Shown here one piece after another: positions 1 through 55,557 of a stretch of DNA of 55,557 bases. The notes under the pieces are model-generated. The model was not told where the DNA came from. It searched no databases and saw only the letters and a list, made by a program, of their open reading frames with translations. The stretch is from a virus. Its lineage: Duplodnaviria; Caudoviricetes. The stretch's first letter is position 1; each line of letters begins with the position of its first letter. The position numbers and the translations under genes are program-made. The DNA is taken from the IMG/VR virus record IMGVR_UViG_3300044699_000015, positions 1 through 55,557 of that record; one strand, written 5' to 3'.

Positions 1-585
1 CTTTTCCAGCCTTGGAAGGAACAGCGCCAAAGCCTCACGAAACACGGCCATTTTATCCTCGTCCCGTTCAATGGTCAAAAGCAGCGTTGGAAACCCACGA
101 CGATAAGACATGAATTTCCACCACTTACGGCCTGTGACGTAGAGCGAGAAGTGGACTTGCGTAACGTAATCGTTTGGCAGCGCATTGTTCAGGAGATATT
201 TAACATGGTTGCAAGGTTCTGGACATTTCACTTCAATGCCCCCGTCATCGCCTATCAATCCATCGGGGGAGCATCCAAACAGCCCGTCATCGTCCGTCAC
301 AAGTCCCACCCGCTCCACCTTTTCACCAGAATCAAACTCGTAAGCCGGAATAGCCTCTTTTTCGAGGATGTTTCCAAACTCCATAGTTAAATCCATATGG
401 CCGGGGATTGGGCCGGAAAGCCACTTTTCAGCGACTTTCTGAGCAAGATAGGTCTGGACACCCAAACCCTTGCGAATCTCGAATGTGGGGCTAACCAGAG
501 CGTCAATTTCACTGGCTGTAATCAGACCAGCGCGGGCGGTTAGCCATTCCAATGAGTTTTGCGCGAAATGAGTATAGACTTTCAT
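1..585 (-). CDS. YqaJ-family (lambda exonuclease-like) viral recombinase, runs off window start
   Basis: Not in ORF track; manual translation MKVYTHFAQNSLEWLTARAGLITASE...FGNILEKEA...GCSPDGLIGDDGGIEVKCP...YVTQVHFSL; ATG overlaps ERF stop (ATGA). Confidence 0.9.
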   Translation of the reverse strand, partial: MKVYTHFAQNSLEWLTARAGLITASEIDALVSPTFEIRKGLGVQTYLAQKVAEKWLSGPIPGHMDLTMEFGNILEKEAIPAYEFDSGEKVERVGLVTDDDGLFGCSPDGLIGDDGGIEVKCPEPCNHVKYLLNNALPNDYVTQVHFSLYVTGRKWWKFMSYRRGFPTLLLTIERDEDKMAVFREALALFLPRLEK

Positions 586-1328
586 CGCCCGCGGGCCTCT
601 TTCTTGCGTAGCATCGCATCCAACATTTCATATTTTCCTGACATGATTTCCGAGAACTTCGGCGCGTCTGCTAGTTTAAGGAACGCGAATACATCACTAT
701 TCGTCTCCTTAACCCGTCGTTCCAATTCTTCCGCCTGTTCGCGGCTGATTGTCTCACCAAGGTTGCGCGGGTCGTTGTCCTCGTCCTGTAAAAAGTCTTG
801 TCTAATAATGACATTTAGGGCGTTCAATAGCGCGTTCCGCTTGGCTGTGGTAGCTGCTTTGCAATCGGCTTGCGTCTCACTATCGGACTTGCCGCCAACG
901 CGCACGGCAAAGCTATTCTTACGCGAATGACCCCCGATGTGGGAAAGGTGGCAGGTTTCCAGAATGCGGTTCTCGTTAAAGTCGTTGGAGAATGATACGC
1001 TGAAACCATGCTTGGTGAGCAACGGGCTGATGACATTCATAATGTCCTCGAATCGCTCGTATTTCCCGCGATTGGGTATGACCGTCTGCGCGACGATAAC
1101 GGGCATTTCTTTTTGCAAGGCCACAAACGCCTCGTTGAACTCGCGTTCGGCGTCCCGCTCCTGAGTTTTCCACCATAGCTCAGTCAGTTTTTCGATTGCT
1201 GCCACATTCTCGCTCGTGACGCCCCCTTTTACGACCGCTTCCAGCATCGCCGCAATGGGATTATCCGTGCGTAGTGCTATCGCTCCACCTTCGGGAGCGC
1301 GTTGTAATTCCAATTCTTCGTGTTTCAT
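582..1328 (-). CDS. ERF-family ssDNA annealing protein
   Basis: FNEAFVALQKEMP...KYERFEDIMNVISPLLTKHGFSVSF...HIGGHS...QADCKAATTAKRNAL; adjacent to YqaJ. Confidence 0.85.
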   Translation of the reverse strand: MKHEELELQRAPEGGAIALRTDNPIAAMLEAVVKGGVTSENVAAIEKLTELWWKTQERDAEREFNEAFVALQKEMPVIVAQTVIPNRGKYERFEDIMNVISPLLTKHGFSVSFSNDFNENRILETCHLSHIGGHSRKNSFAVRVGGKSDSETQADCKAATTAKRNALLNALNVIIRQDFLQDEDNDPRNLGETISREQAEELERRVKETNSDVFAFLKLADAPKFSEIMSGKYEMLDAMLRKKEARGR

Positions 1329-1370
1329 GTATTTCCTTCCTGCAATTGCTTTTCGATGCCTTCCAAGATG

Positions 1371-1781
1371 TTAAATGGCTTGTAATTCATGGTCTTTGCA
1401 AACGAGTTTCTTTTGTTTAACGGTTCTAGCTGGTTGTGCGGGTATTTCCACATCAACCTCAACCACCTTGCAGGAGTGCGGCGGCTCGGCTGCATAAATG
1501 CGAAGGGTTACACCCGGAACAAAGGTTGAGTTGGTGTAGTTAATTTTGCCTTCAACGCTGCTTGGCTCCTTATCCCATTTCCCGGTCTTTAAATGGGTGA
1601 TAAGTTTCACGGCTTGCGCTCGTGTGGGGTTATCAAAATCCACGAAGTTCATAAAGGTTGAGATGCCGACTTGCTCCGGGTAATCGGAGAGCTTTTCGCC
1701 AATCAGCACAACGGCTTCGCGCTGCTTTTTAAGGCGTTCAATTTGCGAGTCAATGCTATCCAATGTTTCTTGTATGTTCAT
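1371..1781 (-). CDS. hypothetical phage protein
   Basis: 136-aa ORF co-oriented in early operon. Confidence 0.7.
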   Translation of the reverse strand: MNIQETLDSIDSQIERLKKQREAVVLIGEKLSDYPEQVGISTFMNFVDFDNPTRAQAVKLITHLKTGKWDKEPSSVEGKINYTNSTFVPGVTLRIYAAEPPHSCKVVEVDVEIPAQPARTVKQKKLVCKDHELQAI

Positions 1782-1804
1782 TTTGAGTTTGGGTTAGGTG
1801 GTGG

Positions 1805-2392
1805 TTAGTCTCCTTCTGTGCGATACACGAAGGGTTGTGATTTAAGCATATCCACCCGAATCTTAATGTTCGGATAATGCTCTCGGATTACTCTTTCAGC
1901 TTCCTCCACCGAATTAAACTTTTCTGGCAAGAGCATTCCGCGATAGCTGCTTGGATAAACATGCTTTCCTTGCGGCCATCGATAAAGCCTTATCGTGTCG
2001 GAGCCATCAGGATAATCCTCTGGAAACATCAGCTTTTCAGACTGTTTTGTTTCAATAACCTTAAAACCTTTAAACGGCTGCAATCCGCCGCGCATATTCA
2101 TCAGGACTTCGCCGTGCTTTTCAAGCAACGCAGCCGCACTTGAAATGAATTTGGCGCAGAGAATAACGGGGTGATATAGGAACCACATAAGCTCTTTGTA
2201 TGATTCTTCACCTATTGGATTTCCATCCTCTGTGAAAATGTGGGGGTCTATGCCCGTTGTCATGCAGCGAGTCATTTTAACCGCGTCCGAGGCTGCAACA
2301 ATTGTTGCAAAATCACTCTGCGCTATTTTAAGATACCAAGCCAAGGACTGATTAAATGCCGGATTGTTACCGCGTACAAACGTGAATTTCAT
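1805..2392 (-). CDS. hypothetical phage protein
   Basis: 195-aa ORF co-oriented in early operon. Confidence 0.7.
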   Translation of the reverse strand: MKFTFVRGNNPAFNQSLAWYLKIAQSDFATIVAASDAVKMTRCMTTGIDPHIFTEDGNPIGEESYKELMWFLYHPVILCAKFISSAAALLEKHGEVLMNMRGGLQPFKGFKVIETKQSEKLMFPEDYPDGSDTIRLYRWPQGKHVYPSSYRGMLLPEKFNSVEEAERVIREHYPNIKIRVDMLKSQPFVYRTEGD

Positions 2393-2405
2393 ATCATCTT
2401 TTGAA

Positions 2406-2963
2406 TCATGCGTGGGTTAGTGTGTTAAGTTGCGCCTCGGCTTCGGTTATAGTCGCCTTGGCAGCGGAAAGCTCTATTGTCTCAAACGCATCGAAATAAC
2501 GCTTCCCAAAGGCATCCTGAGCGCAATTACGCAGTATCCGGCTTTTAGTCTCCTTCGCCTCTTTCAGTTTCCGTTCCCAATAGATGATTAAAGAACCGGG
2601 GGAAGATGTTCCATTCCTTATTTTTGGTTCTACTGGTTTCAATTCGTGGCCCTGTTTAGAACCGTCCTGAGGGTCACAAGTAGAACCGCGTAGGTTCTGG
2701 ATAGAACCGTTCACGAAATACCGATTAGACCTTTTTAATTCGCGTTTTTCGACTTTGATGTAGCCAGCCGATTTCAATTCCTTAATCCATCCGAGGAGCG
2801 CGGCGCGTCCGCAATGCAGTTCCCGGCAGATTGTTTTGAGCGACGGCCAGCAGCACTCATTCTTGCCCGTCATATCACGGAATAAATGCCAAGCCCTAAA
2901 TGCGCCGTGGGATATGCGCTCGTCTCGGATGATTTTGGAATATAGCTTTGGGGAGATTTTCAA
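2406..2963 (-). CDS. winged-helix (HTH_36-like) replication-initiator-like protein, paralog 1
   Basis: RISHGAFRAWHLFRDMTGKNECCWPSLKTICREL...IKELKSAGYI...SNRYFV; start moved to TTG 2963 because similarity to 52445-53251 begins there and the upstream DNA is promoter plus structured leader. Confidence 0.75.
   Translation of the reverse strand: MKISPKLYSKIIRDERISHGAFRAWHLFRDMTGKNECCWPSLKTICRELHCGRAALLGWIKELKSAGYIKVEKRELKRSNRYFVNGSIQNLRGSTCDPQDGSKQGHELKPVEPKIRNGTSSPGSLIIYWERKLKEAKETKSRILRNCAQDAFGKRYFDAFETIELSAAKATITEAEAQLNTLTHA
2591..2709. repeat. iteron-like repeats inside initiator-like gene
   Basis: TAGAACCG at 2657, 2681, 2702; AAGAACCG at 2591; inverted GGTTCT at 2626 and 2693. Confidence 0.6.
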
Positions 2964-2969
2964 TCTGAT

Positions 2970-3102
2970 AACCAATTCCCACAAGACACACCCGCCCCGG
3001 CGACAACCGTCCAGCCTCGCGGCGAGAGATTCCGAAACGGGCGTGTATTGTGGCAACTGATTAGTGCAGAAGCCGCGTATGTAGCATTCGAGACGGTTGT
3101 CA
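2970..3102 (-). ncRNA. structured 5' leader (A-C-B-C'-A'-B' pseudoknot/switch), copy 1
   Basis: A 3102-3091 pairs A' 3012-3001 (12 bp); B 3062-3032 pairs B' 3000-2970 (29/31); C 3077-3072 pairs C' 3023-3018; G-U wobbles only on minus strand. Confidence 0.75.
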
Positions 3103-3116
3103 TATCGTCTAGTGGG

Positions 3117-3145
3117 TTTATCGCCCATGCCGCCGAAAGTGTCAA
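3117..3145 (-). promoter_or_regulatory. sigma70-like promoter
   Basis: TTGACA-17-GATAAA just upstream of the leader. Confidence 0.55.
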
Positions 3146-3158
3146 CGAGATTCATAGG

Positions 3159-3353
3159 CTATTTCGATAAAATCCAATCAGTGATGGGGTCTGGCTTATT
3201 TTTCCTTGGCACTTTCACAACTTTGCCGGATTTCAAAAGTTTCTCCCAAGTCGTTTTGCCCTCGCGGACTGCGCGTGAGGCGATATTATAGCAACGCTGG
3301 CAAAGGCTCCTTGCTATAGATTCTCTGTCGCATTTGGGGTTATTGCATTTCAT
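3159..3353 (-). CDS. small Cys-containing (Zn-finger-like) protein
   Basis: MKCNNPKC...LCQRCY. Confidence 0.6.
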   Translation of the reverse strand: MKCNNPKCDRESIARSLCQRCYNIASRAVREGKTTWEKLLKSGKVVKVPRKNKPDPITDWILSK

Positions 3354-3516
3354 ACCATCGGACTCCTTGTATTCTCGCGTTGAAACATCTCGCACTCCTC
3401 TGCATTTGTGCAGAAACGGCCACAGTATTTACAGCGATTCGCGTAGCCCATAGATAGCCAGATTGCTATGCCGGATATGGCTATGGCTAGGATTGTGCAG
3501 ATGATTTCGGTGAGGG

Positions 3517-3801
3517 TCATAATTCAAGCTCCGATATGTGAACAAGGCTTCCAAAACCATCCTTGCGATGCCCATAGATAACCTCATCATCTTTAGGAGT
3601 ATTAAAGCGTAGTGCGTAAACCATGCACCCCGGATTGCCCGCGCATACGCCCCATGGCTTGCCCATAACCCTATCCGCCCAATCTTCAATCCTGATTTCG
3701 GAGCCTCCAAAGTCAGGATATTGGAAGTGTTCCACACCCGGCTTTATTTTTACCCATTTACCAGCTAAAGGGTGTTTCTCGCTGTGTATTATGTTATTCA
3801 T
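3517..3801 (-). CDS. hypothetical phage protein
   Basis: MNNIIHSEKHPLAGKWVKIK...LVHISELEL. Confidence 0.65.
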   Translation of the reverse strand: MNNIIHSEKHPLAGKWVKIKPGVEHFQYPDFGGSEIRIEDWADRVMGKPWGVCAGNPGCMVYALRFNTPKDDEVIYGHRKDGFGSLVHISELEL

Positions 3802-3821
3802 TCTCTTGCCTTTCGTTGGGG

Positions 3822-4061
3822 TTATTCGGGCCAAACATCGGCCACAGTTTTGCCGTGCCATTGCGAGCGAAACCCACGCCCGCGCATACCGCAATTTGGA
3901 ATGTTGTTGCCGGTGATTTTCTTATAGACCCACGCGCAAACATCTTCCCAATGTTTCGCGCTATCAGGGATTTTGGCTCCTAGTTGTGCCTCGACAGACT
4001 CCAAATCAATGTCGCTGGCTGCATTTCCCGCGTTAATCCAATCTTGTTTTGTTGGTTTCAT
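3822..4061 (-). CDS. hypothetical protein
   Basis: 79-aa ORF tightly packed in operon. Confidence 0.6.
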   Translation of the reverse strand: MKPTKQDWINAGNAASDIDLESVEAQLGAKIPDSAKHWEDVCAWVYKKITGNNIPNCGMRGRGFRSQWHGKTVADVWPE

Positions 4062-4065
4062 AATT

Positions 4066-4323
4066 TTAACTCGCTAACTCCACAATTTCGTCGTGATGCT
4101 GGTTAGTCCACCGCGCAAGCTCTTTGCCGATGGCGCGTAGGGTTGGTTCATCTTCGACGGGATACTTTTCGTTATGGATAAAGGCTTCCCAATCAGCCAA
4201 CTCGACATTGTGACCATCGGGGCCGCTGAATACTTCAAATTCGCAGAAGCAATCAAACTTGCGCGAGTCCTCAAGCATGATGTCCACGCGCCGGTTCGTG
4301 ATTAGGCGTTTTGGCGCTATCAT
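4066..4323 (-). CDS. hypothetical protein
   Basis: ATG 4323 overlaps upstream stop (ATGA). Confidence 0.55.
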   Translation of the reverse strand: MIAPKRLITNRRVDIMLEDSRKFDCFCEFEVFSGPDGHNVELADWEAFIHNEKYPVEDEPTLRAIGKELARWTNQHHDEIVELAS

Positions 4324-4577
4324 TGTCTTATCTCCCACAATCCTTGCCACATGCTCGAGTTTGTTCCGGGCATATCTAATTGCAATGGCGTTCCATTCCA
4401 ACCATCGAAAGTCCAACCAAACCACACTCTTTCAAACTTTCCCGCGTAATAAAACCCGCCAATCTTAGCAAGATAGCTCCTGCGCCCATTGATGCCCTTA
4501 TGGTCGTGAAAGCTACAATCGTTCTCTTTCGAGAAGCATTTTGACAAATCAACGGCTTTCAGTTTTGGAGTTTTCAT
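4320..4577 (-). CDS. hypothetical protein
   Basis: 85-aa ORF, ATGA-coupled on both sides. Confidence 0.65.
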   Translation of the reverse strand: MKTPKLKAVDLSKCFSKENDCSFHDHKGINGRRSYLAKIGGFYYAGKFERVWFGWTFDGWNGTPLQLDMPGTNSSMWQGLWEIRQ

Positions 4578-4957
4578 TCCTTCGGCTCGCTTTGGAGGGT
4601 GGTTAATGTCTTGGTTAATCCGTCCAGCACATCCTTGAACTCGCTTGTGATACGCCCGTTATACGCGTAATCATTGCACCTCAACACGCTACTAACGGCT
4701 TCCTTTAGCGCATCCCGCTCTTTGGTGAGGCGTTCGATATTGTTTACGGCGTGGACTATCAATTGCGCGTTGGCATGTGCTTGTTCGGGTGTTATTAAAA
4801 CGGATGGCCCAAACTTTGTCCCAGAGCCATTGTATGCGGGCGGGCAGCGCACCCCCGAAAGACCCCAGATTCCCTTTTCGGCAATTATTTCCGCTCCGTG
4901 GTTATCCACTCTACCAACCATCCACGGCCTAGCTGTAGCCTCTTTAAACATATTCAT
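4574..4957 (-). CDS. hypothetical phage protein
   Basis: ATARPW...ANAQLIVHAVN, common phage early-gene pattern. Confidence 0.65.
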   Translation of the reverse strand: MNMFKEATARPWMVGRVDNHGAEIIAEKGIWGLSGVRCPPAYNGSGTKFGPSVLITPEQAHANAQLIVHAVNNIERLTKERDALKEAVSSVLRCNDYAYNGRITSEFKDVLDGLTKTLTTLQSEPKE

Positions 4958-4976
4958 TTTAACTTTCGTGGGGTGG

Positions 4977-5672
4977 TTAGTAAACGAACCCAAGGGATTC
5001 AACCGCTGCCTTAAATTCAGCCATTAATGCAGGCAGGCGAGCCAATAGCGCGTCTTTATCCTGCAATTGATCCAATGTGGCATCCGGCCATACCGCGCAG
5101 CTTCTAGCGGCTTCCAGGTCGCTTTTCTTGCCTTCGCCCTCAATCCATACCGGCTCGTATTCCGCTGACAGTTTGCCCGCTGGTTTCTGCGCTGAATCAA
5201 TCCAGTTTGAGGAACTGACCGAAATGCGCTCGCCTTTGTCGTTGCGCGTAACTACCTCCCACACGTTCAGGCCAGTTCTCCCGTTTTTGAGTTGTCGGCG
5301 CTCATCTTTACGCAATCCACGATGGTCTTTGTCGCTGGCGTGGTAAGTTGTATTCGCAACGTAGTGCATGGGGCCATCCGTGCTGGTGAGATGCCACTTA
5401 ATCAATGGCGCAAGCTCTGGAAAGTGTTTCGCAACCTCATCATGGCAACAACCGCCTGAATGGTCACGCCACTGTCCACCACACTTCTCATCAATCGTTG
5501 CGGTAATCGCAAATGAGTTGTGACCGTTACCGCATCGGTCATCATGGCGAACTTCGGCAACGATGCGTAATTGGCTACCATGTTCCGTGTAGAACTTGGG
5601 GCCGAAAGACTTCTTTTGATTGCTGGTTAATACGCTCGCAGGCAGCGCGTTTGTTTCAATTGTCGTTTTCAT
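4977..5672 (-). CDS. conserved hypothetical phage protein
   Basis: DDRCGNGHNSFAIT...GGCCHDEVAKHFPELAPLIKWHL...GPMHYVANTTYHA. Confidence 0.75.
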   Translation of the reverse strand: MKTTIETNALPASVLTSNQKKSFGPKFYTEHGSQLRIVAEVRHDDRCGNGHNSFAITATIDEKCGGQWRDHSGGCCHDEVAKHFPELAPLIKWHLTSTDGPMHYVANTTYHASDKDHRGLRKDERRQLKNGRTGLNVWEVVTRNDKGERISVSSSNWIDSAQKPAGKLSAEYEPVWIEGEGKKSDLEAARSCAVWPDATLDQLQDKDALLARLPALMAEFKAAVESLGFVY

Positions 5673-5826
5673 TCTCGCTTTGGGTTTGGGTTGTGGGGGT
5701 GGGTTATTTTACCAGCGTTTGCAGTAATTGTGCCGCGAAATGTCCGGGGCCACGACGGCGAATATCCATGGGTATTTCAATTCCAGTATTCATATTATTT
5801 GTTGTTTGTTCTACCGTGGGGAAAGG

Positions 5827-5985
5827 TTATTTCTTCTTTTGGGACTTGTTCACCCTTGGCAAATTCCAGTATGGGCTTTTGCATTTCGGGCAAACGATTT
5901 GCGGCAGCTTGCGAGGCGTCCACGACTTCTGACAGCGCAAACATTTCAGCACCGGCAGCGTTGTTTCGATTGGTTCTGTATTCAT
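5827..5985 (-). CDS. small zinc-ribbon protein
   Basis: KCLRCQKSW...VCPKCKSPYWN, two CxxC; promoter immediately upstream. Confidence 0.7.
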   Translation of the reverse strand: MNTEPIETTLPVLKCLRCQKSWTPRKLPQIVCPKCKSPYWNLPRVNKSQKKK

Positions 5986-5986
5986 C

Positions 5987-6024
5987 TTGACTAATACATT
6001 ATCTAAAGGTATGAATTGTGTCAA
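5987..6024. promoter_or_regulatory. overlapping divergent sigma70-like promoters
   Basis: minus: TTGACA(6024-6019)-17-TAATGT; plus: TTGACT(5987-5992)-17-TATGAA. Confidence 0.6.
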
Positions 6025-6500
6025 TGAAAATAAACCCTGAAATGATTTTTATTTACGGCATCTTTAACGAGTGCGGCTCATGCGTTTACGTTGGGCGCTC
6101 TTGTTCTCCGATGAAAAGATTCAATCTTCACCAGTGTGTAAACGGCAAATTTCATGGCCGAAAAGTGACGATGAAAGTTTTTCGCGCCACGCTTCCGCAA
6201 CATGCGAATAGAATTGAGAATCAAATAGGCGTTGCTTATCGGAAAAGAGGGCAAGCGATTTACTCGAAAACATGGACAAATAGCCCTAAAATACCAAAGC
6301 ATATTGGTGGAACCCACGTTTACGTTGAGGGGATAGAAAAGCCATTCCCTAGCATAAATGCCGCTGGCCGTGCGCTTGGCGTATCGAACACGACGGTTTC
6401 AGAGTATTTGCGTGTGGGGTTTTTCTTTTCTGAGGAATACGAAAGAGATTTCCGAATAGCAACATCCCCTATGCCTTTAGTAATAGATTTTCAGATTTAA
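6024..6500 (+). CDS. GIY-YIG homing-endonuclease-like protein with NUMOD1-like C-terminus
   Basis: IFIYGIFNECGSCVYVGRS...RFNLH; FPSINAAGRALGVSNTTV. Confidence 0.75.
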   Translation: MKINPEMIFIYGIFNECGSCVYVGRSCSPMKRFNLHQCVNGKFHGRKVTMKVFRATLPQHANRIENQIGVAYRKRGQAIYSKTWTNSPKIPKHIGGTHVYVEGIEKPFPSINAAGRALGVSNTTVSEYLRVGFFFSEEYERDFRIATSPMPLVIDFQI

Positions 6501-6624
6501 AAACGTCCGTATTTTTGCGGAGTTTACAATATATACTCTTAATGTATGATTCAACCATGACAAACAAAACAACTCAACCAGCCGAACAAAGTATGCAAAC
6601 CAATTCAAACGAGCGGGGGAATGT

Positions 6625-6924
6625 ATGAGAAAGATAACACGTGATACAATGAGGGCTGACGGTCAAACCGTTGGACAGGCGATGGACAAAGACGCGGCCT
6701 TTCTTCGTAGTGTTGGAATTAACGCACCTGATGGGGCTTTGACTATTGATGAAAAGCTGGATGCCAAGAAGGAGGAGGTTCGCCTTCGTGTTCTGGATGC
6801 TTTAGACGAAGCCTTTAAATCCCCGGAATATCCGAATGGGGGATGGATTGATTCGGACTTAAATAGGCTTTTTAGGACATTGGATTGGCAAACCGAATGT
6901 GTTTTTAACAGAGCAAGAAGCTAA
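6625..6924 (+). CDS. hypothetical protein
   Basis: 99 aa, GGGGG SD upstream. Confidence 0.6.
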   Translation: MRKITRDTMRADGQTVGQAMDKDAAFLRSVGINAPDGALTIDEKLDAKKEEVRLRVLDALDEAFKSPEYPNGGWIDSDLNRLFRTLDWQTECVFNRARS

Positions 6925-6930
6925 CACTCC

Positions 6931-7359
6931 ATGAAAACCGAACTGGCGAAAGTGAAACCCAATACCGTGCTGCCCAAGGGTGGCGAAATGCTACCCAAAG
7001 TGATTAAGGCCAAAATCGGAGGATGGGCTGAGATGGAATACGACGCAAAGGTGATGCGACATGGCCTAGAATGGTTGCGAGTCAAAGACGGTATGGGGAG
7101 CCGTGGTGATAGGGAGGATTGGGTTGCGAATGTTAACTCCATTGCTATTTCAGTCCACGATTACCATTGGAACGGCGACGACTTCGGCCCCAATCACGGA
7201 ACATTTAATAACGCCTGCGAACAAGAGATGAAAAAAGGATTGATGTTTGCAAAAGAGGCGATAGTAGAAATGCAAGAAGCTATCGACAACAAACGAGAGG
7301 GCATACGAGCCTTAACGGTAGCCCTTTCCCAACATCGTGCGGGGAGGAAGGGGGAATGA
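6931..7359 (+). CDS. hypothetical protein
   Basis: 142-aa ORF in plus-strand operon. Confidence 0.6.
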   Translation: MKTELAKVKPNTVLPKGGEMLPKVIKAKIGGWAEMEYDAKVMRHGLEWLRVKDGMGSRGDREDWVANVNSIAISVHDYHWNGDDFGPNHGTFNNACEQEMKKGLMFAKEAIVEMQEAIDNKREGIRALTVALSQHRAGRKGE

Positions 7360-7616
7360 AACAATTTGCGAATCAGTTACAGCCTAGGCGAGCCGAAAGG
7401 GTGTCACAGGCAAAGCCGTTTGGTAGTTCTGATTCGAGACACCCGCGCCGTAAAGTTATCGAGTGCTATTGCGTTCGAGGCTACAAAGGCAACATGTCCA
7501 CTTCACTACAACTTAGTTGTGGGCACTTTAAGAAGCTGCGGTTTTGGAACTTTGGGAAACACCCGAAGACAACCATTTGCTTTGAATGCATCCGTAAAGA
7601 AACGGACACGATTTAG
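7356..7616 (+). CDS. hypothetical protein, possible Zn-binding
   Basis: ATGA-coupled; LSCGH...CFEC. Confidence 0.5.
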   Translation: MKQFANQLQPRRAERVSQAKPFGSSDSRHPRRKVIECYCVRGYKGNMSTSLQLSCGHFKKLRFWNFGKHPKTTICFECIRKETDTI

Positions 7617-7893
7617 GTTGAAATGATTTAGAGAGTTTGCGAAATTACAGCCTGACATCGGTTTATCATATGACCAACCAAAAAGGACATTATGCCCACA
7701 TTCAAACGCAATAGCTAAAAGAACAACCACGGCGGAAATAACATATCATGCCCCATTGCTGCAAGGCTTTGGGGCTTTTGATTTGTCCGTATTATTCCTG
7801 ATAGACAAATGGAAACGGATTTGCGACAGTATCAACGCCAACGGTGAAGAATCGAAGGCCAGCATTAAGACGCTGAACAAAGAAAGAGCAATT

Positions 7894-8130
7894 ATGAAAA
7901 CAATCGAAACGGTTACTTACGTTCTGCCTGCTTGTTGGGCTTCATACCTTATCAATGGAGATTCAAGCGGTTTATCCGCTGATGATTATGCGGCTGCGAA
8001 CAACTTCATTAACGGCCACGGCTTGCCAATGCCGGTTTCATGCTCTGATGAATCTTGGTTTGCATGGCATAATGACGCCGGGACATTGGGCGGTGATGTT
8101 CTGGAATATACTTTTCTTTTGCCAGTTTAG
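7894..8130 (+). CDS. conserved small acidic phage protein
   Basis: LPACWASYLINGDSSGLS...GDVLEYTF. Confidence 0.7.
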   Translation: MKTIETVTYVLPACWASYLINGDSSGLSADDYAAANNFINGHGLPMPVSCSDESWFAWHNDAGTLGGDVLEYTFLLPV

Positions 8131-8196
8131 CCCGTCGTGGGTAATCCTTCGGCATTCGTGCCAAGCTCACACCCGTCTTAAACGACGGGCTTTTTG
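8129..8196 (+). terminator. large hairpin with U-tract (terminator-like)
   Basis: AGCCCGTCGT(8129-8138)/ACGACGGGCT(8182-8191) perfect 10 bp followed by TTTT. Confidence 0.55.
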
Positions 8197-8341
8197 TTAT
8201 CCCACACAATCGCTCTAGGATTTGATTACAGCCCTGTTTAGCACTATAGCCATGTTCAGATATGCCAATGTTTACCGTTGGCCATCCGTTGAAACGTAAA
8301 TTGGGCTTGCTGAACGGTTTTTAACGGAGTAATAGCAAGGA

Positions 8342-8752
8342 ATGGAACTCGCAAGACAGCCTCGGTCTATTTTCCGGTTCACCAAGGAAAATGCGGGGCA
8401 ATTCTCAGCCCAAGCCATTCAACGCAAGCGCGAACTCAAAGCCATCCGAGAAAAGGAGCTAGAGAAAGCTAGGAATGCCACCCCACAAACCGAGCGCATC
8501 GCCCGACAGATAGCTAGGATGGAGGAAATGATGGACAAGACAAAGGATGCTGACGAGCTACAGAAGCTATCAGCCGCACACGCTCGTTTGTTCAATGCTT
8601 GGCAGGTGCTTACAGGCACTCCAAACCCCGGTTCCAGCAAGCCATCGCGCAATCGTGAGCAACGCCAGCCCGTGCAACCAATCCAACCTATTGTGGCTCC
8701 TGCGGCAACTACGGACATACAAGTTGACCCATCGAAAACAGGGCCAGCGTAA
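8342..8752 (+). CDS. helical protein, possible terminase small subunit
   Basis: FTKENAGQFSAQA basic N-terminus, coiled coil, P-rich tail; followed by ~460-bp non-coding region; function inferred only. Confidence 0.35.
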   Translation: MELARQPRSIFRFTKENAGQFSAQAIQRKRELKAIREKELEKARNATPQTERIARQIARMEEMMDKTKDADELQKLSAAHARLFNAWQVLTGTPNPGSSKPSRNREQRQPVQPIQPIVAPAATTDIQVDPSKTGPA

Positions 8753-8848
8753 TCATCAATGATTGCAGGGGGTTGATATTATGTGGCATACAATGAGAAT
8801 TATATTTAATTGAGTGAACCACTTATGTATCAGTAGGATTTCGTTGGT

Positions 8849-8861
8849 TATCAACTACTTG
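8849..8861 (+). promoter_or_regulatory. IHF-consensus site
   Basis: TATCAACTACTTG matches WATCAANNNNTTR. Confidence 0.4.
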
Positions 8862-9211
8862 CAATCATAAGTGAGTGAATGTGCTTGACGGGGTGTCGCC
8901 CTGACTGCCCTAATATCTCTGTGACTACGTGAGCGTAAGGACGTAACCTGTTGAATAACAATCCTTAAGCATTCTTTTCGCTGGCTAGACCGTCTCCACA
9001 CCACCCACCCGGCAGGGGGAAATCGTCGCCATTCGCGTTCTACGTGACTCCCACCTTTAAACAGAGTTCACTTCTAACTTTTCTGGAATGTGGTTCTTTG
9101 CTGTCTGACTGCCGATTACAGAGGACTTTACTGATTTACCACACTCTGGTAGGTTTCAGACAAAAAAATGCCTGTAATCGAGTTTTACGGGCATTGGCGG
9201 GGCAGTGGAGA

Positions 9212-9619
9212 CTACTGAATGGTCTTTATGTGACGGATGTAATCGTTCAGGATTTGACCGGAACGGGCAGGGTAATCGAGAATCATTTGTGGAAGTTCGG
9301 TGTCCCAAACATTCGATTTCCTGCAATAATCGCAGACAATCGCTGCGAATTTCTTGGTTATTCGGGTGAGTTTTTCCATCGCCTTTGATTCGGTTTCGGT
9401 AATCACCGATGTTTTAAATGTGCAGCGTGTGACTTCCACGATTCGACAGACCTTGGCCACGGAATCGAATATCCTTCGCTTTTCCACCATGAAATCAGCA
9501 CACCGATTGCAGCAAAGCATTTTCTTCCATGATTCAATTTGAAACTCAATTCCTTGCTCACTGTCGAAATCAAGCCATCCCGGCTTGTGGCAGAACTTAC
9601 AGGTGTAATCAATTCTCAT
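9212..9619 (-). CDS. Zn-binding hypothetical protein coupled to initiator gene
   Basis: CKFC, CNRC, CDYC; ATGA overlap. Confidence 0.65.
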   Translation of the reverse strand: MRIDYTCKFCHKPGWLDFDSEQGIEFQIESWKKMLCCNRCADFMVEKRRIFDSVAKVCRIVEVTRCTFKTSVITETESKAMEKLTRITKKFAAIVCDYCRKSNVWDTELPQMILDYPARSGQILNDYIRHIKTIQ

Positions 9620-10323
9620 ATTCTATCCAACTCCTTTTCTAACAATGATTTGGTTAATGGTTTACCGTTAAATTGTCCGTTCGTTACCGGCTTTTGGCTC
9701 GGTAAGTAACCGGCGGCTTTCCATGCGGCAATAGTGTGCGGCCAGCTTTTGATTGGCTTTCCGTTCACCGTCCATCCGTTTCCTTCGCACTTGTTCCAGA
9801 ACCAAACCGCGTCGGACTCGGGAAGTCCTGACTTGGCCACTGCCAGCTTTACCTCCTCAAGAGAGGGCTTTGTCTTAAGAGTCTTGGGAACAGAAGCAAC
9901 TACAGAAGCAGAGGCAGGCTGAATCGTGGTAACGCTTGTAACGTTACGTAACGCATGGTAACGTTCCCTGTGCTTTCGCACTCTCTCTCTTGTTTTTACT
10001 GCGATGGGATTGGAGGAAAGCCGGTCACGGAAAGCCAAGTAATTTAGCACGAGCCAACCTTCCTGTAGGGTTTCAATTCGCCTCCCGTCATTATCCGGTG
10101 TGCGTGACTGAGGGTCGGGTGATTCAAACTTCTTTAAGGCTTCTAGGCAGGCCGAGTTGGTAACTTTGGACTTAGCCGCTAGCCAGCCCACGGAACCCCT
10201 TACAAGTCCATCAGCGTTACATAACGCAAGTAACGTTACCCACACCTTGCAGGTTTCGGCATCCTCATCCCAGATTGAACTGTCAACAATGTCAGAAAAA
10301 AGTTTCGTATAGCCGTCAGACAT
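9616..10323 (-). CDS. phage replisome-organiser / replication-initiator-like protein
   Basis: YTKLFSDIVDSSIW...KVWVTLLAL...GWLVLNY...RERVRKHRER; C-terminal PSLEEV...FWNKCEGNGW.VNGKPIKSW. Confidence 0.75.
   Translation of the reverse strand: MSDGYTKLFSDIVDSSIWDEDAETCKVWVTLLALCNADGLVRGSVGWLAAKSKVTNSACLEALKKFESPDPQSRTPDNDGRRIETLQEGWLVLNYLAFRDRLSSNPIAVKTRERVRKHRERYHALRNVTSVTTIQPASASVVASVPKTLKTKPSLEEVKLAVAKSGLPESDAVWFWNKCEGNGWTVNGKPIKSWPHTIAAWKAAGYLPSQKPVTNGQFNGKPLTKSLLEKELDRI
9929..9963. repeat. iteron-like repeats
   Basis: GTAACG at 9929, 9938, 9948, 9958 (about one helical turn apart). Confidence 0.6.
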
Positions 10324-10331
10324 AAGTAGAA

Positions 10332-10430
10332 AAAATCTCACTCCCACTGCCAAAGGCGTGTGATGTCAGAGCGCGAAGGAACCGACCGCCATTAGCAGGG
10401 GAAGTGAAATTTTGATTTCCCGACATCACA
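10332..10430 (-). ncRNA. structured 5' leader (A-B-A'-B'), copy 2
   Basis: A 10430-10420 pairs A' 10369-10359 (11 bp); B 10413-10387 pairs B' 10358-10332 (25/27); B' holds GGGAG and ends in a U6 run. Confidence 0.75.
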
Positions 10431-10435
10431 AAAAG

Positions 10436-10464
10436 ACACTCTCAAAACACCCATGGGGTGTCAA
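10436..10464 (-). promoter_or_regulatory. sigma70-like promoter
   Basis: TTGACA-17-GAGTGT, 5 nt before element A. Confidence 0.5.
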
Positions 10465-10540
10465 CCCCAAACTGGAAACTAACCCCCATCCGTAATACTC
10501 CTGATTGCGCCTGAGTCTGGGGTGTGGTTAAATCGAACGT

Positions 10541-10918
10541 ATGAAACAAGCTCTCCAAAAACACCGTAAATCGTTCAAGAAATGGGCCATGCCGGGACAG
10601 CGGACACAAACCTTGGATGCTGAAAACATCAGCGAGCAGAAATCAGTGTCCAAGTATTTCGGAAGGAACTTTGAAAACGTCGGTAAGAACAATGGCGGTT
10701 TGAAACTTTCCATACCTGCCAGAAATCTAAGCACGATGTTCACACTTCGGAACATTCGCTGCTTTCAGACCCTTGTGGCCTTCGTGCAAAATCAATTCCT
10801 TCGATGGCATACAACCCGCAACAAAAAGAACCATCACGACGCGATAGGCATCGGCTTGGAATCGAAAACAAATCGCCACAAAAGAGATAACCAACGCGAC
10901 TCCAAAACCACCCTATAA
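10541..10918 (+). CDS. hypothetical basic protein
   Basis: 125-aa ORF filling the gap. Confidence 0.45.
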   Translation: MKQALQKHRKSFKKWAMPGQRTQTLDAENISEQKSVSKYFGRNFENVGKNNGGLKLSIPARNLSTMFTLRNIRCFQTLVAFVQNQFLRWHTTRNKKNHHDAIGIGLESKTNRHKRDNQRDSKTTL

Positions 10919-10936
10919 CCAACCATACTGGAAGTG

Positions 10937-11377
10937 ATGACCAAGGAAGAACAGCGGATTGCTTTAGCGGAATGGATGGGATATGTCTGGTATCGCGCCC
11001 CGCAAGATAGAAACTTCCCCGAAAAAAAGTATAGGTTTCTGGCTTTTCCACAGATTCAGGAATACGAAGGACAGATTGATGCTTGGAAGCAGCGTGCTGA
11101 TGGCACGGAGAAAATAATTGAAAGTGAGCATTGGAAAAAGGCCCAAGGCGTTGACTATGTTCCAAACTACCCCAACGACCTAAATGCCATACACGAGGCT
11201 GAAAAAAAGTTGACCATTGAGCAGTCGGCAAAGTATGAACAACTGTTGGACTGTGTGGTTCACGACTCGTTCCTTCGAGGTGAAACAAGCATCACTTCGT
11301 GCGATTGGCACGCCTCATCCGAACAACGCTCCGAAGCTCTATGTCGAATACTCTGGCCAGAAAGATTCAAGGAATGA
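10937..11377 (+). CDS. conserved hypothetical phage protein
   Basis: EQRIALAEWMG...VPNYPNDLNAIHEAEKKL...ASSEQRSEAL. Confidence 0.7.
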   Translation: MTKEEQRIALAEWMGYVWYRAPQDRNFPEKKYRFLAFPQIQEYEGQIDAWKQRADGTEKIIESEHWKKAQGVDYVPNYPNDLNAIHEAEKKLTIEQSAKYEQLLDCVVHDSFLRGETSITSCDWHASSEQRSEALCRILWPERFKE

Positions 11378-11574
11378 AATACCTCCCGCTCCTCCTATTA
11401 CTCTGCGGCTGCGAAACCCCCATGTCAGGACTTCAAACCGTAGTCACTGCCCCAATCCTGATAGGAGATGGATTGTTGGAAACCATCTCATCGCCCATAA
11501 GCCCTGATTGGACTAATGGCGTGGTGGCGAGTCCGAGGCAGTGGGAACATTTTAATGGAAAGGTGATGGAGTGA
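11374..11574 (+). CDS. small lipoprotein
   Basis: MKYLPLLLLLCGC lipobox-like. Confidence 0.6.
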   Translation: MKYLPLLLLLCGCETPMSGLQTVVTAPILIGDGLLETISSPISPDWTNGVVASPRQWEHFNGKVME

Positions 11575-11578
11575 AGTT

Positions 11579-11690
11579 TCCGGGGACTGCTAATTAGGCT
11601 GCCAAGATGGGGAATTGGATACCCCGCGCTCCGCCGTCACACGCATTAGCAATTTACCGACACCCCGGATTGCCGTAATGAATGGAGCGC
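11579..11690. ncRNA. candidate structured RNA with pseudoknot between convergent genes
   Basis: TCCGGGG/CCCCGGA, TGCTAAT/ATTAGCA, GGGG/CCCC nested; GCGCTCC(11626-11632)/GGAGCGC(11684-11690) crossing. Confidence 0.5.
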
Positions 11691-11695
11691 ATAAA

Positions 11696-13991
11696 TTATT
11701 CCGCAGTAGTCACCGGCTCCGGTTTATTTTCTTCCTCATGCTTGGCCTTAGTCGCATCACGATTTATTTCCGCAACTGTCTTTATATTATCCCTCGCCTG
11801 CTGTTGCACAAACGCTTCATTCTTGTGGTCAAGTTTCTGCTTGTCGGAAACTTGCTTGGAGGCGAGTTTTTGAATCTGTTGTGGTGGCAATGCATCTGGA
11901 TTTGGGTCTGGTTTAAATCCATTCGCAAGAATAATCTGGTCTTGGACATACTTGCTCAATTCAGAAAATTTGATTGCGATGGTTTCCTTGGGTTCTATTT
12001 GCGACTTCTCCGCATGTTGCTGCGCCAAAGCCTTAACCTCATTCATCAGTTTACCAAGAGCATCGCTAAACTGCTTGGCAATCGCCTTATTCGCCTCGTC
12101 CTGCGATAGTAATTGAATCAACCCGCCAATGTATTGACCGACATTGGCAAGGCCCGAAAGCTCACGCTGGTCGTTCACACCACCGGACTTCTGAAACTGT
12201 GCAATCTCGCCAGCCATCAAACCCTCCAAGGTTTGTATCTGGTCAATCGGGTTAAGCCCCTGTTTCATATTCACCGGCAAACCACGCATCAACAGCGGGA
12301 AAGCAAACTCGGCATCTCGGGTAGCATCCGATACGCCTTTAGCGCCTTCAATCGGGGCCAAATCCTCGGCTATTTTGGGATTTCCGGTAATCGCCGCGAC
12401 GTTCATGTGCAACACTTTTTGTTGCGCCACAGGGTCAAGGGCGGGGCCGCAATTGCATTAACTGTGTCGCCTGTGCCAGTTCCAAGGTTTGATTGCCTGA
12501 ACCTAACGGGAAATCCGGCGTAATTTCCCACAGTTCTACATCCAAGTAAGCCATCGGAATACCATACGCTTTGCACTTCTTTTGAAACAATCGAATATCC
12601 TTGTTCATCGTCTTGCGATTGCAGAAACGACGGGCAATTTCGGTATAGGCGTGTGTCTCGTATTTGTAAGCCGTCGCCAGCAAACCAGACATCAGCGCAT
12701 TGACCTGCTGCATGATGGTCATTACCTCGAATGCTGTGCGCTCTTTCTTGGTTCCATCATTGGTGTCCTGCGTGTAAGCCGCCGATGCTTCTCCAATTAA
12801 CTGTTTTGCTTGGCCCATTGCCATATCCACAAGATTGTAGTCAACCTCATGGCGTTCATCCTTTGGAACGATGCTTATTCCCGGAGGGATAAATCCCTTA
12901 TCGAACAATTCAATCTTCTGCGCTCTTGCCCTATCCGAAGGGTCTTGGGCACGAAATAACATGTTGAAATTCTCCCATACGTGCTGGAACAATCGGCAGC
13001 GCATCAGGTTTGTCCAATAGCACGGTTCGCACAACAGAAACCCAAGCCCTCTCACGGAATGATACATGAATGGCGCTTGCCCGTTTAAATCGCCAAACTG
13101 TATGTGAATAAGTTGGCCCAATTCCTCCGCGAAATCCTTGTCACCGGAGTCATAAAGGAAAACATTTCGGTCAATACCACGGATGCCATTCTGTGCGGGA
13201 ACCACCTTCAATTTCCACCGCGTTTCCCGTGGGTTTTCATCGTCCAGATAGTAGAAATGCCACAACTGCAACGACGGCACGGCGTCACTCATGTAGTAAC
13301 CCATGTCCTGCTTCCACAATTCCAAAATGCGCTCTGGTTCCGTTGACCAATCGTATTGGATATCCTGAAAGTTCAGGTCTTTGTATTCATCCAGACATTT
13401 AGCCACCAGTTTTGTGTCCCAACCGGGGTCTGGATTTTTTCCAAAGACTTTGCGAGCCAATTCCCAAGGCGTGTAGCGTTTGCGAATTCCGAACCACATG
13501 AGATTTGTCATCGCCGTTGTCGTATCGGTAGCTACCCGCAAATCCTCCAGCGCCACAAATTCAGGCAACCAATCGTTTTTATCCTGCCACATCTGCGGGC
13601 CAATGCCATGACGCACTACTGAGGCGAACTTGGAACGCATCAATTCGTAAAACGGCAGCGACTTCTGCAACGGTTTGTTGATAGCGCGAGTGATAAACAG
13701 TTCCCAATCGGTGCGCTTCTCGTTGGGAGCATCAGGAATGGCGACTTTGAAATAATAATTTTGTTTCAGGAAAGCATTGTGATATTGCTGCTCGGCCTGC
13801 TGTCCAATGGTTAGGCTTTCCAGCCAGTTCACATTGATACGCATTCCTATTTTCTTTGCCTCTGCGTCCGACATAGGAGGCATCCCATCAAACATTGAGT
13901 TTACCGTGTTGCGATTCTGCGAACGTATGCGCTCTATCTGGTCGGAGGCATCAATGACCGCATTAACTAGTTCTGGTGTGTCAAAGGTCAT
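11696..13991 (-). CDS. probable portal protein (single gene with 1-bp frameshift near 12443-12446)
   Basis: Large helical protein downstream of terminase; removing one C from CGGCCCCGCC fuses 12435-13991 with 11696-12430 (..LRPALDPVAQQ..); portal call is from size and position. Confidence 0.65.
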
Positions 13992-14374
13992 GGTTTAGCC
14001 TCAGTGTAAATCCAACAATCCGGTTTCAGGGTTTGGAATCTTTTCAAAGTTTCGTCATCGGTGTTGTCGGTTATGTGTTTTAAGGGCACATGGACTTTTA
14101 GAAAAAGCACGCAGCTACAGATACGGCACATTCCTAGTTCATCTTCACCGTCCGCGTGTATATCCATTCCTGTTTTTATTTCGATATGAGAACGGACAAC
14201 ATCGGCAGCAGCGGATTTTAATTTCTCCCACAGCTTTACTTTGGTGTTGTATGGACAATTGACACACACCTTGGCGCGAGATTCGGCAAGCTCCTGCGAA
14301 ACTGGTTTTCCACCCTCACCCAACCAATCATTTAGGATTTTATGGGCGGTTACAATTTCAGAGGCAATGCTCAT
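13988..14374 (-). CDS. Cys-rich hypothetical protein
   Basis: AESRAKVCVNCPYN...CRICSC.L.LKVHVP...DCW. Confidence 0.75.
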   Translation of the reverse strand: MSIASEIVTAHKILNDWLGEGGKPVSQELAESRAKVCVNCPYNTKVKLWEKLKSAAADVVRSHIEIKTGMDIHADGEDELGMCRICSCVLFLKVHVPLKHITDNTDDETLKRFQTLKPDCWIYTEAKP

Positions 14375-14689
14375 TAGTCAGCGAGCTTTCCACAGGTGGA
14401 GCAACCACCTTTTTTAGTTACCGATGATGGCGCAACATAAGGCGCGTCCGTGTCATAGCAATACTGCGGCATACAACCGAGGCGTTGACATGTGTAGCAA
14501 TCAATATCCTCAATCACTTGTTCTATCGTCGCACGGTCTAATCCATTTGCGAGACGGAAATCCAAAACAAACTTGGCCTGTTGCTCTATGCTGTAACCAG
14601 AGGCAGGAAAACTTGTGCCGGATGCCTTGGGTTTGTTCATAGACAAATTCACCTGCTGGAAAGGGGGCATATCTTAACAATCGGCACAT
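14374..14689 (-). CDS. Cys-rich hypothetical protein (probable 1-bp frameshift at 14608-14611)
   Basis: ATG 14689 just after terminase stop gives MCRLLRYAPFPAGEFVYEQTQGIRHKF, joining ..PASGYSIEQQ..GGCSTCG if one T is removed. Confidence 0.6.
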
Positions 14690-14690
14690 A

Positions 14691-16502
14691 TCAATCGTGG
14701 ACTAATAGCCGTGATTTGATGGCATTTTCAAATTCTTCCATCTCGGCTTGCATGAAGTTATCTGTTGAATCCTCGGATTTGTCAATAATTCCAATGCGGG
14801 TTATCTGGAAACCCAATCTTCTCGCCCCCTCGACCCCTATGGCAAATGTATCCATCAAATCTGGGCTTTTCTTGATTCGCTCCTTCATGTCCTCCTTTTT
14901 CTCTATCTCAATCTTGTTGCCAGCGACGATGGAATACATACGCATCTGGCCCTCTTGAGCGACTTCCTTGGGAAGATTGCGAACTTGTTCGGATTCGATG
15001 GCTTCTCGGGTTGAGAACCATAGTTCGGTCAAAAATTTTGAATAATGCTCCGAACACTTTTTCAATCTCTTTTCAATCATCCCGTATTCATTTTTAACTT
15101 CATGGAACAAATCGTGCCTTACAGGTCGGTCGGTCGGTTTTCCTCCTGCATTCACCGGAATTGGAGATTTATCTTTGAACACTTTTGAAAAAGCATGGCC
15201 GATTGTGCCGATTCCAAATGAGTCGTAAAAACAATTCTCCGATGGAATTCCCAACATATCCAATTTCTCTTTGGCGAATGCTGCAATTTGCTCCTCCGGT
15301 TCCATGCTCGAATTAAGTCTGATTGGAATTATTTCTGGCTCGCTACAATCAATCACGGTTTGTCCATAAGCGTCTTCACCGAACTGCAATTCCATACCCA
15401 CGCATCTATCGCCAGAGCCATAGGCTAAATCAATTGCGTAAAGTTTTGTGCGTTCAGTTCCTTTCCATACAACATCATCAAACGCCTTGTGTTTTTGGCA
15501 TAATGTCATCGTAATCACTCTCCAAGACACCATATTCTTAGAGGGCTTACCGATGCATTGAGAAAACCATTGCCACGAGTCTTTGCCGTGGGTGGAGGCG
15601 ACTGATTCGAGCAATTTATCCGATATTAGAAACGGATAACGGGTTCCCGGAAAATCTTTGTTGGGATTGTCTCTGCCATCAAAGGCGACGACGTGGGCAT
15701 TGTAAAACTTTGATTTCCATTCCTGAGTTTTTTCCGTGTCAACAAATGAATCCCATCCCGCGATAGGCTCTGCGGCTGTGCAAAGCGGTTCCGCGAGGTC
15801 GAGGGGATTGCCTCCCATGCAACCCTTGAAATTTTGATTCACCATCCAATTCGTATATGCGTCCAAAAAACTTGGCTGCATCAATGCGGCCTCATCTCCG
15901 TAGTGCGCCAACTTACCGTCTAATTTTCCGGGTGAGTTGGGAGGCTTAACACCCTGAAATTTTGACATGCCAACAAATCTTCCACCGCTGACGCAGGGCA
16001 CGCACACAATACCTTTATTTATAGTTCTTGCCATTTCATTGTCGTCATCAATATCGTCCGGTGTGATGGCCATTGCCGATTCTAGAACGTATCCGGGAAG
16101 CCAAGGGAACTTTGATTTAGCACGGTTGTATAATTCTTTAACCCGACCCCATACGCGCAATTCCAGTGACCGTTTATCGGTGGAGGAAATCAATGACAAA
16201 GAAGTGTGCGGGAAACAAAAAAAATCTATCAATGGCATGACTGCCATCAGAGTAGTTTTTCCAGAGCTTGCACTTCCAAGAAACACAGTTATTTGATTCT
16301 CAACCATTCTTCTGATTCCCAAAGTGAACCAACGATGCTGTTCGTCTTCTTGGAAAAGAAGTTTGTGAATCCTCAAATATGTATCTACGCGATTCGTTCC
16401 GAGTTTGGCCATTTGTGAATCTGATTGGCCCAACATCCACATTTCGATTTGAAGCTCATGCGTTCCCTCTGGCCATAGAAGCCCATATCTGTTAAGCGAC
16501 AT
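14691..16502 (-). CDS. terL: terminase large subunit
   Basis: Walker A GSASSGKT, Walker B GDEAA, GNP coupling motif, RNase H-like AIDLAYGSGDRCV, C-terminal KSPDLMD. Confidence 0.9.
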   Translation of the reverse strand: MSLNRYGLLWPEGTHELQIEMWMLGQSDSQMAKLGTNRVDTYLRIHKLLFQEDEQHRWFTLGIRRMVENQITVFLGSASSGKTTLMAVMPLIDFFCFPHTSLSLISSTDKRSLELRVWGRVKELYNRAKSKFPWLPGYVLESAMAITPDDIDDDNEMARTINKGIVCVPCVSGGRFVGMSKFQGVKPPNSPGKLDGKLAHYGDEAALMQPSFLDAYTNWMVNQNFKGCMGGNPLDLAEPLCTAAEPIAGWDSFVDTEKTQEWKSKFYNAHVVAFDGRDNPNKDFPGTRYPFLISDKLLESVASTHGKDSWQWFSQCIGKPSKNMVSWRVITMTLCQKHKAFDDVVWKGTERTKLYAIDLAYGSGDRCVGMELQFGEDAYGQTVIDCSEPEIIPIRLNSSMEPEEQIAAFAKEKLDMLGIPSENCFYDSFGIGTIGHAFSKVFKDKSPIPVNAGGKPTDRPVRHDLFHEVKNEYGMIEKRLKKCSEHYSKFLTELWFSTREAIESEQVRNLPKEVAQEGQMRMYSIVAGNKIEIEKKEDMKERIKKSPDLMDTFAIGVEGARRLGFQITRIGIIDKSEDSTDNFMQAEMEEFENAIKSRLLVHD

Positions 16503-17100
16503 TTTTCCACAGCTTTCTTTTCAAAATAAACCCAATCGCAGTTTTGGATACTCCGTATTCTCTGCCTAAAGTTTTCCAAGTCCACCCGCCTATTGCATAT
16601 TTCTGCCTTATTTCTCTCACCTGCCACTCGAACAGTCTTGAGTCTCCATTTCTCTCTCCTCTGGCGACACATTCAGGATGTAGTCTTGGGCCGCTCCTAT
16701 CTCCACGGGCTAATTTTTCTGGATTTGTTCTGGCATAATGGGCATCTCCCCTAATGGTAACTTTTCTTCCCTTTTTAATCATGTCCCTAATGTTATCAAG
16801 ACACGTTCCCAAGAATAAGTGAGAGGGATTTACGCATCCGGGGTTGTCGCAATGGTGACAAATAAAGTGACTCTCTGGAATAACTCCATTTTTTATCATC
16901 CAAACCAAACGGTTTGCGTTATAGGCTCCTTTTCTAACGTAAAACCTTCCATATCCAGAGCGTTTTCTGCCCAACCACTCCCAACAATCGCCATTTTTAT
17001 CAACAAGTGACCAAAATTTAGTCTCCTGTTCGGGAGTTAGTTTGACATATTGCCATTTGCTTGGGATGGTTTCAGAAGAACCGGACATCTTAGTTTTCAT
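16492..17100 (-). CDS. HNH (His-Cys box-like) homing endonuclease with C-terminal HTH
   Basis: CWEWLG...GYGRF...ICHHCDNPGCVNPSHLFLGT..DNIRDM..KGR. Confidence 0.9.
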   Translation of the reverse strand: MKTKMSGSSETIPSKWQYVKLTPEQETKFWSLVDKNGDCWEWLGRKRSGYGRFYVRKGAYNANRLVWMIKNGVIPESHFICHHCDNPGCVNPSHLFLGTCLDNIRDMIKKGRKVTIRGDAHYARTNPEKLARGDRSGPRLHPECVARGERNGDSRLFEWQVREIRQKYAIGGWTWKTLGREYGVSKTAIGFILKRKLWKNVA

Positions 17101-17184
17101 TCTTATGTTTGGTTTTAGCGGCTCGCGTGGCGTGATTACCATTCGAGCCGTGTTTATTTTGTCATTCCATCGTAAAATCACAAG

Positions 17185-18502
17185 TCATTTAACTAAAAAA
17201 TCCTGCGAATACCCAATATACCTGACGAGATTAGTCTTAACTCCCGTTGCCAATGTCTGAATGCCATAATACGTCGCCATGCTATCGGCAGCGCGAATGT
17301 ATTGGTTGGGAACATTCGTTGTCGCGGTTACAGAAGTTGTCCGGTTCACGGTGAAAGTGACATTCGTTCCCGTCTTGGTGAACTGCAAAAAGTATTGGCC
17401 GTCGTTAGTGAGTCCCACAGTGGTATCCACAACGGTCTGATTCGTTGCATTGCAAACGACCCCCTTCCATGTTGAATCATTGGCCGCTGTGGAATATCGG
17501 AAAAAGACCATGTTCGTATTGATGTTATCCGCTCCCATGCTCGTTGCCAAAGCTGCCGCTGTGAAACCAAAGTTAATTCTGACATCGTTTGTGTTTCGGA
17601 CAGTGATAAATGTCTGCGCCGTCCAAGTTGAGTTGGAATATGGGGCCAAGGCATTGAAAGTCTGAGAGCCTAAAAACTCAATCGCGTTTGCCGTCGAAGC
17701 TGTTCGCATATCAATCCAAAGGCCAATCGGTGACAATGTTCTATGTGAAACCAAGGCCGCACCCGTGCCACCGGAATTGGCAAAGCTGAGAGTGTCGCCA
17801 ACGCCATTGAATGCCGCCGTGCCAGCATCGGCCACATCCGAGGAAACTGTTCTGGAAGTCACGAGAGAGTTTGTCTGCGCTTGCAGTAAGTCGGTTATGC
17901 TACTTCCTCCACCGCCTCCCGATGCCGCAATCTGAATGTTGGTTCCACCTTGGTCTGTTAATGTGACATTTGCTCCCGCGCTTAAAGATTTGAGTGAAAC
18001 AATTGGCTGGTTAGAAGTCGAGATAAGCGAAACCGAAGATGCTAAAGTGCTGCTGTTGGTAACATTGTTGATAAGCCCCCCCCGAAACAGTGGTTGCTAT
18101 ATCTGCGTTGGTGGCATGAGCCGCTTCATTTACCGCAACATTCCCCAAAGCCGATACGATGTCCACCGCATTGCTTTTCAATGGTGTATAAAGCAGCGTG
18201 AAAGTGATGATTGGCGTGGTTGTGGGAGTGGCTACATTAACCGTGAATAAAGGAGAGGCATTTCCAGACGATACGCTGGTGACGGTTCCAGAGCCGCCAC
18301 CGCCTCCCGTGGCGTTGATTTTGAAACCGCCGTTGAACCTAGAAAATGTGACGTTTGTGCCAGCGTATAGATTTGTTATCCCGAGATATGGTTGAGCCGA
18401 TGCAAGATTTGGCTTCTGAATCAATCCCAATCCCCAAGGTGTCCATTGTGCGAATGATGAAAATGTTGTTAGGAATAAAAGGGCGGCGATTATCTTTTTC
18501 AC
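17185..18502 (-). CDS. signal-peptide-bearing T/N/G-rich fibre/adhesin-like protein (frameshift in G8 tract 18076-18083)
   Basis: MKKIIAALLFLTTFSSFA|QW signal; GGGGSGTVTSV motif; removing one G fuses 18011-18520 with 17185-17862. Confidence 0.65.
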
Positions 18503-18513
18503 GATTACTGCTT

Positions 18514-19196
18514 TTACCACCTTCTAACTGGAGTGCAAAGGGATTTCTCGATTGACCATCCATTAACCAATCTATCTTGGAGCGTTCTGTAATTTATCCC
18601 AATCTCCAAAGACCATAGCATCATACTCTGGCGCTTTCCGTTAAATTCTATAATCCTATTATTTCTTCTATTGTTTTGCTGCTGTTCGGGGGTTGCCCAA
18701 ATACAATTTGAGGGTTCGTAATTTCCATTAACATTTTTACGCTCAATGCTATGTGTTTTGGATGGCCTAAGTCCCATATCGGATAAAAAACAATCGAATG
18801 AATTTAGCCAACGCTCGCAGATTGAAATTCCCCGACCTCCATAATCTTTGTAATCTGAACATTTTGTGTTTAAACATCGCTGCTTTAATCTGCTCCAAGT
18901 ATCATATTCTGGCATTATATTTCCCTTTTAGCATAACCATGAACATAGTTTCTTTTAGAGGTTGTTTCTGAACTTAAACAACCGCACGAGTTGGTTCGTT
19001 TTCCTATATCGTGCCCTGTGACAGTTGTTGTATTTCCACAATCGCATTTACAAAACCAAAGCGACCTCCAATGTTTACTTCCGGCGTGATATAAGACGGT
19101 TAATTTCCCATATCTCTTTCCTGTTCGGTCAATAAATCCATTGCCGCGCTTGACTGTTGTAAGGGAATTATGAGAGGGTTTGTTTAGGTCATTCAT
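18514..19196 (-). CDS. HNH-like endonuclease (two ORFs joined by TAATG or a 1-bp deletion near 18923)
   Basis: TGKRYGKLTV...WFCKCDCG...SCGC..HG, then YDTWSRLKQRC..YGGRGI.IC.RW...SIERKNVNGNYEPSNCIWAT. Confidence 0.8.
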
Positions 19197-19303
19197 ATTT
19201 ACGTATGGTGATTTAGCTTGGCGTTGGTTGTTCAATGCTTCCAACGTCAGGCGTCATTCTGCTTGACATGTAGGCATAAGCAAGCCGAAAGTCAGTCAAA
19301 TTT

Positions 19304-20167
19304 ATGAACCCGGTTTCATGTGCTCCTTCTTGTTGTGAAAGTGTTTTACCCATACAAATTCCGGGGCCAGAAGGCCCCGACGGAACTCCCGGAATTTCTG
19401 GAACCGACGGTAAAAACGCCTTCACTTTCACCACCGCCGATTTCACTGTTCCTGCCATTGGCGCAAACGTCGTTGTTCTCGTTGCGAACTCCGATTGGAT
19501 GACTCTGGGTCAAAATGTATTCGTTCAAACCGCTGGAAACTTTAAAGTGGTTGAAAAGCCAGCTTCAACGAGCGTTATTCTGCAATATCTAAATTATGCT
19601 GGAAATGTTGGCACAGGAAATTTGGTTGGAACGGGGATGCAAGTCAGTCCATCCGGCACGCAGGTAGATGTTTCTGGAATAATCGAATTGGTGGATAGCA
19701 CCGGAGGGACAATTAGCAATGATATAAACTCTGGTGTCGGAAAAACGACTATTGCGCTATACATCACGCTCGCAAACCTCACTAATGCTGATGTTATTAC
19801 GGCTTACACACCCGGATATGCCTTCAAACTGTTAAAAGTTTCTTTCGGTGTTCAAGTGGCTGCAACCACCGCTTTGAAATTGGCAACTATCACACCTTAC
19901 ATTTCCGGGGTGGCAGTTACAGGAGGAATTTTGTCGCTGACTTCCGCCAACTGCACCCCCAAAGGAACGATAGTGGCTGGAAGTGCAATTACCGCTTTGA
20001 ATACCGGAGATGATGCAGCCACTATCACGCTGACCGCCTCGGCAGTAACGGCTTTCGTGGAAGGAACCGGATGGATTTTGATTGAGATTCAGAATACTGA
20101 TGTTGCCAATGCGCTTGCCTCTCTCGCAGCAAAACAGAATGAACTGTTGACAGCCCTTGCACCTTAA
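19304..20167 (+). CDS. tail/fibre-type structural protein with short collagen-like segment
   Basis: GPEGPDGTPGISGTDGKN; FTVPAIG domain shared with the next gene. Confidence 0.6.
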   Translation: MNPVSCAPSCCESVLPIQIPGPEGPDGTPGISGTDGKNAFTFTTADFTVPAIGANVVVLVANSDWMTLGQNVFVQTAGNFKVVEKPASTSVILQYLNYAGNVGTGNLVGTGMQVSPSGTQVDVSGIIELVDSTGGTISNDINSGVGKTTIALYITLANLTNADVITAYTPGYAFKLLKVSFGVQVAATTALKLATITPYISGVAVTGGILSLTSANCTPKGTIVAGSAITALNTGDDAATITLTASAVTAFVEGTGWILIEIQNTDVANALASLAAKQNELLTALAP

Positions 20168-20168
20168 T

Positions 20169-22683
20169 GTGGCTGACAAAAATCCAGTTCAATATGTAGA
20201 AGACGCTTTCGGTGTGCTGCCGGATGGAATGAATAGCGGATTATCTCCTCTGCTATTGGAAAAAACTCAGTTGTCCTTTGGTAGTAATCTTACTGTCCGA
20301 AATGGCTATGCCACAGACCGACCTCCTATAATTCGCAAGACTATTGATTTCCAAGGCGATACAGCACTCCAAACCGCTATTGAAAAAGGGTTGTGGCAAA
20401 CCTTCATATTCTATCAGCCAATAATCGGTGATACAAAATTGATGGTTTCCATTAGTGGGCGAGTGTTTGAATTTTCCGAACAGTTGAACGGAGAATTTAC
20501 CGTCATCGAAAGGACAATTCCGAGCGACCCCAATCCCGCGACTCAGCCGCAGGCTTGGATGGTGCAGGCAGAGCAATTTCTGATATTAAACGATGGTGTT
20601 TCGGTTCCCTATATTTGGGATGGCTCCATTGCACGCAGAGCACAGACCAATACGCCAACGGTTTACGGAATCACTAATGCAGACTTCACCGTTCCACAAG
20701 TGGGGGCATCAGTAACCATCAATATTGCGAGTGGATATACTGGCCCGTTAAACGTAGCAATTTACATCGGCGGGCATATTTACGTTGTCACCAATCAAAG
20801 CAATAACACTCAGGCGTATTCTCTGGCATCGGTTAAAAATGTAAACGGAGTTGCGGGGTCAACCGTTGACGCGGGAACACCTGTCATCATAAAAGGAACC
20901 GGACTGATTGTTGGAACCACGACAACGGGTTTTGCCTTCAATGATTTCTTTTTGCATGATTTAGGTCTTGATACCAGCACGGCACAAACCACTGTCGCAG
21001 ATAATAGCATTGTTACAATCTTAGGGCGACGGTTCAGAAAAAACGGCACAAAGTTTGCAATTCAATCAGGGCCATTCCCCTTTGTGGTTCCAGCCGGTTC
21101 TCAGGTTATCAGCACGGGGGCCGCGCAACCCGACCAGACCATAGCGACGGTTTATGAAGCGTTCACGGTTCCTGCTATCGGCTCCTCAGTGACGGTAAAA
21201 ACCACTTCGCTTTATTCCGGCGCAGACAATCAGGCGGTTCAGATAAATTCAAAGAACTTTGAGATTTCAAAGACAACTCAGCCCCCGACTCCACCGGCTA
21301 CTTTGATTGTCAGCAATGTGAACGACTCTCCGGGGAATACGGTTATCAGCGGAACCGATTTGGCGTCCGGTGCATTGGTCGGAGTTTCCACCGAACTGCC
21401 TCCGGGTAGGATGCTGGTTTATGGCATGGGGCGTATTTGGGAATGTCTCACTGATGGAAAACAGTTTGTCGCAGGTGATATTGTTGGCGGTTCATCCGGC
21501 ACACAGACTTACAATTATACCGACTCGGTTTTACGGGTGACAGAAAACTCTTATCTGGCAGGCGGTGGAAATTTCAGAACGCCTAGCAGCGGTGGCACGA
21601 TTAACGCCATGATTTTCACGGCCACCTTGGATGTTTTCATTGGGACAAGGGCCGATACAGATATTCACACCATCAGGAGTGTTTTCATGTCAGGCTCCGG
21701 TGGATAGAACCACATGGAACTCGCTTACCAATCCAATCCTCACGCAATCCCTGATTTCGTTTGGAGCCTTGGGACAGGATTCAACCGTGCTGGCTAATAG
21801 CGATACCTTGTTTCGCTCCATTGATGGCATCCGTTCGTTGATTCTCGCACGCCGGGAATTTGCTACATGGGGCAACACTCCAATTTCAAACGAAATGGAT
21901 AGGGTTCTGACGAATGACCAAATAGATTTGTTAGCCTATTCCAGCGCAACGGTATTCGACAATCGTTTGCTGATGACGTGCGCTCCACAGGCTTCAACCC
22001 AAGGTGTTTTCAATAGCGGATTGATTGCCCTAAACTTTTCACCCATCAGCACGCTTCGAGGAAAGTCCCCATCGGTTTATGATGGACTATGGACAGGCGT
22101 GAACGTCCTTAAAATCCTGTCAGGACAATTCAATGGTTTAGACCGTTGTTTCGCCTTCACTTACAATTTAGACCAAAAGAAGATTGAGCTTTATGAGTTT
22201 CTAAAGACGGGAAATGACCATTTTGACAATGGAAACACGCCGATTACATGGACAATGGAAAGCGCGTCGTTGTTCCATAAAATCAAAGGCAAAACCGACT
22301 TCGATTTGGTGAGAATGACCGATGGGGAAATTTATATTGATGACGTGATAGGAATGGTAACGGTTCAGGCGTATTACAAACCCGACCAGTATCCCTGTTG
22401 GGTCAAGTGGACACAATTTAACGTGTGTGCCAAGAAAAATAACCCGGATTTAGGACAACCGATTGATAATTCAATCAAGCCACAATATCGAACGCGCATT
22501 GGACTTGGACAACCAAGCGCAGACGATTGCTACGATGTTACCGGCAGGCCGTTGCGCGAGTTTTACACCTGCCAAGTGAAGTTTATCATCACGGGACATT
22601 GCCGATTTTTGGGTGCTAAATTCAAGGCGGCGATTGTGCCGGAGTCTTACTACGCGAAGCAACTTTGTGAGGGGGAATGTTAA
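20169..22683 (+). CDS. large tail (nozzle/tubular-B-like) structural protein, frameshift at T4 21634-21637
   Basis: Beta-rich, ~837 aa after removing one T (..LDVSLGQGP..); function inferred from size and position. Confidence 0.55.
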
Positions 22684-22684
22684 G

Positions 22685-23560
22685 GTGAGTTGCGACACTT
22701 GCAAAATTATACAGTGTGACAATCCGAGTGACATAGCCCAATACTCGCTTCAATCCAGCGCATTTTTTTCGCCTCAATTCGTATTCGTTTTAGATTGTCC
22801 AGCCGGATATTCATGTCAGCCGGGAGGATACCCCAATACGATTACATTGCCACCCGGAACCATCACACTTCCACCACCTACGGTAAATCCCGGAACCCCA
22901 ACCGCGGTAAATCTGCTTTGCTGCAATACTCCCGTATCTGTCACAATTCCAGCCGATTCAAATCAAACCACCGTTACCGCCTTGATGAATCAGTTGATGG
23001 CTAATTGCGCGGCGAAAATGGCGGATTGCCTCAACATAAATAATCCACCGACAAGCATCCCCGGAGGAAACCCGCCAAGTCCACCCGGAACATTTAACAA
23101 GTATTCCAACGATGCTCTGACATATTTACTTTGTGGAAAACCAGCCACCTTGGGCGCTACCGATACATTGCCCGGATGGATTACTCTTGATACCGCGACA
23201 AACATAATTCATGGCAGCGCGGGAATTTTCTTTGGCAGGACAAAAGAGGAAGCGAATGCATTAGCTAATGCCGAGTTTGTTTCTAATATTCAAAAATTGA
23301 TAGCCACCGGAATCATTTTCTGCAATTGCATCAGCACAGGAGGAACATTGCCGGATGGTCAATCAGGAGTTTCAGGTTATGACACATTCATAGTGGCAGC
23401 GGGAGCGCCACCACCCGGATTTGCTATTACGTTTAATGTCACGGCAGGCACATTTCCACCGGGACTGACTTTGAATAGCTCCACGGGAGAAATAACCGGC
23501 ACACCAACACTGGACGGTATTTTTGCCTTCACAATCACCTTGGATTTAGTGCCTATATGA
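22685..23560 (+). CDS. Cys-rich structural protein with C-terminal putative Ig (He_PIG-like) domain
   Basis: GTFPPGLTLNSSTGEITGTPT..G.F.FTIT. Confidence 0.7.
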   Translation: MSCDTCKIIQCDNPSDIAQYSLQSSAFFSPQFVFVLDCPAGYSCQPGGYPNTITLPPGTITLPPPTVNPGTPTAVNLLCCNTPVSVTIPADSNQTTVTALMNQLMANCAAKMADCLNINNPPTSIPGGNPPSPPGTFNKYSNDALTYLLCGKPATLGATDTLPGWITLDTATNIIHGSAGIFFGRTKEEANALANAEFVSNIQKLIATGIIFCNCISTGGTLPDGQSGVSGYDTFIVAAGAPPPGFAITFNVTAGTFPPGLTLNSSTGEITGTPTLDGIFAFTITLDLVPI

Positions 23561-23991
23561 GTTGCTCAAAAGATTTTACAATCAGGATTTTAGACCCGTG
23601 CAAGGATAAGAATACGGATTGGGCGCATGTTATGTGGGGAGGGGCCGAAACAAACCCGGAAGGTTCGGTTATTGGTGGCTCGGGAACCACGGTAACATTT
23701 TTCAGAAACCATGCTCCCGACGGGGCGGTTCAATTGATAGCATTTGCGACAGAATTATGTGTATTGCCGCCAAGGGATATAAGTATAAAAGTAACCAATT
23801 CAGTAGGTGCTGGCGGAGTGGATATTGAGATAGTAACCACAGGTGGCGTATGGTTATTAGGAACAACTTTTGTTGGCCCTCCGGTTACTTATCCGGTTCC
23901 TTTATTCTCAAGCGACGGCACATTTTTCCAAGTGTTTAGCACACGCTCATTTTCCGGTCTTATGGACGTAAAGGTAGAGTTTATCGTATAA
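23557..23991 (+). CDS. hypothetical beta-rich structural protein
   Basis: ATGA-coupled, 144 aa. Confidence 0.6.
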   Translation: MSCSKDFTIRILDPCKDKNTDWAHVMWGGAETNPEGSVIGGSGTTVTFFRNHAPDGAVQLIAFATELCVLPPRDISIKVTNSVGAGGVDIEIVTTGGVWLLGTTFVGPPVTYPVPLFSSDGTFFQVFSTRSFSGLMDVKVEFIV

Positions 23992-24033
23992 ATGTTGCAA
24001 TTTGAACAAAACAGAGTAAAAGCCATCTAACCA

Positions 24034-25053
24034 GTGAAAACTTTAGGCGAACTCAAACAATCCAGAATCAAAGAGATTGCCCAATCTTGTTCCACGTCGG
24101 ATGATTTCAAGTCTCTCATAAACGAAGCCACAGAAAGATTGATGTCTCGCGGCGATTGGGTCGGTTCACTGGTTCCAATTCAGGTTTGTTTGACGCGAGA
24201 TAGCTGTGTGGTCTGGCCGCGCTACACCGGCCAAGTGCGCCGCATTAACTATTGCGGACAACACATCAAAACCCGCAATGAATGGTTCGATTTTGTTGGC
24301 CCTGAACAATACTGCGGTTGGTATCATCAATGGGGGTGGGGAAACCAAATGGGTTGGGGACAGTTTTACAATCGAAATCTAGTTTCACTAGGATTTTCCT
24401 GCACTTTTCAGGATATACCCTTGGACAAAAACTGTCTCATCCGTGTTTATCCTCTGTGTCAGGCTGATGTTGGAAAAACGATTACGATTTTCGGTGTGGA
24501 TACTAACGGCCAACCGTTGATGACCAAGGATGCCACCACAGGCGAATGGAGCGAAGGACTTACCTTAACTTTATCGTTACCGTTTGTCAGCACTTCAATC
24601 TATGTTCGGCAGATTACTCGTGTAATACGTGAGCAAACGAACAAGAACACGCCGATGTATGCTTATGACGCGGCTGATGACACGCTTTTTCAATTGGCGA
24701 ATTACGAGCCTTCCGAAACCAACCCGCAGTATGTCAAAGACCGATTGAATCTTGGATGCTATCGTGGAAACTGTGATTTGCGCTCAATAGTTGCTTTGGT
24801 AAAATTGCGATTCATTCCCGTGCAGGTGGATACGGATTTGGTTCTAATCAACAGTATCGCCGCTTTGAAACTGGCCGTGCAAGCCATTAAGTTTGAGGAG
24901 GCGAGTGAAGACGAAAGGGCTTTTTCGAAATGGACGGCAGCGATACATGAACTAAATATCCAGCTTGAGAACGATTTTCCAATGGAAGTATCCACCGCGA
25001 TTGATACAGGTTTCAGTCCTGTGGAATCATTTGGGAGGCAGCGCGTAATTTAA
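24034..25053 (+). CDS. putative head-tail adaptor (tubular-A-like) protein
   Basis: TLGELK..I...LINEATERL N-terminal helices, beta core, C-terminal helical hairpin. Confidence 0.55.
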   Translation: MKTLGELKQSRIKEIAQSCSTSDDFKSLINEATERLMSRGDWVGSLVPIQVCLTRDSCVVWPRYTGQVRRINYCGQHIKTRNEWFDFVGPEQYCGWYHQWGWGNQMGWGQFYNRNLVSLGFSCTFQDIPLDKNCLIRVYPLCQADVGKTITIFGVDTNGQPLMTKDATTGEWSEGLTLTLSLPFVSTSIYVRQITRVIREQTNKNTPMYAYDAADDTLFQLANYEPSETNPQYVKDRLNLGCYRGNCDLRSIVALVKLRFIPVQVDTDLVLINSIAALKLAVQAIKFEEASEDERAFSKWTAAIHELNIQLENDFPMEVSTAIDTGFSPVESFGRQRVI

Positions 25054-25056
25054 TTT

Positions 25057-25731
25057 ATGGCATCACTAAGACCAATTGGCGGAACGGCATCAGGGTCAAC
25101 CTATGACCCATCCTTGTTCGGTTACAGCGTGGGGGCAGCGCCAACTCGCGGGCAAGGCGCTTTCGGAGCCGTGCCGGGACAAATTGGAGTGCCGCCATCA
25201 ACCTACACGCAGACAACCAATGCAATTCCGTCTTTAGGGCCAGCCGGAAATGCTGCCGGGACTGCCATTCAAAATCAAATTGCTGGAAAATTGTCGCCTG
25301 CAACTTTGGCTGCTTTGCGAGATGCCGCTGCGACTTATGGCGTTAGCACAGGCGTCCCCGGAAGCCAGTTTCAAAATTACGATTGGTTGCAATCTCTCGG
25401 TCTGAACACGGAAAATCAGGTCAATACCGGAATCGGGAATTACAACAAGACTTTGACTACGGTAGCGGGAACACAGACCGACCCAAATCTTGCCGCTTCC
25501 ATCGCAGACCGAAATGCTACCTATGCCGCTGCACCCGACCCCGCTGCTGCTGCGAGTTACGCACAAGGATTGTTCGACAAGTATTTGCAGTCATTAAAAA
25601 CGCCTGCTGGCGGCACAAGTTCAGCCGGAAGCACCCTTCCATGGTATATGCAAGGAGATAACTTTGGAGCATCTCTTGGCCCCGGAACATGGCAAACTGG
25701 CCCCGGCACGTATAGAACTCCATACCAATAA
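25057..25731 (+). CDS. putative internal virion/ejection protein
   Basis: G/A/T-rich; ALRDAAATYGVSTGVPGSQF; position. Confidence 0.5.
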   Translation: MASLRPIGGTASGSTYDPSLFGYSVGAAPTRGQGAFGAVPGQIGVPPSTYTQTTNAIPSLGPAGNAAGTAIQNQIAGKLSPATLAALRDAAATYGVSTGVPGSQFQNYDWLQSLGLNTENQVNTGIGNYNKTLTTVAGTQTDPNLAASIADRNATYAAAPDPAAAASYAQGLFDKYLQSLKTPAGGTSSAGSTLPWYMQGDNFGASLGPGTWQTGPGTYRTPYQ

Positions 25732-25736
25732 AATTT

Positions 25737-26633
25737 GTGGCCTTTGAAATCGCACCTTGGTTGAGAATCAACCCACTCGACTACGTTAATTCCGCTGCTG
25801 CCGGTGGAAGGCTTGGGTTGTCTCGTGCCGAGTTGGAATCAAGCGCATTGCAAGCCGGTGACAGAACAAATCTTGGTTATGCGCAGTTGGCAGGTGAAAA
25901 TGGCCGCGCATCTTCCGCATTGGCTGAACGTGCTTATGAGGCGAACTTGGAAAATCAGGCGCGACAAGCTGCCACCGAAGCAAATGCTTCCGAGGCCGCT
26001 GCCAAATTAAAAGAAGCAACAGCTAAATCCTCGTTGCCATCCATTCACACATTGGGAGACCAATTGTTAGCGGTGACGCCAGAGGGTTTTGTGACGCCTT
26101 TGTATAACAAACCAGAGGAACCCAAAATCATTGAAGGTTATCGTGGGGCAATTACGATGGTTGACCCTAAAAATGGGGCTGTAAAGGTGTTGCGTGATGC
26201 GATGCCTTACAACGTGCCTCAAAGGTTTGACACTGTTTCGGAAACGACCAAAGGAGTTCCCGAACATCCTTCCTATGACGTTACAACGCCACTCGTAAGT
26301 AAATGGTTTGGGCCTGATATTCAACCGTCATCGTTTTCGACAACCAACACTTCTGCTTTGGATGCTCTGCCTAAAGGCTCAACTATTGTGACCAATGATA
26401 TTCCTGCAACGCCGTCACGCACAACTAGCCGACGTGTTCCAGTGGCTACCGCTGCATTGGACGGCGTTGTTACAAGCCAAACGCCGGGAGTAAAAGATTT
26501 AGGGCCAGCATCGGGAACCGATAGCGTCACTATACCACCCGCGCAAGCCAACGAAATTACTCGCTTGACCAAAGACGGCAGGAAAGCAATTTTCGACGCA
26601 GATACGAAAGAGTTTTTGCGTTATGCCGACTAA
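25737..26633 (+). CDS. putative internal virion protein
   Basis: A-rich coiled-coil N-half; position. Confidence 0.5.
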   Translation: MAFEIAPWLRINPLDYVNSAAAGGRLGLSRAELESSALQAGDRTNLGYAQLAGENGRASSALAERAYEANLENQARQAATEANASEAAAKLKEATAKSSLPSIHTLGDQLLAVTPEGFVTPLYNKPEEPKIIEGYRGAITMVDPKNGAVKVLRDAMPYNVPQRFDTVSETTKGVPEHPSYDVTTPLVSKWFGPDIQPSSFSTTNTSALDALPKGSTIVTNDIPATPSRTTSRRVPVATAALDGVVTSQTPGVKDLGPASGTDSVTIPPAQANEITRLTKDGRKAIFDADTKEFLRYAD

Positions 26634-29600
26634 TCCAACTTGGGAAGAAACAACATCTGCACCGTCATGGGATGATACTGCTCCAATTTCTACAGAACAG
26701 GATTCACAACAATCCATAATTGATGCTTTAAATAATGGCGCAACCATTCGAGATGTTCCCGATAAAGCTGCACAAATAAAGCGTGACTTTGGCACGGAGC
26801 GATTGCGGCAAGTAATCGAAACTCCGGTTACAAATTACTTGCCAGAGGATGCCAGAAACGCATTGGATTTACCGGGACAAATGGCCGCTGTTGCTGCCAA
26901 GCATCCCGAAGATACCAGTTTTGGGGTAATGGCGGGAATGGCTGGTGGTGTCAAGAATCTAGCCAATGGTTTTACAAGCCCAATCGGATTAGCAACTTTG
27001 GGAATCGGTGCTGCTCCCAAGGCAACCCAAAAAGCGATTGCATTAGCATTCGCTGGTCAAATGGCTACCCAATTGCCAGACTTAGGAACAGAATTGGGGC
27101 AAGAATTTGGAAAACCCGCCGATAAAAGAGATACGGAGAAAATATCAAGGCTCCTCACTGAATTTGCTGGAACTGATTTGTTTGCTTCGCTGGCATTGAG
27201 ACACGGCTTAAAGGATTCTATTCCTGCACCAGAACCAAAACTAGAGCCTGCGCCTGATGTTTCAGGTAGAACACTCAAAATGCCGGAAGGTGCTAAACCT
27301 CCGGGTGAAATCCAAACAGTTGAGGACAATCTTGCTGATGTTTCCACAATTCCAAGCACGGGGCCAACCTTTGCGGGCATACCGGAAACTGCTATTCCGA
27401 AAGAGGCAAAGCCCGTGGTTCCAGAAACACCACCGGAAGCAGAAAAAGGTATCAGTGTCGTTGACGAAATCCGAAACAACGGAGCCAAGACGATTGCTGA
27501 TATTCAAAGACTTTATCCCCAAGCACAATTAACGCGAGAGGCAGCGCGAACTTTGCGTAATGCCGCATGGGGAACACCTGACAATCCTTTGCCAGCAGAA
27601 CAAACTCGACCGAAAGGAGAACCAAATGCCATTCCAGAGCGAAAGCCAGAGACGCTACCTGTGGAAATTCCACCCGGAAGTAGCACAGAAGTGGGCGGAC
27701 GAATATCCGCACCAGAAAAACCTGCCATATCACAAATCCCAAATCCCGAAACACAAACAGGGGCGGCGGGCATTCCGGAGCAAGTAGCGCCTCCGGTTGT
27801 AACCACCGATGTTACAGAGCCTTTAAATCCGGGTGGCTCACAAGCTGAATTGTCTCCTGATTTACAGGCGCAATCCAAGGCCAACAATAGCCGCGCAGCA
27901 TTTGAGGCGTTGGCGAAGGAAAAAGGCAGCCCATTGCCAACTCCCGCACCCGAAGGCAGTCCAACCGCTATGAAATATAGGTTGATTGACCAAGAGCGGG
28001 CTGCGCGTGGATTGGAGCCATTGACCAAGGGGGAATCTGTTTCCGACCAAGAGACGTTAAATAAGGCGATGGTAGCTATGGATAAAAACCCAAATGCTGC
28101 CGATGAATTGGTTAAGGAACTGAACGCGAAACCACGCACTATTTCCGACGTAGAAAACTTCATTCTGTTGCTCAAAAAAAGTGGAGTTACGTAATTCCTA
28201 TGAAGCATCGGCGCGTGAATCTGCCAAGGCTTTTGATGAAGGCAGAACGGGGGATGCGAAATTGGCATCATTGGAAGCCAACAAGTATTCGGATGCGTTG
28301 GAAAAGGTGGAGAAAGCATCTCGCGTGAGCGGTTCCGAACGTGGCCGCGCATTGCGTTCATTGCGCGTGATGATGAATGAGGACTTTTCCTTGGCATCAA
28401 TGGAAATGCAGCGACGTGCGGCCAAAGGTGGAGAGCCGTTGACCGAAGGAGAACGCTCTGAATTGGTCAAGATTGCCGATGACTATAAAAAGGCCAATGA
28501 GGATTTGCAGAAGCACATGGCGGAACGTATTGACCGTGCCTCCAAAGCTGCCGTTGATGAAGCCTTGGCACGAATAGCCAAAGAAACAAGACCAACTGTA
28601 GAGCCACATGTTCGCATTATCGCAGACCGTGTTAAGGGCTACTTCGACAAACGCGCAGAAGCGGCTTTGAAACGGTTATCAGGAGCAACATTCTCAACAC
28701 CGTTGCCTGACTTGATTGACCTCGGAGTATCCAAAATCATCAGTGGCGCAATCGAATTTGGTGAATGGTCTGCTAAAATGATTGCCGACTTGGGCGAGCG
28801 AGTTAAACCACACCTTAAAACCGTGTGGGATGCCTCCCACAAGGCGCTGGATGACCATATCGCGCAAGTTGCGAGTGGGAACACCCGAGAGAAGGTCAAA
28901 ACCGCTGTAAAGTCCACTGGCGATAAAATAGCCAAGGCCCGCGAGACGATTAAAACGCGAGTGGCAGCGAAGGAAACCGAAAAGCTATCACCACAGATTC
29001 AAAAAATGGCCCGTGCGTTCATCGAATCAGGCATTACCGATAGAGAAAAGTTGATAGATGCCGTTCATAATGAATTACAACAGATTTTGCCTGACATTAC
29101 CCGCCGTGAAACCATGGACGCCATTTCGGGTTATGGAGATTTTAAGCAACTGAGCAAGGATGAAATCAGCGTCAAATTGCGTGGCATGAAAGGCGAAATG
29201 CAGCAAATCGCCAAGCTGGAAGATATGGCCAAAGGCGTGCCGCCTAGTAAAACCGGCATTGAACGACGGGAGCCGACTGCGGAGGAAAGAAAACTCATTA
29301 AGGCAGTCAACGAGGCCAAGATTCAATTTCAGGTTCCGATTACCGACCCTGCAACACAGTTAAAATCTGCTTTGGACACCCGCAAGGCTTTGCTCAAAGG
29401 GCAGATTGAGGACTTGGAGAACCGTATTAAAACGGGCGACTACTCCAAGAAGCCAAAACGCGAACTTGCTTTGGATAGAACCGCTATGGAATTGGAGGCC
29501 CAAAAAGGAAGGCTGCGAAAGAAGTTCTTGGAGGGTCAACGAAAATCGCAACTAGCCGCTAGAACTGGAAGTGAAAAAACCTTCGACTTTATCGGTAACG

Positions 29601-30913
29601 CCAGGCGTTTCTCGGTGCTTTCCGGTGCTAATGTGCTGGCTAAACTCGCCGCTTATTCCGCTACCAAATTGCCAATAATGGGAATAACCGAGGCAATCGG
29701 AGGGGCTTTGTCCAAGGCCAGAGGAATACGCGATATTGCCGAAAAAGCCCCAAGCGAAAGCGGTGCGAGTTACGATGCTTATGCCAAGGCGATTGCGAAA
29801 GGACTTACGCAAGGTTTCGTTGATGCCTATAAAGTCGCCAAAACCGGCCAATCTGATTTAAAGGCTGCTTTCAGTGACCGTCCTGATACGGGGCGGGAAT
29901 GGTATAACTTTTTCCAAACAGTTCACGAGGTTATCAAATCTCCATTGCGCCGTGCTGCCTTTGAATTGTCATTGCAAAAGCGCATGGCTCACGCGGTCAA
30001 GAATGGCGTGGATATTTCCGACCCTCTGGTTCAAGTCGCTTTGTCGAAGGATGCCTATTTGGATTCAGACCGTGCGCTATTGTTGGAAAGCAACAAACTC
30101 GCATCCGGTATTCGTGGATTATTGAAACAGTTGGAAACTCCAAATAAAAAGAGTGGCGAAATTCCGATTGTGGGAAAGGCCGCTGCCACCTTGGGGCGTG
30201 TCGAGTTTCCCATCCTCACAGTTCCGTTCAATTACATGAAACAAACGCTTACTTCCGCGTTTGGATTGGCTACCGGAAGTCTCAAAGCACGAGCCGCATT
30301 GAAAAGAGGAGTCGAAAACCTTTCACCAGAGGAAGCTGACAATATCATGCGGCATTTGAAATACGGTTCAATCGGAGGCGCGATGTTGCTTTACGGATTT
30401 TACGATGGTTACAAAAACGGGAGCAATGGCGTATTCGGTGGTTATTACCAGCCGGGAGAAAAGCGAAAAGACAATCAGGCTGGTGTTGGCGGTCTTAAAA
30501 TAGGGGATACTAAGATTAGCGGTCTATTGCTCCACAACCCTGTTTTAGCCGTTGGGCAGCTTGGGCATACGATTGGCGCGATTGCAGCACAAAAGCACTC
30601 CAAGGCCAATCCAGAGCAGCGTGGCGTGGCAATAGGTTCAATCTCTGGAATGATGGGGTTGCTAAATGAATCTCCACTTGGCCGACAATTTGAACTTGTG
30701 AGTGATTTAAGCGACCCCAAGAGTGCAGAATGGGCCTTGGGAGAACATGCTAAATCACTTGCAGTTCCACAATTGGTTCAAGAAGCCGCACAAGCCACTG
30801 ATAAGGACGCTGCCGGAAACGTGATTAAACGCGCTCCGGTGACGGTTGGGCAGCATGTAAAGACTGGCATTCCGATTCTGCGGCAGACGGTTCCGAAAAA
30901 GAAACAACCATAA
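26623..30913 (+). CDS. large internal virion/ejection-type protein (~1430 aa; frameshift at A7 28174-28180)
   Basis: Removing one A fuses 26623-28194 with 28181-30913 (..LLKKVELRN..); P/E-rich linker then long helical region. Confidence 0.65.
27626..27787 (+). CDS. 53-aa basic phage protein nested in +1 frame of the large virion gene
   Basis: AAAGGAGA SD 5 nt before ATG; MPFQSESQRRYLWKFHPEVAQKWADEYP resembles recurrent small phage proteins beginning MPFKS.AQRR. Confidence 0.7.
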   Translation: MPFQSESQRRYLWKFHPEVAQKWADEYPHQKNLPYHKSQIPKHKQGRRAFRSK

Positions 30914-31184
30914 GCACGTTTTCAAACGGCAGGATGGTGTATTCGACTCCACCAATGGTCTTTTTAACCGAGTTCGTGCCGTCAATAATCACCAAGTCAT
31001 TGACTGCAAATGTGGGGTCAACCTTGCGGTTCTTATAGTCGAATAAATCACCGATGCCACAGACCTGATAAACCTGTGGCCTTTCCTGTAGGTGCTCAGG
31101 AACAACAATGGTCGTTTGCTCGGTTTCCTTAATGTCCAACTGGCGCAACAGGACACGATTACGGGAGGGTTTTACAAGTCTCAT
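30825..31184 (-). CDS. groES: GroES/Cpn10-like co-chaperonin
   Basis: VKPSRNRVLL...IVVP...VCGIG...VNDLVI...IGGVEYTIL.FENVL. Confidence 0.8.
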   Translation of the reverse strand: MRLVKPSRNRVLLRQLDIKETEQTTIVVPEHLQERPQVYQVCGIGDLFDYKNRKVDPTFAVNDLVIIDGTNSVKKTIGGVEYTILPFENVLMVVSFSEPSAAESECQSLHAAQPSPERV

Positions 31185-31739
31185 TTAATATCCAAGAATT
31201 TGTTTTCGCTTGGCAAGAGAGGCTTCAACTTCTGAAAAGTAAACATTCGTTTCCGAAAGAATGACTTCTGTAACCTCGCGGGTTTTTTCTTGCAGAATCA
31301 TTTTATTGCCATTCTTTTTATACCACTCATAAGCATCCCACTTTCCTGTGATTGCCCTTCCAGCGCCCCACCAATCTGCCACCATTTCTTTTACATACTT
31401 AACCGGCATTTGCATTGGCTTATGCTTTGGCTCATCAGAATCGTTGGTAAGAAGCCAATATTGCCAATGATGTTTATTCGATTTTTGATGATGATTCCAA
31501 GCGTGGTCAAAGGCAGCATCTATTGGCCCTTGAATTAGCCAATATCTAAAATCGTCTGGCTCGTTTTTGTGACTTTTCTCATAGAATTTGTCAACGTAAG
31601 CGAACCATTCGCAAGGAAGAAATTTAGTCCAATCATGGATTATGGCCCTCCAAAACGAAACGCCACATTTTCTGCACGCAAGAAATACAAACCATTTGTG
31701 CAAAATCACATATCTGAGATAGAGGAAATGCTTCTTCAT
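31185..31739 (-). CDS. DUF5662-family (HD-like) protein
   Basis: HKWFV...HDWTKF...AWNHHQKSNKHHWQYW...MP.KYVKEMVADW. Confidence 0.8.
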   Translation of the reverse strand: MKKHFLYLRYVILHKWFVFLACRKCGVSFWRAIIHDWTKFLPCEWFAYVDKFYEKSHKNEPDDFRYWLIQGPIDAAFDHAWNHHQKSNKHHWQYWLLTNDSDEPKHKPMQMPVKYVKEMVADWWGAGRAITGKWDAYEWYKKNGNKMILQEKTREVTEVILSETNVYFSEVEASLAKRKQILGY

Positions 31740-32986
31740 GCGACAACGCTTTCACGCAAATCTTCAAAGAACCCTTTTTCTTTCTTCTCAGTCGGAGCCT
31801 TTTTGGTGCGAATCTTTCCCGGTGTGCTGCCATTGGCATCTTCCACAGATGCTTTCAATTCTTCCAACTCGGCCTTGAGTGTGTCAATCTGTCGAACCAA
31901 CATGGGATGAGCGGCAGCACGCAGCCGGATAGCAGCATCCAAAGCAATCCTTTCCTCTGGCTTGAGTTTATCGCGGCCAAAGTAGGCTTTATCCACCAGC
32001 GCCATACTTTCATCGAATATAGCTTTGCTATCGGCATCCTTGGGGTCTGGTGAATACAGTTCCGGTGATTCATCCTGCAAATCCTTGGTAATCGCCGCAA
32101 ACGCTTTTGTGGAGCGTTCCAATTGTTCCTCACGTTGCTTCTGTTCGGTATGCTCCTTTTGGATGCGCTCAGCCTCCGCTTGCTTGGTGCGCTCGCCTGC
32201 ATTTTTGTGATAATCCTGCAAGGCGCTATCACGCTGGCGTTTCAATTCATGCAGCTTTTCATACTGCCGCATGACTCCACCAGCACGAGCGCCGAACATC
32301 AATTCTGCTTGTTCCTCTGCTTTGGCGGGTGGCAAACTGAATATCAAAGCAAAGTCGTTGTCCCAAGTAGCCTTGCGTTGCGTGCCGTTGTCATCAACCA
32401 TCAAACCCTCAATCAAACTCTTGGCATATTCCGCCGCCGTGTTGAAAGGCTTTTCGTGCTTCTCTACAAATTCAGGATTTTTCTCATAGCGATAAGTCCC
32501 CACTTCCGCCTCCAATTCCTGAATGCGCTTATCCTTGGCGGTCAATTGTTCAGATAATACCTTGGCATCCCCATTTCCGTTAGCGCCTTCGCGCAGTTTG
32601 GTAATCTCTGCCTCCAATTCCTTACGCTTAGAAAGATTGTAATTAACAACCTTTCTCATGTGCTTCATTGAAGCCGTTTCAACCTTGTTTTTGTCCTCTG
32701 GAGGCAAAACAAGTTCATCAATATCAATTTTATCAGTGGGTTTCTCAGGAGCCTTTTCAATGGGCTTATCCGGTTGTTTTTCCAGAGGTTTATCAGTCGG
32801 TTCCTTCGCGTCTTTTAGGTCTGGTTTGTCCGGTTGTTTAACCACTCGCGCTTTGGCATCTACCGAGGCGAAAGGGCTTTTAGATGGCTTCGGCTCCGGT
32901 GCAGGAGCGGGAGCAACCGCCGCTGCGATTGGTGGAGTTGTAGAAGTCGGAGCCGAAGGTGTGAGGGTGGAAATGGTTTCTGGCAT
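31736..32986 (-). CDS. putative capsid scaffolding protein
   Basis: P/K/D-rich disordered N-terminus with PDKP-type repeats, long coiled coil. Confidence 0.5.
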   Translation of the reverse strand: MPETISTLTPSAPTSTTPPIAAAVAPAPAPEPKPSKSPFASVDAKARVVKQPDKPDLKDAKEPTDKPLEKQPDKPIEKAPEKPTDKIDIDELVLPPEDKNKVETASMKHMRKVVNYNLSKRKELEAEITKLREGANGNGDAKVLSEQLTAKDKRIQELEAEVGTYRYEKNPEFVEKHEKPFNTAAEYAKSLIEGLMVDDNGTQRKATWDNDFALIFSLPPAKAEEQAELMFGARAGGVMRQYEKLHELKRQRDSALQDYHKNAGERTKQAEAERIQKEHTEQKQREEQLERSTKAFAAITKDLQDESPELYSPDPKDADSKAIFDESMALVDKAYFGRDKLKPEERIALDAAIRLRAAAHPMLVRQIDTLKAELEELKASVEDANGSTPGKIRTKKAPTEKKEKGFFEDLRESVVA

Positions 32987-32989
32987 AAA

Positions 32990-33235
32990 TTATGCGGGTT
33001 CGTAAGTTTGTTGAAATATGTCTGGTTTACATGGATAACATTCGCCCTTAACGCCTTTGATAATCCAATCCCCCACATTGGCGGTCATTACGCCCTCCAA
33101 AGTAGTAATGCCTAATTTTCCATCACCTAGGTGGTGTATCGCCCTGCTATTCCCAATCAGAAGCCTTACCATATTGAAATTTTCAGGAGTGTTAATTTCG
33201 GCATCTATAACTACTGGTTTCTTTCTGAATTTCAT
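32990..33235 (-). CDS. conserved phage protein (PGDYG-like)
   Basis: KFRKKPVVIDA...TLEGVM.A.VGDWIIKGVKGECYPCKPDIF..TY. Confidence 0.8.
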   Translation of the reverse strand: MKFRKKPVVIDAEINTPENFNMVRLLIGNSRAIHHLGDGKLGITTLEGVMTANVGDWIIKGVKGECYPCKPDIFQQTYEPA

Positions 33236-33477
33236 TCCCAAGTTTCTCCATTTGCAATCAACTCATCCGTCTTAAATGCGTCTGGGTGTTTTCTGGCGTG
33301 CTTGCAGCATAATGGCATCCACCCACTATTCATAGCTGGATATGCAGCTACGGTTGGTTCTCCACAAAAAACAATAGGATTGGTTTTTACAACGGTTTCG
33401 CAAGTGGGATTTATTGGTGCATTCTTCCAATCATCGGACTTTATTGATTTCCACTTTTTGTATGTGAGACTCATCAC
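33232..33477 (-). CDS. hypothetical protein
   Basis: ATGA-coupled, Cys-containing. Confidence 0.55.
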   Translation of the reverse strand: MMSLTYKKWKSIKSDDWKNAPINPTCETVVKTNPIVFCGEPTVAAYPAMNSGWMPLCCKHARKHPDAFKTDELIANGETWE

Positions 33478-33761
33478 TTCTTTTCCTTTTTAGCGTTGTG
33501 TTTGTGCAGAATGGGAACAGCGGTCAAATCGTGCGTGATTAGCGGCGAGGGAATAGGCGCGATGTCCTCACCTTTATCCGGCATGTTCAAAAGGATGCGC
33601 TCAAACATATTCGCGCCTTGCATCTGCGCTTCCGTTGGCCCCCATGACGCAAATTCAGCCTTGGTATGAATCAGCAAGGTCTGGAATAAATCGCTCTTGG
33701 TGATTGCCAAAGTCGCCTTTACTCGCTCGGCATCACGGAGGAATTCTGATTTTGCGCTCAT
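33474..33761 (-). CDS. hypothetical protein
   Basis: MSAKSEFLRD..., 95 aa. Confidence 0.6.
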   Translation of the reverse strand: MSAKSEFLRDAERVKATLAITKSDLFQTLLIHTKAEFASWGPTEAQMQGANMFERILLNMPDKGEDIAPIPSPLITHDLTAVPILHKHNAKKEKK

Positions 33762-33890
33762 TACTTTGATTAAGCCAGAATGATTAAAGTTGTCAAGGCA
33801 ACAATAGGGCAAGGATGTTTCCCAACCACACACCAACAAGTTCAATTGGAAGCATCAGCAGACACAATAAAATATACAGCTTCCAAGTTT

Positions 33891-34457
33891 TCATCTCGGC
33901 CTCCCATCGTGACAATAAGTGATTCCCTGCAACTGTCTCACTTTCCAACCTCGTTTTAGCACAACATCCAGCCAAGTTTGGTCAACGGGGCTTGGCGTTG
34001 GTTTGATTGACTTGGCTAGTTCCATTGGAACAAACAGACCCACAGGCCCACCTTCCGGGCCATTGTTGTAAATGCTTGGGCCAAGCTGATAGAACTGAGC
34101 ATTAGCCGCGCAATCCATCGGCATCCTTTCCATTTGTTCCAGCCATGTGTTGCCTATCACCCAAGAATCGTCATCGAATAGCCATGCCCATTTGCCTTGC
34201 GCGATGTCCAGCAAATCATCTGCGAATCTACCCATATCCATGTAGCCCGCACCACGCGGGCCAATGACGGTTTTAACGCCATACCCAGCTTTCAAATCTG
34301 GAATGTCTATTATTCTTCGACTGTCATCGTCATCAATGCGTAGCAGGATTTCCACTTTGGAATTATCGCTGCAAGTGTCACGGATGGATTTTAGGGCTTT
34401 GATTAAGCCTTCCAATGGCCCGCGAGTGGGCATTATTACGCTGATAAGTGGTGTCAT
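33891..34457 (-). CDS. glycosyltransferase family 2
   Basis: ISVIMPTRG...EILLRIDDDD...AQGKWAWLFDDD. Confidence 0.85.
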   Translation of the reverse strand: MTPLISVIMPTRGPLEGLIKALKSIRDTCSDNSKVEILLRIDDDDSRRIIDIPDLKAGYGVKTVIGPRGAGYMDMGRFADDLLDIAQGKWAWLFDDDSWVIGNTWLEQMERMPMDCAANAQFYQLGPSIYNNGPEGGPVGLFVPMELAKSIKPTPSPVDQTWLDVVLKRGWKVRQLQGITYCHDGRPR

Positions 34458-35176
34458 ATAAGGTGTAAATCTGTGTTCGGGTGTTGGTCTGACATGACAG
34501 GATAGTTAGCCTCTACAAAATCGCCGCAGTAGGTGTTAGGTTTTCCACCCTCCAATCCTTTAATAACCGGCGCGAATGTTATGCCTTTGCTAAGTGAAGC
34601 GGCCCACCACGCGAAAGTTGAATTTGAACGGAATAATACCGGCGCGTGCATCAGGCGATAGAACGATGGCACAGAAACCCAAGTTGTGCCTAATCCTGCC
34701 GCAATCGCATCGCCATCAAATCCAGCTAGTCGCGTAGGGTTTGTGTCAGTCTCCCAACCAAAATCATTTGCATCAAATCCAGCGCGGGTAGCAGCGTCAA
34801 TGTAGGATTGTCGAGAGAGCGACACCATGCCTGAATCAATGTAATCCTTACCTTCGCGCACGTTTAGCAACACCTTGGGAATGTTCTTTTTCAACACTTG
34901 TAATCGTTCTTCGATTTCAGGTCTGAACGTGAACCACTCGCGTACTTGCTTGAGACTATAAATAATTGATTCCTGATTTTGATAGGTGGACTCTGGAAGT
35001 TTTATGTCGGGATTGTCAGTTCTGACTGCGTTAGGAATGTTGAATATCTTTTCACCAATCCACGGCGGAATTGCTAAGTCGTAGCCATCGCGTTCGCACA
35101 TGGCACGCGCTGTCGCATACTGGAATAAAATGTTACCAAGCCTGCCGGTTAACATTACTGATAAAGTGGGCATCAA
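34454..35176 (-). CDS. alpha-1,2-fucosyltransferase-like (GT11)
   Basis: GRLGNILFQYA; NVREGKDY (HVRRGDY-like); SNSTFAWWAA. Confidence 0.8.
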   Translation of the reverse strand: MMPTLSVMLTGRLGNILFQYATARAMCERDGYDLAIPPWIGEKIFNIPNAVRTDNPDIKLPESTYQNQESIIYSLKQVREWFTFRPEIEERLQVLKKNIPKVLLNVREGKDYIDSGMVSLSRQSYIDAATRAGFDANDFGWETDTNPTRLAGFDGDAIAAGLGTTWVSVPSFYRLMHAPVLFRSNSTFAWWAASLSKGITFAPVIKGLEGGKPNTYCGDFVEANYPVMSDQHPNTDLHLI

Positions 35177-36102
35177 ATTCCTTTTATTTCTGTTCCATCA
35201 TACCAATCGTGGGTTGGCCATGTCGGAATGGGCCAAGGTTTTCCACCGAGAATATCGCTTCTCAATTGTCTAATATCGAAAGGGTGTGCGGCGCGTTTTA
35301 AGCCTCTTAATTTAGCCAGCAAAGCATGAGTCTTGTCGTTTGGAGACACGCCCTTATCTTCGCGCTTCATTACATAGCCCAATTCGGAAGGCGTTCTGTC
35401 CTCCACAATCTTTATGCGCTTGTCATACATGATGGGATAGCCGTTATTCTGCATCATCAATCCGAATATGCAATCCTCCATTGAACACCCGTCGCAAGTT
35501 TCGTCCCAAGAATTGATATTCAAAACCCACTCCAAGGGTGCTCCCAAACAGGCTCCAAAAGTCCACTCGCCGGGGGCCTTAAATGGCTCTGGCTTCTTCC
35601 AGAATTTGTCCACATATTCCTCTCGTGAATCTTTTCCTATCACGATTCCCCCATGCGTGATAACCCCATCGGTGACTATCATTCCGGTTCTTTTTTCATA
35701 AGCGCCAGCAACTATGTATCTTTCTTTTATGGCCTGTCGAACTGGTTCCATCCAACCGGGAAATAATACACACCTATCATCCAAAAACATGATGTAATCT
35801 GTTTCACAGAGACAGACGGCGGTTGAACGAGCGGAGGACATGGCCCACCAATCTTGCGAAGTAACACGATGTTTTCCTTGCCAAACAGTCGGTTTAGGTT
35901 CAGTCCAAATCCATTTTATACCCAAATCATTCAGCTTAAATTTAACGCCGGTTCTGCCGCCAATTTCCGGCTTGTCGGCATAAAAATCGGTAACGATTAT
36001 ACGAACATCTTCGCCTTTGTTTAATTGTGGACGCAAGGAGTCAACAAACCAATCAAGACACGGGCGCTCTCTAGCCGTTGTGTATGCAATCGTGAGACTC
36101 AT
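35173..36102 (-). CDS. GT-A fold (GT2-like) glycosyltransferase
   Basis: SARSTAVCLCETDYIMFLDD; INSWDE...MEDC. Confidence 0.75.
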   Translation of the reverse strand: MSLTIAYTTARERPCLDWFVDSLRPQLNKGEDVRIIVTDFYADKPEIGGRTGVKFKLNDLGIKWIWTEPKPTVWQGKHRVTSQDWWAMSSARSTAVCLCETDYIMFLDDRCVLFPGWMEPVRQAIKERYIVAGAYEKRTGMIVTDGVITHGGIVIGKDSREEYVDKFWKKPEPFKAPGEWTFGACLGAPLEWVLNINSWDETCDGCSMEDCIFGLMMQNNGYPIMYDKRIKIVEDRTPSELGYVMKREDKGVSPNDKTHALLAKLRGLKRAAHPFDIRQLRSDILGGKPWPIPTWPTHDWYDGTEIKGI

Positions 36103-36701
36103 TATCTTATCCTTTGGTAAACCGCGCCTGTTCCGAGTGGGTAGAGATGGACAAAACCAAGTTCGCGTAATCGCGCTTCTGATTGAAGCACAAACCCGCC
36201 CGTCCAGTTCAGGTCATCGAGTATGCAGTAGCCTCCAACTCTGATTTTGGAAGCATATCGGTTCACATCACGAATTGCTTGGTCTGTGTGCTGGCCATCC
36301 AGTGACGCGATGTCCAAATTATCAGGAGGATAGAAATTATCCGACTTCACACGATGCACTTTAACAATGTTTTGCGTTCCGGTTTCCACAACCTTATCCA
36401 TGAACTTTTTGTAAACAGCATCGTGATTTATTGTTCCCCAAAAATGAGCATTAACAGGGTCATAGCCTTCGATTGAAGCAGCAGAACTCCATGGGTCAAC
36501 GGCAACAGCTTGACCGATGCCGTTGTGTTTTTGAGCCATTGCCATAGGCAAGAAACTGGCCCCACCGAAAACACCAACCTCCAACACGAGCTTGGGGCGA
36601 ATGGCGACGACTAGCGCAGCCATAGATAAACATTTTTCAATAGGAGCCCACCCATCCCATGTTGGCCGCATTTCTTCGATTTGTTGAAAGAGTTTAATCA
36701 T
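36102..36701 (-). CDS. class I SAM-dependent methyltransferase (Methyltransf_24-like)
   Basis: LVLEVGVFGGAS, AVDPW, LDGQHT, GGYCILDD. Confidence 0.85.
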   Translation of the reverse strand: MIKLFQQIEEMRPTWDGWAPIEKCLSMAALVVAIRPKLVLEVGVFGGASFLPMAMAQKHNGIGQAVAVDPWSSAASIEGYDPVNAHFWGTINHDAVYKKFMDKVVETGTQNIVKVHRVKSDNFYPPDNLDIASLDGQHTDQAIRDVNRYASKIRVGGYCILDDLNWTGGFVLQSEARLRELGFVHLYPLGTGAVYQRIR

Positions 36702-37576
36702 GTAAGAAACGGCAGTTTTTTCATTCTGAATCCGCATGCACCACGATGACCGCCGCCACCATACTTCACGGCAATCTTTGAAAGGTCGTGATGCTCTTTT
36801 CCGGGTGCGTGATAAAGCGAAACACTCCAATCTTTACCAGTCCATTTGAAACCGAAACAGGCATCATGCTCTGGGGTTAATCCTGCCGTGAACAAAAAGG
36901 AATTGTATCGTGCATGATTGCACGCCTTGAACTTCAAACCCTCCCACTCCAAATCAAAACCGATGTCTTTGATTATTGATTCATTCTGTTTGGTTTGAGA
37001 ATATTGCAGGCACCTGCCCTGTTCTAGTAATTTTACTACGAACTCTTGTGCGTAAAATCCCTCTGATAGTAAAACTAACCATTCTGTTTCATTTATATCC
37101 TGACTGCGTAATCCGTGTTGAAACAATTCGGCATTGGAATCTCGCTTGTCCCAAATGTCATATTCACCAGCCAAGCGAACAGCTAAAGGCTCCGGTAAAG
37201 AGCGGTCAATAAACATTTGTTTATCTGGCCTCTCCCAATATGGGTTAGAATCTCCTGTTTCTGGAACAAGATGTGCGAACCAAATCCATGCAAGGCGGCA
37301 AGCTGCCACTCCGTCAATTCTCCAACCGTCAATGGTTCCGGGGTATTTATCAATCGCGCTCTTGTGATGGTCAATCCACACCAGACCCGGAAAACCCATC
37401 AATCCATCAATGCTTATATCCAGCATGTAAAGCTTTGTTCCTTTTTCTATGGCCGGAACTTGTTGCCCATAATCCCATCCAATAAGTTTCGCATCTGGTA
37501 GGAATTTCTTGGCAATCTCTCGACAGAAAATGCCGTCAAAGTCTGCCGAGTGGTGAATTACAGTTGTTTTGTTCAT
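36698..37576 (-). CDS. DHH-family phosphoesterase
   Basis: HSADFDG, WIDHHKSA, YDIW, YGGGGHRGACGF. Confidence 0.9.
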   Translation of the reverse strand: MNKTTVIHHSADFDGIFCREIAKKFLPDAKLIGWDYGQQVPAIEKGTKLYMLDISIDGLMGFPGLVWIDHHKSAIDKYPGTIDGWRIDGVAACRLAWIWFAHLVPETGDSNPYWERPDKQMFIDRSLPEPLAVRLAGEYDIWDKRDSNAELFQHGLRSQDINETEWLVLLSEGFYAQEFVVKLLEQGRCLQYSQTKQNESIIKDIGFDLEWEGLKFKACNHARYNSFLFTAGLTPEHDACFGFKWTGKDWSVSLYHAPGKEHHDLSKIAVKYGGGGHRGACGFRMKKLPFLT

Positions 37577-38031
37577 AGGTTTTCTAATGGTATTTTCACA
37601 ATCGCACACTGACCGTCGTTGATTCCCACAGAGACCAAAATATTTCCGTTGCTCTCAATCGCGCCACCGGGGAAAGCCACATTCTTTTTGTATTGCAGAC
37701 AATTATTCCTGTCCATCGGGTCTAGTGTGTCCAACTCGCTGCCAGCAAAGAGTGGCTCCTTGCACATTTCAAGAATTTCAAATGGTGGCTCTTTTTTCAT
37801 TACTAACCACCCGACGTAGTATCGATGGCGAGGATTTGAAAATTCCCCATCTCGCCTTGAGTGGAAAATACGCAACAGATTTCCCTTCCATGGAATTACA
37901 ACCCCACCTCTTATTGCTCCAAATTCCCAAGTGGGAGCCTTGGTTTTTATCTCTCTTACCATGTTATCGCCCTCAAGTTCCAAAACAACTTGATTGTCTC
38001 CAACAATTCCATAAACACAGTAGAGTTTCAT
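37573..38031 (-). CDS. C-terminal half of GH130/GH43-like beta-propeller (split gene)
   Basis: KLYCVY...IRGG...FHS...YYVG...PPF...VAFPGG...VSVGIND. Confidence 0.7.
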   Translation of the reverse strand: MKLYCVYGIVGDNQVVLELEGDNMVREIKTKAPTWEFGAIRGGVVIPWKGNLLRIFHSRRDGEFSNPRHRYYVGWLVMKKEPPFEILEMCKEPLFAGSELDTLDPMDRNNCLQYKKNVAFPGGAIESNGNILVSVGINDGQCAIVKIPLENL

Positions 38032-38492
38032 GGTATGATGTTCAATCTTCCAAATTCACCGTGGTATTTTAAAGATGCTGCATTGTAAGCCAATGTGGCT
38101 TCCAAGGCAGTTTCAAATCCTCCAAGGAAAATAGCTCTTTTGTCCGACATTATTCTTGCTTCGTATCTTCCATTTTTAACCCTAACCCCCTTAATTCCCA
38201 GCCTATTATTCACGGGAACTTTTCGGTTTCTCATGTTTTGGCTACGAGAACACAATCGGATGTTATCCCTTCGATTGTCCAATGTGTTTCCGTCCTTATG
38301 GTCAACCCATTGATTGCTTTTGGCATTTAAGATTTGACGGTGCATGAGAATTGTTTTTCCATTTTCTACACGGGATGCGTAATAGGTTTTAGTTTCTCCC
38401 CAATGAGCAGACCACTTCCATTGAGATAAAAGGTCATAATCTTGGTCATCAACTATTGTGACCATGCCGTGAGTTAATGGGATTGTTTTCAT
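38028..38492 (-). CDS. HNH endonuclease with AP2 domain
   Basis: MKTIPLTHG..TIVDD.DY; MHRQI; VDHKDGNTLDNRRDNIR; YNAASLKYHGEFGRLN. Confidence 0.9.
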   Translation of the reverse strand: MKTIPLTHGMVTIVDDQDYDLLSQWKWSAHWGETKTYYASRVENGKTILMHRQILNAKSNQWVDHKDGNTLDNRRDNIRLCSRSQNMRNRKVPVNNRLGIKGVRVKNGRYEARIMSDKRAIFLGGFETALEATLAYNAASLKYHGEFGRLNIIP

Positions 38493-40357
38493 ACAGAGAA
38501 GAAGCACCAGTTTTTTTCGGATGATGTGAAGTCGTTCCCGCCATACTTGGGCTGTTTCACATTGATTAAAGTCCAGCGGCCTCGAATGTTTGTCAGTTGC
38601 CCATATTTCACCACGCAAACGTATTCGTTCGGAAGGCGTGACTCGGTGTAAGAGCAATACAAATCGTTGCCATGATGGAATAATCGCCCGTCCTCTGTGC
38701 TATACATCAAATCGCCTTCCAGCCATTGATTATTCAGCACATTGAATTGTTCATCCAATTCTGCAATGGCGAGTTGGGTTGTGAGATTGCCGGTGCGGTG
38801 GCTGCGATACATCATTAGGAGCCTGCCATCGTGACGGATAATGGAGGGGTTATAACCGTATGCGTAAACAGCCTTGGCATTGATAATCGAACAATCCACT
38901 TGGTCAACGACTGACGGTTTCGCCGTGGACAATCCAATCTTCTTGGCAAACTCCACCAACAATTCTTCGTTGTATTTGCGATAGGGCGATGGCTTGTATT
39001 CAACCGGCGCAGAATCTTCGCGTTTGCACACTCCCCATTCAGCATCCTTACCCATGAACGCGGCTAGACCCTGACACCAGTTTTGTTCGCTGCCCATCAC
39101 AAAGTCCGGTATCAACTCCACATTGTTATCCCACCATTCGCGGGTGAACATAAAAGCATCAATCTGCGAACGCTTTTCACCGTTGATATAGCGATGGCTA
39201 TACGCTGGCATGGGGCGTTGTTCGAGTTCTGAACCCGTTGGGAATATATCAGGCCGAGTCAGCATAATTACATCCTTGGCATCTGCCTTGAGCGTAGCCA
39301 ACCTCACAGCATCTTTCAGGAATGGATAACGATAGATTTCATCCGGCCATTTCACCTTGGTATCCCTGCCGAACGAACCTATCTCCATTGGCGACGATAC
39401 CCACGCGCCTAAGTCATAGCTCTTTTGCCATTCTTTCTTTGCCCGCTGATGCCTCTCCTTATTGGCCTCGGTGATTTCGTATTGCGACCAGACGTGGACA
39501 ACTTTAGGGCTTGAAATACCCTTGGCGAAAAAGGAGCCAGCTTTTCCAATGTTCCCGATTGCCCCCAAAATTTCCACGGCGCGATTGGGAAAGTCACCAT
39601 AACGAACATGCGCGATGTATTGCGGCCTATTCGGGCTTCCGTGCCAAAGTGAGGGTTGGTCTTGTGTGAGCGCAACAACCGGAAGCGCAGGACAAGCGTA
39701 GGCGAGTTGCAAGGTGGCCGTATCGCAGGAGACAAGACATTTTGTGTTGGGATGCTCATAGATGCCTAACAAATCGTAAAAACGGTCTGCGCGGATTTTG
39801 GATATGTCCACGATTTCATACCAGCGTCCAAACCGGAGCCGCAACATTTCCATCAGGACATTGCCCCACGGAAACGGGCTGGTAACGCCTCCAAGGTTGC
39901 ACAGAATCCACCCTTTCTTACCGGATGGCATTTTCTTTAACAGTTCTGATTCACGAACGGGTTGGCGATTGTCGAACACCAAAGGATATTGATTCTTCCA
40001 TTCAGCCAACCGGCCTAACAATCGCCATTGCTCTTTAGCGAATGATTCACAGTATTGCGCGTTTATGTCGATGCCGGATTTAACGTAGGCTTCGCGCAGG
40101 ACCGTTTCTCTGTCACCACACACTTGAGCGATTTTGTAGCCCTCATCAATCGTCTTGGCGAAATCCACAGCACGCGATAGTTCCATGAAGTTACCGTTGA
40201 ATACGATTGGGTCTAGATAACTTACGCCGTCCAGCAAGGAGGCATAGTCATGGGAGACGATTAGCTTCCAGCGATTACCACGCTCATTGTCGAAGCGGGC
40301 GAGAGGGAGAAGGTTGATTACGTCGCCCAATTTTCCGAGTGCTAAAATCGTGGGCAT
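38489..40357 (-). CDS. multidomain GT9-like glycosyltransferase plus N-terminal half of glycosidase-like propeller
   Basis: GKLGDVINLLP; LVSCDTATLQLA; YNPSI; EDGRLF; ends EKNWCFFSV. Confidence 0.7.
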   Translation of the reverse strand: MPTILALGKLGDVINLLPLARFDNERGNRWKLIVSHDYASLLDGVSYLDPIVFNGNFMELSRAVDFAKTIDEGYKIAQVCGDRETVLREAYVKSGIDINAQYCESFAKEQWRLLGRLAEWKNQYPLVFDNRQPVRESELLKKMPSGKKGWILCNLGGVTSPFPWGNVLMEMLRLRFGRWYEIVDISKIRADRFYDLLGIYEHPNTKCLVSCDTATLQLAYACPALPVVALTQDQPSLWHGSPNRPQYIAHVRYGDFPNRAVEILGAIGNIGKAGSFFAKGISSPKVVHVWSQYEITEANKERHQRAKKEWQKSYDLGAWVSSPMEIGSFGRDTKVKWPDEIYRYPFLKDAVRLATLKADAKDVIMLTRPDIFPTGSELEQRPMPAYSHRYINGEKRSQIDAFMFTREWWDNNVELIPDFVMGSEQNWCQGLAAFMGKDAEWGVCKREDSAPVEYKPSPYRKYNEELLVEFAKKIGLSTAKPSVVDQVDCSIINAKAVYAYGYNPSIIRHDGRLLMMYRSHRTGNLTTQLAIAELDEQFNVLNNQWLEGDLMYSTEDGRLFHHGNDLYCSYTESRLPNEYVCVVKYGQLTNIRGRWTLINVKQPKYGGNDFTSSEKNWCFFSV

Positions 40358-40358
40358 G

Positions 40359-40514
40359 TTATTTATGATGCGCCATTGCCCAACCAAGCAAGATTACAAA
40401 TGTCAGAATCATGCAACACGCCAGACCGCCACCGTCTTTGACTTTGACGGAATAAACCGTTGAACAAATCCAAATCACTGAGAGGAATAAAATCAATAGC
40501 TCTTTATCACTCAT
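40359..40514 (-). CDS. small two-TM membrane protein
   Basis: Manual translation MSDKELLILFLSVIWICSTVYSV...LACCMILTFVILLGWAMAHHK; ATGA-coupled. Confidence 0.55.
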   Translation of the reverse strand: MSDKELLILFLSVIWICSTVYSVKVKDGGGLACCMILTFVILLGWAMAHHK

Positions 40515-40708
40515 TGACCAGCCTTTCCGTTAATCTTTTCTAGGAGGCATTTTTTGCAAGTCTTATGAGGTTCATTGTCCTGATACAAATAACTGTGCAA
40601 AGTTTTAATTGGAATATCCAAGATGTCAGCGGCTTCCTTGTGGCTCAACTTGGTGTTGTCCAGCCATGTTAGCAACGATGTTTTGAAGGAGATTTCAGGC
40701 AGGGGCAT
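40511..40708 (-). CDS. XRE-like HTH regulator
   Basis: LSHKEAADILDIPIKTLHSY. Confidence 0.7.
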   Translation of the reverse strand: MPLPEISFKTSLLTWLDNTKLSHKEAADILDIPIKTLHSYLYQDNEPHKTCKKCLLEKINGKAGQ

Positions 40709-41369
40709 ATTTCGCGCCTTTGGAAATGTTTTCTCTCCACCAAAGAGGTTGCAGGTTTGTATAATGAAAGCAGATTTTTTGTTGCTCTGGGTCGAATAAA
40801 TCAAAGGAACTTATAGGCCGCACATGGTCAACATGCCAGCCGAAACGACCACGATTAGCCCAAGTCATTCCGGGTTTAAATTTCGACTCCAAATGTTTTT
40901 CAAGCTCCGGAATAGTGCATCCCAATAATTCCATTGTCTCTGCTGCTTTTTTGCCACCCGGAAATTTCAAGGCCATAAGGATTCTGGCTCGCATGTCGCA
41001 ACGAAGTTTAAATTGCGGGTCTGTTTTCAGACGCCGATACATGTTTCTCTTGCTATTCGCCTTAACACGCTCTTTATTGTTCTGGTAATAGAGATTGTCT
41101 TTTGCCTTTTTATTTTCTAAATGCTTTAAACGGTAATTCCTATTCCATTTCTTCTTTTGCTCTTTGGTGACAGACTTTTTCCTGCGCTTGGGGTCTTTAT
41201 GATAACGCTCTTTATCATAAGCATTTAACTTTTCCCTATTTTGTTCACGGTGTTTCTTGACCCATGCTTTGCGCTTTGCTTTCCATTCGGGGTCGGCGCG
41301 TCTCAATGCCAATTCAGCTTTGCGCTCTTGGTATCTCGCCTCACTCCACGCAACCTTATCAAATGCCAT
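40695..41369 (-). CDS. HNH endonuclease with long basic N-terminus
   Basis: WHVDHVRPISSFDL...CFHYTNLQPLW..ENISKG. Confidence 0.85.
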   Translation of the reverse strand: MAFDKVAWSEARYQERKAELALRRADPEWKAKRKAWVKKHREQNREKLNAYDKERYHKDPKRRKKSVTKEQKKKWNRNYRLKHLENKKAKDNLYYQNNKERVKANSKRNMYRRLKTDPQFKLRCDMRARILMALKFPGGKKAAETMELLGCTIPELEKHLESKFKPGMTWANRGRFGWHVDHVRPISSFDLFDPEQQKICFHYTNLQPLWWRENISKGAKYAPA

Positions 41370-41375
41370 GCCGCG

Positions 41376-41404
41376 ATAGTGACGACCTTAATCATCTAAG
41401 TCAA
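41376..41404 (-). promoter_or_regulatory. sigma70-like promoter (leaderless transcript)
   Basis: TTGACT-17-CACTAT, 6 nt before ATG 41369. Confidence 0.5.
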
Positions 41405-41606
41405 TCGAAAACCATTGCGTATGTAAAAATACGGAGTATATCTCATTCAACAGACCGTTCTTAGCCGCGCTTAGCCGGCTCAGAACAATGTTTCGAGAGA
41501 TTGTTAATCGTTTCTCAAAACTTCAAAGCGTGTTTCTTTCCGCCGTCTGGAATACAACCCAAAAACCGTCCGTTTTTAACATGGACAAAAGATAAGACAA
41601 AAATTT

Positions 41607-42917
41607 ATGGCAATCGACTGCTCCAAGTTCAACAGCTTTTTGCTGAGAAGAACCCCCGATTTTGATAAACAGTTATCAAAAGACCGTTATCCGTTCAGCT
41701 ATCTCTACACCAACATGTATGAGAGCCAGCCTTTCACAGCGTTTACAGGCTTTCAACACACTTGGGATAGGGTGCATGTGACTCGTCCCAACGATGATGG
41801 CAATTGGGATACGGTCAACTCGAACGACTGCGCTCAAAACATCTGCGATTATTCGCGTGTGTTCACAGGTTGGGGTTCGACTCGTTCTACGTATGGCATT
41901 TTCCATCGGGACTATCAGTCGCCGGTGTTCTGCTTTGACCAGTTAAGACATGTGGAGGAAGCGGAAGCGCAATTGTCGGCTATCGTTGACGGCCACAAGA
42001 AATTGCCTGATAGCATCATTTCGGATTTCCTTCGTTTGCTCGCCATGCGGCAGTCCAATGTGATTTGGATTTGCGGCTCGGCGGATACGCAAGTGACAAC
42101 CACCGATTCAATGTTCACGTTCACTAACGGCACATTGAATGTCAATTTGGGTGGCACAGGAAATCTGCCTGATTCCAAGCTTTCCATCCAATATCTGAAC
42201 AACCACGTCGAAAACCTGATGTATAACGGTTATTTTGACCAAGACTTTATCCCCACGGGTAAGTTTTCGGTCACTACCGACATTCAGACGCAAACGGATT
42301 TGACCAATGCTAATCCATCGTTGACGCAGATGTATAACGCGGCTGACTTTGTGAAGGGCGGAAAATTCTTCGCCTATGGCGTTATGTCCGGTGCGGGTAA
42401 TTGGTTGTTCAAGGTTGACCCGGAACCGATGCGTTTTCAGCATATTGGCTCTGGCGTCCTTCGGCGCATTCTGCCCTATCAGAACGTGGCAACTACTGTG
42501 GGCAAACAGCCGGTGTTTGATACCGCGTATAAGAACGCAGAGTATCAGATGTATCACGTCTATAATCGTGCGGCTCGCAAGATTGAGGTTGGCGACATTA
42601 CGCCGGTCAATCCTGAAATGAAGTTCAACACGGCGCGTTCGCTCATGGGCAAATGGTCATGGAAGTCGCCTGATTACTTCCGCGCCACCGACCCGAACAC
42701 TGGGACAGTGTGCGAATACATGAACGACAAGAAGAACAAGGGTTACTTTTTGGCTGAGTTCGAGATGGGTGCAAAAACCATCTACCCGGAAATCGAAATG
42801 GTCATCATTGCGAAACGTGAACCGCAGGGCGTGGTTAGCATTCCGCGTTGTGCCGATTCGCCTTCGATGGTCTATCAGTCGCTCACGCCTTACAATGGGC
42901 CTCTGTGCGAGCAATAA
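41607..42917 (+). CDS. probable major capsid protein
   Basis: 436 aa, codon usage looks biased (AAC/TTC/AAG), own promoter region, followed by strong hairpin and structural genes; no direct family match verified. Confidence 0.65.
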   Translation: MAIDCSKFNSFLLRRTPDFDKQLSKDRYPFSYLYTNMYESQPFTAFTGFQHTWDRVHVTRPNDDGNWDTVNSNDCAQNICDYSRVFTGWGSTRSTYGIFHRDYQSPVFCFDQLRHVEEAEAQLSAIVDGHKKLPDSIISDFLRLLAMRQSNVIWICGSADTQVTTTDSMFTFTNGTLNVNLGGTGNLPDSKLSIQYLNNHVENLMYNGYFDQDFIPTGKFSVTTDIQTQTDLTNANPSLTQMYNAADFVKGGKFFAYGVMSGAGNWLFKVDPEPMRFQHIGSGVLRRILPYQNVATTVGKQPVFDTAYKNAEYQMYHVYNRAARKIEVGDITPVNPEMKFNTARSLMGKWSWKSPDYFRATDPNTGTVCEYMNDKKNKGYFLAEFEMGAKTIYPEIEMVIIAKREPQGVVSIPRCADSPSMVYQSLTPYNGPLCEQ

Positions 42918-42931
42918 GAGTCTGATTAACC

Positions 42932-42959
42932 GGACGGCAGGTGTCATAGCCTGCCGTCC
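42932..42959 (+). terminator. stable hairpin after capsid gene
   Basis: GGACGGCAGG/CCTGCCGTCC 10 bp perfect, no U-tract. Confidence 0.5.
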
Positions 42960-42976
42960 TAACAACGAAAGGTTTT

Positions 42977-43261
42977 ATGGACTCAACTGATTATCAAAAT
43001 GGGGACGGCGGGCCTGCTACGGCTTCGCTGGACGAATCACCCGACACGAAGGGTGGGGAAGATACGTTCTTTTTGCCATCCGACTTCTGCGAAGGGATGG
43101 ATTACAAAGAGGGTGATACGATTACTCTTAAAGTAGTTAATGCGCCTGATTCGGATGGTGATGTGGAGGTTAAGATGGCAAAGGGTGAGAGCAAGCCAAA
43201 GGATGACTTCTACAGCGATATGCGAAGTTCTATGAGTGACGAAGGAGGCCAAAGTGAGTAA
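42977..43261 (+). CDS. small acidic protein
   Basis: 94 aa D/E-rich, AAAGG SD. Confidence 0.7.
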   Translation: MDSTDYQNGDGGPATASLDESPDTKGGEDTFFLPSDFCEGMDYKEGDTITLKVVNAPDSDGDVEVKMAKGESKPKDDFYSDMRSSMSDEGGQSE

Positions 43262-43652
43262 CCCCGTTTGCTCGAATCAAACATTGATTACGGATGCGGC
43301 TTGCTATGTCATTCCTGACATCAGCCCCGCCGCGCAAAAGGCGTTGTTAATCTATGCCAAGGTGCTGCAATTGGCAGCGATGGGAGGCACGGATTACACA
43401 TCTTCTATCAATACCACATTGGTATCGGATGCGGCTACGCTGACCTGCAACATGGCTCCCAATCAGAATGACGCTGCAAGGGTGGCCTTGGCGTTCACCA
43501 ATGCAGCAGCTAAGGGTGCGAGCGTGCCAGCAACCATGACGCTAAAGATGGCTCAAATAGCGTGCATTGTGAATCTTGACCCTCAGACCTTGGATGACAT
43601 TGATTTGCTCCTTACCTGCAAGTTTGGGCAGCAAAAATCCTACATACAATAA
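43254..43652 (+). CDS. Cys-repeat helical structural protein
   Basis: AAGGAGG SD plus GTG; degenerate copies of the repeat seen in next two genes. Confidence 0.65.
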   Translation: MSNPVCSNQTLITDAACYVIPDISPAAQKALLIYAKVLQLAAMGGTDYTSSINTTLVSDAATLTCNMAPNQNDAARVALAFTNAAAKGASVPATMTLKMAQIACIVNLDPQTLDDIDLLLTCKFGQQKSYIQ

Positions 43653-43655
43653 GCC

Positions 43656-43883
43656 ATGGCTATTAGCTGCGAACCCAACGACCTCGCAGCAGCAATAACG
43701 TGTTTTGATAAACTTTCAGCATTACAACTGGAACAAGTTAAGACCTATTTGCTCGCTGTAATAGCAGGAGGCTCTACCGACCCGGAAACCCTCATGGCTT
43801 CCGCGAAATGCTTTAACAAGTTTAGTTTTGAGCAATTGTTGGAGGTGCAAACCTATCTGCTCTGTCAAATCGCTAACGCATGA
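43656..43883 (+). CDS. Cys-repeat small protein (2 repeats)
   Basis: SCEPNDLAAAITCFDKLS...TYLL / STDPETLMASAKCFNKFS...TYLLCQIA. Confidence 0.75.
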   Translation: MAISCEPNDLAAAITCFDKLSALQLEQVKTYLLAVIAGGSTDPETLMASAKCFNKFSFEQLLEVQTYLLCQIANA

Positions 43884-44077
43884 TTTCTTGTGACCCTAAC
43901 GATTTGTCAGCCGCCGCCAAGTGCTTCTCGAAGTTGAGCAATCGCCAGAACTCGGAGGCGGCAGCATATTTGCTCTGTCAAATCGCCAATGGAGGTGGTG
44001 GAAGTGGTAACTTTAGAATTACGGAGGCTGGAGACAGACGCATAACGGAAGCTGGCGACCCAAGGATAATTGAATGA
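43880..44077 (+). CDS. Cys-repeat small protein with RITEAGD tandem
   Basis: SCDPNDLSAAAKCFSKLS...YLLCQIANGGGGSG-RITEAGDRRITEAGDPRIIE. Confidence 0.75.
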   Translation: MISCDPNDLSAAAKCFSKLSNRQNSEAAAYLLCQIANGGGGSGNFRITEAGDRRITEAGDPRIIE

Positions 44078-44078
44078 T

Positions 44079-44543
44079 ATGGCCGACAAGAAAATATCTC
44101 AATTACCGGGAGCAGGCCCATTACAGGGAACAGAACAGGTGGAGCTTAATCAAGGTGGCACTTCTGCAAGAACAACCTTGGCTGATATAGCCGCAAAGAT
44201 TCAGATTGTTCCAACTATTTCCAGAAAGGCATTGGCGTTCGGAACCTACACCAACAACAGCGGGTTTCCTGTAATACTGGTGGTAGTTTACAGTGTCTTT
44301 GGACTATCAGGAGATACCTCAACTAGCGTGGTGCTTTCCAATGGTTATGATGACAACCCACCGATTGTGGGGTTTGCAGATGCGGATAGCGCGGGATTAG
44401 ACCTTTCCATAAACGGAACCTGCACAATGGTAATTCCCAATGGGCAGCAATATACATTGTTCACCCAAGACCCCGGTGGAGCACAACCAAATACAGTTGA
44501 TGGACATTATTGGATAACATTAGCCCTTCAATTTGTCCCGTGA
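44079..44543 (+). CDS. fibre/decoration-type structural protein
   Basis: MADKKISQLP.A..L.GTE....QGG anchor motif common in phage fibre genes. Confidence 0.65.
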   Translation: MADKKISQLPGAGPLQGTEQVELNQGGTSARTTLADIAAKIQIVPTISRKALAFGTYTNNSGFPVILVVVYSVFGLSGDTSTSVVLSNGYDDNPPIVGFADADSAGLDLSINGTCTMVIPNGQQYTLFTQDPGGAQPNTVDGHYWITLALQFVP

Positions 44544-44544
44544 T

Positions 44545-44808
44545 ATGGCCAATTTTAAAATCACCGACCTTCCCGCCGCTACCGCTCTGACAGGAAGCGA
44601 GCCTATGGAAGCCGTTCAGGGCGGTGTGAGCGTTCAAACCACATCTGGCGCAATCAATCTGGCTGTTACTGGAACAGGCTCGCCGGAAACCGTGGTGACC
44701 GCTCCTGTTGGTAAAATCTATTTTGACCTCACTGACACAGGAAACCCCGGCATGTGGGTTAAGGCCACCGGAATCGGAAATACCGGATGGACTCAGATTT
44801 TAGGATAA
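44545..44808 (+). CDS. fibre/decoration-type structural protein
   Basis: MANFKITDLPAATALTGSE....QGG; GTGSPETVVTAPVG...WVKATG.GNTGW. Confidence 0.7.
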   Translation: MANFKITDLPAATALTGSEPMEAVQGGVSVQTTSGAINLAVTGTGSPETVVTAPVGKIYFDLTDTGNPGMWVKATGIGNTGWTQILG

Positions 44809-44812
44809 CATT

Positions 44813-45985
44813 ATGAGATATTCTGCATTGATAACCTTGATACTTACTGTGTTTTCGGCTATGGGACAGCCGGTGTTGAGAAGCCCTCTTACCACAAACA
44901 GATTTACCACCAATATCACCGGGCAAGTTGATGCAAAAGGCATCTCAATCAGCAATTTCAATACTCTTTCAACAACGGGCAGGGTGGATATTTTCACAAC
45001 CCTTACCAACGCGAGTAACTACAAGCGTGTATCAATTTATAACAATGAGCCTGATGTTTTCATTGACCTAAACGGCCAAGGCGCGGCTACTAATGGTGGC
45101 GATTTTTATATCAGAAACATGTCTGGAAATCACCAAATGCGGTTTTGGACTGCTGGAATCGAGAGGTTCCGCATTGACAATACTGGCGTATTATATGGAG
45201 ACGGTGGAGGAATGACTAATTTGATAGCCGATAATCTTACCGGGACGTTGCCTATCGGGGTGTTGCCCGTAGGAGTTTATACGGTGTCTGGAATTTCGAT
45301 TGGACAATGGCGTATTACGACAAATCCAGCAAATAACGATTTGGTATTTACAAACACTGTCACCAGCGTTTCTCCGCTAACCATTGGCAGCAATGGAATT
45401 ATCACAATGATTACGCCGCAGTTGGCGCTTCGCCCCATAGGAACTGAATCAAATGTGTTTGCTATCTATCGGTCTAATGGACTGTTTTTAGTTCAGATGG
45501 GCGACTGTCCGAATCTGCCCGGAAGCGGACAATTAACCCTTGGAAACAATTCATTGGTTGGTTCAGGGCAGGGAAACGTCTCATTGCTTGGATTGAACAC
45601 TTCCACCTACGTAAACTCGCCGTCAGCGAATATAAATTTCAGCGTTGGATTGAATGTAAAATCAAGTCTGTCGTCTTCCTTATTCAACTTCTCAATACCG
45701 ACCACAATTCAATCCAGCAACGGGGTTGCAGGAATAGTAACAGCAACAAACAATGTGGCTACACTCGCTACAAATGTCCTGACGTTTACCGCCGTTTCCT
45801 CACTTACAAATACGCTCGGTTATGATGGCACGGCCTCAGTATCGGCTGGAACATCCGTAGTATTGCAAGACAGTGGTGGCAATACAATAGACACCATCGG
45901 AACGGTGGCAACTTTGCACGTCCTTATTCCTATGCGTAAGAATTATCGTATTTCTGGAACAGGTGTTTCCTGCGTGATTTATTAA
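44813..45985 (+). CDS. signal-peptide-bearing T/N-rich fibre-like protein
   Basis: MRYSALITLILTVFSAMG|Q; FWTAGIERFRIDNTG; YGDGGGMTNL..NLTGTLP. Confidence 0.65.
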   Translation: MRYSALITLILTVFSAMGQPVLRSPLTTNRFTTNITGQVDAKGISISNFNTLSTTGRVDIFTTLTNASNYKRVSIYNNEPDVFIDLNGQGAATNGGDFYIRNMSGNHQMRFWTAGIERFRIDNTGVLYGDGGGMTNLIADNLTGTLPIGVLPVGVYTVSGISIGQWRITTNPANNDLVFTNTVTSVSPLTIGSNGIITMITPQLALRPIGTESNVFAIYRSNGLFLVQMGDCPNLPGSGQLTLGNNSLVGSGQGNVSLLGLNTSTYVNSPSANINFSVGLNVKSSLSSSLFNFSIPTTIQSSNGVAGIVTATNNVATLATNVLTFTAVSSLTNTLGYDGTASVSAGTSVVLQDSGGNTIDTIGTVATLHVLIPMRKNYRISGTGVSCVIY

Positions 45986-45986
45986 C

Positions 45987-46328
45987 ATGAGCAACCATAC
46001 CAACCCTAAAACCATGTCAGAGGAACAGGAAAAGAAAATGTCCACGCCTACAATCGGTTTAAATACCAAGTTCCGTTTGGATTTCTTAGTCGCCATGGCT
46101 CCGGTAGTTTGCATGTTGGTAGTCCTGTTTTTTCAAGTCAAGGAAGTGAGCAAAAAGGTGGACAACCAATGGACAGTGGGCAATATGGCGGTATGGTCAC
46201 AGCAATTTCAGAATGATAATCCATCGTCCAAGGTTCCTGAACCGTTCAAGATTAAGCATTTAATGGAACCGGGGTTTGTCATGTTGCAACCGCCATTAAC
46301 CACAGCATCCATATACCAACAACCATGA
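45987..46328 (+). CDS. single-TM membrane protein
   Basis: FLVAMAPVVCMLVVLFF. Confidence 0.6.
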   Translation: MSNHTNPKTMSEEQEKKMSTPTIGLNTKFRLDFLVAMAPVVCMLVVLFFQVKEVSKKVDNQWTVGNMAVWSQQFQNDNPSSKVPEPFKIKHLMEPGFVMLQPPLTTASIYQQP

Positions 46329-46735
46329 AAACACTAATCGTAACATTGTCCTTAATCGCCCTTGTCGCCACCGGAGCGGATTTCGTCATCTACCCGCAAG
46401 GCGTCGCTACAAATAGTTGCATCGTAAACTCCGGTTGCCCCGGCAGTTATTGTGGCCATGCAACGTATTCCAAGACCATTTCGCAAGGCTGGGGCTGGAA
46501 ACCTGATACCAACAACGGAACTGTTTTCACGGCCACATATACCAACAACCTGAACGTCAAAGTTCAATATATCGGCAAGGAGAAACTAGACCCCGGATGT
46601 GGCGTTGGAACTGTTCAGATTACAAACCCGCCCCAAAGCACGGTATATCGGTTTACGGTTTACTATCCAAATAGGGCAGATGTTCCCCTCACTACAAACG
46701 GTTGTCCATTGTTGCTGTCTGGTATGCTTCCATGA
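46325..46735 (+). CDS. secreted Cys-containing protein
   Basis: MKTLIVTLSLIALVATGA|D signal peptide. Confidence 0.65.
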   Translation: MKTLIVTLSLIALVATGADFVIYPQGVATNSCIVNSGCPGSYCGHATYSKTISQGWGWKPDTNNGTVFTATYTNNLNVKVQYIGKEKLDPGCGVGTVQITNPPQSTVYRFTVYYPNRADVPLTTNGCPLLLSGMLP

Positions 46736-47187
46736 CCAAACTCTCCCGCCATGTCATTTACATTGATGGAAAAGGGAAGCGTTTCGAGGCTCTGCTTTTG
46801 GATGAAGTGGTCTCTACCGTAATTCCCATGAATCTGTGCTATGTCACGAAATTGGGGAACATGGTTTTAACGTCCGCTGGTTTTGCCGCTCGCAAGTTGA
46901 AAAAGAATCATTGGTCAAAAACGATTGGATTTTTTCTATTGCTGGCATTCAATCTGTATGCCGATGAAACCAACCTTGTTGCCAAGGTGGTAAGTTCGGA
47001 GCGAAACGAGGTTGAGCTTGAAATCCCGCAACCGAATGGGTTGGAAACCAAAGTCATATCCAGAATCTACGTTGACCGTGTGATAACTGTCACCAACGGC
47101 ACGGAAATCATTTCAGCCACCAACACGGTCAAGACAGACCGCGCAACAATCAAACTGGTTCCCACCGACGAAAGGCGACTACATTGA
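46732..47187 (+). CDS. hypothetical protein with internal hydrophobic segment
   Basis: ATGA-coupled; TIGFFLLLAFNLYA. Confidence 0.5.
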   Translation: MTKLSRHVIYIDGKGKRFEALLLDEVVSTVIPMNLCYVTKLGNMVLTSAGFAARKLKKNHWSKTIGFFLLLAFNLYADETNLVAKVVSSERNEVELEIPQPNGLETKVISRIYVDRVITVTNGTEIISATNTVKTDRATIKLVPTDERRLH

Positions 47188-47384
47188 AGCTCTCAGGGTT
47201 TGAGACATCCGTGTTGTGCCTTTTAGCCATGGGAAAAACCAACCAAGAGATTGCTACTGCTTTGAAGTGTGATGAGGCCGACATTAAAGAGCTAATGAAA
47301 CGCATCATTGACGAGGGGGACAAAGATGTGGAAATGAAGCTGAATATCGCCATGTTCACCGCCGAACAACAAAAGAAACCATAA
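47184..47384 (+). CDS. solo LuxR-like HTH protein
   Basis: LSGFETSVLCLLAMGKTNQEIATAL. Confidence 0.65.
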   Translation: MKLSGFETSVLCLLAMGKTNQEIATALKCDEADIKELMKRIIDEGDKDVEMKLNIAMFTAEQQKKP

Positions 47385-47389
47385 AACGC

Positions 47390-47737
47390 ATGTCTAATTG
47401 GAGAACCAACCTTGGAGGCGCAATCTCAATCACTGGCACTTCGCTGATTGGCATTGGCGTGTTGACACAATTAACTCAACTGTCACCCGATGCCGCAAGT
47501 ATGCTATCTCCAGCAGTTTACAAACTGATGTGGTATGCGGCCTTTGTGGGATTTGTTCTTAGCGCTGTAGGCAAAGGAGTAACGGCATTGTTTGCCGCCG
47601 ATGCCAAGTCGGTTAAGAATTTGCAGGAGCAAATCAACATGGTTCCGAAAGCCATAGACACGGGCGACACGAGTATGCTATATAAAACGCAGTTGGAACA
47701 AAAACCATCAACCACAGACGCACCTAAAACAACATGA
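47390..47737 (+). CDS. putative holin
   Basis: MSNWRTNLGG start, two TM segments, LFAADAK, charged tail. Confidence 0.55.
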   Translation: MSNWRTNLGGAISITGTSLIGIGVLTQLTQLSPDAASMLSPAVYKLMWYAAFVGFVLSAVGKGVTALFAADAKSVKNLQEQINMVPKAIDTGDTSMLYKTQLEQKPSTTDAPKTT

Positions 47738-48042
47738 GTAAATACTCACAGAAAGTTCAGGACGCACTTAACAAAATAGCCAGCGGAAAACTGATTCAGG
47801 CTGAAACAGTTATGTCAATTGACGCGGCTACCGGCAAGCGGATTGTAGAGTTTCGCGGGCCACCGGAGGCACATTTCACTGTGCTTACTGTTGAAAAAGG
47901 TGATGCAAGTTTGGATGTTTACAACCCGAATTACGCCGAACTGATTGATTATATTTTCGAGAAACAGCCGGACGGTAGCTGGCTTGGCATCGGAAACGCA
48001 AAAGGTTGGGTGTCGGCCACTGCTTATCTTCCCAACCCGTAA
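47734..48042 (+). CDS. hypothetical protein
   Basis: ATGA-coupled, 102 aa. Confidence 0.6.
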   Translation: MSKYSQKVQDALNKIASGKLIQAETVMSIDAATGKRIVEFRGPPEAHFTVLTVEKGDASLDVYNPNYAELIDYIFEKQPDGSWLGIGNAKGWVSATAYLPNP

Positions 48043-48046
48043 TCCT

Positions 48047-48400
48047 ATGAAAAAACTACTTCAAATCTCAGTCCTAACATTCGCAATCTTTATAGGTTGC
48101 GGTATGTCTTGCAACAAGCCTTCGCAACAGCAGTTGTCATTCAACACGATTTACACAGTTGAAACCACGGCTACAGCAACTTATGACAGCTACGTTTCTC
48201 TCGTTGCTCAAGGCAAACTGCCAACCAACGACGTGCCGCGCATCTCGAAACTGTTCAACAAGTTTCAGGCTTACGAACAAGTGGCTTTGGACTTGGTGCA
48301 TAACAACACCAATGCCATTGCCCCGGCAGACCTGATGACCCAAGGTCAAACATTGGTAAACGAAATCCTCGTTATCAAACAAAACAACCCAATTAAATAA
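48047..48400 (+). CDS. lipoprotein (possible spanin-like)
   Basis: MKKLLQISVLTFAIFIGCGMSC lipoprotein signal, helical body. Confidence 0.6.
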   Translation: MKKLLQISVLTFAIFIGCGMSCNKPSQQQLSFNTIYTVETTATATYDSYVSLVAQGKLPTNDVPRISKLFNKFQAYEQVALDLVHNNTNAIAPADLMTQGQTLVNEILVIKQNNPIK

Positions 48401-48402
48401 TT

Positions 48403-48636
48403 ATGGACTGGCTCACGATTGCACAATTGATTATCAAAGAGGGGTTGCCTCTGGCTGAATCTCTCTGGCAAAAATGGTCTGCCAACACGGTTCCTACGCA
48501 GAAAGACTTCGATGACCTGAAAGCCAAGGCCACACAGACGGCACAGGACAGAACCAAGGTTGTGCTGGCGGCTCTCGGCATTCCGCTCACAGACCCGAGG
48601 GCGGTTGCGTTATTGGGACTATCCTCTGGCAGCTAA
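48403..48636 (+). CDS. small amphipathic protein
   Basis: MDWLTIAQLIIKEGLPLAESLWQKW. Confidence 0.65.
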   Translation: MDWLTIAQLIIKEGLPLAESLWQKWSANTVPTQKDFDDLKAKATQTAQDRTKVVLAALGIPLTDPRAVALLGLSSGS

Positions 48637-49116
48637 ATGAACATGGTTTTGTCAGGCTGTAAGGAACGCTTTGAAAGGTTCTTTACGGCAACCCGATATT
48701 GGCAAAACCACGATGGTCAACTGTGCCGCGCTTTGGTAACTCATTCCGGTTGGGTAGGAGAGGACGGTTATTCAATCACCGTGAATGACAAAATCCACGA
48801 CTCAAAACTTATAGTGGAAATGTTGGTCAAGGCTTGTGGGTTGATGATTATTTATCCTCCATGCCCAAGCACAGTGGTTGACGATGGGAAAGAGGACATG
48901 CTAAAAGGGTTTAAAAGGCTTATTGATTACGAATGTAACACCTCGAAATACTGGATAGGGCAATGCGATAAAGGCACAACTATTTGGCGCATTTATCAGA
49001 ACCAATATAACTCACTGGCAGATTTGCGGGAGAAGTTAACCGTGCCATTCGTCCTGCAATTCCTTGACCGGATCAAGTTCGACATGCCGGAAGCAACCAC
49101 TAGAATCTTTGAGTGA
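48637..49116 (+). CDS. hypothetical protein
   Basis: 159-aa ORF abutting upstream stop. Confidence 0.55.
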   Translation: MNMVLSGCKERFERFFTATRYWQNHDGQLCRALVTHSGWVGEDGYSITVNDKIHDSKLIVEMLVKACGLMIIYPPCPSTVVDDGKEDMLKGFKRLIDYECNTSKYWIGQCDKGTTIWRIYQNQYNSLADLREKLTVPFVLQFLDRIKFDMPEATTRIFE

Positions 49117-49337
49117 AGGATTTAAGCCCTCAACAGCTTGAATGCGTAAAGGCCATTTGCCTTGGTTTCAGCAGTAAGGAAGTTGCTGCCAGATTGGGCA
49201 TTAAAACTCGCACCGTTGACGAGTATATGTGCCGTGCAATGGCCAAGCTAAGAATCAACTCGCGGGTGAAGCTGGTTCACTACGCACTTGCTAGGGGATA
49301 TATTGAGAACATTTATGCACAGGAACCGAATGGCTAA
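49113..49337 (+). CDS. solo LuxR-family HTH regulator
   Basis: LSPQQLECVKAICLGFSSKEVAARLGIKTRTVDEY...KLRINSRVKLVHYAL. Confidence 0.85.
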   Translation: MKDLSPQQLECVKAICLGFSSKEVAARLGIKTRTVDEYMCRAMAKLRINSRVKLVHYALARGYIENIYAQEPNG

Positions 49338-49344
49338 GATGGTA

Positions 49345-49740
49345 TTAGCCGCTTCCTACAGGACTCTGTAAATCAACTTCGGCTTGTTTGGATTGGTGCT
49401 CAGAATAAAGCTGTTCTGCCAGTTCAGCCGCTTTGATGTTTTCCTCTGTCGGCTCGTGGTTGGCTTTCCAGCGCGATAATTCAGCGGCTTTCTTCAATTG
49501 CACAGCCATGTTGGAATTGACCAGCGTATGAGTTTTATTGGCAACGGTGGCGAGATTGTCCAATTTGATGTCCCTTTGTTTGGAAGATTCCCGCAGGTCT
49601 GACTTTACTTCTTCGGCTTTTCTTGCGGCCTTGTTTGCCTGATGTTGCCCCATCCATGCGAGAGTAATGGTCACACCCGCCGCGAGCGTTGAGTCAATTA
49701 ATGCTTTCCAAACGATGTCACTCGGCATAGCGACTACCAC
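49345..49740 (-). CDS. membrane-anchored coiled-coil protein
   Basis: N-terminal hydrophobic helix; THTLVNSNM. Confidence 0.6.
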   Translation of the reverse strand: MVVAMPSDIVWKALIDSTLAAGVTITLAWMGQHQANKAARKAEEVKSDLRESSKQRDIKLDNLATVANKTHTLVNSNMAVQLKKAAELSRWKANHEPTEENIKAAELAEQLYSEHQSKQAEVDLQSPVGSG

Positions 49741-49976
49741 GCTATAAAACTATGCCCCACAAGTCCAAGCAAAAAGTTCACCGCGATAATGAAGGCGCAG
49801 AAGTAAATCACCCATGTTATGACTTTTTTGAACAGGTCTGGAATGAACGGAGCAATGGATACGAGCCATATCAACGCTCCAAGGATAACCCCCACAATGA
49901 TGAGAACTAAGATAGCGTGGATAAAATCGCTTCCACCTCCGCCGCTGGTCAGAACAACCGCAGATAACATATTCAT
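49734..49976 (-). CDS. two-TM small membrane protein
   Basis: ILVLIIVGVILGALIWLV..P..P..FKKVITWVI. Confidence 0.7.
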   Translation of the reverse strand: MNMLSAVVLTSGGGGSDFIHAILVLIIVGVILGALIWLVSIAPFIPDLFKKVITWVIYFCAFIIAVNFLLGLVGHSFIAW

Positions 49977-49988
49977 AAAATAAGGCGA

Positions 49989-50285
49989 TTATCCTGTAAC
50001 GACAAGTAACGGGGGTTTTGGTCTAAAAGAATTGCACTTGAGGCCATTCCACGCTTCGACTGCGGAGCGTGGGTCTTTATACGCGCCCGTCCTAAATCCG
50101 GTTTTGCAATCGGGATTCATACAACGCACCTCTGGCCAGAATCCGTTTTCGGATAAATGCACAAGCTGCCCGTCTCCCCCACAAATCGGACATGGGTCAA
50201 GCGTAACCGTCCATGGCTCTGCACTGACTAACTTCCTTGTTTCCAAAGAGATTGTGGTCAGCACGAATTGATTGCTTGTCGTCAT
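49989..50285 (-). CDS. Lar (restriction alleviation)-like Zn-finger protein
   Basis: LDPCPICGG...VRCMNPDC...AVEAWN. Confidence 0.6.
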   Translation of the reverse strand: MTTSNQFVLTTISLETRKLVSAEPWTVTLDPCPICGGDGQLVHLSENGFWPEVRCMNPDCKTGFRTGAYKDPRSAVEAWNGLKCNSFRPKPPLLVVTG

Positions 50286-50298
50286 GGCATAATCGCCT

Positions 50299-50329
50299 AA
50301 AATGAAGCGTGACGCTATTAACGCCACGC
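50299..50329 (-). terminator. intrinsic terminator
   Basis: GCGTGGCGTT-AAT-AGCGTCACGC then TTCATTTT. Confidence 0.55.
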
Positions 50330-50349
50330 TGTTAGGGAGCCAACTGCAA

Positions 50350-50604
50350 TTAAGCTGTCGGAGGAGCGGGAGGCGTTTTATCCGCAAGGGCTTGCAGATT
50401 CGCCTTGGAAGTTGCCAAACGTGCTTCCATCGCGTCCACATCGGCTTGGTCTTCGGCAGTGAACGTGCCAGCCGAGTTTTGCAGCCGCGCAACGGTGTCA
50501 ATGTAGAACTGAATGTCGCCAGTCAGGTCGGTTGTGGCGGTATCAACGGCGTCGAGAAACGCTGCGATGTCGGCATTGTATTGTTTAACGGTATTTGTTG
50601 CCAT
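50350..50604 (-). CDS. small acidic coiled-coil protein
   Basis: A/D/T-rich helices, PPAPP tail. Confidence 0.7.
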   Translation of the reverse strand: MATNTVKQYNADIAAFLDAVDTATTDLTGDIQFYIDTVARLQNSAGTFTAEDQADVDAMEARLATSKANLQALADKTPPAPPTA

Positions 50605-50608
50605 AATG

Positions 50609-50809
50609 TTATTTTGATTTTGGTTTACTGTCTGTCAAACTGGCCAGAGCTTGCAACCTTTTTGTGATGTGTTTTAATCGCCTCAGATTGACCGCCATTG
50701 CGTCTTTGTCCTCTTGGGTCACTGAGTCACCAAACACCGCCTTAATCGTCTCTGTGAGGCATCTAATCGCTTCCTCAGCGCCTTTCAAGGCTCGCTCACT
50801 CATTCGCAT
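50609..50809 (-). CDS. hypothetical protein
   Basis: 66-aa helical ORF. Confidence 0.5.
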   Translation of the reverse strand: MRMSERALKGAEEAIRCLTETIKAVFGDSVTQEDKDAMAVNLRRLKHITKRLQALASLTDSKPKSK

Positions 50810-50815
50810 ACTGTG

Positions 50816-51232
50816 TCAGGGATTGTGGGCTTGAGCAAGTAGGGGATTTACCCCTTGGGCTGCGGCGACATGAGAATACAGGTTCACAGGCGATGCTCCA
50901 AAGTTTAACGGCATCCTGCGATTGAAAACGCATTGGACATCGGACTGTGCAAGAATGTTGTCTGCTTCCACTTCCACGGCGGAATAGCCCAATGATATAA
51001 GTTTGAGATATTCCGAAAACGTAAACCATCGTTTAAGTTGCTCAACTGAAATGCAACCGCATCCTAGATGCATTCCTTTCGCAGATTTCCTGAGAACATT
51101 TTCAAATCCTCCAAATTCAACCGGCCAAGGCGGAAGATTTAAATGGTCATCCCTGTCTTCAACCCAAGTATGGGAAAAACCCGGTTTCCATGGGCCTCTA
51201 CCATGTTTGTCTTGAACTCTAAATACTTTCAT
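50816..51232 (-). CDS. conserved hypothetical phage protein
   Basis: VFRVQDKHGRGPW...GC.SVEQLKRWF...S..QCVF. Confidence 0.7.
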   Translation of the reverse strand: MKVFRVQDKHGRGPWKPGFSHTWVEDRDDHLNLPPWPVEFGGFENVLRKSAKGMHLGCGCISVEQLKRWFTFSEYLKLISLGYSAVEVEADNILAQSDVQCVFNRRMPLNFGASPVNLYSHVAAAQGVNPLLAQAHNP

Positions 51233-51259
51233 TCTCTCTAAGTTAAGTGTCGGTTAAAT

Positions 51260-51411
51260 TGGTTGGGGCAGACTTTTGCATTGAGTCTCTACCGGAATCA
51301 CATCCGGCGTGCTATTATTTCCAGCGATTTCACGGGCGGGTAAACGTCATTGCCGCACTATCGTTCCGCTTCGAGAGCGTCTATGCTAGCGCGAATTAAC
51401 ACTATGCCCCA
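51260..51411 (-). ncRNA. oversized tRNA-like RNA ending in ACCA
   Basis: 7-bp acceptor TGGGGCA/TGCCCCA + A + CCA; TA linker and D-like arm GTGTT/AGCAT; expanded middle with extra hairpins; non-canonical T arm. Confidence 0.55.
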
Positions 51412-51417
51412 AATTTA

Positions 51418-51539
51418 AGAGCGAGTTGTGGAATCGAACCACATTCTCTAGATAACATCGGTAGCAAGCCGACTCGTGTCCAGCGCATGAAGCCAACATG
51501 ATTATACCGGATAACCTGTGCGCACATGCTGTCCCGCTC
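51418..51539 (-). ncRNA. oversized tRNA-like RNA with canonical T arm
   Basis: acceptor GAGCGGG/CTCGCTC; T arm TGTGG-TTCGATT-CCACA; no canonical D/anticodon layout; no encoded CCA. Confidence 0.55.
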
Positions 51540-51543
51540 AAAA

Positions 51544-51774
51544 TCATCTTTTCACCTTCGCAAATCTGTCTCGCACGCCACAGTCGCACTCGCAACCGTT
51601 GGATTTAAAGAACTTTAATGTCCTCTTAATATCCAAGTCACTTCCAAACCCCATTTCGAGCATGACAAAGGCGCAATTGCACCATCCCTGCCGACAATCC
51701 CACTCGCACAAACGGACTTTCAACCGCTTAATGAACTCGTTGAAACGCGGGTGGTTGTCGTTAAGGATTGTCAT
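51544..51774 (-). CDS. DUF2695-like protein
   Basis: LKFFKSNGCECDCGV. Confidence 0.65.
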   Translation of the reverse strand: MTILNDNHPRFNEFIKRLKVRLCEWDCRQGWCNCAFVMLEMGFGSDLDIKRTLKFFKSNGCECDCGVRDRFAKVKR

Positions 51775-51986
51775 TGTGGCTTCAAGTCGCTTAACAGACA
51801 CTCGGCCATCTTGAATGGCTCTTTTTCCATTTCCCAACCTTCTGTTTCTTCGGTAGCAAATATCAAGGCGGTTTCCATCGCCTGAGCCATCCTAGCAACA
51901 TGCGGATTGCCGTGAGTTGTGCAAAGCTCTCGGTAATGTTTCTTGAGCTTTTCAATCGTGGCTTCGGATGGTCTCGTGGATTTCAT
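51771..51986 (-). CDS. hypothetical protein
   Basis: MKSTRPSEATIEKLKK..., ATGA-coupled downstream. Confidence 0.6.
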   Translation of the reverse strand: MKSTRPSEATIEKLKKHYRELCTTHGNPHVARMAQAMETALIFATEETEGWEMEKEPFKMAECLLSDLKPQ

Positions 51987-52002
51987 AACAATACTTCCAT
52001 AG

Positions 52003-52166
52003 GTTGATTGAATGCTGCCGCCGAGGTTACTAGCCATAACAGCTTACTCGGGTCAAGGGCTTAAAAGGCCCCTATTTTAGGACGAGCTAACAATCGAGTG
52101 GGTTTATTTGCAAATTACACCCATCCAACTGATTCAGCTCCCAAACTACAGCAGCATCCAATCAAC
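52003..52166 (-). ncRNA. multibranch structured leader/ncRNA
   Basis: 18-bp closing stem 52166-52149/52020-52003 with G-U on minus strand; internal hairpins; TGGACT-17-TAATTT promoter just upstream. Confidence 0.55.
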
Positions 52167-52277
52167 GCCTGAAATTATCACCCCGCCGTTGCAAAGTCCA
52201 TCCGATGTAATACGGATGCCATTCCGAACACTTTCACCTTGCCATTTTTAATCGGCGGGAGGACGATGCGAGAATGC

Positions 52278-52306
52278 TTGACAGGAAATGGTCATTTGAC
52301 CAATAT
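52278..52306 (+). promoter_or_regulatory. sigma70-like promoter
   Basis: TTGACA-17-CAATAT. Confidence 0.6.
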
Positions 52307-52314
52307 CGGAGCAA

Positions 52315-52438
52315 TGTATACGTTGATTCAGTTCGCGGCAAGCGAGTCTCAATCGCCCCCGTTCGTGTCTGTAGGAGTCCGAAGCCTTGCCGCCCAAAGA
52401 CGTATACAGCCTACAGACATGAATCGGGGTTATTGGGA
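52315..52438 (+). ncRNA. structured 5' leader (A-C-B-C'-A'-B'), copy 3
   Basis: A 52315-52324/A' 52399-52408; C 52335-52342/C' 52386-52393; B 52347-52375/B' 52410-52438 (27/29). Confidence 0.75.
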
Positions 52439-52444
52439 ATCGCC

Positions 52445-53251
52445 TTGCAATTAGACCCCAAGATTTATTCCCAAATCATTCAAGATAAGCGTATCTCTCA
52501 CGGCGCTTTCAGGGTGTGGCATCTACTTCGAGACATGACCGGCGACAACACTCATTGCTGGCCATCCATGCGGACGATATGCAAGAAGATTAGTTGCAGC
52601 AAATCTTCGGTTTCGGGGTGGATTAAAGAGCTAATCGAAGCGCAGTATGTAACGGTGAAGCGCGGCTCTCGACATTCGCCAAACAGGTATTTCGTGAGCG
52701 GTATCGTTTCAAACCTCAGTGTCTCGGAAGGATACCACAGAGGTATCGTTTCAGGGACGGAATTGAACTCAAAGAATATTAACTCAAATAACCAACTAGC
52801 TTCTAGTATGGAAAATCCACAAGACAAAAACGTTCAGGACTTCCACCACTGTTACAGGCAATCAACGGGATTAGATGTCTCTCTTAATTTTTACCGTGAA
52901 AGCATGTGGCGCGAATGGTTCCGGTATGGCGAAACTCATTGCGGTGGGTTTACTCAGGACGACTTGCGGGCCGTGGTTGAGTTGCGAAAATTCCGGGCCA
53001 AGAACAAAATGCAGGGATACCACACTTTAGCGTTTAATGCGCTTATAGGCTCGCCAGATGTCATGGAGGAGGATTTGTCAGAAGCCCGCGCAAAGTCTCG
53101 CCAGCGCAAGCCTAGCGCCAGAGACGCGATTTTAAGAGCCACAGGCCGACCCACAGAGCCAACCCGTGCTGCTGTGACTGCGGGCAATGTGATTGAGGGG
53201 GAACGCGCTTTCCAAGCGTTCAGGCAATGGCGTGCAGAGAATAACCTGTGA
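52445..53251 (+). CDS. winged-helix (HTH_36-like) replication-initiator-like protein, paralog 2
   Basis: RISHGAFRVWHLLRDMTGDNTHCWPSMRTIC...GWIKEL...NRYFV; TTG start 6 nt after leader. Confidence 0.75.
   Translation: MQLDPKIYSQIIQDKRISHGAFRVWHLLRDMTGDNTHCWPSMRTICKKISCSKSSVSGWIKELIEAQYVTVKRGSRHSPNRYFVSGIVSNLSVSEGYHRGIVSGTELNSKNINSNNQLASSMENPQDKNVQDFHHCYRQSTGLDVSLNFYRESMWREWFRYGETHCGGFTQDDLRAVVELRKFRAKNKMQGYHTLAFNALIGSPDVMEEDLSEARAKSRQRKPSARDAILRATGRPTEPTRAAVTAGNVIEGERAFQAFRQWRAENNL
52700..52753. repeat. iteron-like repeats
   Basis: GGTATCGTTTCA at 52700 and 52742; inverted GATACC at 52731. Confidence 0.55.
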
Positions 53252-53725
53252 ATAACAATGACCTTTGAACAAGCAGCCAAGAAAGCGTGCATATTCGATT
53301 ATCTGTCTCGCACGGAGCGCAATCGAAAAGCTGCGAAACGTGCGATTTACAGAGCCACAGTTAATTGCGAACTGTTGAAAGCAAAAGCAATGGTTCGCGC
53401 ATTGCAAATTACGAGGCTTAGACAATGAGCTAAAGTTTATGAGACGCGTTTTCCTTTTGGGAGCTATGGCCTGTGTAGTGCTTGCAAAACATGACAGGCC
53501 GTCATGGGCTGGCCCCGCCTATCTTATTGTGGCCTACTGCCTCGTTTGTTTGTATGAGAAAAAGGACTAAGCAAATGGGCCATAACCAAACCGCGAGCGG
53601 TGGCGTCCGCGCTCCGGCAGGCCCCAAACCCAAACCACCGCAACCAACCTACAAACCCGACATTGATAACATGTCCCCAATCGAACGGGCATGGCGACGG
53701 GAGAGACAGAGCATGAAATTGAAAG

Positions 53726-54034
53726 GTGAATGATATGGGCTATTTTCCAAACGGAACAGCGGGAGATTGTTACGAGCATGAGTATTGCTTTAATTGCATC
53801 CATTATGGCCCGCAAGATGGCCCCGGATGTCCAATTATGTTGGCGCACATTCTCCACAATTATGAGGAGTGCAATAACGAGAAAAGCATATTGCATTTGC
53901 TTATTCCGATGGATGAACAAGGATTTAACAAGAAGTGCCTTATGTTCGTTGAGTCTGCCAAGGCATTTAAAGGTACTTTGTCACCACATTTGAAAGAGTG
54001 GGCAAAGAAACAAGGAATAGTCGAAGTCAAGTGA
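53726..54034 (+). CDS. Cys-rich conserved phage protein
   Basis: GYFPNGTAG...YCFNCIH...GCPI. Confidence 0.7.
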   Translation: MNDMGYFPNGTAGDCYEHEYCFNCIHYGPQDGPGCPIMLAHILHNYEECNNEKSILHLLIPMDEQGFNKKCLMFVESAKAFKGTLSPHLKEWAKKQGIVEVK

Positions 54035-54405
54035 GCCAAAAATTCAACTCGGCATGGCTGGAAAAACAGCGTTTAAAGCGTCCAGAATCGATTATAGCGC
54101 GTCCTAGCAATGTTGCTTTAGAGAAAGACCTGCACGCCCTAATCCTGTCCTATTGCCGCGATAATCGCATTTACGTGGTGCATAGCAGGATGGATAAGAG
54201 GGCAACCAACAATACCGGCACAACGGACTTTATCTTAGCGATGCCACAAGGAAGAACACTATGGATTGAGGCAAAGCGCAAAGGCGGTAAACTGTCACCA
54301 GAACAAACTATCACAAGGCATGTGCTTAGAGCTTTGGGGCATCAGCATTATGTGGTTTGGAACTATGCCGACTTCGTTTCGATTGTGAAGGCTCAAACTG
54401 CCTGA
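54031..54405 (+). CDS. VRR-NUC (PD-D/ExK) nuclease
   Basis: EKDLH..I; GTTDFIL; LWIEAKRKGGKLSPEQ. Confidence 0.85.
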   Translation: MSQKFNSAWLEKQRLKRPESIIARPSNVALEKDLHALILSYCRDNRIYVVHSRMDKRATNNTGTTDFILAMPQGRTLWIEAKRKGGKLSPEQTITRHVLRALGHQHYVVWNYADFVSIVKAQTA

Positions 54406-54567
54406 ACAACTTATCCGTTTTCCTATCGCGTTTGCGCTTCTTTAGCCAATTCCAAAGAAATTCGTCTGGCCGAAATGTGATTACAAACGCCACACAAATA
54501 CAGAATACTAGCGCCAGCGCCCATTTCCATTCGTTGTCATCACCGCTACCACCATAATGTGAAACCA

Positions 54568-54882
54568 TCATACTTTCTTCTTCCTTTCGCCATACCCATT
54601 CTCCCGCGCAAGCTGGATAGCTTCTAGGTGCTGTTTCCAAATCTCTTTATCTCTCTGGCAAACTAATCCGTTCTCATCAAAGTAATTGCCACATAACTCC
54701 GACATTCCTTCCAAGGCATCGAATAGTTGTTGGGCGATGGCGCGATGGTGGGCAAGCTCTTGCTCAAGGTCGGCCATGTCTGAATCATTTACTGGCCTGA
54801 CTTTGTTAGTAGGATACAATATCTGATACTGCATTAACGCCCTTTGTCTAGCAGCGTCAGTCCGTGGTGTATCACTTTTCAT
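54568..54882 (-). CDS. hypothetical phage protein
   Basis: SDTPRTDA N-terminus, LEQEL coil. Confidence 0.65.
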   Translation of the reverse strand: MKSDTPRTDAARQRALMQYQILYPTNKVRPVNDSDMADLEQELAHHRAIAQQLFDALEGMSELCGNYFDENGLVCQRDKEIWKQHLEAIQLARENGYGERKKKV

Positions 54883-55223
54883 ACTTTTGCTCGGGTGTTC
54901 CATAGCCTAACAGCTAGTTTGTATGGCCATTGTTGTTCTTGTGTGAAGACGTGAGGGCCGGTTGCTCCACAATTACGACAAATTACATAACAATAATAAT
55001 CCTCTGTAAAATACACTTCCTTCACTGATTTTTCACAATGCCAACACGGCAACAACTCTTGTTCGCCTGTGGGTGGTTGGGGTTCTAATCGTGTAAATAC
55101 AGCTTCTACAATAAGCTCGCCTTGGACAATCAGGATAATCTTTCGACAGTCATCCTTTGAGATGTATCCAAAACCTTTGTCTTGGAGCGCCTTTGTGATG
55201 CGTTCAATTTGTTCTGATTTCAT
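54879..55223 (-). CDS. Lar-like Zn-finger domain protein
   Basis: LLPCWHC...VICRNCGATGP...AVRLWNTR. Confidence 0.65.
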   Translation of the reverse strand: MKSEQIERITKALQDKGFGYISKDDCRKIILIVQGELIVEAVFTRLEPQPPTGEQELLPCWHCEKSVKEVYFTEDYYCYVICRNCGATGPHVFTQEQQWPYKLAVRLWNTRAKV

Positions 55224-55557
55224 AATTCATTCCACGGCCAACACTTCTTTTGTTTGGTCATAGGGGTTTGTAAATTGCGCCGGATAAGACTGCGAATTGA
55301 ATCACCTTACGAATGTTTCGGCGATAATACTTTTTAGATTCTTTGTCGGACGATGGAAATAGCAGAGTAAATCCAAACCAGTGTCCGCGAGAGAACCAAT
55401 CGTAGTATTGTTCTGGTTTCATCCTCAAAATCTTTCGTTGGTGGGGGTTAATGTCGGTAGTCTAGGATTGGTTCGGGGGCTTCTCTCAAAAGCGCGTCTC
55501 GGTAGGTGTTTTTCTTCGGTGCAATGCCGCCATTGAGGGCCAGCATGTGATTGTGGG

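Follow-up and report, generated by a model that had tools for sequence, protein, structure and literature searches.

Where does the replication initiator of this phage begin, and what is encoded in the stretch immediately ahead of it? The window analysed here is the whole viral record, which is complete at 55,557 bp (47% GC) and carries two wHTH (HTH_36) replication-initiator-like genes. In the ORF track, the first of these (paralog 1) is a 249-aa frame at 2406..3155 (minus strand), the first 64 codons of which are occupied by a leader; read from a TTG at 2963, the gene has a short form of 185 aa (2406..2963, minus strand; Pfam HTH_36, 1.2e-7; PHROG 270, 1.1e-12). Paralog 2 encodes 268 aa from its own TTG (52445..53251, plus strand; PHROG 270, 1.7e-13). 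A preliminary description of the region had proposed that inverted repeats ahead of paralog 1 form a structured leader matching that of paralog 2 in layout, and that the N-terminal extension of the ORF is probably not protein.

Both genes matched phrog_270 'replication initiation protein' and DnaD-like and O-like families (paralog 1 being read from TTG 2963), and residues 80-133 of the 249-aa paralog 1 ORF matched Pfam HTH_36 (PF13730, 31.8 bits, cut-off 25). Plasmid RepA families gave no match to either initiator, Pfam yielding HTH_36 only and PHROGs phage families. Genes for an ERF annealing protein and a RecE-like exonuclease lie near paralog 1. The paralog 2 ORF (52274..53251, plus strand) shares 55% identity with paralog 1 over 95 aa. 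The similarity sets in at residue 54 of the former and residue 61 of the latter, and the peptides upstream are therefore unrelated between the paralogs. The phage is very poorly annotated overall, as 14 of the 15 large ORFs tested had no Pfam match and the sole match was VRR-NUC at 53998-54405.

A conserved hairpin ahead of the initiator start codon

The dominant structure in the paralog 1 leader is a long hairpin (2969..3063, minus strand; MFE -55.3 kcal/mol) formed by elements B (3063-3032) and B' (3000-2969) around an apical region at 3031-3001. The MFE structure gives 30 pairs over 32 positions, with six G-U pairs in the core, bearing out the B/B' pairing first described, and the helix ends 5-6 nt before the TTG (2963-2961, minus strand), a spacing that also agrees with the earlier reading. 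This TTG is the conserved initiator start as judged from the clade alignment and codon constraint. Element A (TGACAACCGTCT; 3102-3091, minus strand), which holds the UG of an upstream ATG, forms a 10-bp perfect inverted repeat with A' (GGACGGTTGTCG; 3012-3001, minus strand), read in the sequence of the apical region and directly abutting B', as had been stated. The 12-bp A/A' pairing claimed for these elements is present as 10 Watson-Crick pairs (3002-3011 with 3092-3101, 100% complementary) plus two terminal G-U pairs. Similarly, element C (CGCGGC; 3077-3072, minus strand) has its listed partner C' (GCCGCG; 3023-3018, minus strand), with which it pairs in an enforced conformer, and this 6-bp match is not significant by itself.

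Folding with a shuffle control gave z = -6.2 for the paralog 1 hairpin against 300 dinucleotide shuffles. The antisense sequence is far weaker (-30.1 versus -55.3 kcal/mol in sense) because 8 of the 40 pairs in the whole hairpin are G-U. Over the wider region 2950-3160 (minus strand), the MFE was -80 kcal/mol (z = -3.9), with B/B' dominant. In a genome-wide fold scan (110-nt sliding MFE on both strands; 11,090 scan windows, mean -24.0, sd 6.0), the five top windows all fell in the paralog 1 leader (-58.3) or the paralog 2 leader (-50.8), which were the first- and second-ranked loci, respectively, and the best unrelated window ranked sixth at -48.3. Further stable folds, at -44 to -48 kcal/mol per 110 nt, were observed at 32821-32990 (plus strand), 42851-42990 (both strands), 53078-53187 (minus strand) and 25088-25227 (minus strand).

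The likeness in layout to the second leader also held. The paralog 2 leader spans 52314-52447 (plus strand), and both leaders run in the order A-C-B-C'-A'-B'-TTG, with paralog 2 elements A at 52316-52323, C at 52335-52342, C' at 52386-52393 and A' at 52400-52407 (all plus strand). Its hairpin (52339..52447, plus strand; MFE -51.3 kcal/mol, z -6.9) consists of a 5' arm at 52339-52375 and a 3' arm at 52410-52447, the latter taking in the TTG start itself (52445-52447).

A word-based search for relatives returned two close proteins, and HMMER against 1.84 billion representatives returned 306 matches at E up to 1e-3, including 72 at E up to 1e-10. At the DNA level, 47 metagenome loci were compared, among which the leader clade comprised L003 and L005 only. 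In L005 the leader is complete and the gene is broken after ...NCWP, while the L003 contig starts within arm B. A long hairpin ending 0-7 nt before the start was present in all four DNA leaders (paralog 1, paralog 2, L005 and L003), with z values from -6.2 to -8.1 (L005 -7.2, L003 -8.1) and 4-8 G-U pairs per hairpin. Each is more stable in sense than in antisense: -55.3 versus -30.1 kcal/mol in paralog 1, -51.3 versus -47.4 in paralog 2, -61.0 versus -47.1 in L005 and -55.8 versus -39.3 in L003. In an alignment of these four rows fitted to the structure, 86.9% of 122 cells pair compared with 35-45% when partners are slid, and both-sided changes occur in 11 of the 31 pairs compared with 2-5 when slid, a count reached in none of 500 shuffles. 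All four leaders also have a CCCGUU island in arm B in common. A covariance model built from the four leaders found those four alone, plus weaker antisense echoes of three, across the window and the 47 loci (195,087 bases). A comparable fold was absent at the 42 testable distant-homologue loci (z -3.5 or weaker), three loci having too little upstream sequence. Two scans of viral contigs found no further relatives; of two scans of genome contigs, the first found none and the second found four loci, all of a distant clade whose members have a short N-terminus and lack the hairpin.

Rfam release 15 contained no match at E up to 1 for either phage leader or for those of L005 and L003; the leader is a real and conserved structured RNA that is uncatalogued. 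An unrelated sub-threshold match to RsmV at L003:949-1122 (minus strand; 21.9 bits versus a gathering score of 100, E 0.0067) is probably due to chance. As a separate observation at L005:1556-1690, the initiator protein is identical to that of L003 for 40 residues and continues, after ...NCWP, as unrelated sequence with stops, so that L005 is a truncated or rearranged gene copy with its full leader retained.

Some familiar interpretations of such a hairpin were set aside. It was rejected as an intrinsic terminator, since the U-run after it is absent and a terminator scan found none there; two weak terminator-like sites occur near paralog 2, outside the hairpin. Retron, integron-attC and IS-end readings were dropped on account of the start-codon register, the sense specificity and the position inside the replication module. 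A scan of both strands of both leaders with a sigma-70 consensus, which may not be that of the host, found no promoter-like site.

Start codon and open frames of the leader

That TTG 2963 is the functional start of paralog 1 is well supported by the clade residues, the onset of codon constraint, gene calls and AlphaFold2 confidence, in agreement with the preliminary description. The residue aligned with this codon is L, V or M in all 36 clade cluster representatives. Frame-0 extensions of at least 43 aa (mostly 52-67 aa) are called in 26 of these (11 with L, 12 with V and 3 with M at the start residue), a further one is extended by 11 aa (M), and the gene calls of the other nine begin at exactly that residue, among them P0010, which is paralog 2 called from TTG 52445. 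In sub-clades that lack an extension, W, G, R, F or H occupies the position. The four DNA leaders start with TTG, TTG, TTG and GTG, although TTG makes up 39.5% of Leu codons and GTG 28% of Val codons, giving four NUG codons out of four a p of only ~0.02. The residue after the start is K or N in 31 of the 36 representatives, which yields NUGA. Between L005 and L003, differences at codon positions 1, 2 and 3 number 3, 2 and 18 over the 42 codons after the start, compared with 15, 9 and 16 over the 34 codons before it, which look coding-like in no frame. AlphaFold2, run with the 36-row alignment, predicted no secondary structure for residues 1-60 (pLDDT 40-50), a confident fold from about residue 66 and pLDDT of at least 94 from about residue 70.

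The earlier proposal that the extension is not protein stands only in part. The upstream peptide appears unconstrained, and amino-acid conservation, which would have spoken for translation from ATG 3155, was looked for and found to be lacking, given the missing codon periodicity before the start in L005 versus L003. Against the proposal, two frames run through the region without a stop. Frame 0 opens at an ATG at 3153..3155 (minus strand) and continues for 64 stop-free codons, the peptide being predicted as disordered (pLDDT 40-50). Overlooked at first was a frame -2 upstream ORF that leads from element A to a stop on the TTG itself (2960..3103, minus strand): its ATG lies at 3103-3101, it spans 47 codons, and its TGA at 2962-2960 overlaps the start codon as TTGA. 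Since frame 0 is open in all four leaders and called as an extension in 26 of the 36 representatives, ribosomes probably cross the leader even though its peptide is unconstrained, and the leader is better described as 'translated through, but not for its peptide' than as 'not protein'.

Across the leader, neither frame 0 nor frame -2 contains a stop in any of the four DNA sequences (one of them partial), while frame -1 contains 5, 5, 1 and 1. In dinucleotide shuffles, frame 0 was open by chance with frequencies of 0.12, 0.08, 0.235 and 0.375, frame -2 with 0.25, 0.145, 0.30 and 0.37, and both together with 0.023, 0.007, 0.053 and 0.10. The frame-0 ATG is located at -192 in paralog 1, -171 in paralog 2 and -189 in L005. 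In the same three leaders, the only ones to reach that far, the frame -2 ATG is found at -140, -131 and -158, respectively, where it forms the first three bases of element A or abuts it (ATGACAACCGTCT, ATGTATACGT, ATGAACTCC), and the resulting ORFs have 47, 46 and 53 codons. In paralog 1, L005 and L003, the TGA that closes this upstream ORF shares bases with the start codon (TTGA or GTGA); in paralog 2 the stop is a TAG lying 7 nt beyond the start (52314..52454, plus strand; ATG 52314, 46 codons, TAG 52452-52454).

Traces of the frame -2 reading may also be present in the protein clusters. In about 19 of the 26 called extensions, one or two arginines are followed at the aligned position by Y, N or H and then D, E or A (R-[Y/N/H]-[D/E/A]), residues whose shared codon form, xAT-Gxx, would fit a conserved frame -2 AUG better than a peptide motif as far as the peptides can tell, with the limit that compatible dipeptides are common by chance. 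Likewise, most extensions seem to translate the CCCGUU island as P-V, and P0020, P0029, P0039 and P0091 seem to translate it as S-P-F, the latter matching frame -2 in the leaders with DNA; being read in two ways, the island points to conservation at the nucleotide rather than the peptide level. Searches of a protein collection with upstream-ORF peptides and short forms returned exact matches for none of seven, which is uninformative.

Several smaller features accompany these frames. All four leaders have a frame -2 NUG at exactly -26 relative to the start (GTG, ATG, ATG and GTG; 2987-2989, minus strand, and 52419-52421, plus strand), which gives a 9-11-codon mini-ORF ending on the upstream-ORF stop and may simply belong to the helix. 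In paralog 2, an additional frame -2 ATG at 52266-52268 (plus strand; -179) is preceded by GGGAGG, the only strong Shine-Dalgarno-like motif noticed near either leader, and would lengthen the upstream ORF to 62 codons. Adjoining the paralog 1 leader upstream is a 78-aa ORF (3159-3395, minus strand) with two CxxC pairs (zinc-ribbon-like) and no family match, the TAG of which lies 4 nt before ATG 3155 in the identical frame.

Alternative helices and a proposed gate on initiator translation

With regard to the second helix, A/A' (with C/C'), the 70 nt upstream of B are more complementary to the apical loop than mononucleotide shuffles are in paralog 1 (p 0.002-0.008), paralog 2 (p 0.002-0.018) and L005 (0 of 1000 shuffles). 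The element order A-B-A'-B' is that of a pseudoknot, and simultaneous pairing of A/A' and B/B' had been envisaged in the preliminary description. As stated, that reading is doubtful. A linker of ~25 nt from A to B would hardly span ~45 stacked base pairs, so on geometric grounds a full pseudoknot is sterically unlikely, and enforcing A/A' (with C/C') cost the full leader 14.9, 21.7 and 22.5 kcal/mol relative to the MFE in the three leaders. The two helices therefore look like alternative conformers, with the B/B' state predicted to be favoured. In a nascent transcript ending at A', A/A' is part of the MFE in paralog 1 and L005 but not in paralog 2. In the latter, element C overlaps the outer 5' hairpin arm, which pairs with the TTG region, meaning that the two states compete for the same bases.

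Taken together, we consider it about evenly balanced (probability roughly 0.5) that this is a cis-acting mRNA leader in which a leader ORF and a hairpin gate translation of the initiator, with A/A' as an alternative helix masking the upstream ATG. At equilibrium, the weak TTG 2963 (NUG throughout the clade) would sit at the foot of the 30-40-bp B/B' hairpin, which would occlude the ribosome landing zone (predicted mean unpaired probability 0.13-0.21 at -20..-1 before the start) and leave A free. A Shine-Dalgarno motif is absent from most predicted genes of the phage, the regions upstream of which are A/C-rich, and initiation should therefore depend on unstructured RNA. The initiator would then be made only once the hairpin is melted by ribosomes that entered further upstream. 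As their entry point, the 46-53-codon frame -2 ORF is the best candidate, with its ATG at the 5' end of A, possibly together with the frame-0 ATG, and the overlap of its stop with the start (UUGA or GUGA) would permit termination-reinitiation coupling. A/A', with C/C', would tie the upstream segment to the apical loop and bury the frame -2 ATG. As this helix can form before B' is transcribed and is the less stable of the two, it is probably a transient or alternative conformer that sets how frequently the upstream ORF is read. Occlusion, coupling and the A/A' switch are what we infer from the predicted folds and frames. Running counter to the gate are three clade members with Q after the start, and hence no UGA, as well as paralog 2, where the stop lies 7 nt past the start and A/A' falls outside the nascent MFE; moreover, the open frame 0 would be explained equally well by a protein that is simply longer at its N-terminus or by a long isoform in the same frame.

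Conceivably, if with some doubt, selection keeps both frames open through one hairpin since each has a use. From the frame-0 ATG, ribosomes would produce a long initiator with a disposable tail, those starting at the frame -2 ATG in helix A would reach the stop on UUGA and reinitiate to give the short initiator, and the switch between A/A' and B/B' would set the ratio of the two forms. If so, this ratio would set the timing or amount of replication initiation for each of the two initiator/origin sets.

Several other readings compete with that of a gated leader. Initiators produced in in-frame long and short forms are known from RK2 TrfA and R6K pi, and the real start here might likewise be ATG 3155 in frame 0, with the 64 codons forming a disordered, fast-evolving tail, TTG 2963 being a minor internal start at most, and the hairpin being an RNA element within coding sequence that serves some other function, for instance in ribosome slowing, mRNA stability or protein binding. 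We regard this as unlikely. Frame 0 is indeed open, three leaders contain a frame-0 ATG (at -192, -171 and -189), 26 of 36 representatives are called with extensions (mostly 52-67 aa), and the stop of the upstream gene lies 4 nt before ATG 3155; however, a coding tail sits poorly with the loss of codon periodicity before the start (15, 9, 16) and its sharp onset there (3, 2, 18), with tail pLDDT of 40-50, and with a CCCGUU island that apparently reads P-V or S-P-F, which in the peptides suggests nucleotide-level conservation. It also leaves unexplained the strict L/V/M at residue 65, compared with W, G, R, F or H in extension-less sub-clades, and the record's own gene call for paralog 2 begins at the TTG. 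At the other extreme, the leader could be non-coding and free of ribosome transit, the hairpin blocking the start unless it is removed or forms late: RNase III-type cleavage would free the start, or an A/A' kinetic trap would let nascent transcripts alone be translated; the lambda N leader and the MS2 maturation gene are precedents. A helix of 30-40 bp exceeds two turns and, at 30-45 pairs, the ~20-bp length expected of an RNase III processing site; A/A' belongs to the nascent-transcript MFE in paralog 1 and L005 and is less stable than the final fold; and peptide constraint is seen in neither frame. Nevertheless, a non-coding leader would explain neither the two stop-free frames, compared with 5, 5, 1 and 1 stops in the third, nor the ATG at A and the stop on the start codon, and we hold it to be quite improbable.

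Roles outside translation fare worse. The initiator itself, predicted to be an initiator-like DNA binder, might bind A and A' as the inverted half-sites of an autorepression operator, or the hairpin might serve it as an origin element, and A' (GGACGGTT...) does have an exact 8-mer in common with one of the GGTTCT repeats inside the paralog 1 gene, a repeat search grouping 2994-3012 with 2649-2667 and 2694-2712. Such a match has an estimated chance expectation of ~2%, though, and in paralog 2 and L005 A/A' is without clear match to their own repeats. A DNA-level role is further opposed by the strong strand asymmetry, in which the many G-U pairs become A-C mismatches on the opposite strand, and by the registration of the hairpin on the start codon in all four leaders, making this reading very unlikely. 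Finally, the pairings could be functionless chance inverted repeats, as would suit C/C', which is just a 6-mer, but the hairpin z, the genome-scan rank, the contrast with homologues and the compensatory changes all contradict this and render it scarcely credible.

Plasmid rep leaders and the genomic setting

Gates composed of a leader ORF and a hairpin are textbook elements of plasmid copy-number control, and to our knowledge they have hardly been described for phage initiators. For example, IncFII (R1) plasmids couple tap to repA under CopA control, an arrangement resembling the present one in that a short upstream ORF is coupled to a rep start hidden in structure. In I-complex plasmids, a loop sequence of an upstream stem-loop base-pairs beside the initiator start, much as B, lying in the loop of A/A' plus C/C', pairs with B' in the phage. 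The plasmid pseudoknot has few base pairs and activates translation, whereas the equivalent pairing in the phage involves ~30 bp and should repress it, and the two show no sequence similarity. In these plasmids (IncI, IncB/O, IncK and IncZ), initiator translation needs translation of a leader peptide (repB/repY, repA/repZ) and involves an antisense RNAI and a pseudoknot switch (PMC10286972). No promoter for an antisense RNA was found in the phage leaders with the sigma-70 consensus, which may not be that of the host.

A close parallel is S004-repA of SGI1 (IncN2/N3-type), where a leader ORF and a stem-loop couple translation of a rep gene (PMC7826253). There, the leader ORF enters a long inverted repeat, the stem-loop masks the rep start, leader stop and rep start are adjacent or overlapping, and the product is a replication initiator, all of which resemble the phage arrangement (PMC7826253). 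The phage arrangement differs in that all 95 nt of the hairpin lie within the ORF, whose ATG is covered by an additional upstream helix, A/A'; the start codon is an NUG that lacks a clear Shine-Dalgarno motif; the initiator is of another protein family, HTH_36; and the element belongs to a phage, with two copies per genome, and is known from its sequence. With respect to the class of leader-coupled rep genes, the phage has an upstream ORF that ends at or overlaps the initiator start and, by prediction, a stem-loop that masks the start region. The proposed control principle is known from plasmid rep leaders, of which the phage leader is a new variant, uncatalogued in that Rfam has no match and full-text literature searches found no description of it. 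The clade that it marks comprises at least 36 protein clusters, all of uncultured viruses, and it corrects their gene starts, most of which are called ~60 codons too long. If the gate operates as proposed, it would also provide a compact natural case of two mutually exclusive helices, each hiding another start codon.

Within each initiator gene, the linker-coding part contains iteron-like repeats (2590-2712, minus strand, and 52697-52753, plus strand). Those of paralog 1 comprise four copies of GGTTCT and two of AGAACC in ~110 nt, including GGTTCT-N4-AGAACC, while paralog 2 has two copies of GGTATCGTTTCA with a spacing of 42 nt and GGATACC in between, and L003 has GGGTTAAAA..AACCC-type repeats at the equivalent place. 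By their sequence, these repeats look as though each paralog carried its own origin within the gene, in the style of lambda O. The initiator's distant relatives include four genome contigs, three of which are labelled Verrucomicrobiota, Verrucomicrobiia or Limisphaerales, a set of labels that hints at the host.

Follow-up and report, generated by a model that had tools for sequence, protein, structure and literature searches.

Four short segments, here called A, B, A' and B', lie ahead of gene P0001 in such an order that two pairings, A:A' and B:B', interleave, and this locus raises the question of whether the arrangement is a real structure and what it does for the gene behind it. The window analysed covers the full length of the record, 55,557 bp of viral contig, in which several HNH and GIY-YIG endonucleases, a distant large-terminase match, an Erf recombinase, two Lar-like genes and a VRR-NUC nuclease are recognisable. 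The leader under study (W3) is located on the minus strand between two divergent genes, P0001 and a plus-strand neighbour at 10541-10918 in the source annotation. W3 is a real, conserved and folded 5' start of an mRNA, in which two pairings interlock and through which a small reading frame runs, and it most likely decides the expression of a DNA-replication gene.

Two interlocked pairings precede P0001

The original prediction described an A-B-A'-B' topology, with 25 of 27 positions of B:B' paired and a B' that contains GGGAG and runs into six T, and all of these statements about the sequence hold on the minus strand (Table 1). The 11-mer of A is exact at 10430-10420 and its partner is at 10369-10359, with one G.U pair; when each strand is extended by one, A:A' comprises 12 pairs, G.U included. 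The 27-nt strands of B and B' form 25 pairs, and this long hairpin is the minimum-free-energy fold. The interleaved order of the four segments, with 12 + 25 pairs in W3, is that of an H-type RNA pseudoknot. By plain folding, W3 stands out only modestly: its z-score is -2.36, and 4 of 200 shuffles reach a fold as stable. The foot of the stem is rich in A/U and G.U pairs, an A run inside the B:B' stem pairs with four of the six T, and the enclosed interior measures 28 nt. A small GC hairpin (10469-10454) holds the TTGACA hexamer of W3 in its loop.

Table 1. Positions of the three leaders, their parts and the adjoining genes in the window
Feature	Position	Strand	Remark
W3 leader overall	10464 to 10324	-	TTGACA, A, B, A', B', U6, then main ATG
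W3 TTGACA (exact)	10459..10464	-	putative -35 of a promoter
W3 weak -10-like hexamer	10436..10441	-	putative; 17 nt past the -35; 2/6 positions as in TATAAT
W3 element A, 12 nt	10419..10430	-	at predicted RNA 5' end; p=0.003 given B:B'
W3 element B	10387..10413	-	hairpin 5' strand; 25 pairs with B'
W3 element A'	10359..10370	-	complementary to A; gap 0 to B'
W3 element B'	10332..10358	-	hairpin 3' strand; holds GGGAG 10345-10341
W3 T6 (U6) run	10330..10335	-	foot of B:B'; 6 nt before main ATG
W3 leader ORF	10316..10426	-	ATG 10426-10424; 36 codons + TGA 10318-10316; stop 5 nt into main gene
Main gene P0001, 235 aa	9616..10323	-	ATG 10323-10321
W1 leader	2961..3145	-	before HTH_36 paralog 2406-2963
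W1 TTGACA	3145-3140	-	
W1 element A	3102-3091	-	
W1 element B	3070-3032	-	
W1 element A'	3012-3001	-	
W1 element B'	3000-2964	-	
W1 leader ORF	3103-2960	-	47 codons; TGA overlaps TTG start
W2 leader	52278..52454	+	before HTH_36 paralog 52445-53251
W2 TTGACA	52278-52283	+	
W2 element A	52315-52324	+	
W2 element B	52338-52375	+	
W2 element A'	52399-52408	+	
W2 element B'	52410-52448	+	
W2 leader ORF	52314-52454	+	46 codons

Three leaders of the same layout in one genome

The same topology had been claimed for both HTH_36 paralogs of this genome, and it was found ahead of them as leaders W1 and W2. When interleaved-helix scores were computed over the genome (1846 windows of 200 nt, both strands), W1, W3 and W2 gave the three highest values (63, 57 and 56, respectively; 99th percentile, 48.5), and the combined A+B score of each copy was matched by none of its 30 dinucleotide shuffles. 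The long hairpin has 25-35 pairs across the copies, and the TTG main start lies inside B' in W2 and 1 nt after B' in W1. A MAFFT alignment of the three leaders contains little that can be aligned beyond the exact TTGACA.

Both HTH_36 paralogs match PHROG families of replication initiation and of DnaD-like loaders. P0001 has no profile similarity to these wHTH proteins (hhalign probability 0.9%), as had been stated, yet its N-terminal domain is also a predicted winged helix: residues 7-102 aligned with CRP-type domains at a VIA-align Z of 8.5 and an rmsd of 1.7 over 65 residues. Foldseek with the N-terminal domain returned nothing at E<=0.001, and the predicted fold would be that of a generic winged helix. 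P0001 and the two HTH_36 proteins are all predicted DNA binders. The label "replisome organiser" was not borne out by family matches, with no Pfam match for P0001 and a sole PHROG match that is weak and of unknown function. Conservation of the N-terminal winged-helix domain extends to many uncultured phages, and 253 relatives of P0001 were found in metagenomes at E<=0.001; one of the 31 relatives examined carries Phg_2220_C. A tblastn search of P0001 against the phage GenBank collection gave no match.

The layout is retained with unrelated letters

For comparison, 125 loci with P0001 relatives were fetched and 86 non-redundant upstream regions were kept; with the three window copies added, 88 leaders were testable. 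The finder searched for two interleaved contiguous stems, and a leader was called positive at p<=0.04 against 30 dinucleotide shuffles of its own. The results of this analysis showed that 27 of the 88 leaders were positive for the A-B-A'-B' layout (19 of these with 0/30 shuffles), a number that probably includes false or mis-assigned cases (L013, L044, L084, L079 and L014) and that comes from relatives which are not independent, several leaders being close kin, e.g. L110 and L114. The remaining 61 leaders are mostly without this layout. Over the 86 non-redundant regions, the last 130 nt before the start folded with z<-2 in 29% and z<-3 in 19%.

Between leaders there is no relation in the letters of A, A', B and B'. 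A blastn search with the window leader against the relatives' loci returned only chance-level short matches and none of the other leaders. Since the layout is retained with unrelated letters, the pairings are kept by covariation. In an alignment of four sequences from one clade, which are too few and too shifted for pairs to be counted formally, only the B:B' columns are paired in 4/4 rows. The support for A:A' was assessed on condition of the long hairpin, by comparing the best upstream-to-interior duplex with those of shuffled upstream sequence; given B:B', A:A' reached p<=0.01 in 5 and p<=0.05 in 7 of 30 leaders. In 14 of the 30 rows A' adjoins B' with a gap of 0-1 nt, and these include all three window copies, L101, L110, L114, L003, L064 and L066.

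For the HTH_36 paralogs, single-sequence and alignment-based scans of viral contigs yielded no relatives, a word-based protein search returned the query alone, and a search for PF13730 in two related phage records gave nothing above the cut-off. Four distant HTH_36 loci of prophage type (in Verrucomicrobiota MAGs and in one genome labelled Bifidobacterium) had unremarkable interleaved scores of 37-48. Against Rfam 15, no family was reached at gathering scores; at E<=5 none fell in or near the three leaders, and two unrelated chance-level matches fell elsewhere.

A reading frame runs from element A to the main start

In all three copies, an ATG in or touching A opens a frame that traverses B, A' and B' before ending on the main start. 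This frame is 36 codons long in W3, 47 in W1 and 46 in W2, and relative to the main start it stops at +5, +1 and +7, respectively. Among the 27 positive leaders, 14 have such a leader ORF, defined by an ATG at most 12 nt from A and an end between -12 and +25 of the main start, against 1.0 expected from full shuffles and 6.5 when only the middle was shuffled (P=3e-5). An ATG near A was present in 15 positive leaders, and 14 of these 15 read through to the main start; L047 misses the leader-ORF window by one base. The other 13 of the 27 positives have no ATG leader ORF. Across these G+C-rich folds, open frames are common on the antisense strand too (22, against 30 on the sense strand, of 81 frames), so that openness of a frame alone is weak evidence and the shuffles may understate chance. 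The leader peptides are not conserved, which would fit a role for the act of translation alone. This leader ORF from A to the main start codon was absent from the original prediction.

The main starts themselves are weak, two being TTG and the third an ATG without a well-spaced SD. The GGGAG in B' is 17 nt away from this ATG, a poor spacing for an SD, and the proposal that B:B' sequesters an SD was not supported. In a full HMMER search for HTH_36 homologues, 23 of the 30 matches to the N-terminal domain (among about the best 40 rows) carry N-terminal extensions of 48-91 aa. At the place of the TTG of the window genes, the in-frame translations of these homologues read V or L, and they contain a recurrent [Y/N/H][D/E/A] pair (xAT-Gxx), a dipeptide that is indirect evidence for a conserved out-of-frame ATG. 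A coding N-terminal extension of the W1 and W2 genes was considered and rejected: the extensions of the paralogs are unrelated, similarity begins at the TTG, and several homologues start there. A programmed frameshift from the leader ORF into the main frame was likewise dropped, given that the context of U6, read in the leader frame, does not form an X XXY YYZ site and that the P0001 relatives all start at the annotated Met.

Predicted transcript start, terminator-like tail and order of folding

The hexamer TTGACA occurs 30 times in the genome, fewer than in shuffles, and one exact copy stands about 30-45 nt before A in each leader. A consensus promoter scan listed no site for any of the three copies, whose -10 hexamers are poor. 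The relatives have better -10 hexamers at the same place, e.g. TTGACA-18-TATAAT in L095, and these promoters would have transcription begin no more than a few nt from A. We therefore infer that transcription of W3 would start near 10430, with A at the 5' end of the RNA. On the opposite strand, the same kind of consensus scan, which misses the sense promoters too, detected no promoter-like site.

A U-rich tail, with at least five T in eight within 25 nt after the B' core, follows 17 of the 27 positive leaders, compared with 28% of controls (binomial 1.3e-4). With at least six T the figures are 12/27 and 12%, and with a stricter tail window 10/27 and 17%. This enrichment speaks for the earlier suggestion that B:B' is also an intrinsic terminator; against it, W1 and W2 are without a U tract, and a simple consensus terminator scan does not list B:B' of W3.

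For nascent RNA made through A', the predicted best fold is A:A' in each copy (-35.4, -28.8 and -20.6 kcal/mol), while for the complete leader B:B' is the predicted preference, 11-17 kcal/mol more stable than the best fold in which A:A' is enforced. The further suggestion that A:A' modulates B:B' is thus plausible on these models. The linker from A to B is 5-20 nt across the copies and 5 nt in W3. Because A' and B' adjoin and a short A-B linker cannot, by our own length estimate, span a stack of 12 + 25-35 pairs, A:A' and the outer B:B' pairs would be mutually exclusive as complete helices. The outer pairs of B:B' are those adjoining the U run and the start.

A proposed translation-sensing gate and its alternatives

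From the helices, the covariation, the ORF, the U-rich tails and the folding energies, all obtained in silico, we infer a transcript start, termination, coupling and a direction of the switch that would work together as follows. Transcription would start about 30 nt past TTGACA, so that element A, bearing the leader ATG, is made first. Once A' has been made, A:A' could form and hide this ATG. B' would then follow, and the far more stable, terminator-like B:B' could close, burying or adjoining the region of the main start; the two helices could not both be complete. A ribosome that loads in time on the leader ATG would read B, A' and B', hold the hairpin open and stop on the main start codon, which would permit transcription to read through where a U tract exists and the main gene to be translated by coupling. 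If no such ribosome arrived, the leader would close and the gene would be off. The leader would thus be a cis-acting, translation-sensing attenuator and coupling gate for a winged-helix, initiator-like gene, a reading to which we assign a probability of about 0.5. The polarity could be the reverse, with a ribosome on A freeing B for termination, and termination, cutting by RNase III and coupling could coexist.

A pure transcription attenuator, in which B:B' with U6 is an intrinsic terminator in the 5' UTR, A:A' the antiterminator and the leader ORF incidental, would draw on the U6 at the foot of the 25-pair hairpin, on the family-wide enrichment of U-rich tails, on the prediction that A:A' forms first in nascent RNA and on the 13 of 27 positives that have no ATG leader ORF. 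It is nevertheless unlikely in our estimate, because in W1 and W2 the start codons lie in or against B' with no U tract behind them, and because the frame of an ATG near A, where there is one, stays open as far as the main start in 14 of 15 leaders. In W3, moreover, the pairing of four of the six U with the A run and the 28-nt interior are atypical for intrinsic terminators, the hairpin is unlisted by the scan, and no factor that would choose between the folds is evident. RNase III needs roughly 20 bp of duplex, and phage early mRNAs are cut by the host RNase III; the 25-35-pair helices exceed this length, and with A at the predicted 5' end, A:A' could protect that end while cutting of the hairpin sets the half-life of the mRNA or frees the start. 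Such a processing or stability element would leave the leader ORF, the U-rich tails and the abutment of A' and B' unexplained, and we consider it improbable as the whole explanation; it is compatible with the translation-sensing gate rather than exclusive of it.

Origins and autoregulatory sites are often found beside initiator genes, and here the interleaved inverted repeats adjoin initiator-type genes whose three products are all predicted DNA binders, so the element might act as DNA, as an origin, a cruciform or operators for the encoded proteins. The comparison of strands argues for RNA. The sense strand folds better than the antisense strand in 24 of 27 positive leaders, by -6.3 kcal/mol on average (Wilcoxon 8.6e-5), although this test is somewhat biased, as the positives were chosen by a finder that allows G.U on the sense strand; it is the G.U pairs that make the sense fold better. 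For the three copies, the sense and antisense folds are -73.8/-56, -68.2/-61.9 and -52/-40 kcal/mol. The letters of A and B are, besides, completely different in homologues that are 77-85% identical in the N-terminal domain (L003 and L047), which argues against repeats bound by the protein, and the position of the element is fixed between a promoter-like site and a start codon. A DNA-level role is accordingly very improbable. We give as little weight to a separate gene for a trans-acting sRNA, with read-through into the main gene incidental. A promoter-like site, a compact fold of about 100 nt and a U run as terminator would fit such a gene, but the three copies share no sequence that would define a common target, W1 and W2 are without a terminator, the fold always adjoins a start codon, and there is no Rfam match.

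Relation to known leaders

The pyrBI operon of E. coli has a ribosome-mediated attenuator whose terminator lies inside the leader ORF. Like it, the phage leaders have a promoter-proximal leader ORF that passes through a terminator-like hairpin and ends just beyond, so that a translating ribosome would block the hairpin. They differ from pyrBI in lacking an evident nucleotide-sensing pause region and in their additional 5' pairing (A:A'), which would hide the leader ATG; further, the stop on the main start would add coupling, and two of the three copies are without a U tract. Ribosomes that open inhibitory hairpins and terminators are described in PMC12548453, which includes the case of genes VII/IX of filamentous phage f1, where a long hairpin just upstream of the downstream start is opened by upstream translation. 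In that account, as here, a long hairpin ends before a weakly initiating gene, and translation through it from upstream is needed there and proposed here; the upstream frame of f1 is a real gene (PMC12548453), unlike the non-conserved leader frame of the present leaders, which also have an extra interleaved helix.

Control of replication initiators by leaders can be compared with plasmid rep systems: R1 tap/repA with CopA, ColIb-P9 repY/repZ and IncB repBA with Inc RNA and a pseudoknot, and IncI2 repR/repA, in which leader peptides are coupled to rep genes (PMC8053102). As summarised in PMC8053102, the end of a short leader ORF overlaps the start of the initiator, an RNA structure blocks this start and a long-range pairing decides, all of which resembles the design seen here; the gene controlled there is a replication initiator, and here it is of initiator type. 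The phage leaders are unlike the plasmid ones in having no antisense promoter seen on the opposite strand (by scans that miss sense promoters too), an ORF of 36-47 codons that spans the whole fold, a U-rich tail in common use and a tailed-phage-like genome around them. In ColIb-P9 and IncB a hairpin loop pairs beside the RBS, according to PMC8053102, whereas here the 5' end with the leader ATG pairs with a segment adjoining B', and an activating loop-to-RBS pseudoknot of the plasmid rep type is not what the phage topology contains.

Also comparable are the candidate structured RNAs DNAVirus_187, _230 and _7005 of a 2023 catalogue, found upstream of DUF1376/DUF4373/DnaD genes in viral contigs (PMC10690425). 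These are likewise structured, found by covariation and located at most 25 nt upstream of phage initiator-like winged-helix genes; the comparison is by their names and counts, which give no mechanism, leader ORF or pseudoknot layout. A search of full-text literature found no description of an A-B-A'-B' leader layout in phages. By their different pairing topology, with no antisense promoter seen and no Rfam match, the leaders are not members of the plasmid rep, f1 or pyrBI systems. New here are the position of A at the predicted 5' end of the transcript, the leader ORF from A to the main start and the family-wide U-rich tail.

How the synthesis of initiators is controlled is well understood in plasmids and hardly at all in most uncultured tailed phages. 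In this one genome, three leaders of identical design and unrelated sequence stand on its three initiator-type genes, and dozens of distant relatives keep the design. Tentatively, and at somewhat less than even odds, we suggest that they belong to a widespread, undescribed class of phage leaders acting as a "one-shot" gate, with the initiator expressed only if the nascent transcript catches a ribosome; this would be a phage counterpart of plasmid copy-number control without antisense RNA, used on three unrelated initiator genes in one phage. If true, it would represent a simple and portable RNA device that makes gene expression dependent on co-transcriptional translation, supply a new RNA family for annotating the early regions of phages, and explain the false N-terminal extensions given to these initiators by gene callers.

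The layout beyond initiator-type genes

The original prediction also held that the motif tracks function rather than gene family. Three initiator-type genes from two unrelated sequence families agree with this, whereas the closest complete relative, G001 (65.5 kb), has the layout before small genes of unknown function too. The best interleaved scores of G001 cluster in one early region, with 82 at 21889-21982, 64 at 18908-18823 and 56 for the leader of the P0001 homologue. It is the leader at 21889-21982 that precedes the small genes; its SD is strong and its upstream frame just 4 codons long, so the leader ORF is not universal, and the design marks the starts of early operons in this phage group, not replication genes alone.

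Additional features of the W3 leader

When analyzing the leader upstream of P0001, the predicted winged-helix gene of 235 aa, we found that part of element A' recurs in the opening codons of that gene. In the minimum free energy fold of the full leader, these codons can pair weakly with element A (10315-10430, minus strand; G.U pairs included), and they are a possible third partner for this element. At the promoter end, a small GC hairpin may shield the leader promoter against transcripts arriving from further upstream. The repeat search also returned a 21-nt family with a common 11-nt AT-rich core, one member lying in element B and two within a terminase-like gene, a distribution that is probably due to chance. 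Elsewhere in the window, both copies of a 36-nt direct repeat carry a minus-strand TTGACA, and may represent tandem promoters or operators.

Features of the window described in this section
Feature	Position	Strand	Detail or source
Small GC hairpin, TTGACA in loop, then T-rich run	10454-10469	-	Terminator-like in scan
21-nt family	10405-10425, 15827-15847, 15955-15975		Repeat search
Two direct repeats, 36 nt each, 113 nt apart, 81% alike	43841-43989		Repeat search
W1 leader, open in main frame	2961-3155	-	Frame reading
W2 leader, open in main frame	52274-52447	+	Frame reading
Three consecutive HNH endonuclease genes	16492-19244	-	
GIY-YIG/NUMOD gene	6018-6500	+	

Leaders of the HTH_36 paralogs and of a related phage

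The main frame of both HTH_36 paralogs is open across the entire leader (W1 and W2), back to an ATG just 5' of TTGACA. The source annotation gives the W1 gene in its long form (249 aa), and N-terminal extensions of 48-91 aa were called in 23 of the 30 N-terminal-domain homologues of these paralogs found among roughly the best 40 matches. In the related phage G001 (65.5 kb), three interleaved-helix leaders are grouped in one early region (18300-22000), the top one scoring 82, above every leader in the window.

Homing endonucleases and a possible host phylum

The genome is rich in homing endonucleases, with genes of both HNH and GIY-YIG/NUMOD type. ORFs 18915-19244 and 18514-18915 match consecutive portions of a single PHROG, phrog_374, and by this sequence match may be one split gene. 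Among genomic loci, the closest relatives of the HTH_36 paralogs are of prophage type (L134-L137) and were found in Verrucomicrobiota MAGs (Limisphaerales, Verrucomicrobiia), and Verrucomicrobiia is also the source name of one P0001 relative; together, these relatives hint at Verrucomicrobiota as the host phylum.

What the first reader, a model, noticed from the sequence alone, without database searches (positions are those of the whole stretch)
27611..27787. Conserved small phage gene overprinted inside the large virion gene
Within the P/E-rich linker of the 26623-30913 gene, the +1 frame carries an AAAGGAGA SD, an ATG at 27626 and a 53-aa ORF (MPFQSESQRRYLWKFHPEVAQKWADEYPHQKNLP...). It resembles small basic proteins starting MPFKS-x-AQRR that I recall as stand-alone phage genes. 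The outer frame (NAIPERKPETLPVEIPPG...) is low-information there, which suggests the inner gene constrains the sequence. Gene callers would normally miss this.
Basis: partly seen in the sequence, partly recalled or inferred. Interest (0 to 1): 0.72.

Follow-up and report, generated by a model that had tools for sequence, protein, structure and literature searches.

The report
Hidden small gene inside phage gene
A 53-codon gene for a small basic phage protein sits, in a shifted reading frame, inside a very large phage gene; the same arrangement recurs in many unrelated phages, and gene finders miss it.

Summary
At 27626-27787 an ATG-started 53-codon ORF, with GGAG 6 nt upstream, lies in the +1 frame of a P/E-rich linker of a large gene.

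It is not a chance ORF. It matches a profile built only from database proteins at E 1.3e-20. That family of small basic phage proteins has 4472 clusters and no Pfam entry.

Homologous +1-frame nested copies occur in 9 of 36 sources (window plus 35 relatives), down to 27% outer-protein identity. 7 of the 9 have GGAG/GAGG upstream, against a 7.9% background. None of the 5 nested copies looked up is in a 15-billion-protein collection.

The family also occurs stand-alone, often just after the portal gene, and as the extreme N-terminus of long variable proteins. Elsewhere, 53 of 80 viral loci and 17 of 45 MAG loci are nested, always in +1.

In 37 unique marine sequences the outer wobble position is nearly frozen in the overlap (diversity 0.040, against 0.39-0.43 in the flanks). 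The inner wobble varies, so the inner frame is under purifying selection.

Correction: this is not de novo overprinting, because the inner gene belongs to an old family. The outer gene in this record is split by an A7 run at 28174-28180. Function is inferred only.

The parts
27613..27620 (+). Shine-Dalgarno-like AAAGGAGA (core GGAG 27616-27619), 6 nt before the inner ATG
   Evidence: sequence. GGAG/GAGG lies at -16..-5 in 7 of 9 nested copies of this clade, against a 7.9% background in the same genes; binomial 6e-7, though the lineages are not fully independent.
27626..27787 (+). Embedded gene: 53 codons plus TAG, in the +1 frame of the outer ORF. It is a member of the 'MPFKS' small basic phage protein family.
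   Evidence: Profile match E 1.3e-20. It is the only copy in this genome, which CheckV rates 100% complete. The exact sequence is absent from the 15-billion-protein collection.
27626..27715 (+). Conserved N-terminal module, residues 1-30. P2, S5 and Q8 are invariant. Predicted two-helix hairpin.
   Evidence: Alignment A3. AlphaFold2 gives helices 6-15 and 17-26, with block pLDDT 86, 94, 86.
27716..27784 (+). Variable basic tail, residues 31-53, predicted disordered
   Evidence: pLDDT 71-55. Whole-protein net charge is +8 (12 K+R, 4 D+E); the median for short family members is +9.
27560..27625 (+). In-frame upstream extension from ATG 27560 (75-aa version); probably not used
   Evidence: There is no SD before 27560. 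Family proteins start at MPF. In L022, L011 and L025 a stop lies 5 codons before the ATG.
26623..28194 (+). Outer ORF, first part (523 aa). It has a hydrophobic G/A-rich segment, then the P/E-rich linker that hosts the inner gene. Its last ~75 residues are conserved.
   Evidence: Residues 445-519 are 65% identical to L004/L013 and 61% to L022.
28174..28180 (+). A7 run where the outer gene changes frame. It may be an error, a real frameshift, or a slippage site.
   Evidence: In L004 both halves lie in one frame. L022 and L013 read through with no homopolymer. No read or contig covered the site.
28181..30913 (+). Outer ORF, second part (910 aa), the conserved C-terminal region of the large protein
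   Evidence: 25-60% identity to 35 loci. There is a weak hit to phrog_10089 (DarB-like), E 0.0059.

Best explanation
27626-27787 is a real, functional protein-coding gene embedded in the +1 frame of the disordered P/E-rich linker of a large (about 1430-aa), polyvalent-protein-like late gene. It is read from the same mRNA by independent initiation at its own SD and ATG. Its product is a 53-aa protein of the widespread 'MPFKS' family: a roughly 30-residue N-terminal two-helix module followed by a basic, disordered tail.

Shown here: family membership; recurrence of the same +1 embedding in many lineages; purifying selection on the inner frame while the outer frame stays open.

Inferred from the start-site anatomy (SD, ATG, nearby upstream stops), with no direct evidence of translation: independent initiation.

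Inferred, about 35% likely: the module is a head- or virion-incorporation or docking module that works only at a free N-terminus, and the basic tail binds DNA. On this reading the small protein is a minor internal head protein co-packaged or co-delivered with the DNA, and the long fused forms carry cargo into the virion. Embedding it in a late structural gene ties its synthesis to that gene.

The confidence given (0.8) is for the core claim, a real and separately translated embedded gene of this family. It does not cover the functional guess.
For: (1) Homology.
- A profile of 120 database proteins hits the ORF at E 1.3e-20.
- 303 of 319 candidate small proteins (17-97 aa searched) match at E<=0.01, some 62-79% identical to the window's.
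- 4472 50%-identity clusters match at E<=1e-3, and 1302 at E<=1e-10.

(2) Recurrence in the same outer gene.
- Nested +1 copies with ATG occur in 9 of 36 sources (window plus 35 loci): window, L022, L011, L013, L025, L040, L028, L023, L018. Outer identity goes down to 27%.
- Every profile hit with E<0.1 was on the + strand, in the +1 frame, inside the large ORF. There were none in the other frames or genes.

(3) Start signals.
- GGAG/GAGG lies upstream in 7 of 9, against a 7.9% background.
- A stop lies 5 codons upstream of the ATG in 3 relatives. This argues for initiation, not frameshifting.

(4) Selection in the window clade.
- The inner protein is better conserved than the outer peptide over the same bases in the closest pairs: scores 133 vs 73, 118 vs 54, 157 vs 78.
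- Differences by outer codon position 1/2/3 are 64/49/43 in the overlap, against 1233/967/1888 outside it (p 2.7e-5).

(5) Selection in 37 unique sequences of a marine group with the same arrangement.
- Diversity at outer positions 1/2/3 is 0.309/0.207/0.427 upstream, 0.172/0.033/0.040 in the overlap, and 0.202/0.110/0.393 downstream.
- 32 variants are silent in the inner frame only, 9 in the outer frame only, and 13 in neither.

(6) The open outer frame is not a by-product of family composition. That frame is open in only 1 of 15 stand-alone and 0 of 9 fused copies.

(7) It is the sole copy in two genomes rated 100% complete, G000 and G001.

(8) Evidence for the inferred function.
- The module starts at residue 1-2 in 141 of the best 150 representatives, 91 of which are 100-1016 aa long. 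The C-terminal parts are unrelated.
- Stand-alone copies sit between portal and scaffold/capsid genes (L047, L001).
- Nested copies sit in the gene right after the portal (L057) or in huge ORFs. One of these matches the C-terminus of phrog_10089 (DarB-like) at 8.7e-60.
- Outer-gene relatives carry swapped-in domains, as polyvalent proteins do (PMC5512222, passages read).
- Streptomyces phage FlowerPower gp48 has a long AKK-rich tail.
Against: - There is no direct evidence of expression. No RNA run holds the region, and there are no Ribo-seq or MS data.
- No close relatives (>60% outer identity) of this phage were found. The selection test in the window's own clade therefore rests on saturated, divergent pairs aligned through the inner protein, which favours the inner frame. 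The clean test comes from a different phage group.
- 27 of the 36 sources show no nested copy, though some are duplicates or lack the 5' part. These include L010 and L012, close relatives of L011. One 93%-complete genome has no copy at all. The gene is therefore dispensable or replaceable.
- 2 of 9 copies lack a visible SD, as does the large marine cluster (0 of 41 loci).
- The window copy itself does not reach significance against phrog_1375 (E 0.14, 75-aa version).
- The function is inferred from context alone. Contexts vary: FlowerPower gp48 lies between a 'peptidase' and a holin, and the P-RSP2 copy is in the early region.
- No structural or sequence match to any characterised protein was found.
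Confidence: 0.8

Rival explanations
1. The nested ORF is an unexpressed relic. A small gene was once swallowed when neighbouring genes fused or a cassette recombined into the linker. It now persists only because the outer frame constrains the sequence.
For: The cassette is present or absent among close relatives and missing from one 93%-complete genome. There is no expression evidence. Open +1 stretches are common in this gene.
Against: ATG, ORF integrity and mostly an SD are kept in 9 lineages whose inner proteins have diverged to about 30-50% identity. The variation pattern is that of a coding inner frame, and the outer wobble is frozen, which is the opposite of what this reading predicts. 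The nested copy is the only copy in two complete genomes.
Confidence: 0.06
2. The inner frame is read by ribosomal frameshifting, not by separate initiation. Either a +1 shift from the outer frame gives a truncated outer protein with a basic C-terminus, or ribosomes starting at the inner ATG shift -1 back into the outer frame. The second route would give an MPFKS-tagged C-terminal isoform that mimics the naturally fused forms.
For: In-frame fusions of the module to long proteins are common. The record already shows one frame change in this gene, at the A7 run. Several nested copies lack an SD.
Against: The family's invariant start (M-P at residue 1) coincides with an ATG in all 9 copies. A stop lies 5 codons upstream in three of them, leaving almost no room for a +1 entry. 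SD enrichment points to initiation. I found no canonical slippery heptamer by eye in the window's ORF; this was not tested systematically. The inner stop codon is conserved as an ORF end in all copies.
Confidence: 0.06
3. The gene is real and separately translated, but its product is not a virion or head component. It is a small nucleic-acid-binding regulator or host-takeover/anti-defence factor, and its N-terminal module is an interaction or oligomerisation element. This rival concerns the function only and is compatible with the core claim.
For: It is a small, very basic protein with a disordered tail. It lies in the early region in cyanophage P-RSP2 and next to the holin in Streptomyces phages. 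Polyvalent-type outer proteins are themselves conflict effectors (PMC5512222). The gene is accessory, with presence or absence among relatives.
Against: Most resolved contexts are in the head or structural module, directly after the portal gene or inside late giant genes. The strict N-terminal position on unrelated long cargo-like proteins resembles targeting modules.
Confidence: 0.3
4. The outer frame is not translated across this segment. On this reading the 'large gene' is really separate genes, with the small gene standing alone between them.
For: In this record the large gene is already split, at 28174-28194. The outer peptide in the overlap is low in information.
Against: The outer frame is open across the small gene within ORFs of 1539-2251 codons in the 8 other nested loci of the clade (for five; for L028, L023 and L018). 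The same holds in 53 of 53 nested viral loci and 17 of 17 nested MAG loci. The same frame is full of stops in 14 of 15 stand-alone and 9 of 9 fused copies. The flanks show coding-type variation in the outer frame on both sides.
Confidence: 0.03

Closest known systems
Lambda Rz/Rz1 two-component spanin genes (embedded architecture)
   Same: A small gene lies wholly embedded in the +1 frame of a longer phage gene and is translated from its own start. The family also exists in other architectures (for spanins: embedded, overlapped, separated). Gene callers usually miss the embedded partner. Source: PMC6139136, passages read.
   Different: The product here has no signal peptide, lipobox or Cys, so it is not an o-spanin. 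The host gene is a giant linker-rich late gene or a portal-adjacent gene, not an i-spanin. The same small family is embedded in outer genes that share nothing beyond the overlap. The family also occurs as an in-frame N-terminal module.
MuF / SPP1 gp7 head-protein domain
   Same: Its gene lies next to the portal gene. It occurs alone or fused to many different effector domains believed to be delivered with the DNA (PMC5512222, passages read). The MPFKS module shows the same pattern: portal-adjacent, alone or N-terminal to variable long proteins.
   Different: No sequence or fold relation was found. The module here is only about 30 residues and strictly N-terminal. Head association has not been shown.
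T4 capsid-targeting sequence and small basic internal proteins (recalled from the literature, not checked in any call)
   Same: A short N-terminal element directs proteins into the prohead, and small basic proteins are co-packaged and injected with the DNA. This is the working analogy for the function.
   Different: There is no sequence similarity. Proteolytic removal of the module is not indicated. The comparison is purely an analogy.
Classical overprinted (de novo) viral overlapping genes
   Same: Two proteins come from one DNA stretch, and the overlapped partner region is rich in disorder-promoting residues (PMC8227390 and PMC6195259, abstracts seen in the listing; Rancurel et al. as quoted in PMC6139136).
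   Different: Here the inner gene is not new. It has thousands of relatives outside any overlap. The low-information frame is the outer linker, so the 'young' frame is most likely the outer one at this spot.
phrog_1375 / phrog_5320 (unknown function) and Pfam DUF3008
   Same: The nested copy of L007/L040 matches phrog_1375 at E 2.6e-8, and P0007 matches at 5.8e-7. The ESM Atlas lists a DUF3008 cluster as the nearest named neighbour, at score 0.82, which is a lead only.
   Different: The window's copy gives E 0.14 (75-aa form) or nothing (53-aa form) against phrog_1375. No family member tested hits DUF3008 or any other Pfam family at E<=1. None of these families has a known function.

Membership tests
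'MPFKS' small basic phage protein / N-terminal module family (unnamed; no Pfam entry) | Significant match to a profile of family members not derived from the window | tested here: met
   E 1.3e-20 (69.4 bits) against a profile of 120 database proteins. 62-79% identity to P0009, P0010, P0011 and P0041.
'MPFKS' small basic phage protein / N-terminal module family (unnamed; no Pfam entry) | Motif M-P-x-x-S-x-x-Q at the very N-terminus (P2, S5, Q8 invariant) | tested here: met
   The window protein starts MPFQSESQ. P2, S5 and Q8 are invariant in the 52-sequence alignment A3. The module starts at residue 1-2 in 141 of 150 best representatives.
'MPFKS' small basic phage protein / N-terminal module family (unnamed; no Pfam entry) | About 30-residue two-helix module followed by a basic, disordered tail in the short forms | tested here: met
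   AlphaFold2 gives helices 6-15 and 17-26 with pLDDT 86-94, and a tail at pLDDT 55-71. Net charge is +8, against a family median of +9. This is a prediction only.
phrog_1375 | Significant hmmscan match | tested here: inconclusive
   Window 53-aa form: no hit. Window 75-aa form: E 0.14. Relatives: L007 copy 2.6e-8, P0034 7.8e-6. The L004 copy and P0016 give no hit.
Pfam DUF3008 (PF11450) | Match to the Pfam model | tested here: not met
   No Pfam family at E<=1 for the window ORF or for 6 other nested copies. None at E<=0.01 for 3 database members. The only link is an Atlas feature score of 0.82.
Embedded out-of-frame phage genes (architecture class of Rz1 in Rz) | Small ORF with its own start, wholly inside a longer same-strand ORF in another frame, conserved across relatives | tested here: met
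   +1 frame, ATG, inside the 523-aa ORF (single ORFs of 1539-2251 codons in the other nested relatives). 79 nested cases are counted across, all in +1.
o-spanin (Rz1-like) | Lipoprotein signal with lipobox Cys; partner i-spanin as host gene; lysis cassette context | tested here: not met
   The 53-aa product has no Cys and no hydrophobic leader. The host gene is a large late gene of about 1430 aa.
De novo overprinted gene | The inner frame has no homologues outside the overlap (young, lineage-restricted) | tested here: not met
   Thousands of homologues exist, including stand-alone and in-frame fused forms.
Programmed frameshift product | Slippery site plus a stimulator; no independent start needed | tested here: inconclusive
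   A conserved ATG, SD enrichment and nearby upstream stops argue against it. No systematic search for slippery sites or structures was run.
Polyvalent / DarB-like virion-delivered giant proteins (outer gene) | Very large multidomain protein in the late/packaging context, with variable effector-type domains | tested here: inconclusive
   The window protein has only a weak hit, phrog_10089 at E 0.0059. Homologous proteins in relatives carry Glucosaminidase, His_Phos_1, DNA_pol3_beta_3 and E3_binding domains, plus a sub-threshold ART-PolyVal hit. Neighbours of the window gene have no family hits. Virion presence cannot be tested here.

The most novel reading that the evidence does not exclude
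The SD-plus-small-ORF unit may be a self-contained dual-coding cassette that moves between phage genes. It would recombine, frame-preserving, into disordered linkers of late structural or polyvalent genes that are otherwise unrelated. It is always placed so that the host gene reads it in the -1 register as a harmless acidic/Pro-rich linker. On this reading it hitch-hikes on genes the phage cannot lose, and its synthesis is coupled to theirs. Interconversion between stand-alone, embedded and N-terminally fused states would then be a regular evolutionary cycle for this family, and many 'linkers' of giant phage proteins would hide genes.
Probability: 0.2. Interest if true: 0.85.

Novelty: new variant of a known kind. 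Interest (0 to 1): 0.72.

Why it matters
Embedded out-of-frame genes are accepted in phages for very few families, with Rz1 the textbook case.

Here a pre-existing, very widespread but unnamed small-protein family (4472 clusters at 50% identity) is repeatedly embedded, always in the +1 frame. The host genes share nothing beyond the overlap. A clear selection signature shows that the hidden frame is the more constrained one.

Standard annotation discards these genes: 5 of 5 nested copies looked up were absent from a 15-billion-protein collection. The family's true distribution, and that of similar 'linker-hidden' genes in giant phage proteins, is therefore underestimated.

The case also gives a concrete system in which to ask three questions: how an existing gene becomes dual-coded, how internal initiation inside a translated ORF is tuned, and what this N-terminal module does. 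It may be a general tag for loading proteins into phage heads.

Tried and rejected
- Nucleotide search of the 4.3-kb gene against 50,697 phage records: no match.
- tblastn of the 53-aa peptide there gave only two useful weak hits (H1 E 1e-2, H2 E 0.4). The Klebsiella rows (E 7) were treated as noise and not followed.
- The metagenome scan with the outer N-terminal protein found one marginal relative (L045, residues 1-28). It was not used, so no close relatives were available for a clean dN/dS test in the window's own clade.
- Pfam gave nothing for the inner protein or its nested relatives. PDB by sequence gave 0 hits at E<=1. PDB by fold gave nothing meaningful. BFVD returned only uncharacterised small phage proteins. 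The ESM Atlas returned only 'hypothetical' viral clusters.
- Sequencing runs: no RNA holder is listed. Two DNA runs of one soil study were laid as contigs. They cover only parts of the stretch, mainly 27594-27755, and do not cover the A7 site. Neither expression nor the frameshift could be checked.
- Complex prediction of a P22-like portal (L047, 629 aa, 44-row alignment) with its adjacent stand-alone small protein (51 aa, 48-row alignment) gave no verdict (score 0.00). This is not evidence either way. The portal of the window's own phage could not be identified, so its own pair was not tried.
- BLASTP between the long fused proteins and the window-clade large proteins gave no similarity at 1e-3. 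The idea that fused forms are in-frame versions of the same outer gene was dropped.
- Promoter and terminator scan of 26400-28400: nothing upstream of the inner ORF. Rfam: 0 families in the whole window. tRNAs: 0.
- The tree of 42 small proteins (about 45 aligned residues; FastTree, supports not printed) shows nested, stand-alone and fused forms interleaved. It is too weak to count transitions.
- Literature: full-text searches for the peptide words and phrog_1375 found no description of this family. The same is true for embedded or out-of-frame phage genes and for the Streptomyces phages. Subscription journals are not covered.
- Earlier findings of this scan: none.
Full report
WHAT IS THERE

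The window is a 55,557-bp virus record that CheckV rates 100% complete. It is a divergent tailed phage. A large terminase is recognisable at 14691-16502 on the minus strand, along with several HNH endonucleases and replication genes. Most late genes have no family hit.

At the reported place the sequence reads AAAGGAGA (27613-27620), then six bases, then ATG (27626). A 53-codon ORF follows, ending in TAG at 27785-27787. Its product is MPFQSESQRRYLWKFHPEVAQKWADEYPHQKNLPYHKSQIPKHKQGRRAFRSK.

This ORF lies in the +1 frame of the ORF 26623-28194. Over the same bases the outer ORF encodes a segment that is 71% P/E/G/S/T/A/Q, part of a 250-residue linker of similar make-up.

It is 26623-28194 plus 28181-30913, in different frames, meeting at an A7 run at 28174-28180. 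In L004/L013 both halves lie in one frame. All 35 related loci have one ORF of 1073-3304 codons, several of them cut by a locus end. L022 and L013 read straight through the junction with no homopolymer. The window therefore has one base too many at that run. I could not tell whether this is an assembly error, a real frameshift or a slippage site, because no contig covered it.

IS IT MORE THAN CHANCE?

An open +1 frame is not special here. Open stretches of 84-112 codons occur in both alternative frames of the same gene. The homology is what matters.

tblastn against isolate phages gave weak hits to a 39-aa annotated gene of phage 023Pt_psg01 and to an unannotated ORF of cyanophage P-RSP2. Both start MPF.SEKQ.

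A profile of these plus two nested copies retrieved 303 small proteins at E<=0.01 out of 319 candidates (17-97 aa searched; those listed are 31-92 aa). None has a Pfam domain. Several are 62-79% identical to the window's protein, among them P0011, MPFQSEAQRRFLWAKHPEIAQRWAKEYPHQKNLPKHKQGKRFHKKQHQRI.

A profile built only from 120 of those database proteins scores the window ORF at E 1.3e-20, and nothing else in the window reaches E 1. Against 1.84 billion cluster representatives, a 52-sequence profile finds 4472 proteins at E<=1e-3 and 1302 at E<=1e-10. The ORF is therefore a bona fide member of a very large, unnamed family. The nearest labelled family is phrog_1375 (unknown function). Relatives match it (2.6e-8 for the L007 copy), but the window's copy does not match it significantly. 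Pfam DUF3008 is only a feature-space lead.

CONSERVATION OF THE NESTING

I fetched 35 loci that encode relatives of the large protein, at 25-60% identity. I scanned all six frames of them and of the window with family profiles.

Nested copies were found in 9 of 36 sources: window, L022, L011, L013 (= L004), L025, L040 (= L007), L028, L023 and L018. L018 was recognised through its 31/46 identity to L023. All nine start with ATG, lie in the +1 frame, and sit inside the single large ORF.

Every profile hit below E 0.1 was of this kind. There were none on the other strand, in other frames or in other genes.

GGAG or GAGG lies 5-16 nt upstream in 7 of 9, against 7.9% of positions in the same genes (binomial 6e-7; L022 and L011 share their upstream sequence, so the lineages are not fully independent). 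In L022, L011 and L025 the inner frame has a stop just 5 codons before the ATG. This leaves essentially no room for entry by frameshifting and points to separate initiation.

The cassette is not universal. L010 and L012, close relatives of L011 (61-76% identity in the C-terminal part), have unrelated sequence in its place. The 93%-complete genome of L005/L015 has no copy anywhere. In the two genomes rated 100% complete (G000, the window, and G001, the genome of L004), the nested copy is the only copy.

None of the five nested ORFs I looked up exists in the 15-billion-protein collection.

SELECTION

In the window's clade the inner proteins are better conserved than the outer peptides over the same bases in the closest pairs. 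Local alignment scores are 133 vs 73 for window-L022, 118 vs 54 for L013-L025, and 157 vs 78 for L023-L018.

Nucleotide differences by outer codon position 1/2/3 are 64/49/43 in the overlap (133 codons, three independent pairs). In the rest of the same genes they are 1233/967/1888 (p 2.7e-5). The outer wobble position thus loses its freedom exactly where the inner gene lies.

These pairs are divergent, and the overlap was aligned through the inner protein, which favours that frame. No closer relatives exist in the collections I could search.

A cleaner test came from another phage group found through the small family (see below). It has 37 unique sequences. Nucleotide diversity at outer positions 1/2/3 is:
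- 0.309/0.207/0.427 upstream of the overlap;
- 0.172/0.033/0.040 inside it;
- 0.202/0.110/0.393 downstream.

Inside the overlap the variable position is the inner frame's third position. Of 54 variants there, 32 are silent in the inner frame only, 9 in the outer frame only, and 13 in neither.

The outer frame is nevertheless kept open. That register is interrupted by stops in 14 of 15 stand-alone and 9 of 9 fused family genes. It is open in every nested one. Both frames are therefore maintained, and the inner one is the more constrained.

THE FAMILY AND ITS THREE ARCHITECTURES

- 53 as nested: another same-strand frame open for 150 or more codons across the whole small ORF;
- 18 as stand-alone;
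- 9 as in-frame N-termini of proteins of 319-926 aa.

All 53 nested ones have the small ORF in +1 and an outer ATG 38-1093 codons upstream. They fall into 13 of 30 clusters at 75% identity, and 38 of the 53 belong to one marine cluster.

Of 45 loci in genome and MAG contigs binned to many phyla, 17 are nested (all +1), 24 stand-alone and 4 fused. Some of these may duplicate IMG/VR phages.

Outer genes of the different groups resemble one another only across the overlap. They include a roughly 400-aa protein encoded directly after terminase and portal (L057) and ORFs of 1058-2799 codons. One of these matches the C-terminus of phrog_10089 (DarB-like) at 8.7e-60.

Stand-alone copies lie between the portal and the scaffold/major head genes in L047, and in the head module of phage 023Pt_psg01. 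In Streptomyces phage FlowerPower the homologue gp48 lies between a 'peptidase' and the holin and has a long AKK-rich tail.

In long proteins the module is at the extreme N-terminus. It starts at residue 1-2 in 141 of the best 150 representatives, of which 59 are under 100 aa, 42 are 100-299 aa and 49 are 300 aa or more. In the earlier set, 115 of 128 domain hits start at residue 5 or earlier. The parts that follow the module are unrelated to one another.

AlphaFold2 with a 52-row alignment predicts two short helices (6-15, 17-26; pLDDT 86-94) and a disordered basic tail. No solved or characterised structure matches.

A soil metagenome holds many contigs that match only 27594-27755, with unlike flanks. 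This fits a conserved small gene sitting in varied surroundings.

THE OUTER GENE

The window's protein gives only weak hits (phrog_10089 at E 0.0059). Its homologues in relatives carry different inserted domains in the variable central part: Glucosaminidase in L040, His_Phos_1 in L103, DNA_pol3_beta_3 in L023, E3_binding in L041, and a sub-threshold ART-PolyVal hit in L031.

This is the pattern described for phage 'polyvalent proteins', which are thought to be packaged in the head and delivered with the DNA (PMC5512222, passages read). The virion role of the window's gene is thus an inference and has not been shown.

HOW IT MOST LIKELY WORKS

Shown: a family member is encoded in the +1 frame. 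The arrangement recurs in many lineages and in outer genes that share nothing beyond the overlap. The inner frame is under purifying selection while the outer stays open.

Inferred with good support: ribosomes initiate at the internal SD and ATG on the late mRNA and make a free 53-aa protein.

Inferred, roughly 35% likely: the N-terminal hairpin is a docking or head-incorporation module that needs a free N-terminus, and the basic tail binds DNA. The small forms would then be minor internal proteins and the fused forms would carry cargo. This is analogous to MuF/gp7 and to the T4 capsid-targeting sequence (recalled). The main functional rival, about 30%, is a small nucleic-acid-binding regulator or anti-defence factor.

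The single complex prediction I ran (portal with the adjacent small protein of L047) gave no verdict.

COMPARISON AND NOVELTY

The closest known architecture is lambda Rz1 embedded in the +1 frame of Rz. Spanins also have separated and overlapped variants, and annotation neglects the embedded partner in the same way (PMC6139136, passages read).

The present case differs in four respects:
- the product is not a lipoprotein;
- the outer genes are giant linker-rich or portal-adjacent genes;
- the outer genes share nothing beyond the overlap;
- a third, in-frame fused architecture exists.

It is not classical overprinting, because the inner gene is the old one. The low-information outer linker is probably the derived reading.

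My full-text searches found no description of this family or arrangement. Subscription journals were not searched.

I rate it a new variant of a known kind, with interest 0.72. It is well supported by sequence evidence, clearly overlooked by annotation, and widespread. It still lacks expression data and a demonstrated function.

Noticed in passing
window 28174-28194: The large gene changes frame at an A7 run. The first ORF stops at 28192-28194 and the second is open from 28154 (first start codon GTG at 28181). All 35 related loci have one ORF, and L022 and L013 read through with no homopolymer. It may be an assembly error, a true frameshift or a slippage site.
   Followed up: partly
window 27257-27532 (+): A second +1-frame ORF (91 aa, ATG start, very basic) lies just upstream in the same linker. 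It was not searched against any family library and drew no family-profile hit. It is probably a composition effect of the P/E-rich outer frame.
   Followed up: partly
window 18514-18915 and 18915-19244 (-): Two adjacent ORFs match consecutive parts of the same HNH endonuclease profile: phrog_374 positions 172-266 and 271-388. This looks like a split or frameshifted homing-endonuclease gene. Further HNH genes lie at 16492-17181 and 38028-38657.
   Followed up: no
window 2406-3155 (-) and 52274-53251 (+): Two replication-initiator/DnaD-like paralogues (both phrog_270) lie near opposite ends of the record, on opposite strands.
   Followed up: no
L023:2924-9418, L103:2303-7885, L040:313-5622, L041:2-9913: Homologues of the large protein carry different inserted domains in their central region: the DNA polymerase III beta C-terminal domain, histidine phosphatase, glucosaminidase and the E3-binding domain. 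This module shuffling is typical of polyvalent proteins.
   Followed up: partly
L012:5922-6548, L035:5964-6590, L029:5853-6539 and others, L039:6010-6684: Alternative-frame ORFs of 209-229 codons lie inside the large ORF of several relatives. They were not examined and could be composition effects or further hidden genes.
   Followed up: no
window 27594-27755 (laid contigs of run X1): Many soil-metagenome contigs at 80-95% identity match only the inner ORF and continue with unlike sequence on both sides. The small gene is thus conserved at the nucleotide level in varied genomic surroundings.
   Followed up: partly
L126:4001-4219 (Streptomyces phage FlowerPower gene 48): This cultured-phage member of the family is annotated as hypothetical. 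It is 72 aa long with an AKK-rich, histone-like tail and lies between a 76-aa 'peptidase' and the holin. It offers a possible experimental handle.
   Followed up: partly
L023:3921-4079 and L018:6123-6269: These two nested copies form a distinct Cys-containing subtype, MPATSRKQQRFMAMCSHNPGKAKGKCP... and MPPAYSQKQANFMRMCANSPGKAKKKCP.... They are 31/46 identical to each other but only marginally match the family profile.
   Followed up: partly

Follow-up and report, generated by a model that had tools for sequence, protein, structure and literature searches.

Leader open reading frames and sense-strand hairpins ahead of three replication genes of an uncultured tailed phage

Translation of a short leader open reading frame (ORF) is a described means of controlling replication initiator genes in plasmids and genomic islands. 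In plasmid R1 (tap-repA, IncFII) Rep synthesis depends on a short leader peptide and control is exerted at the initiation of that peptide (PMC8053102, PMC5304414); what matters is the level at which the leader is translated, not the peptide that results (PMC5304414). IncI1 and IncI2 furnish further precedents (PMC8053102), as does the repB/repA/RNAI arrangement of the I-complex (PMC10286972). Throughout the I-complex (IncI1, IncB/O, IncK) and in IncL/M a leader peptide is coupled to rep, in the pairs repY/repZ and repB/repA, and a short activating pseudoknot is blocked by the antisense RNAI (PMC10286972, PMC8053102, PMC8125031). In SGI1, whose S004-repA replicon is related to those of IncN2/N3, the leader ORF overlaps the repA start within a long inverted repeat that masks both the Shine-Dalgarno (SD) motif and the start codon, and RepA is lost when a premature stop codon is placed in the leader (PMC7826253); translation of the leader is required in cis for RepA, and no antisense RNA is invoked there. 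Here we compare with them the leaders of three initiator-like genes found in one viral sequence.

Three initiator cassettes and their leaders

The window, that is the whole stretch of DNA analysed, comprises 55,557 nt of a tailed-phage record from IMG/VR. The leaders of its cassettes 1, 2 and 3 are called W1, W2 and W3; four homologue leaders (L006, L007, L009 and L011) complete a small sample of seven leaders from about six independent lineages, L006 and L007 being close relatives. The features of the three cassettes are as follows.

Cassette 3 (W3, rep3)
52278..52306, + strand, putative promoter: TTGACA (52278-83), 17-nt spacer and CAATAT (52301-06), matching 6/6 and 3/6 in our own scan
52314..52454, + strand, leader ORF of 46 codons: ATG at 52314, TAG at 52452-54
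52315..52324, + strand, segment A (TGTATACGTT), overlapping the TG of the leader-ORF ATG
52335..52342, + strand, 5' arm of the inner helix (GCGGCAAG), complementary to its loop copy
52342..52375, + strand, B, the 5' arm of the hairpin, from the minimum-free-energy fold and complementarity
52386..52393, + strand, 3' arm of the inner helix (CTTGCCGC), within the hairpin loop
52399..52408, + strand, segment A' (GACGTATACA), 1 nt before B'
52410..52443, + strand, B', the 3' arm of the hairpin, containing a GGGAAT motif and ending at the rep start
52445..53251, + strand, rep3, 268 aa, TTG start, HTH_36 domain, phrog_270 replication initiation protein

Cassette 1 (W1, rep1)
3140..3145, - strand, TTGACA -35 element, read in the sequence and by our own scan
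2960..3103, - strand, leader ORF of 47 codons: ATG at 3103-3101, TGA at 2962-2960 overlapping the TTG start of rep1 (TTGA)
3092..3101, - strand, segment A (GACAACCGTC), 10 nt, 100% complementary to A'
3002..3011, - strand, segment A' (GACGGTTGTC), 10 nt, 100% complementary to A
2969..3063, - strand, hairpin B:B', arms 3063-3038 and 2994-2969
2406..2963, - strand, rep1, 185 aa, TTG start, HTH_36 domain

Cassette 2 (W2, gene 2)
10459..10464, - strand, TTGACA -35 element, read in the sequence
10316..10426, - strand, leader ORF of 36 codons: ATG at 10426-24, TGA at 10318-16
10422..10430, - strand, segment A (TGTGATGTC), 9 nt, 100% complementary to A' and containing the leader-ORF ATG
10359..10367, - strand, segment A' (GACATCACA), 0 nt before B'
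10334..10411, - strand, hairpin B:B', arms about 10411-10387 and about 10358-10334, from the minimum-free-energy fold
9616..10323, - strand, gene 2, 235 aa, ATG start, replisome-organizer-like

Two of the encoded proteins match Pfam HTH_36 (PF13730; gathering cutoff 25 bits), rep3 with 54.5 and rep1 with 31.8 bits, and they are 54% identical to each other over 97 aligned residues. Gene 2 has no Pfam match, HTH_36 included; its nearest named clusters in the ESM Atlas are Phage_rep_org_N, which is lead-level evidence, and its homologue in L004 stands directly 5' of an ORF that, judged by eye, we take to be a DnaB-like helicase. Repeats lie inside all three genes: iteron-like GGTATCGTTTCA in two copies in rep3 (52697-52753), iteron-like TAGAACCG in three copies in rep1 (2657-2709), and GTAACGYT clusters at 9927-9965 and 10214-10240 in gene 2.

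Common to W1-W3 are TTGACA, segment A and a long sense-strand hairpin B:B' that buries the start region and whose loop, 28-34 nt in length, carries A' at its 3' edge. In W3 the arms are 34 nt long, 79% Watson-Crick paired and 34 nt apart, and A and A' are 100% complementary over 9 nt (52315-52323 with 52400-52408), a G-U pair extending the match to 52324/52399. A descriptor scan of the window returned the three cassettes only, with one weak false hit. Other very stable folds of the window (19150-19320, 42850-43040 and 8740-8890) do not share the architecture. The same design recurs in all four homologue leaders, which are distinct metagenomic sequences with A and A' of their own. A first-pass annotation of this DNA had described the segment and its complement at the loop edge, the hairpin burying the start region, a pairing sequence private to each cassette and an extra inner helix at locus 3, and all of these are borne out: A and A' are 9-10 nt long and fully complementary at the three loci, they differ in each copy, and the inner helix pairs 8 nt at 100% (52335-52342 with 52386-52393).

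The same annotation had placed TTGACA, 17 nt and a -10 hexamer before each gene, of which the first part stands (52278-83, 3145-40 and 10464-59) and the last is doubtful. A TTGAC-type -35 lies 35-43 nt 5' of the leader-ORF ATG in 7/7 leaders. The -10 hexamers are weak, with 3/6 matches in W3 and 4/6 in W1, while that of W2, read by eye as GAGTGT, falls below the threshold of our own scan; a sigma-70 scan gave no promoter in any of the three leader regions, which counts against the gate proposed below.

In every one of the seven leaders an ATG within or abutting A opens a leader ORF of 36-53 codons (R1 Tap has about 24), out of frame with rep, which crosses B, loop, A' and B' without a stop. 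Shuffles of the same regions give a chance of 0.14-0.27 that any one frame stays open. The leader-ORF stop sits on the rep start as NTGA in four leaders (W1, L006, L007, L011) and within 10 nt of it in two more: the TAG of W3 occupies positions 7-9 beyond the base with which rep opens, and its frame, that of the listed ORF 52239..52454, is +1 with respect to rep, and the TGA of W2 positions 5-7 beyond the first base of the gene 2 ATG. The stop of L009 lies at +38..40 inside rep, a looser coupling that we also count against the gate. No recognisable SD precedes the leader-ORF ATG; this too counts against the gate, which needs leaderless or short-leader initiation. A programmed -1 shift of ribosomes out of the leader ORF and into rep was considered and set aside, as no slippery heptamer was seen by eye between A and B.

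Folding, strand specificity and conservation

Fold z-scores for W3, W1 and W2 are -4.6, -3.6 and -3.4 against 200 dinucleotide shuffles, of which 0, 1 and 1 folded equally well. When 120-nt windows were slid along both strands of the 55.6-kb genome, the W1 and W3 leaders took ranks 1-2 and W2 came about seventh, counted as cluster. Full-leader minimum-free-energy folds range from -43 to -73 kcal/mol, with stems of about 26-36 near-continuous pairs interrupted by small internal loops; the GGGA motif is paired, and in most leaders the stem takes in the start codon as well, beyond the end that the first-pass annotation had given it. In W3 GCAAG pairs with CUUGC, start codon included, and the 5' arm of the inner helix has two alternative partners: its copy in the loop (52386-93) and the start-codon region CCTTGC, with which it would form the base of B:B'. 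The sense strand folds better than the antisense strand by 8-26 kcal/mol in 7/7 leaders and holds 3-9 sense-strand G-U pairs, in agreement with the earlier remark that the wobbles fit the sense strand.

In six leaders the A region can form at best 9-10 consecutive Watson-Crick pairs with other parts of the leader, a length reached by 3-7 of 2000 shuffles; in L011 the maximum is 7 nt, reached by 141 of 2000. A and A' vary between lineages yet remain complementary, and the position of A' is fixed, the partner of A always ending 29-44 nt 5' of the rep start in the seven leaders. Folded as nascent RNA from the 5' end to A', all seven leaders close A:A', with a duplex energy of -13 to -20 kcal/mol, whereas full-length folds favour B:B' and leave A unpaired or within a small local hairpin. 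The folding used is nested, in which A:A' and B:B' are not evaluable together; judging from linker lengths, a full pseudoknot of both looks sterically impossible, and it is more likely that the two helices compete than that they coexist.

L006 and L007 agree at 121/140 positions in the leader, at 170/249 in the rep coding sequence and at 24/59 in the region upstream of the leader; outside a 6-nt indel the two leaders are 90% identical at the nucleotide level. Four substitutions fall on paired positions, and in all four a G-U pair preserves the pairing. Of the 13 substitutions in the leader, 12 change the amino acid if read in the rep frame and 8 if read in the leader-ORF frame. The first-pass annotation had proposed collecting homologue upstream regions and building a covariance model, which succeeded in part: the architecture is present in 4/4 homologue leaders, but a model (R1) made from L006 and L007 finds L005, W1 and L011 weakly and misses W3, W2 and L009. 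Its match in W1 (2973-3059, E about 0.009) covers the same stretch as hairpin B:B', so the claim that the primary sequences differ completely does not hold. The output alignment of this model also includes antisense matches and one spurious match; a MAFFT alignment of the seven leaders was not structure-consistent and was therefore left out of the pair counts.

Several searches gave no close relatives. IMG/VR, searched with rep1, rep3 and alignment A1, gave nothing for rep1 or rep3, and with gene 2 it gave two loci, L003, which is incomplete, and L004, which lacks a leader, its genes lying only 11 nt apart. No match was obtained by tblastn, with rep3 and gene 2 as queries against GenBank phages and with rep3 against PLSDB plasmids, and a word-index protein search returned the query itself only. 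A scan of genome contigs and of 401 genomes of the phylum of G003 yielded distant homologues only, without the leader; distant rep relatives are located in Verrucomicrobiota genome bins, and the more distant HTH_36 homologues have no sense-specific hairpin at the equivalent position. One DNA run is listed for this sequence, with 6% of sampled words, and no RNA run.

The leaders match no Rfam family: in Rfam 15 the whole window gave 0 matches at gathering thresholds and leaders 3 and 1 gave 0 at E<=10, while leader 2 and the homologue loci gave chance-level miRNA, snoRNA and viral matches far below the gathering score. The order of elements (promoter, ATG within A, B, loop, A', B', NTGA overlap) makes a well-defined candidate for a new RNA family.

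Comparison with leader-controlled replicons

Because a leader ORF ends at or near the rep start, we place the element in the class of leader-peptide translational coupling. All seven leaders have a short upstream ORF that ends at or overlaps the rep start, the rep start is masked by a structure that this ORF traverses, and the seven leader peptides are unrelated in sequence, as in systems where the peptide itself is unimportant. The proposed regulation is of a known kind, leader-ORF control of rep in a phage variant, and not the new regulatory system that had been suggested.

The likeness to SGI1 S004-repA lies in a leader ORF whose end overlaps the rep start and an inverted repeat that masks that start. 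The differences are that the SGI1 ORF overlaps repA by four codons and has only its 3' end in the stem-loop, while here both arms and the loop are spanned, and that for SGI1 no long-range pairing onto the leader start codon is reported; the rep families are unrelated, and one element sits in an island, the other in a phage. With R1 the leaders would share the dependence of Rep on a leader. In R1 control is exerted in trans by the antisense CopA on CopT, whereas here it is a cis segment, A', that covers the leader start, and no antisense promoter is evident.

The kinship with IncI/IncB leaders (repZ/repA) seen by the first-pass annotation holds as shared logic. Like the I-complex and IncL/M leaders, the present ones pair a region near the leader start with one just upstream of the rep start region, and the topology A-B-A'-B' is common to them and to IncI/IncB/IncL-M. 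In those plasmids, however, the pairing is the short activating pseudoknot blocked by RNAI and the counterpart of A' lies inside a stem, whereas here it is 9-12 bp long, includes the leader ATG and could act with either sign. The geometry is not that of an activator pseudoknot, where the loop of an upstream stem-loop pairs with a few bases beside the rep SD once the leader ribosome has opened the masking stem: here A lies at the leader ATG, outside the loop of any stem-loop, and A', sitting in the hairpin loop, is unpaired from the outset. The two groups are related neither in sequence nor through Rfam. Cis long-range pairing also limits the translation window in hok/sok mRNA, with its mok coupling and 5'-3' fold-back, and in the 5' leader of the phage MS2 maturation gene; in hok an overlapping upstream frame brings ribosomes to a hidden start. 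These are analogies of logic only, since genes, geometry and processing steps differ.

A proposed translational gate and its alternatives

We consider it probable that rep translation is coupled to translation of the leader ORF and that A:A' in addition masks the leader-ORF start codon. Each cassette would be transcribed from its own promoter, the first ~130-160 nt of the mRNA acting as a translational gate. The very stable B:B' would lock up the start codon of rep together with the GGGA-type motif preceding it, so that ribosomes could not begin directly on rep. The leader ORF would begin near the 5' end inside A, cross both arms and end on or just past the rep start; a ribosome on it would melt B:B', and the terminating ribosome or a fresh one would then start at the weak TTG, GTG or ATG. 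Rep output would thus be set by leader-ORF translation and not by the peptide. The A:A' helix would cover the leader ATG, close once A' is transcribed and compete with the full B:B' stem; it may limit how often or how long the leader ORF is entered, which would yield low, rationed Rep without a separate antisense RNA. Observed here are the structures, the leader ORF, their conservation and their strand specificity. We infer that rep is coupled to the leader ORF and that the 5' end is near-leaderless, and what precisely A:A' does is the most inferential part. Tentatively, the leader might be a self-contained translational timer that needs no antisense RNA: with the leader ORF at or within a few nt of the 5' end, ribosomes could enter it only as long as A is unpaired, either until A' has been transcribed or once the full B:B' has displaced A:A', and each transcript would deliver a small fixed ration of initiator. 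Private A:A' sequences could then let three initiator modules run side by side without cross-talk, and the openness of the rep frame could reflect an extended Rep isoform from read-through transcripts.

It is unlikely, in our view, that the same coupled leader is regulated in trans, by an antisense RNA or an RNA-binding protein (ProQ/FinO-type, or Rep itself) acting on A, A' or the loop to set the rate of leader-ORF translation. All well-studied relatives of the design use such RNAs, namely CopA, Inc RNA and RNAI (PMC8053102, PMC10286972, PMC8125031), in IncI2 a ProQ/FinO protein acts in addition on the stem-loop containing the start of the leader (PMC8053102), and the 28-34 nt loop is a plausible target. 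A relaxed -35/-10 scan of the seven leaders, however, showed no antisense promoter at a consistent position, a weak negative because the same type of scan only marginally detects the sense promoters; such candidates as appear would give transcripts leaving the leader, the antisense strand folds much worse, and these leaders match no antisense family in Rfam. The first-pass annotation, which had overlooked the leader ORF, read the leaders as a pseudoknot or attenuator working in cis. If this worked independently of ribosomes, A:A' and B:B' alone would switch the rep start and the ORF would be a meaningless by-product, which we regard as quite unlikely. A:A' and B:B' are real and conserved, the W3 inner helix can be seen as a loop decoy for a strand that otherwise pairs with the start codon, and in L009 A' could pair with A or with the rep start region, the two being identical. 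What this account leaves unexplained in 7/7 leaders is the ATG in A, a frame that stays open across the hairpin and a stop codon on or close to the rep start (overlapping or closely after it in six), and since B:B' is more stable than the A:A' duplex by 25-50 kcal/mol, the equilibrium would be permanently off without a ribosome or other factor. As a T-run follows B' only in W2, transcription attenuation is not general.

The long imperfect hairpin could instead be chiefly an RNase III processing site, like those in the N leader of phage lambda and in early mRNAs of T7; cleavage would then free or destroy the rep start region. The stems are of a length that RNase III accepts, but the leader ORF, the NTGA overlap and A:A' would be left unaccounted for; we judge this distinctly improbable as the main function, though processing could coexist with coupling. 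That the rep proteins truly start 57-64 codons upstream (ATG 52274, ATG 3155), with the hairpin inside the coding sequence, is very improbable. The rep frame is indeed stop-free across the leader in six of the seven, which we count against the gate, and in-frame N-terminal extensions of 52-90 residues occur in 21 of the 27 closest protein-library relatives retrieved. The extension is, however, barely alignable as protein, and the domain begins sharply at a column that holds only M, L or V in 29/29 aligned relatives (V 12, L 9, M 8); five relatives use exactly the short start and a sixth begins 11 residues earlier. Moreover, the L006/L007 leader substitutions are nearly all non-synonymous in the rep frame although the leader nucleotides are better conserved than rep, and the ATGs of that frame are situated within the conserved TTGAC element or 5' of it. 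The start-column residues, the K or N that comes second in 25/29, as NTG-A would allow, and a dipeptide that xAT-G could encode, present 36-56 codons before the start in 21 of the 23 extended proteins, are family-wide hints of the leader ORF. Gene callers often mis-extend these rep genes through the leader, and the extensions are spurious, although a minor long Rep isoform may arise from read-through transcripts. Scarcely credible, finally, is a DNA-level element (an operator, a cruciform or a piece of an origin to which the initiator binds). An inverted repeat does adjoin the initiator gene, but the strand asymmetry of G-U pairs is strong, every stem substitution preserves G-U pairing and does so in the sense strand alone, typical operators are far shorter than these arms, and the iteron-like direct repeats inside the genes are better origin candidates.

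The coupling of initiators to a leader ORF, known from plasmids and genomic islands of Proteobacteria, would by these sequences extend to an uncultured tailed phage. What is unusual is that initiation of the leader ORF appears to be controlled by a cis RNA segment and not by an antisense RNA. The comparison also exposes a systematic annotation error, in that the spurious N-terminal extensions of so many close relatives are translated from the leader. Coupling through a leader ORF whose own start is masked in cis would be a simple design for rationing a protein that is harmful in excess.

Replication genes and their setting

The phage record (55,557 bp, CheckV completeness 100%, ends classed as linear) contains few genes that can be named: a large terminase, several HNH endonucleases and a sigma-factor fragment. 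HNH-type endonuclease ORFs are dispersed along it (16492-17181, 18514-18915, 18915-19244, 38028-38657), endonuclease VII-like and Lar-like genes are present, and no tRNA genes were found in the window. Replication-initiator-like is a reasonable label for all three genes that follow the leaders described below.

Replication genes and their intragenic repeats
2406-2963, - strand: rep1 (cassette W1), HTH_36 domain, PHROG replication-initiator family match
2657-2709: three copies of iteron-like TAGAACCG and one inverted copy, inside rep1
9616-10323, - strand: gene 2 (cassette W2), without Pfam match
9927-9965 and 10214-10240: GTAACGYT clusters, two inverted groups, inside gene 2
52445-53251, + strand: rep3 (cassette W3), HTH_36 domain, PHROG replication-initiator family match
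52697-52753: two copies of iteron-like GGTATCGTTTCA, inside rep3

Rep1 and rep3 are 54% identical over 97 aligned residues; an Erf-type annealing protein gene lies downstream of rep1 and a resolvase-like endonuclease gene downstream of rep3. For gene 2 a replication role is hinted at by the ORF directly downstream of its homologue in locus L004, which we take, by eye, to be a DnaB-type helicase, and by its nearest named ESM Atlas clusters, which are phage replisome-organizer families (lead-level evidence). Each gene has its own set of iteron-like repeats, within the coding region and 3' of the part for the N-terminal DNA-binding domain, and these may be lambda-O-style origins, one per cassette. 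Rep3 looks like an HTH_36 module to which a small, separate protein has been fused, since its residues 129-268 (52829-53251) match free-standing library proteins of ~140 residues (P0005-P0007, E 1e-33 to 1e-36).

Leader RNA and leader ORF

In each cassette TTGACA, a segment A, a hairpin arm B, a loop, the complement A' of A and the arm B' follow one another up to the rep start. This architecture, drawn in the first-pass annotation, was borne out by RNA folding and by a repeat search of the window, which recovered A/A', the inner helix and B/B' where they had been placed. The three window leaders fold with z of -4.6, -3.6 and -3.4 against dinucleotide shuffles, and when 120-nt windows were slid along both strands of the genome, the W1 and W3 leaders came out as the two most stable, with the W2 leader about seventh as a cluster. 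Across the seven leaders examined (W1-W3 and metagenomic homologue loci L006, L007, L009 and L011) the sense strand folds better than the antisense by 8-26 kcal/mol, with 3-9 G-U pairs, so the predicted hairpins belong to the sense strand. The longest complementary run of the A region was matched by 3-7 of 2000 shuffles in six leaders; in L011 the figure is 141 of 2000. The 3' end of A' always lies 29-44 nt upstream of the rep start.

That design had overlooked an ORF starting at A. An ATG within or abutting A in 7/7 leaders opens a frame of 36-53 codons, different from that of rep, which traverses B, the loop, A' and B'.

Position of the leader-ORF stop relative to the rep start
W1, L006, L007, L011: on the rep start (TTGA or GTGA)
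W3: +7..9
W2: +5..7
L009: +38..40, past the rep start and within the gene

Scanned with a descriptor built from these features, the window yields the three cassettes and nothing else apart from one weak false match at 46325. A TTGAC-type -35 was found 35-43 nt 5' of the leader ATG in every leader; the -10 hexamers are weak, and a sigma-70 promoter scan reported none in the three window leader regions. If the putative promoter is real, the leader ATG would lie ~0-7 nt from the 5' end and initiation would be leaderless or near-leaderless. A terminator-like hairpin ending the upstream gene (10454-10469, -; TGGGGTTGACACCCCA, then a T-rich tail) holds the TTGACA of cassette 2 in its loop.

Other structured places in the genome are a strongly structured intergenic region at 19150-19320 (+; z -4.0, TTGACT at its 5' end), located between a divergent HNH gene (18915-19244, -) and ORF 19304-20167 and unlike the rep leaders in design; a perfect GC-rich, terminator-like hairpin (GGACGGCAGG...CCTGCCGTCC) at 42927-42960 (+), 3' of ORF 41607-42917; and, at 8759-8868 (+) where the sequence between genes is AT-rich, a 20-nt inverted repeat whose loop measures 70 nt.

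The rep frame is stop-free across the leader in six of seven cases (52274-52444 and 2964-3155 in the window) and similarly open in most library relatives (P0008-P0036); an N-terminal extension of 52-90 residues, called in 21 of 27 relatives retrieved from the protein library, is the leader translated in this frame. For a look at selection on the RNA, L006 and L007 offer the sole closely related pair. Their identity is 121/140 in the leader, 170/249 in rep coding sequence and 24/59 upstream of the leader, and the sole indel (6 nt) falls within the loop. At paired positions there are four substitutions, all of which retain pairing via G-U intermediates, with no pair lost. Of the 13 leader substitutions, 12 are non-synonymous when read in the rep frame and 8 when read in the leader-ORF frame. 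Hence the extension is no conserved protein, and the leader-peptide sequence is unconserved too; the peptides of the different leaders are mutually unrelated. This pattern excludes protein-level selection as the cause of the open rep frame, which a minor long Rep isoform from read-through transcripts could possibly account for.

Among aligned proteins the short-start column holds only V, L or M (29/29) and is followed by K or N in 25/29, compatible with NTG-A; at a conserved R-R-[N/Y/H]-[E/D]-like site located 36-56 codons upstream, 21/23 extended proteins fit xAT-G. Taken as hints, these protein-level patterns agree with the leader ORF, short of proof.

Predicted coupling and the proposed role of A:A'

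Leader-ORF-coupled translation of rep is the most likely reading of these leaders. The rep start would be locked within B:B'; a ribosome entering at the leader ATG would unwind the hairpin and terminate on the rep start, and initiation at this weak TTG, GTG or ATG could then follow. The same logic was shown experimentally for SGI1 S004/repA (PMC7826253) and is described for R1 Tap/RepA, IncI1/IncB and IncI2 (PMC8053102, PMC10286972, PMC8125031, PMC5304414). The new element here is A:A'.

The A:A' pairing covers the leader ATG and is the closing helix in nascent-RNA folds (5' end to A') of 7/7 leaders; in the full-length fold B:B' prevails and A is unpaired or in a small local hairpin. As A' adjoins B' and the A-to-B linker is just ~13-17 nt, the full A:A' + B:B' pseudoknot presumably cannot form and the two helices would compete. 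We favour A:A' as a cis gate that would limit entry to the leader ORF. The opposite sign is possible: A:A' could open the bottom of B:B' in the manner of the IncI/IncB activator pseudoknot, and both a loop decoy (CTTGCCGC) in W3 and the match of A to the rep start region in L009 hint at this. In the latter (L009:860-975) the stretch surrounding the rep start codon repeats A (ACCATGCAG) exactly, so A' could pair with either start. In W1, L006 and L007 a GACG immediately 5' of the leader ATG is complementary to the CGTC that ends A (3108-3111 and 3092-3095 in W1), and pairing of the two gives a small hairpin whose loop contains the ATG. The same GACG opens A', which lets A switch between local and distal pairing.

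Relatives and kinship of the leaders

Close relatives are rare. None was found in IMG/VR for rep1 or rep3, and none in GenBank phages (searched with rep3 and gene 2) or PLSDB plasmids (searched with rep3). An exhaustive HMMER search gave 697 proteins at E<=1e-3, and a metagenome scan gave 49 loci, of which only L005-L011 form the close subfamily, with the protein start [M/L/V]-K-I-D-P-x-L-Y-S. The same leader is present at all of them; L005 ends within it, and the others represent four distinct leaders (L006=L008, L007=L010, L009, L011). The homologue leaders have their own A/A' pairs (GAACAGCGTC/GACGCTGTTC, ACCATGCAG/CTGCATGGT, ATGAACTCC/GGAGTTCGT), and the whole sample comes to about six independent lineages. 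The sense-specific hairpin is absent at this position in the more distant HTH_36 homologues examined, including Verrucomicrobiota and Akkermansia genome bins.

A covariance model built from L006 and L007 weakly detects L005, W1 and L011 (E 0.006-0.02) and does not detect W3, W2 or L009, so some leaders seem recognisably homologous and others to share the design only. The earlier statement that primary sequences differ completely is too strong. Rfam gave no match at any meaningful threshold, and a full-text literature search found examples from plasmids and islands and none of this kind upstream of a phage rep gene. The rep leaders are real, conserved RNA, and they represent a known control principle, probably leader-ORF coupling, in a new form rather than a categorically new system.
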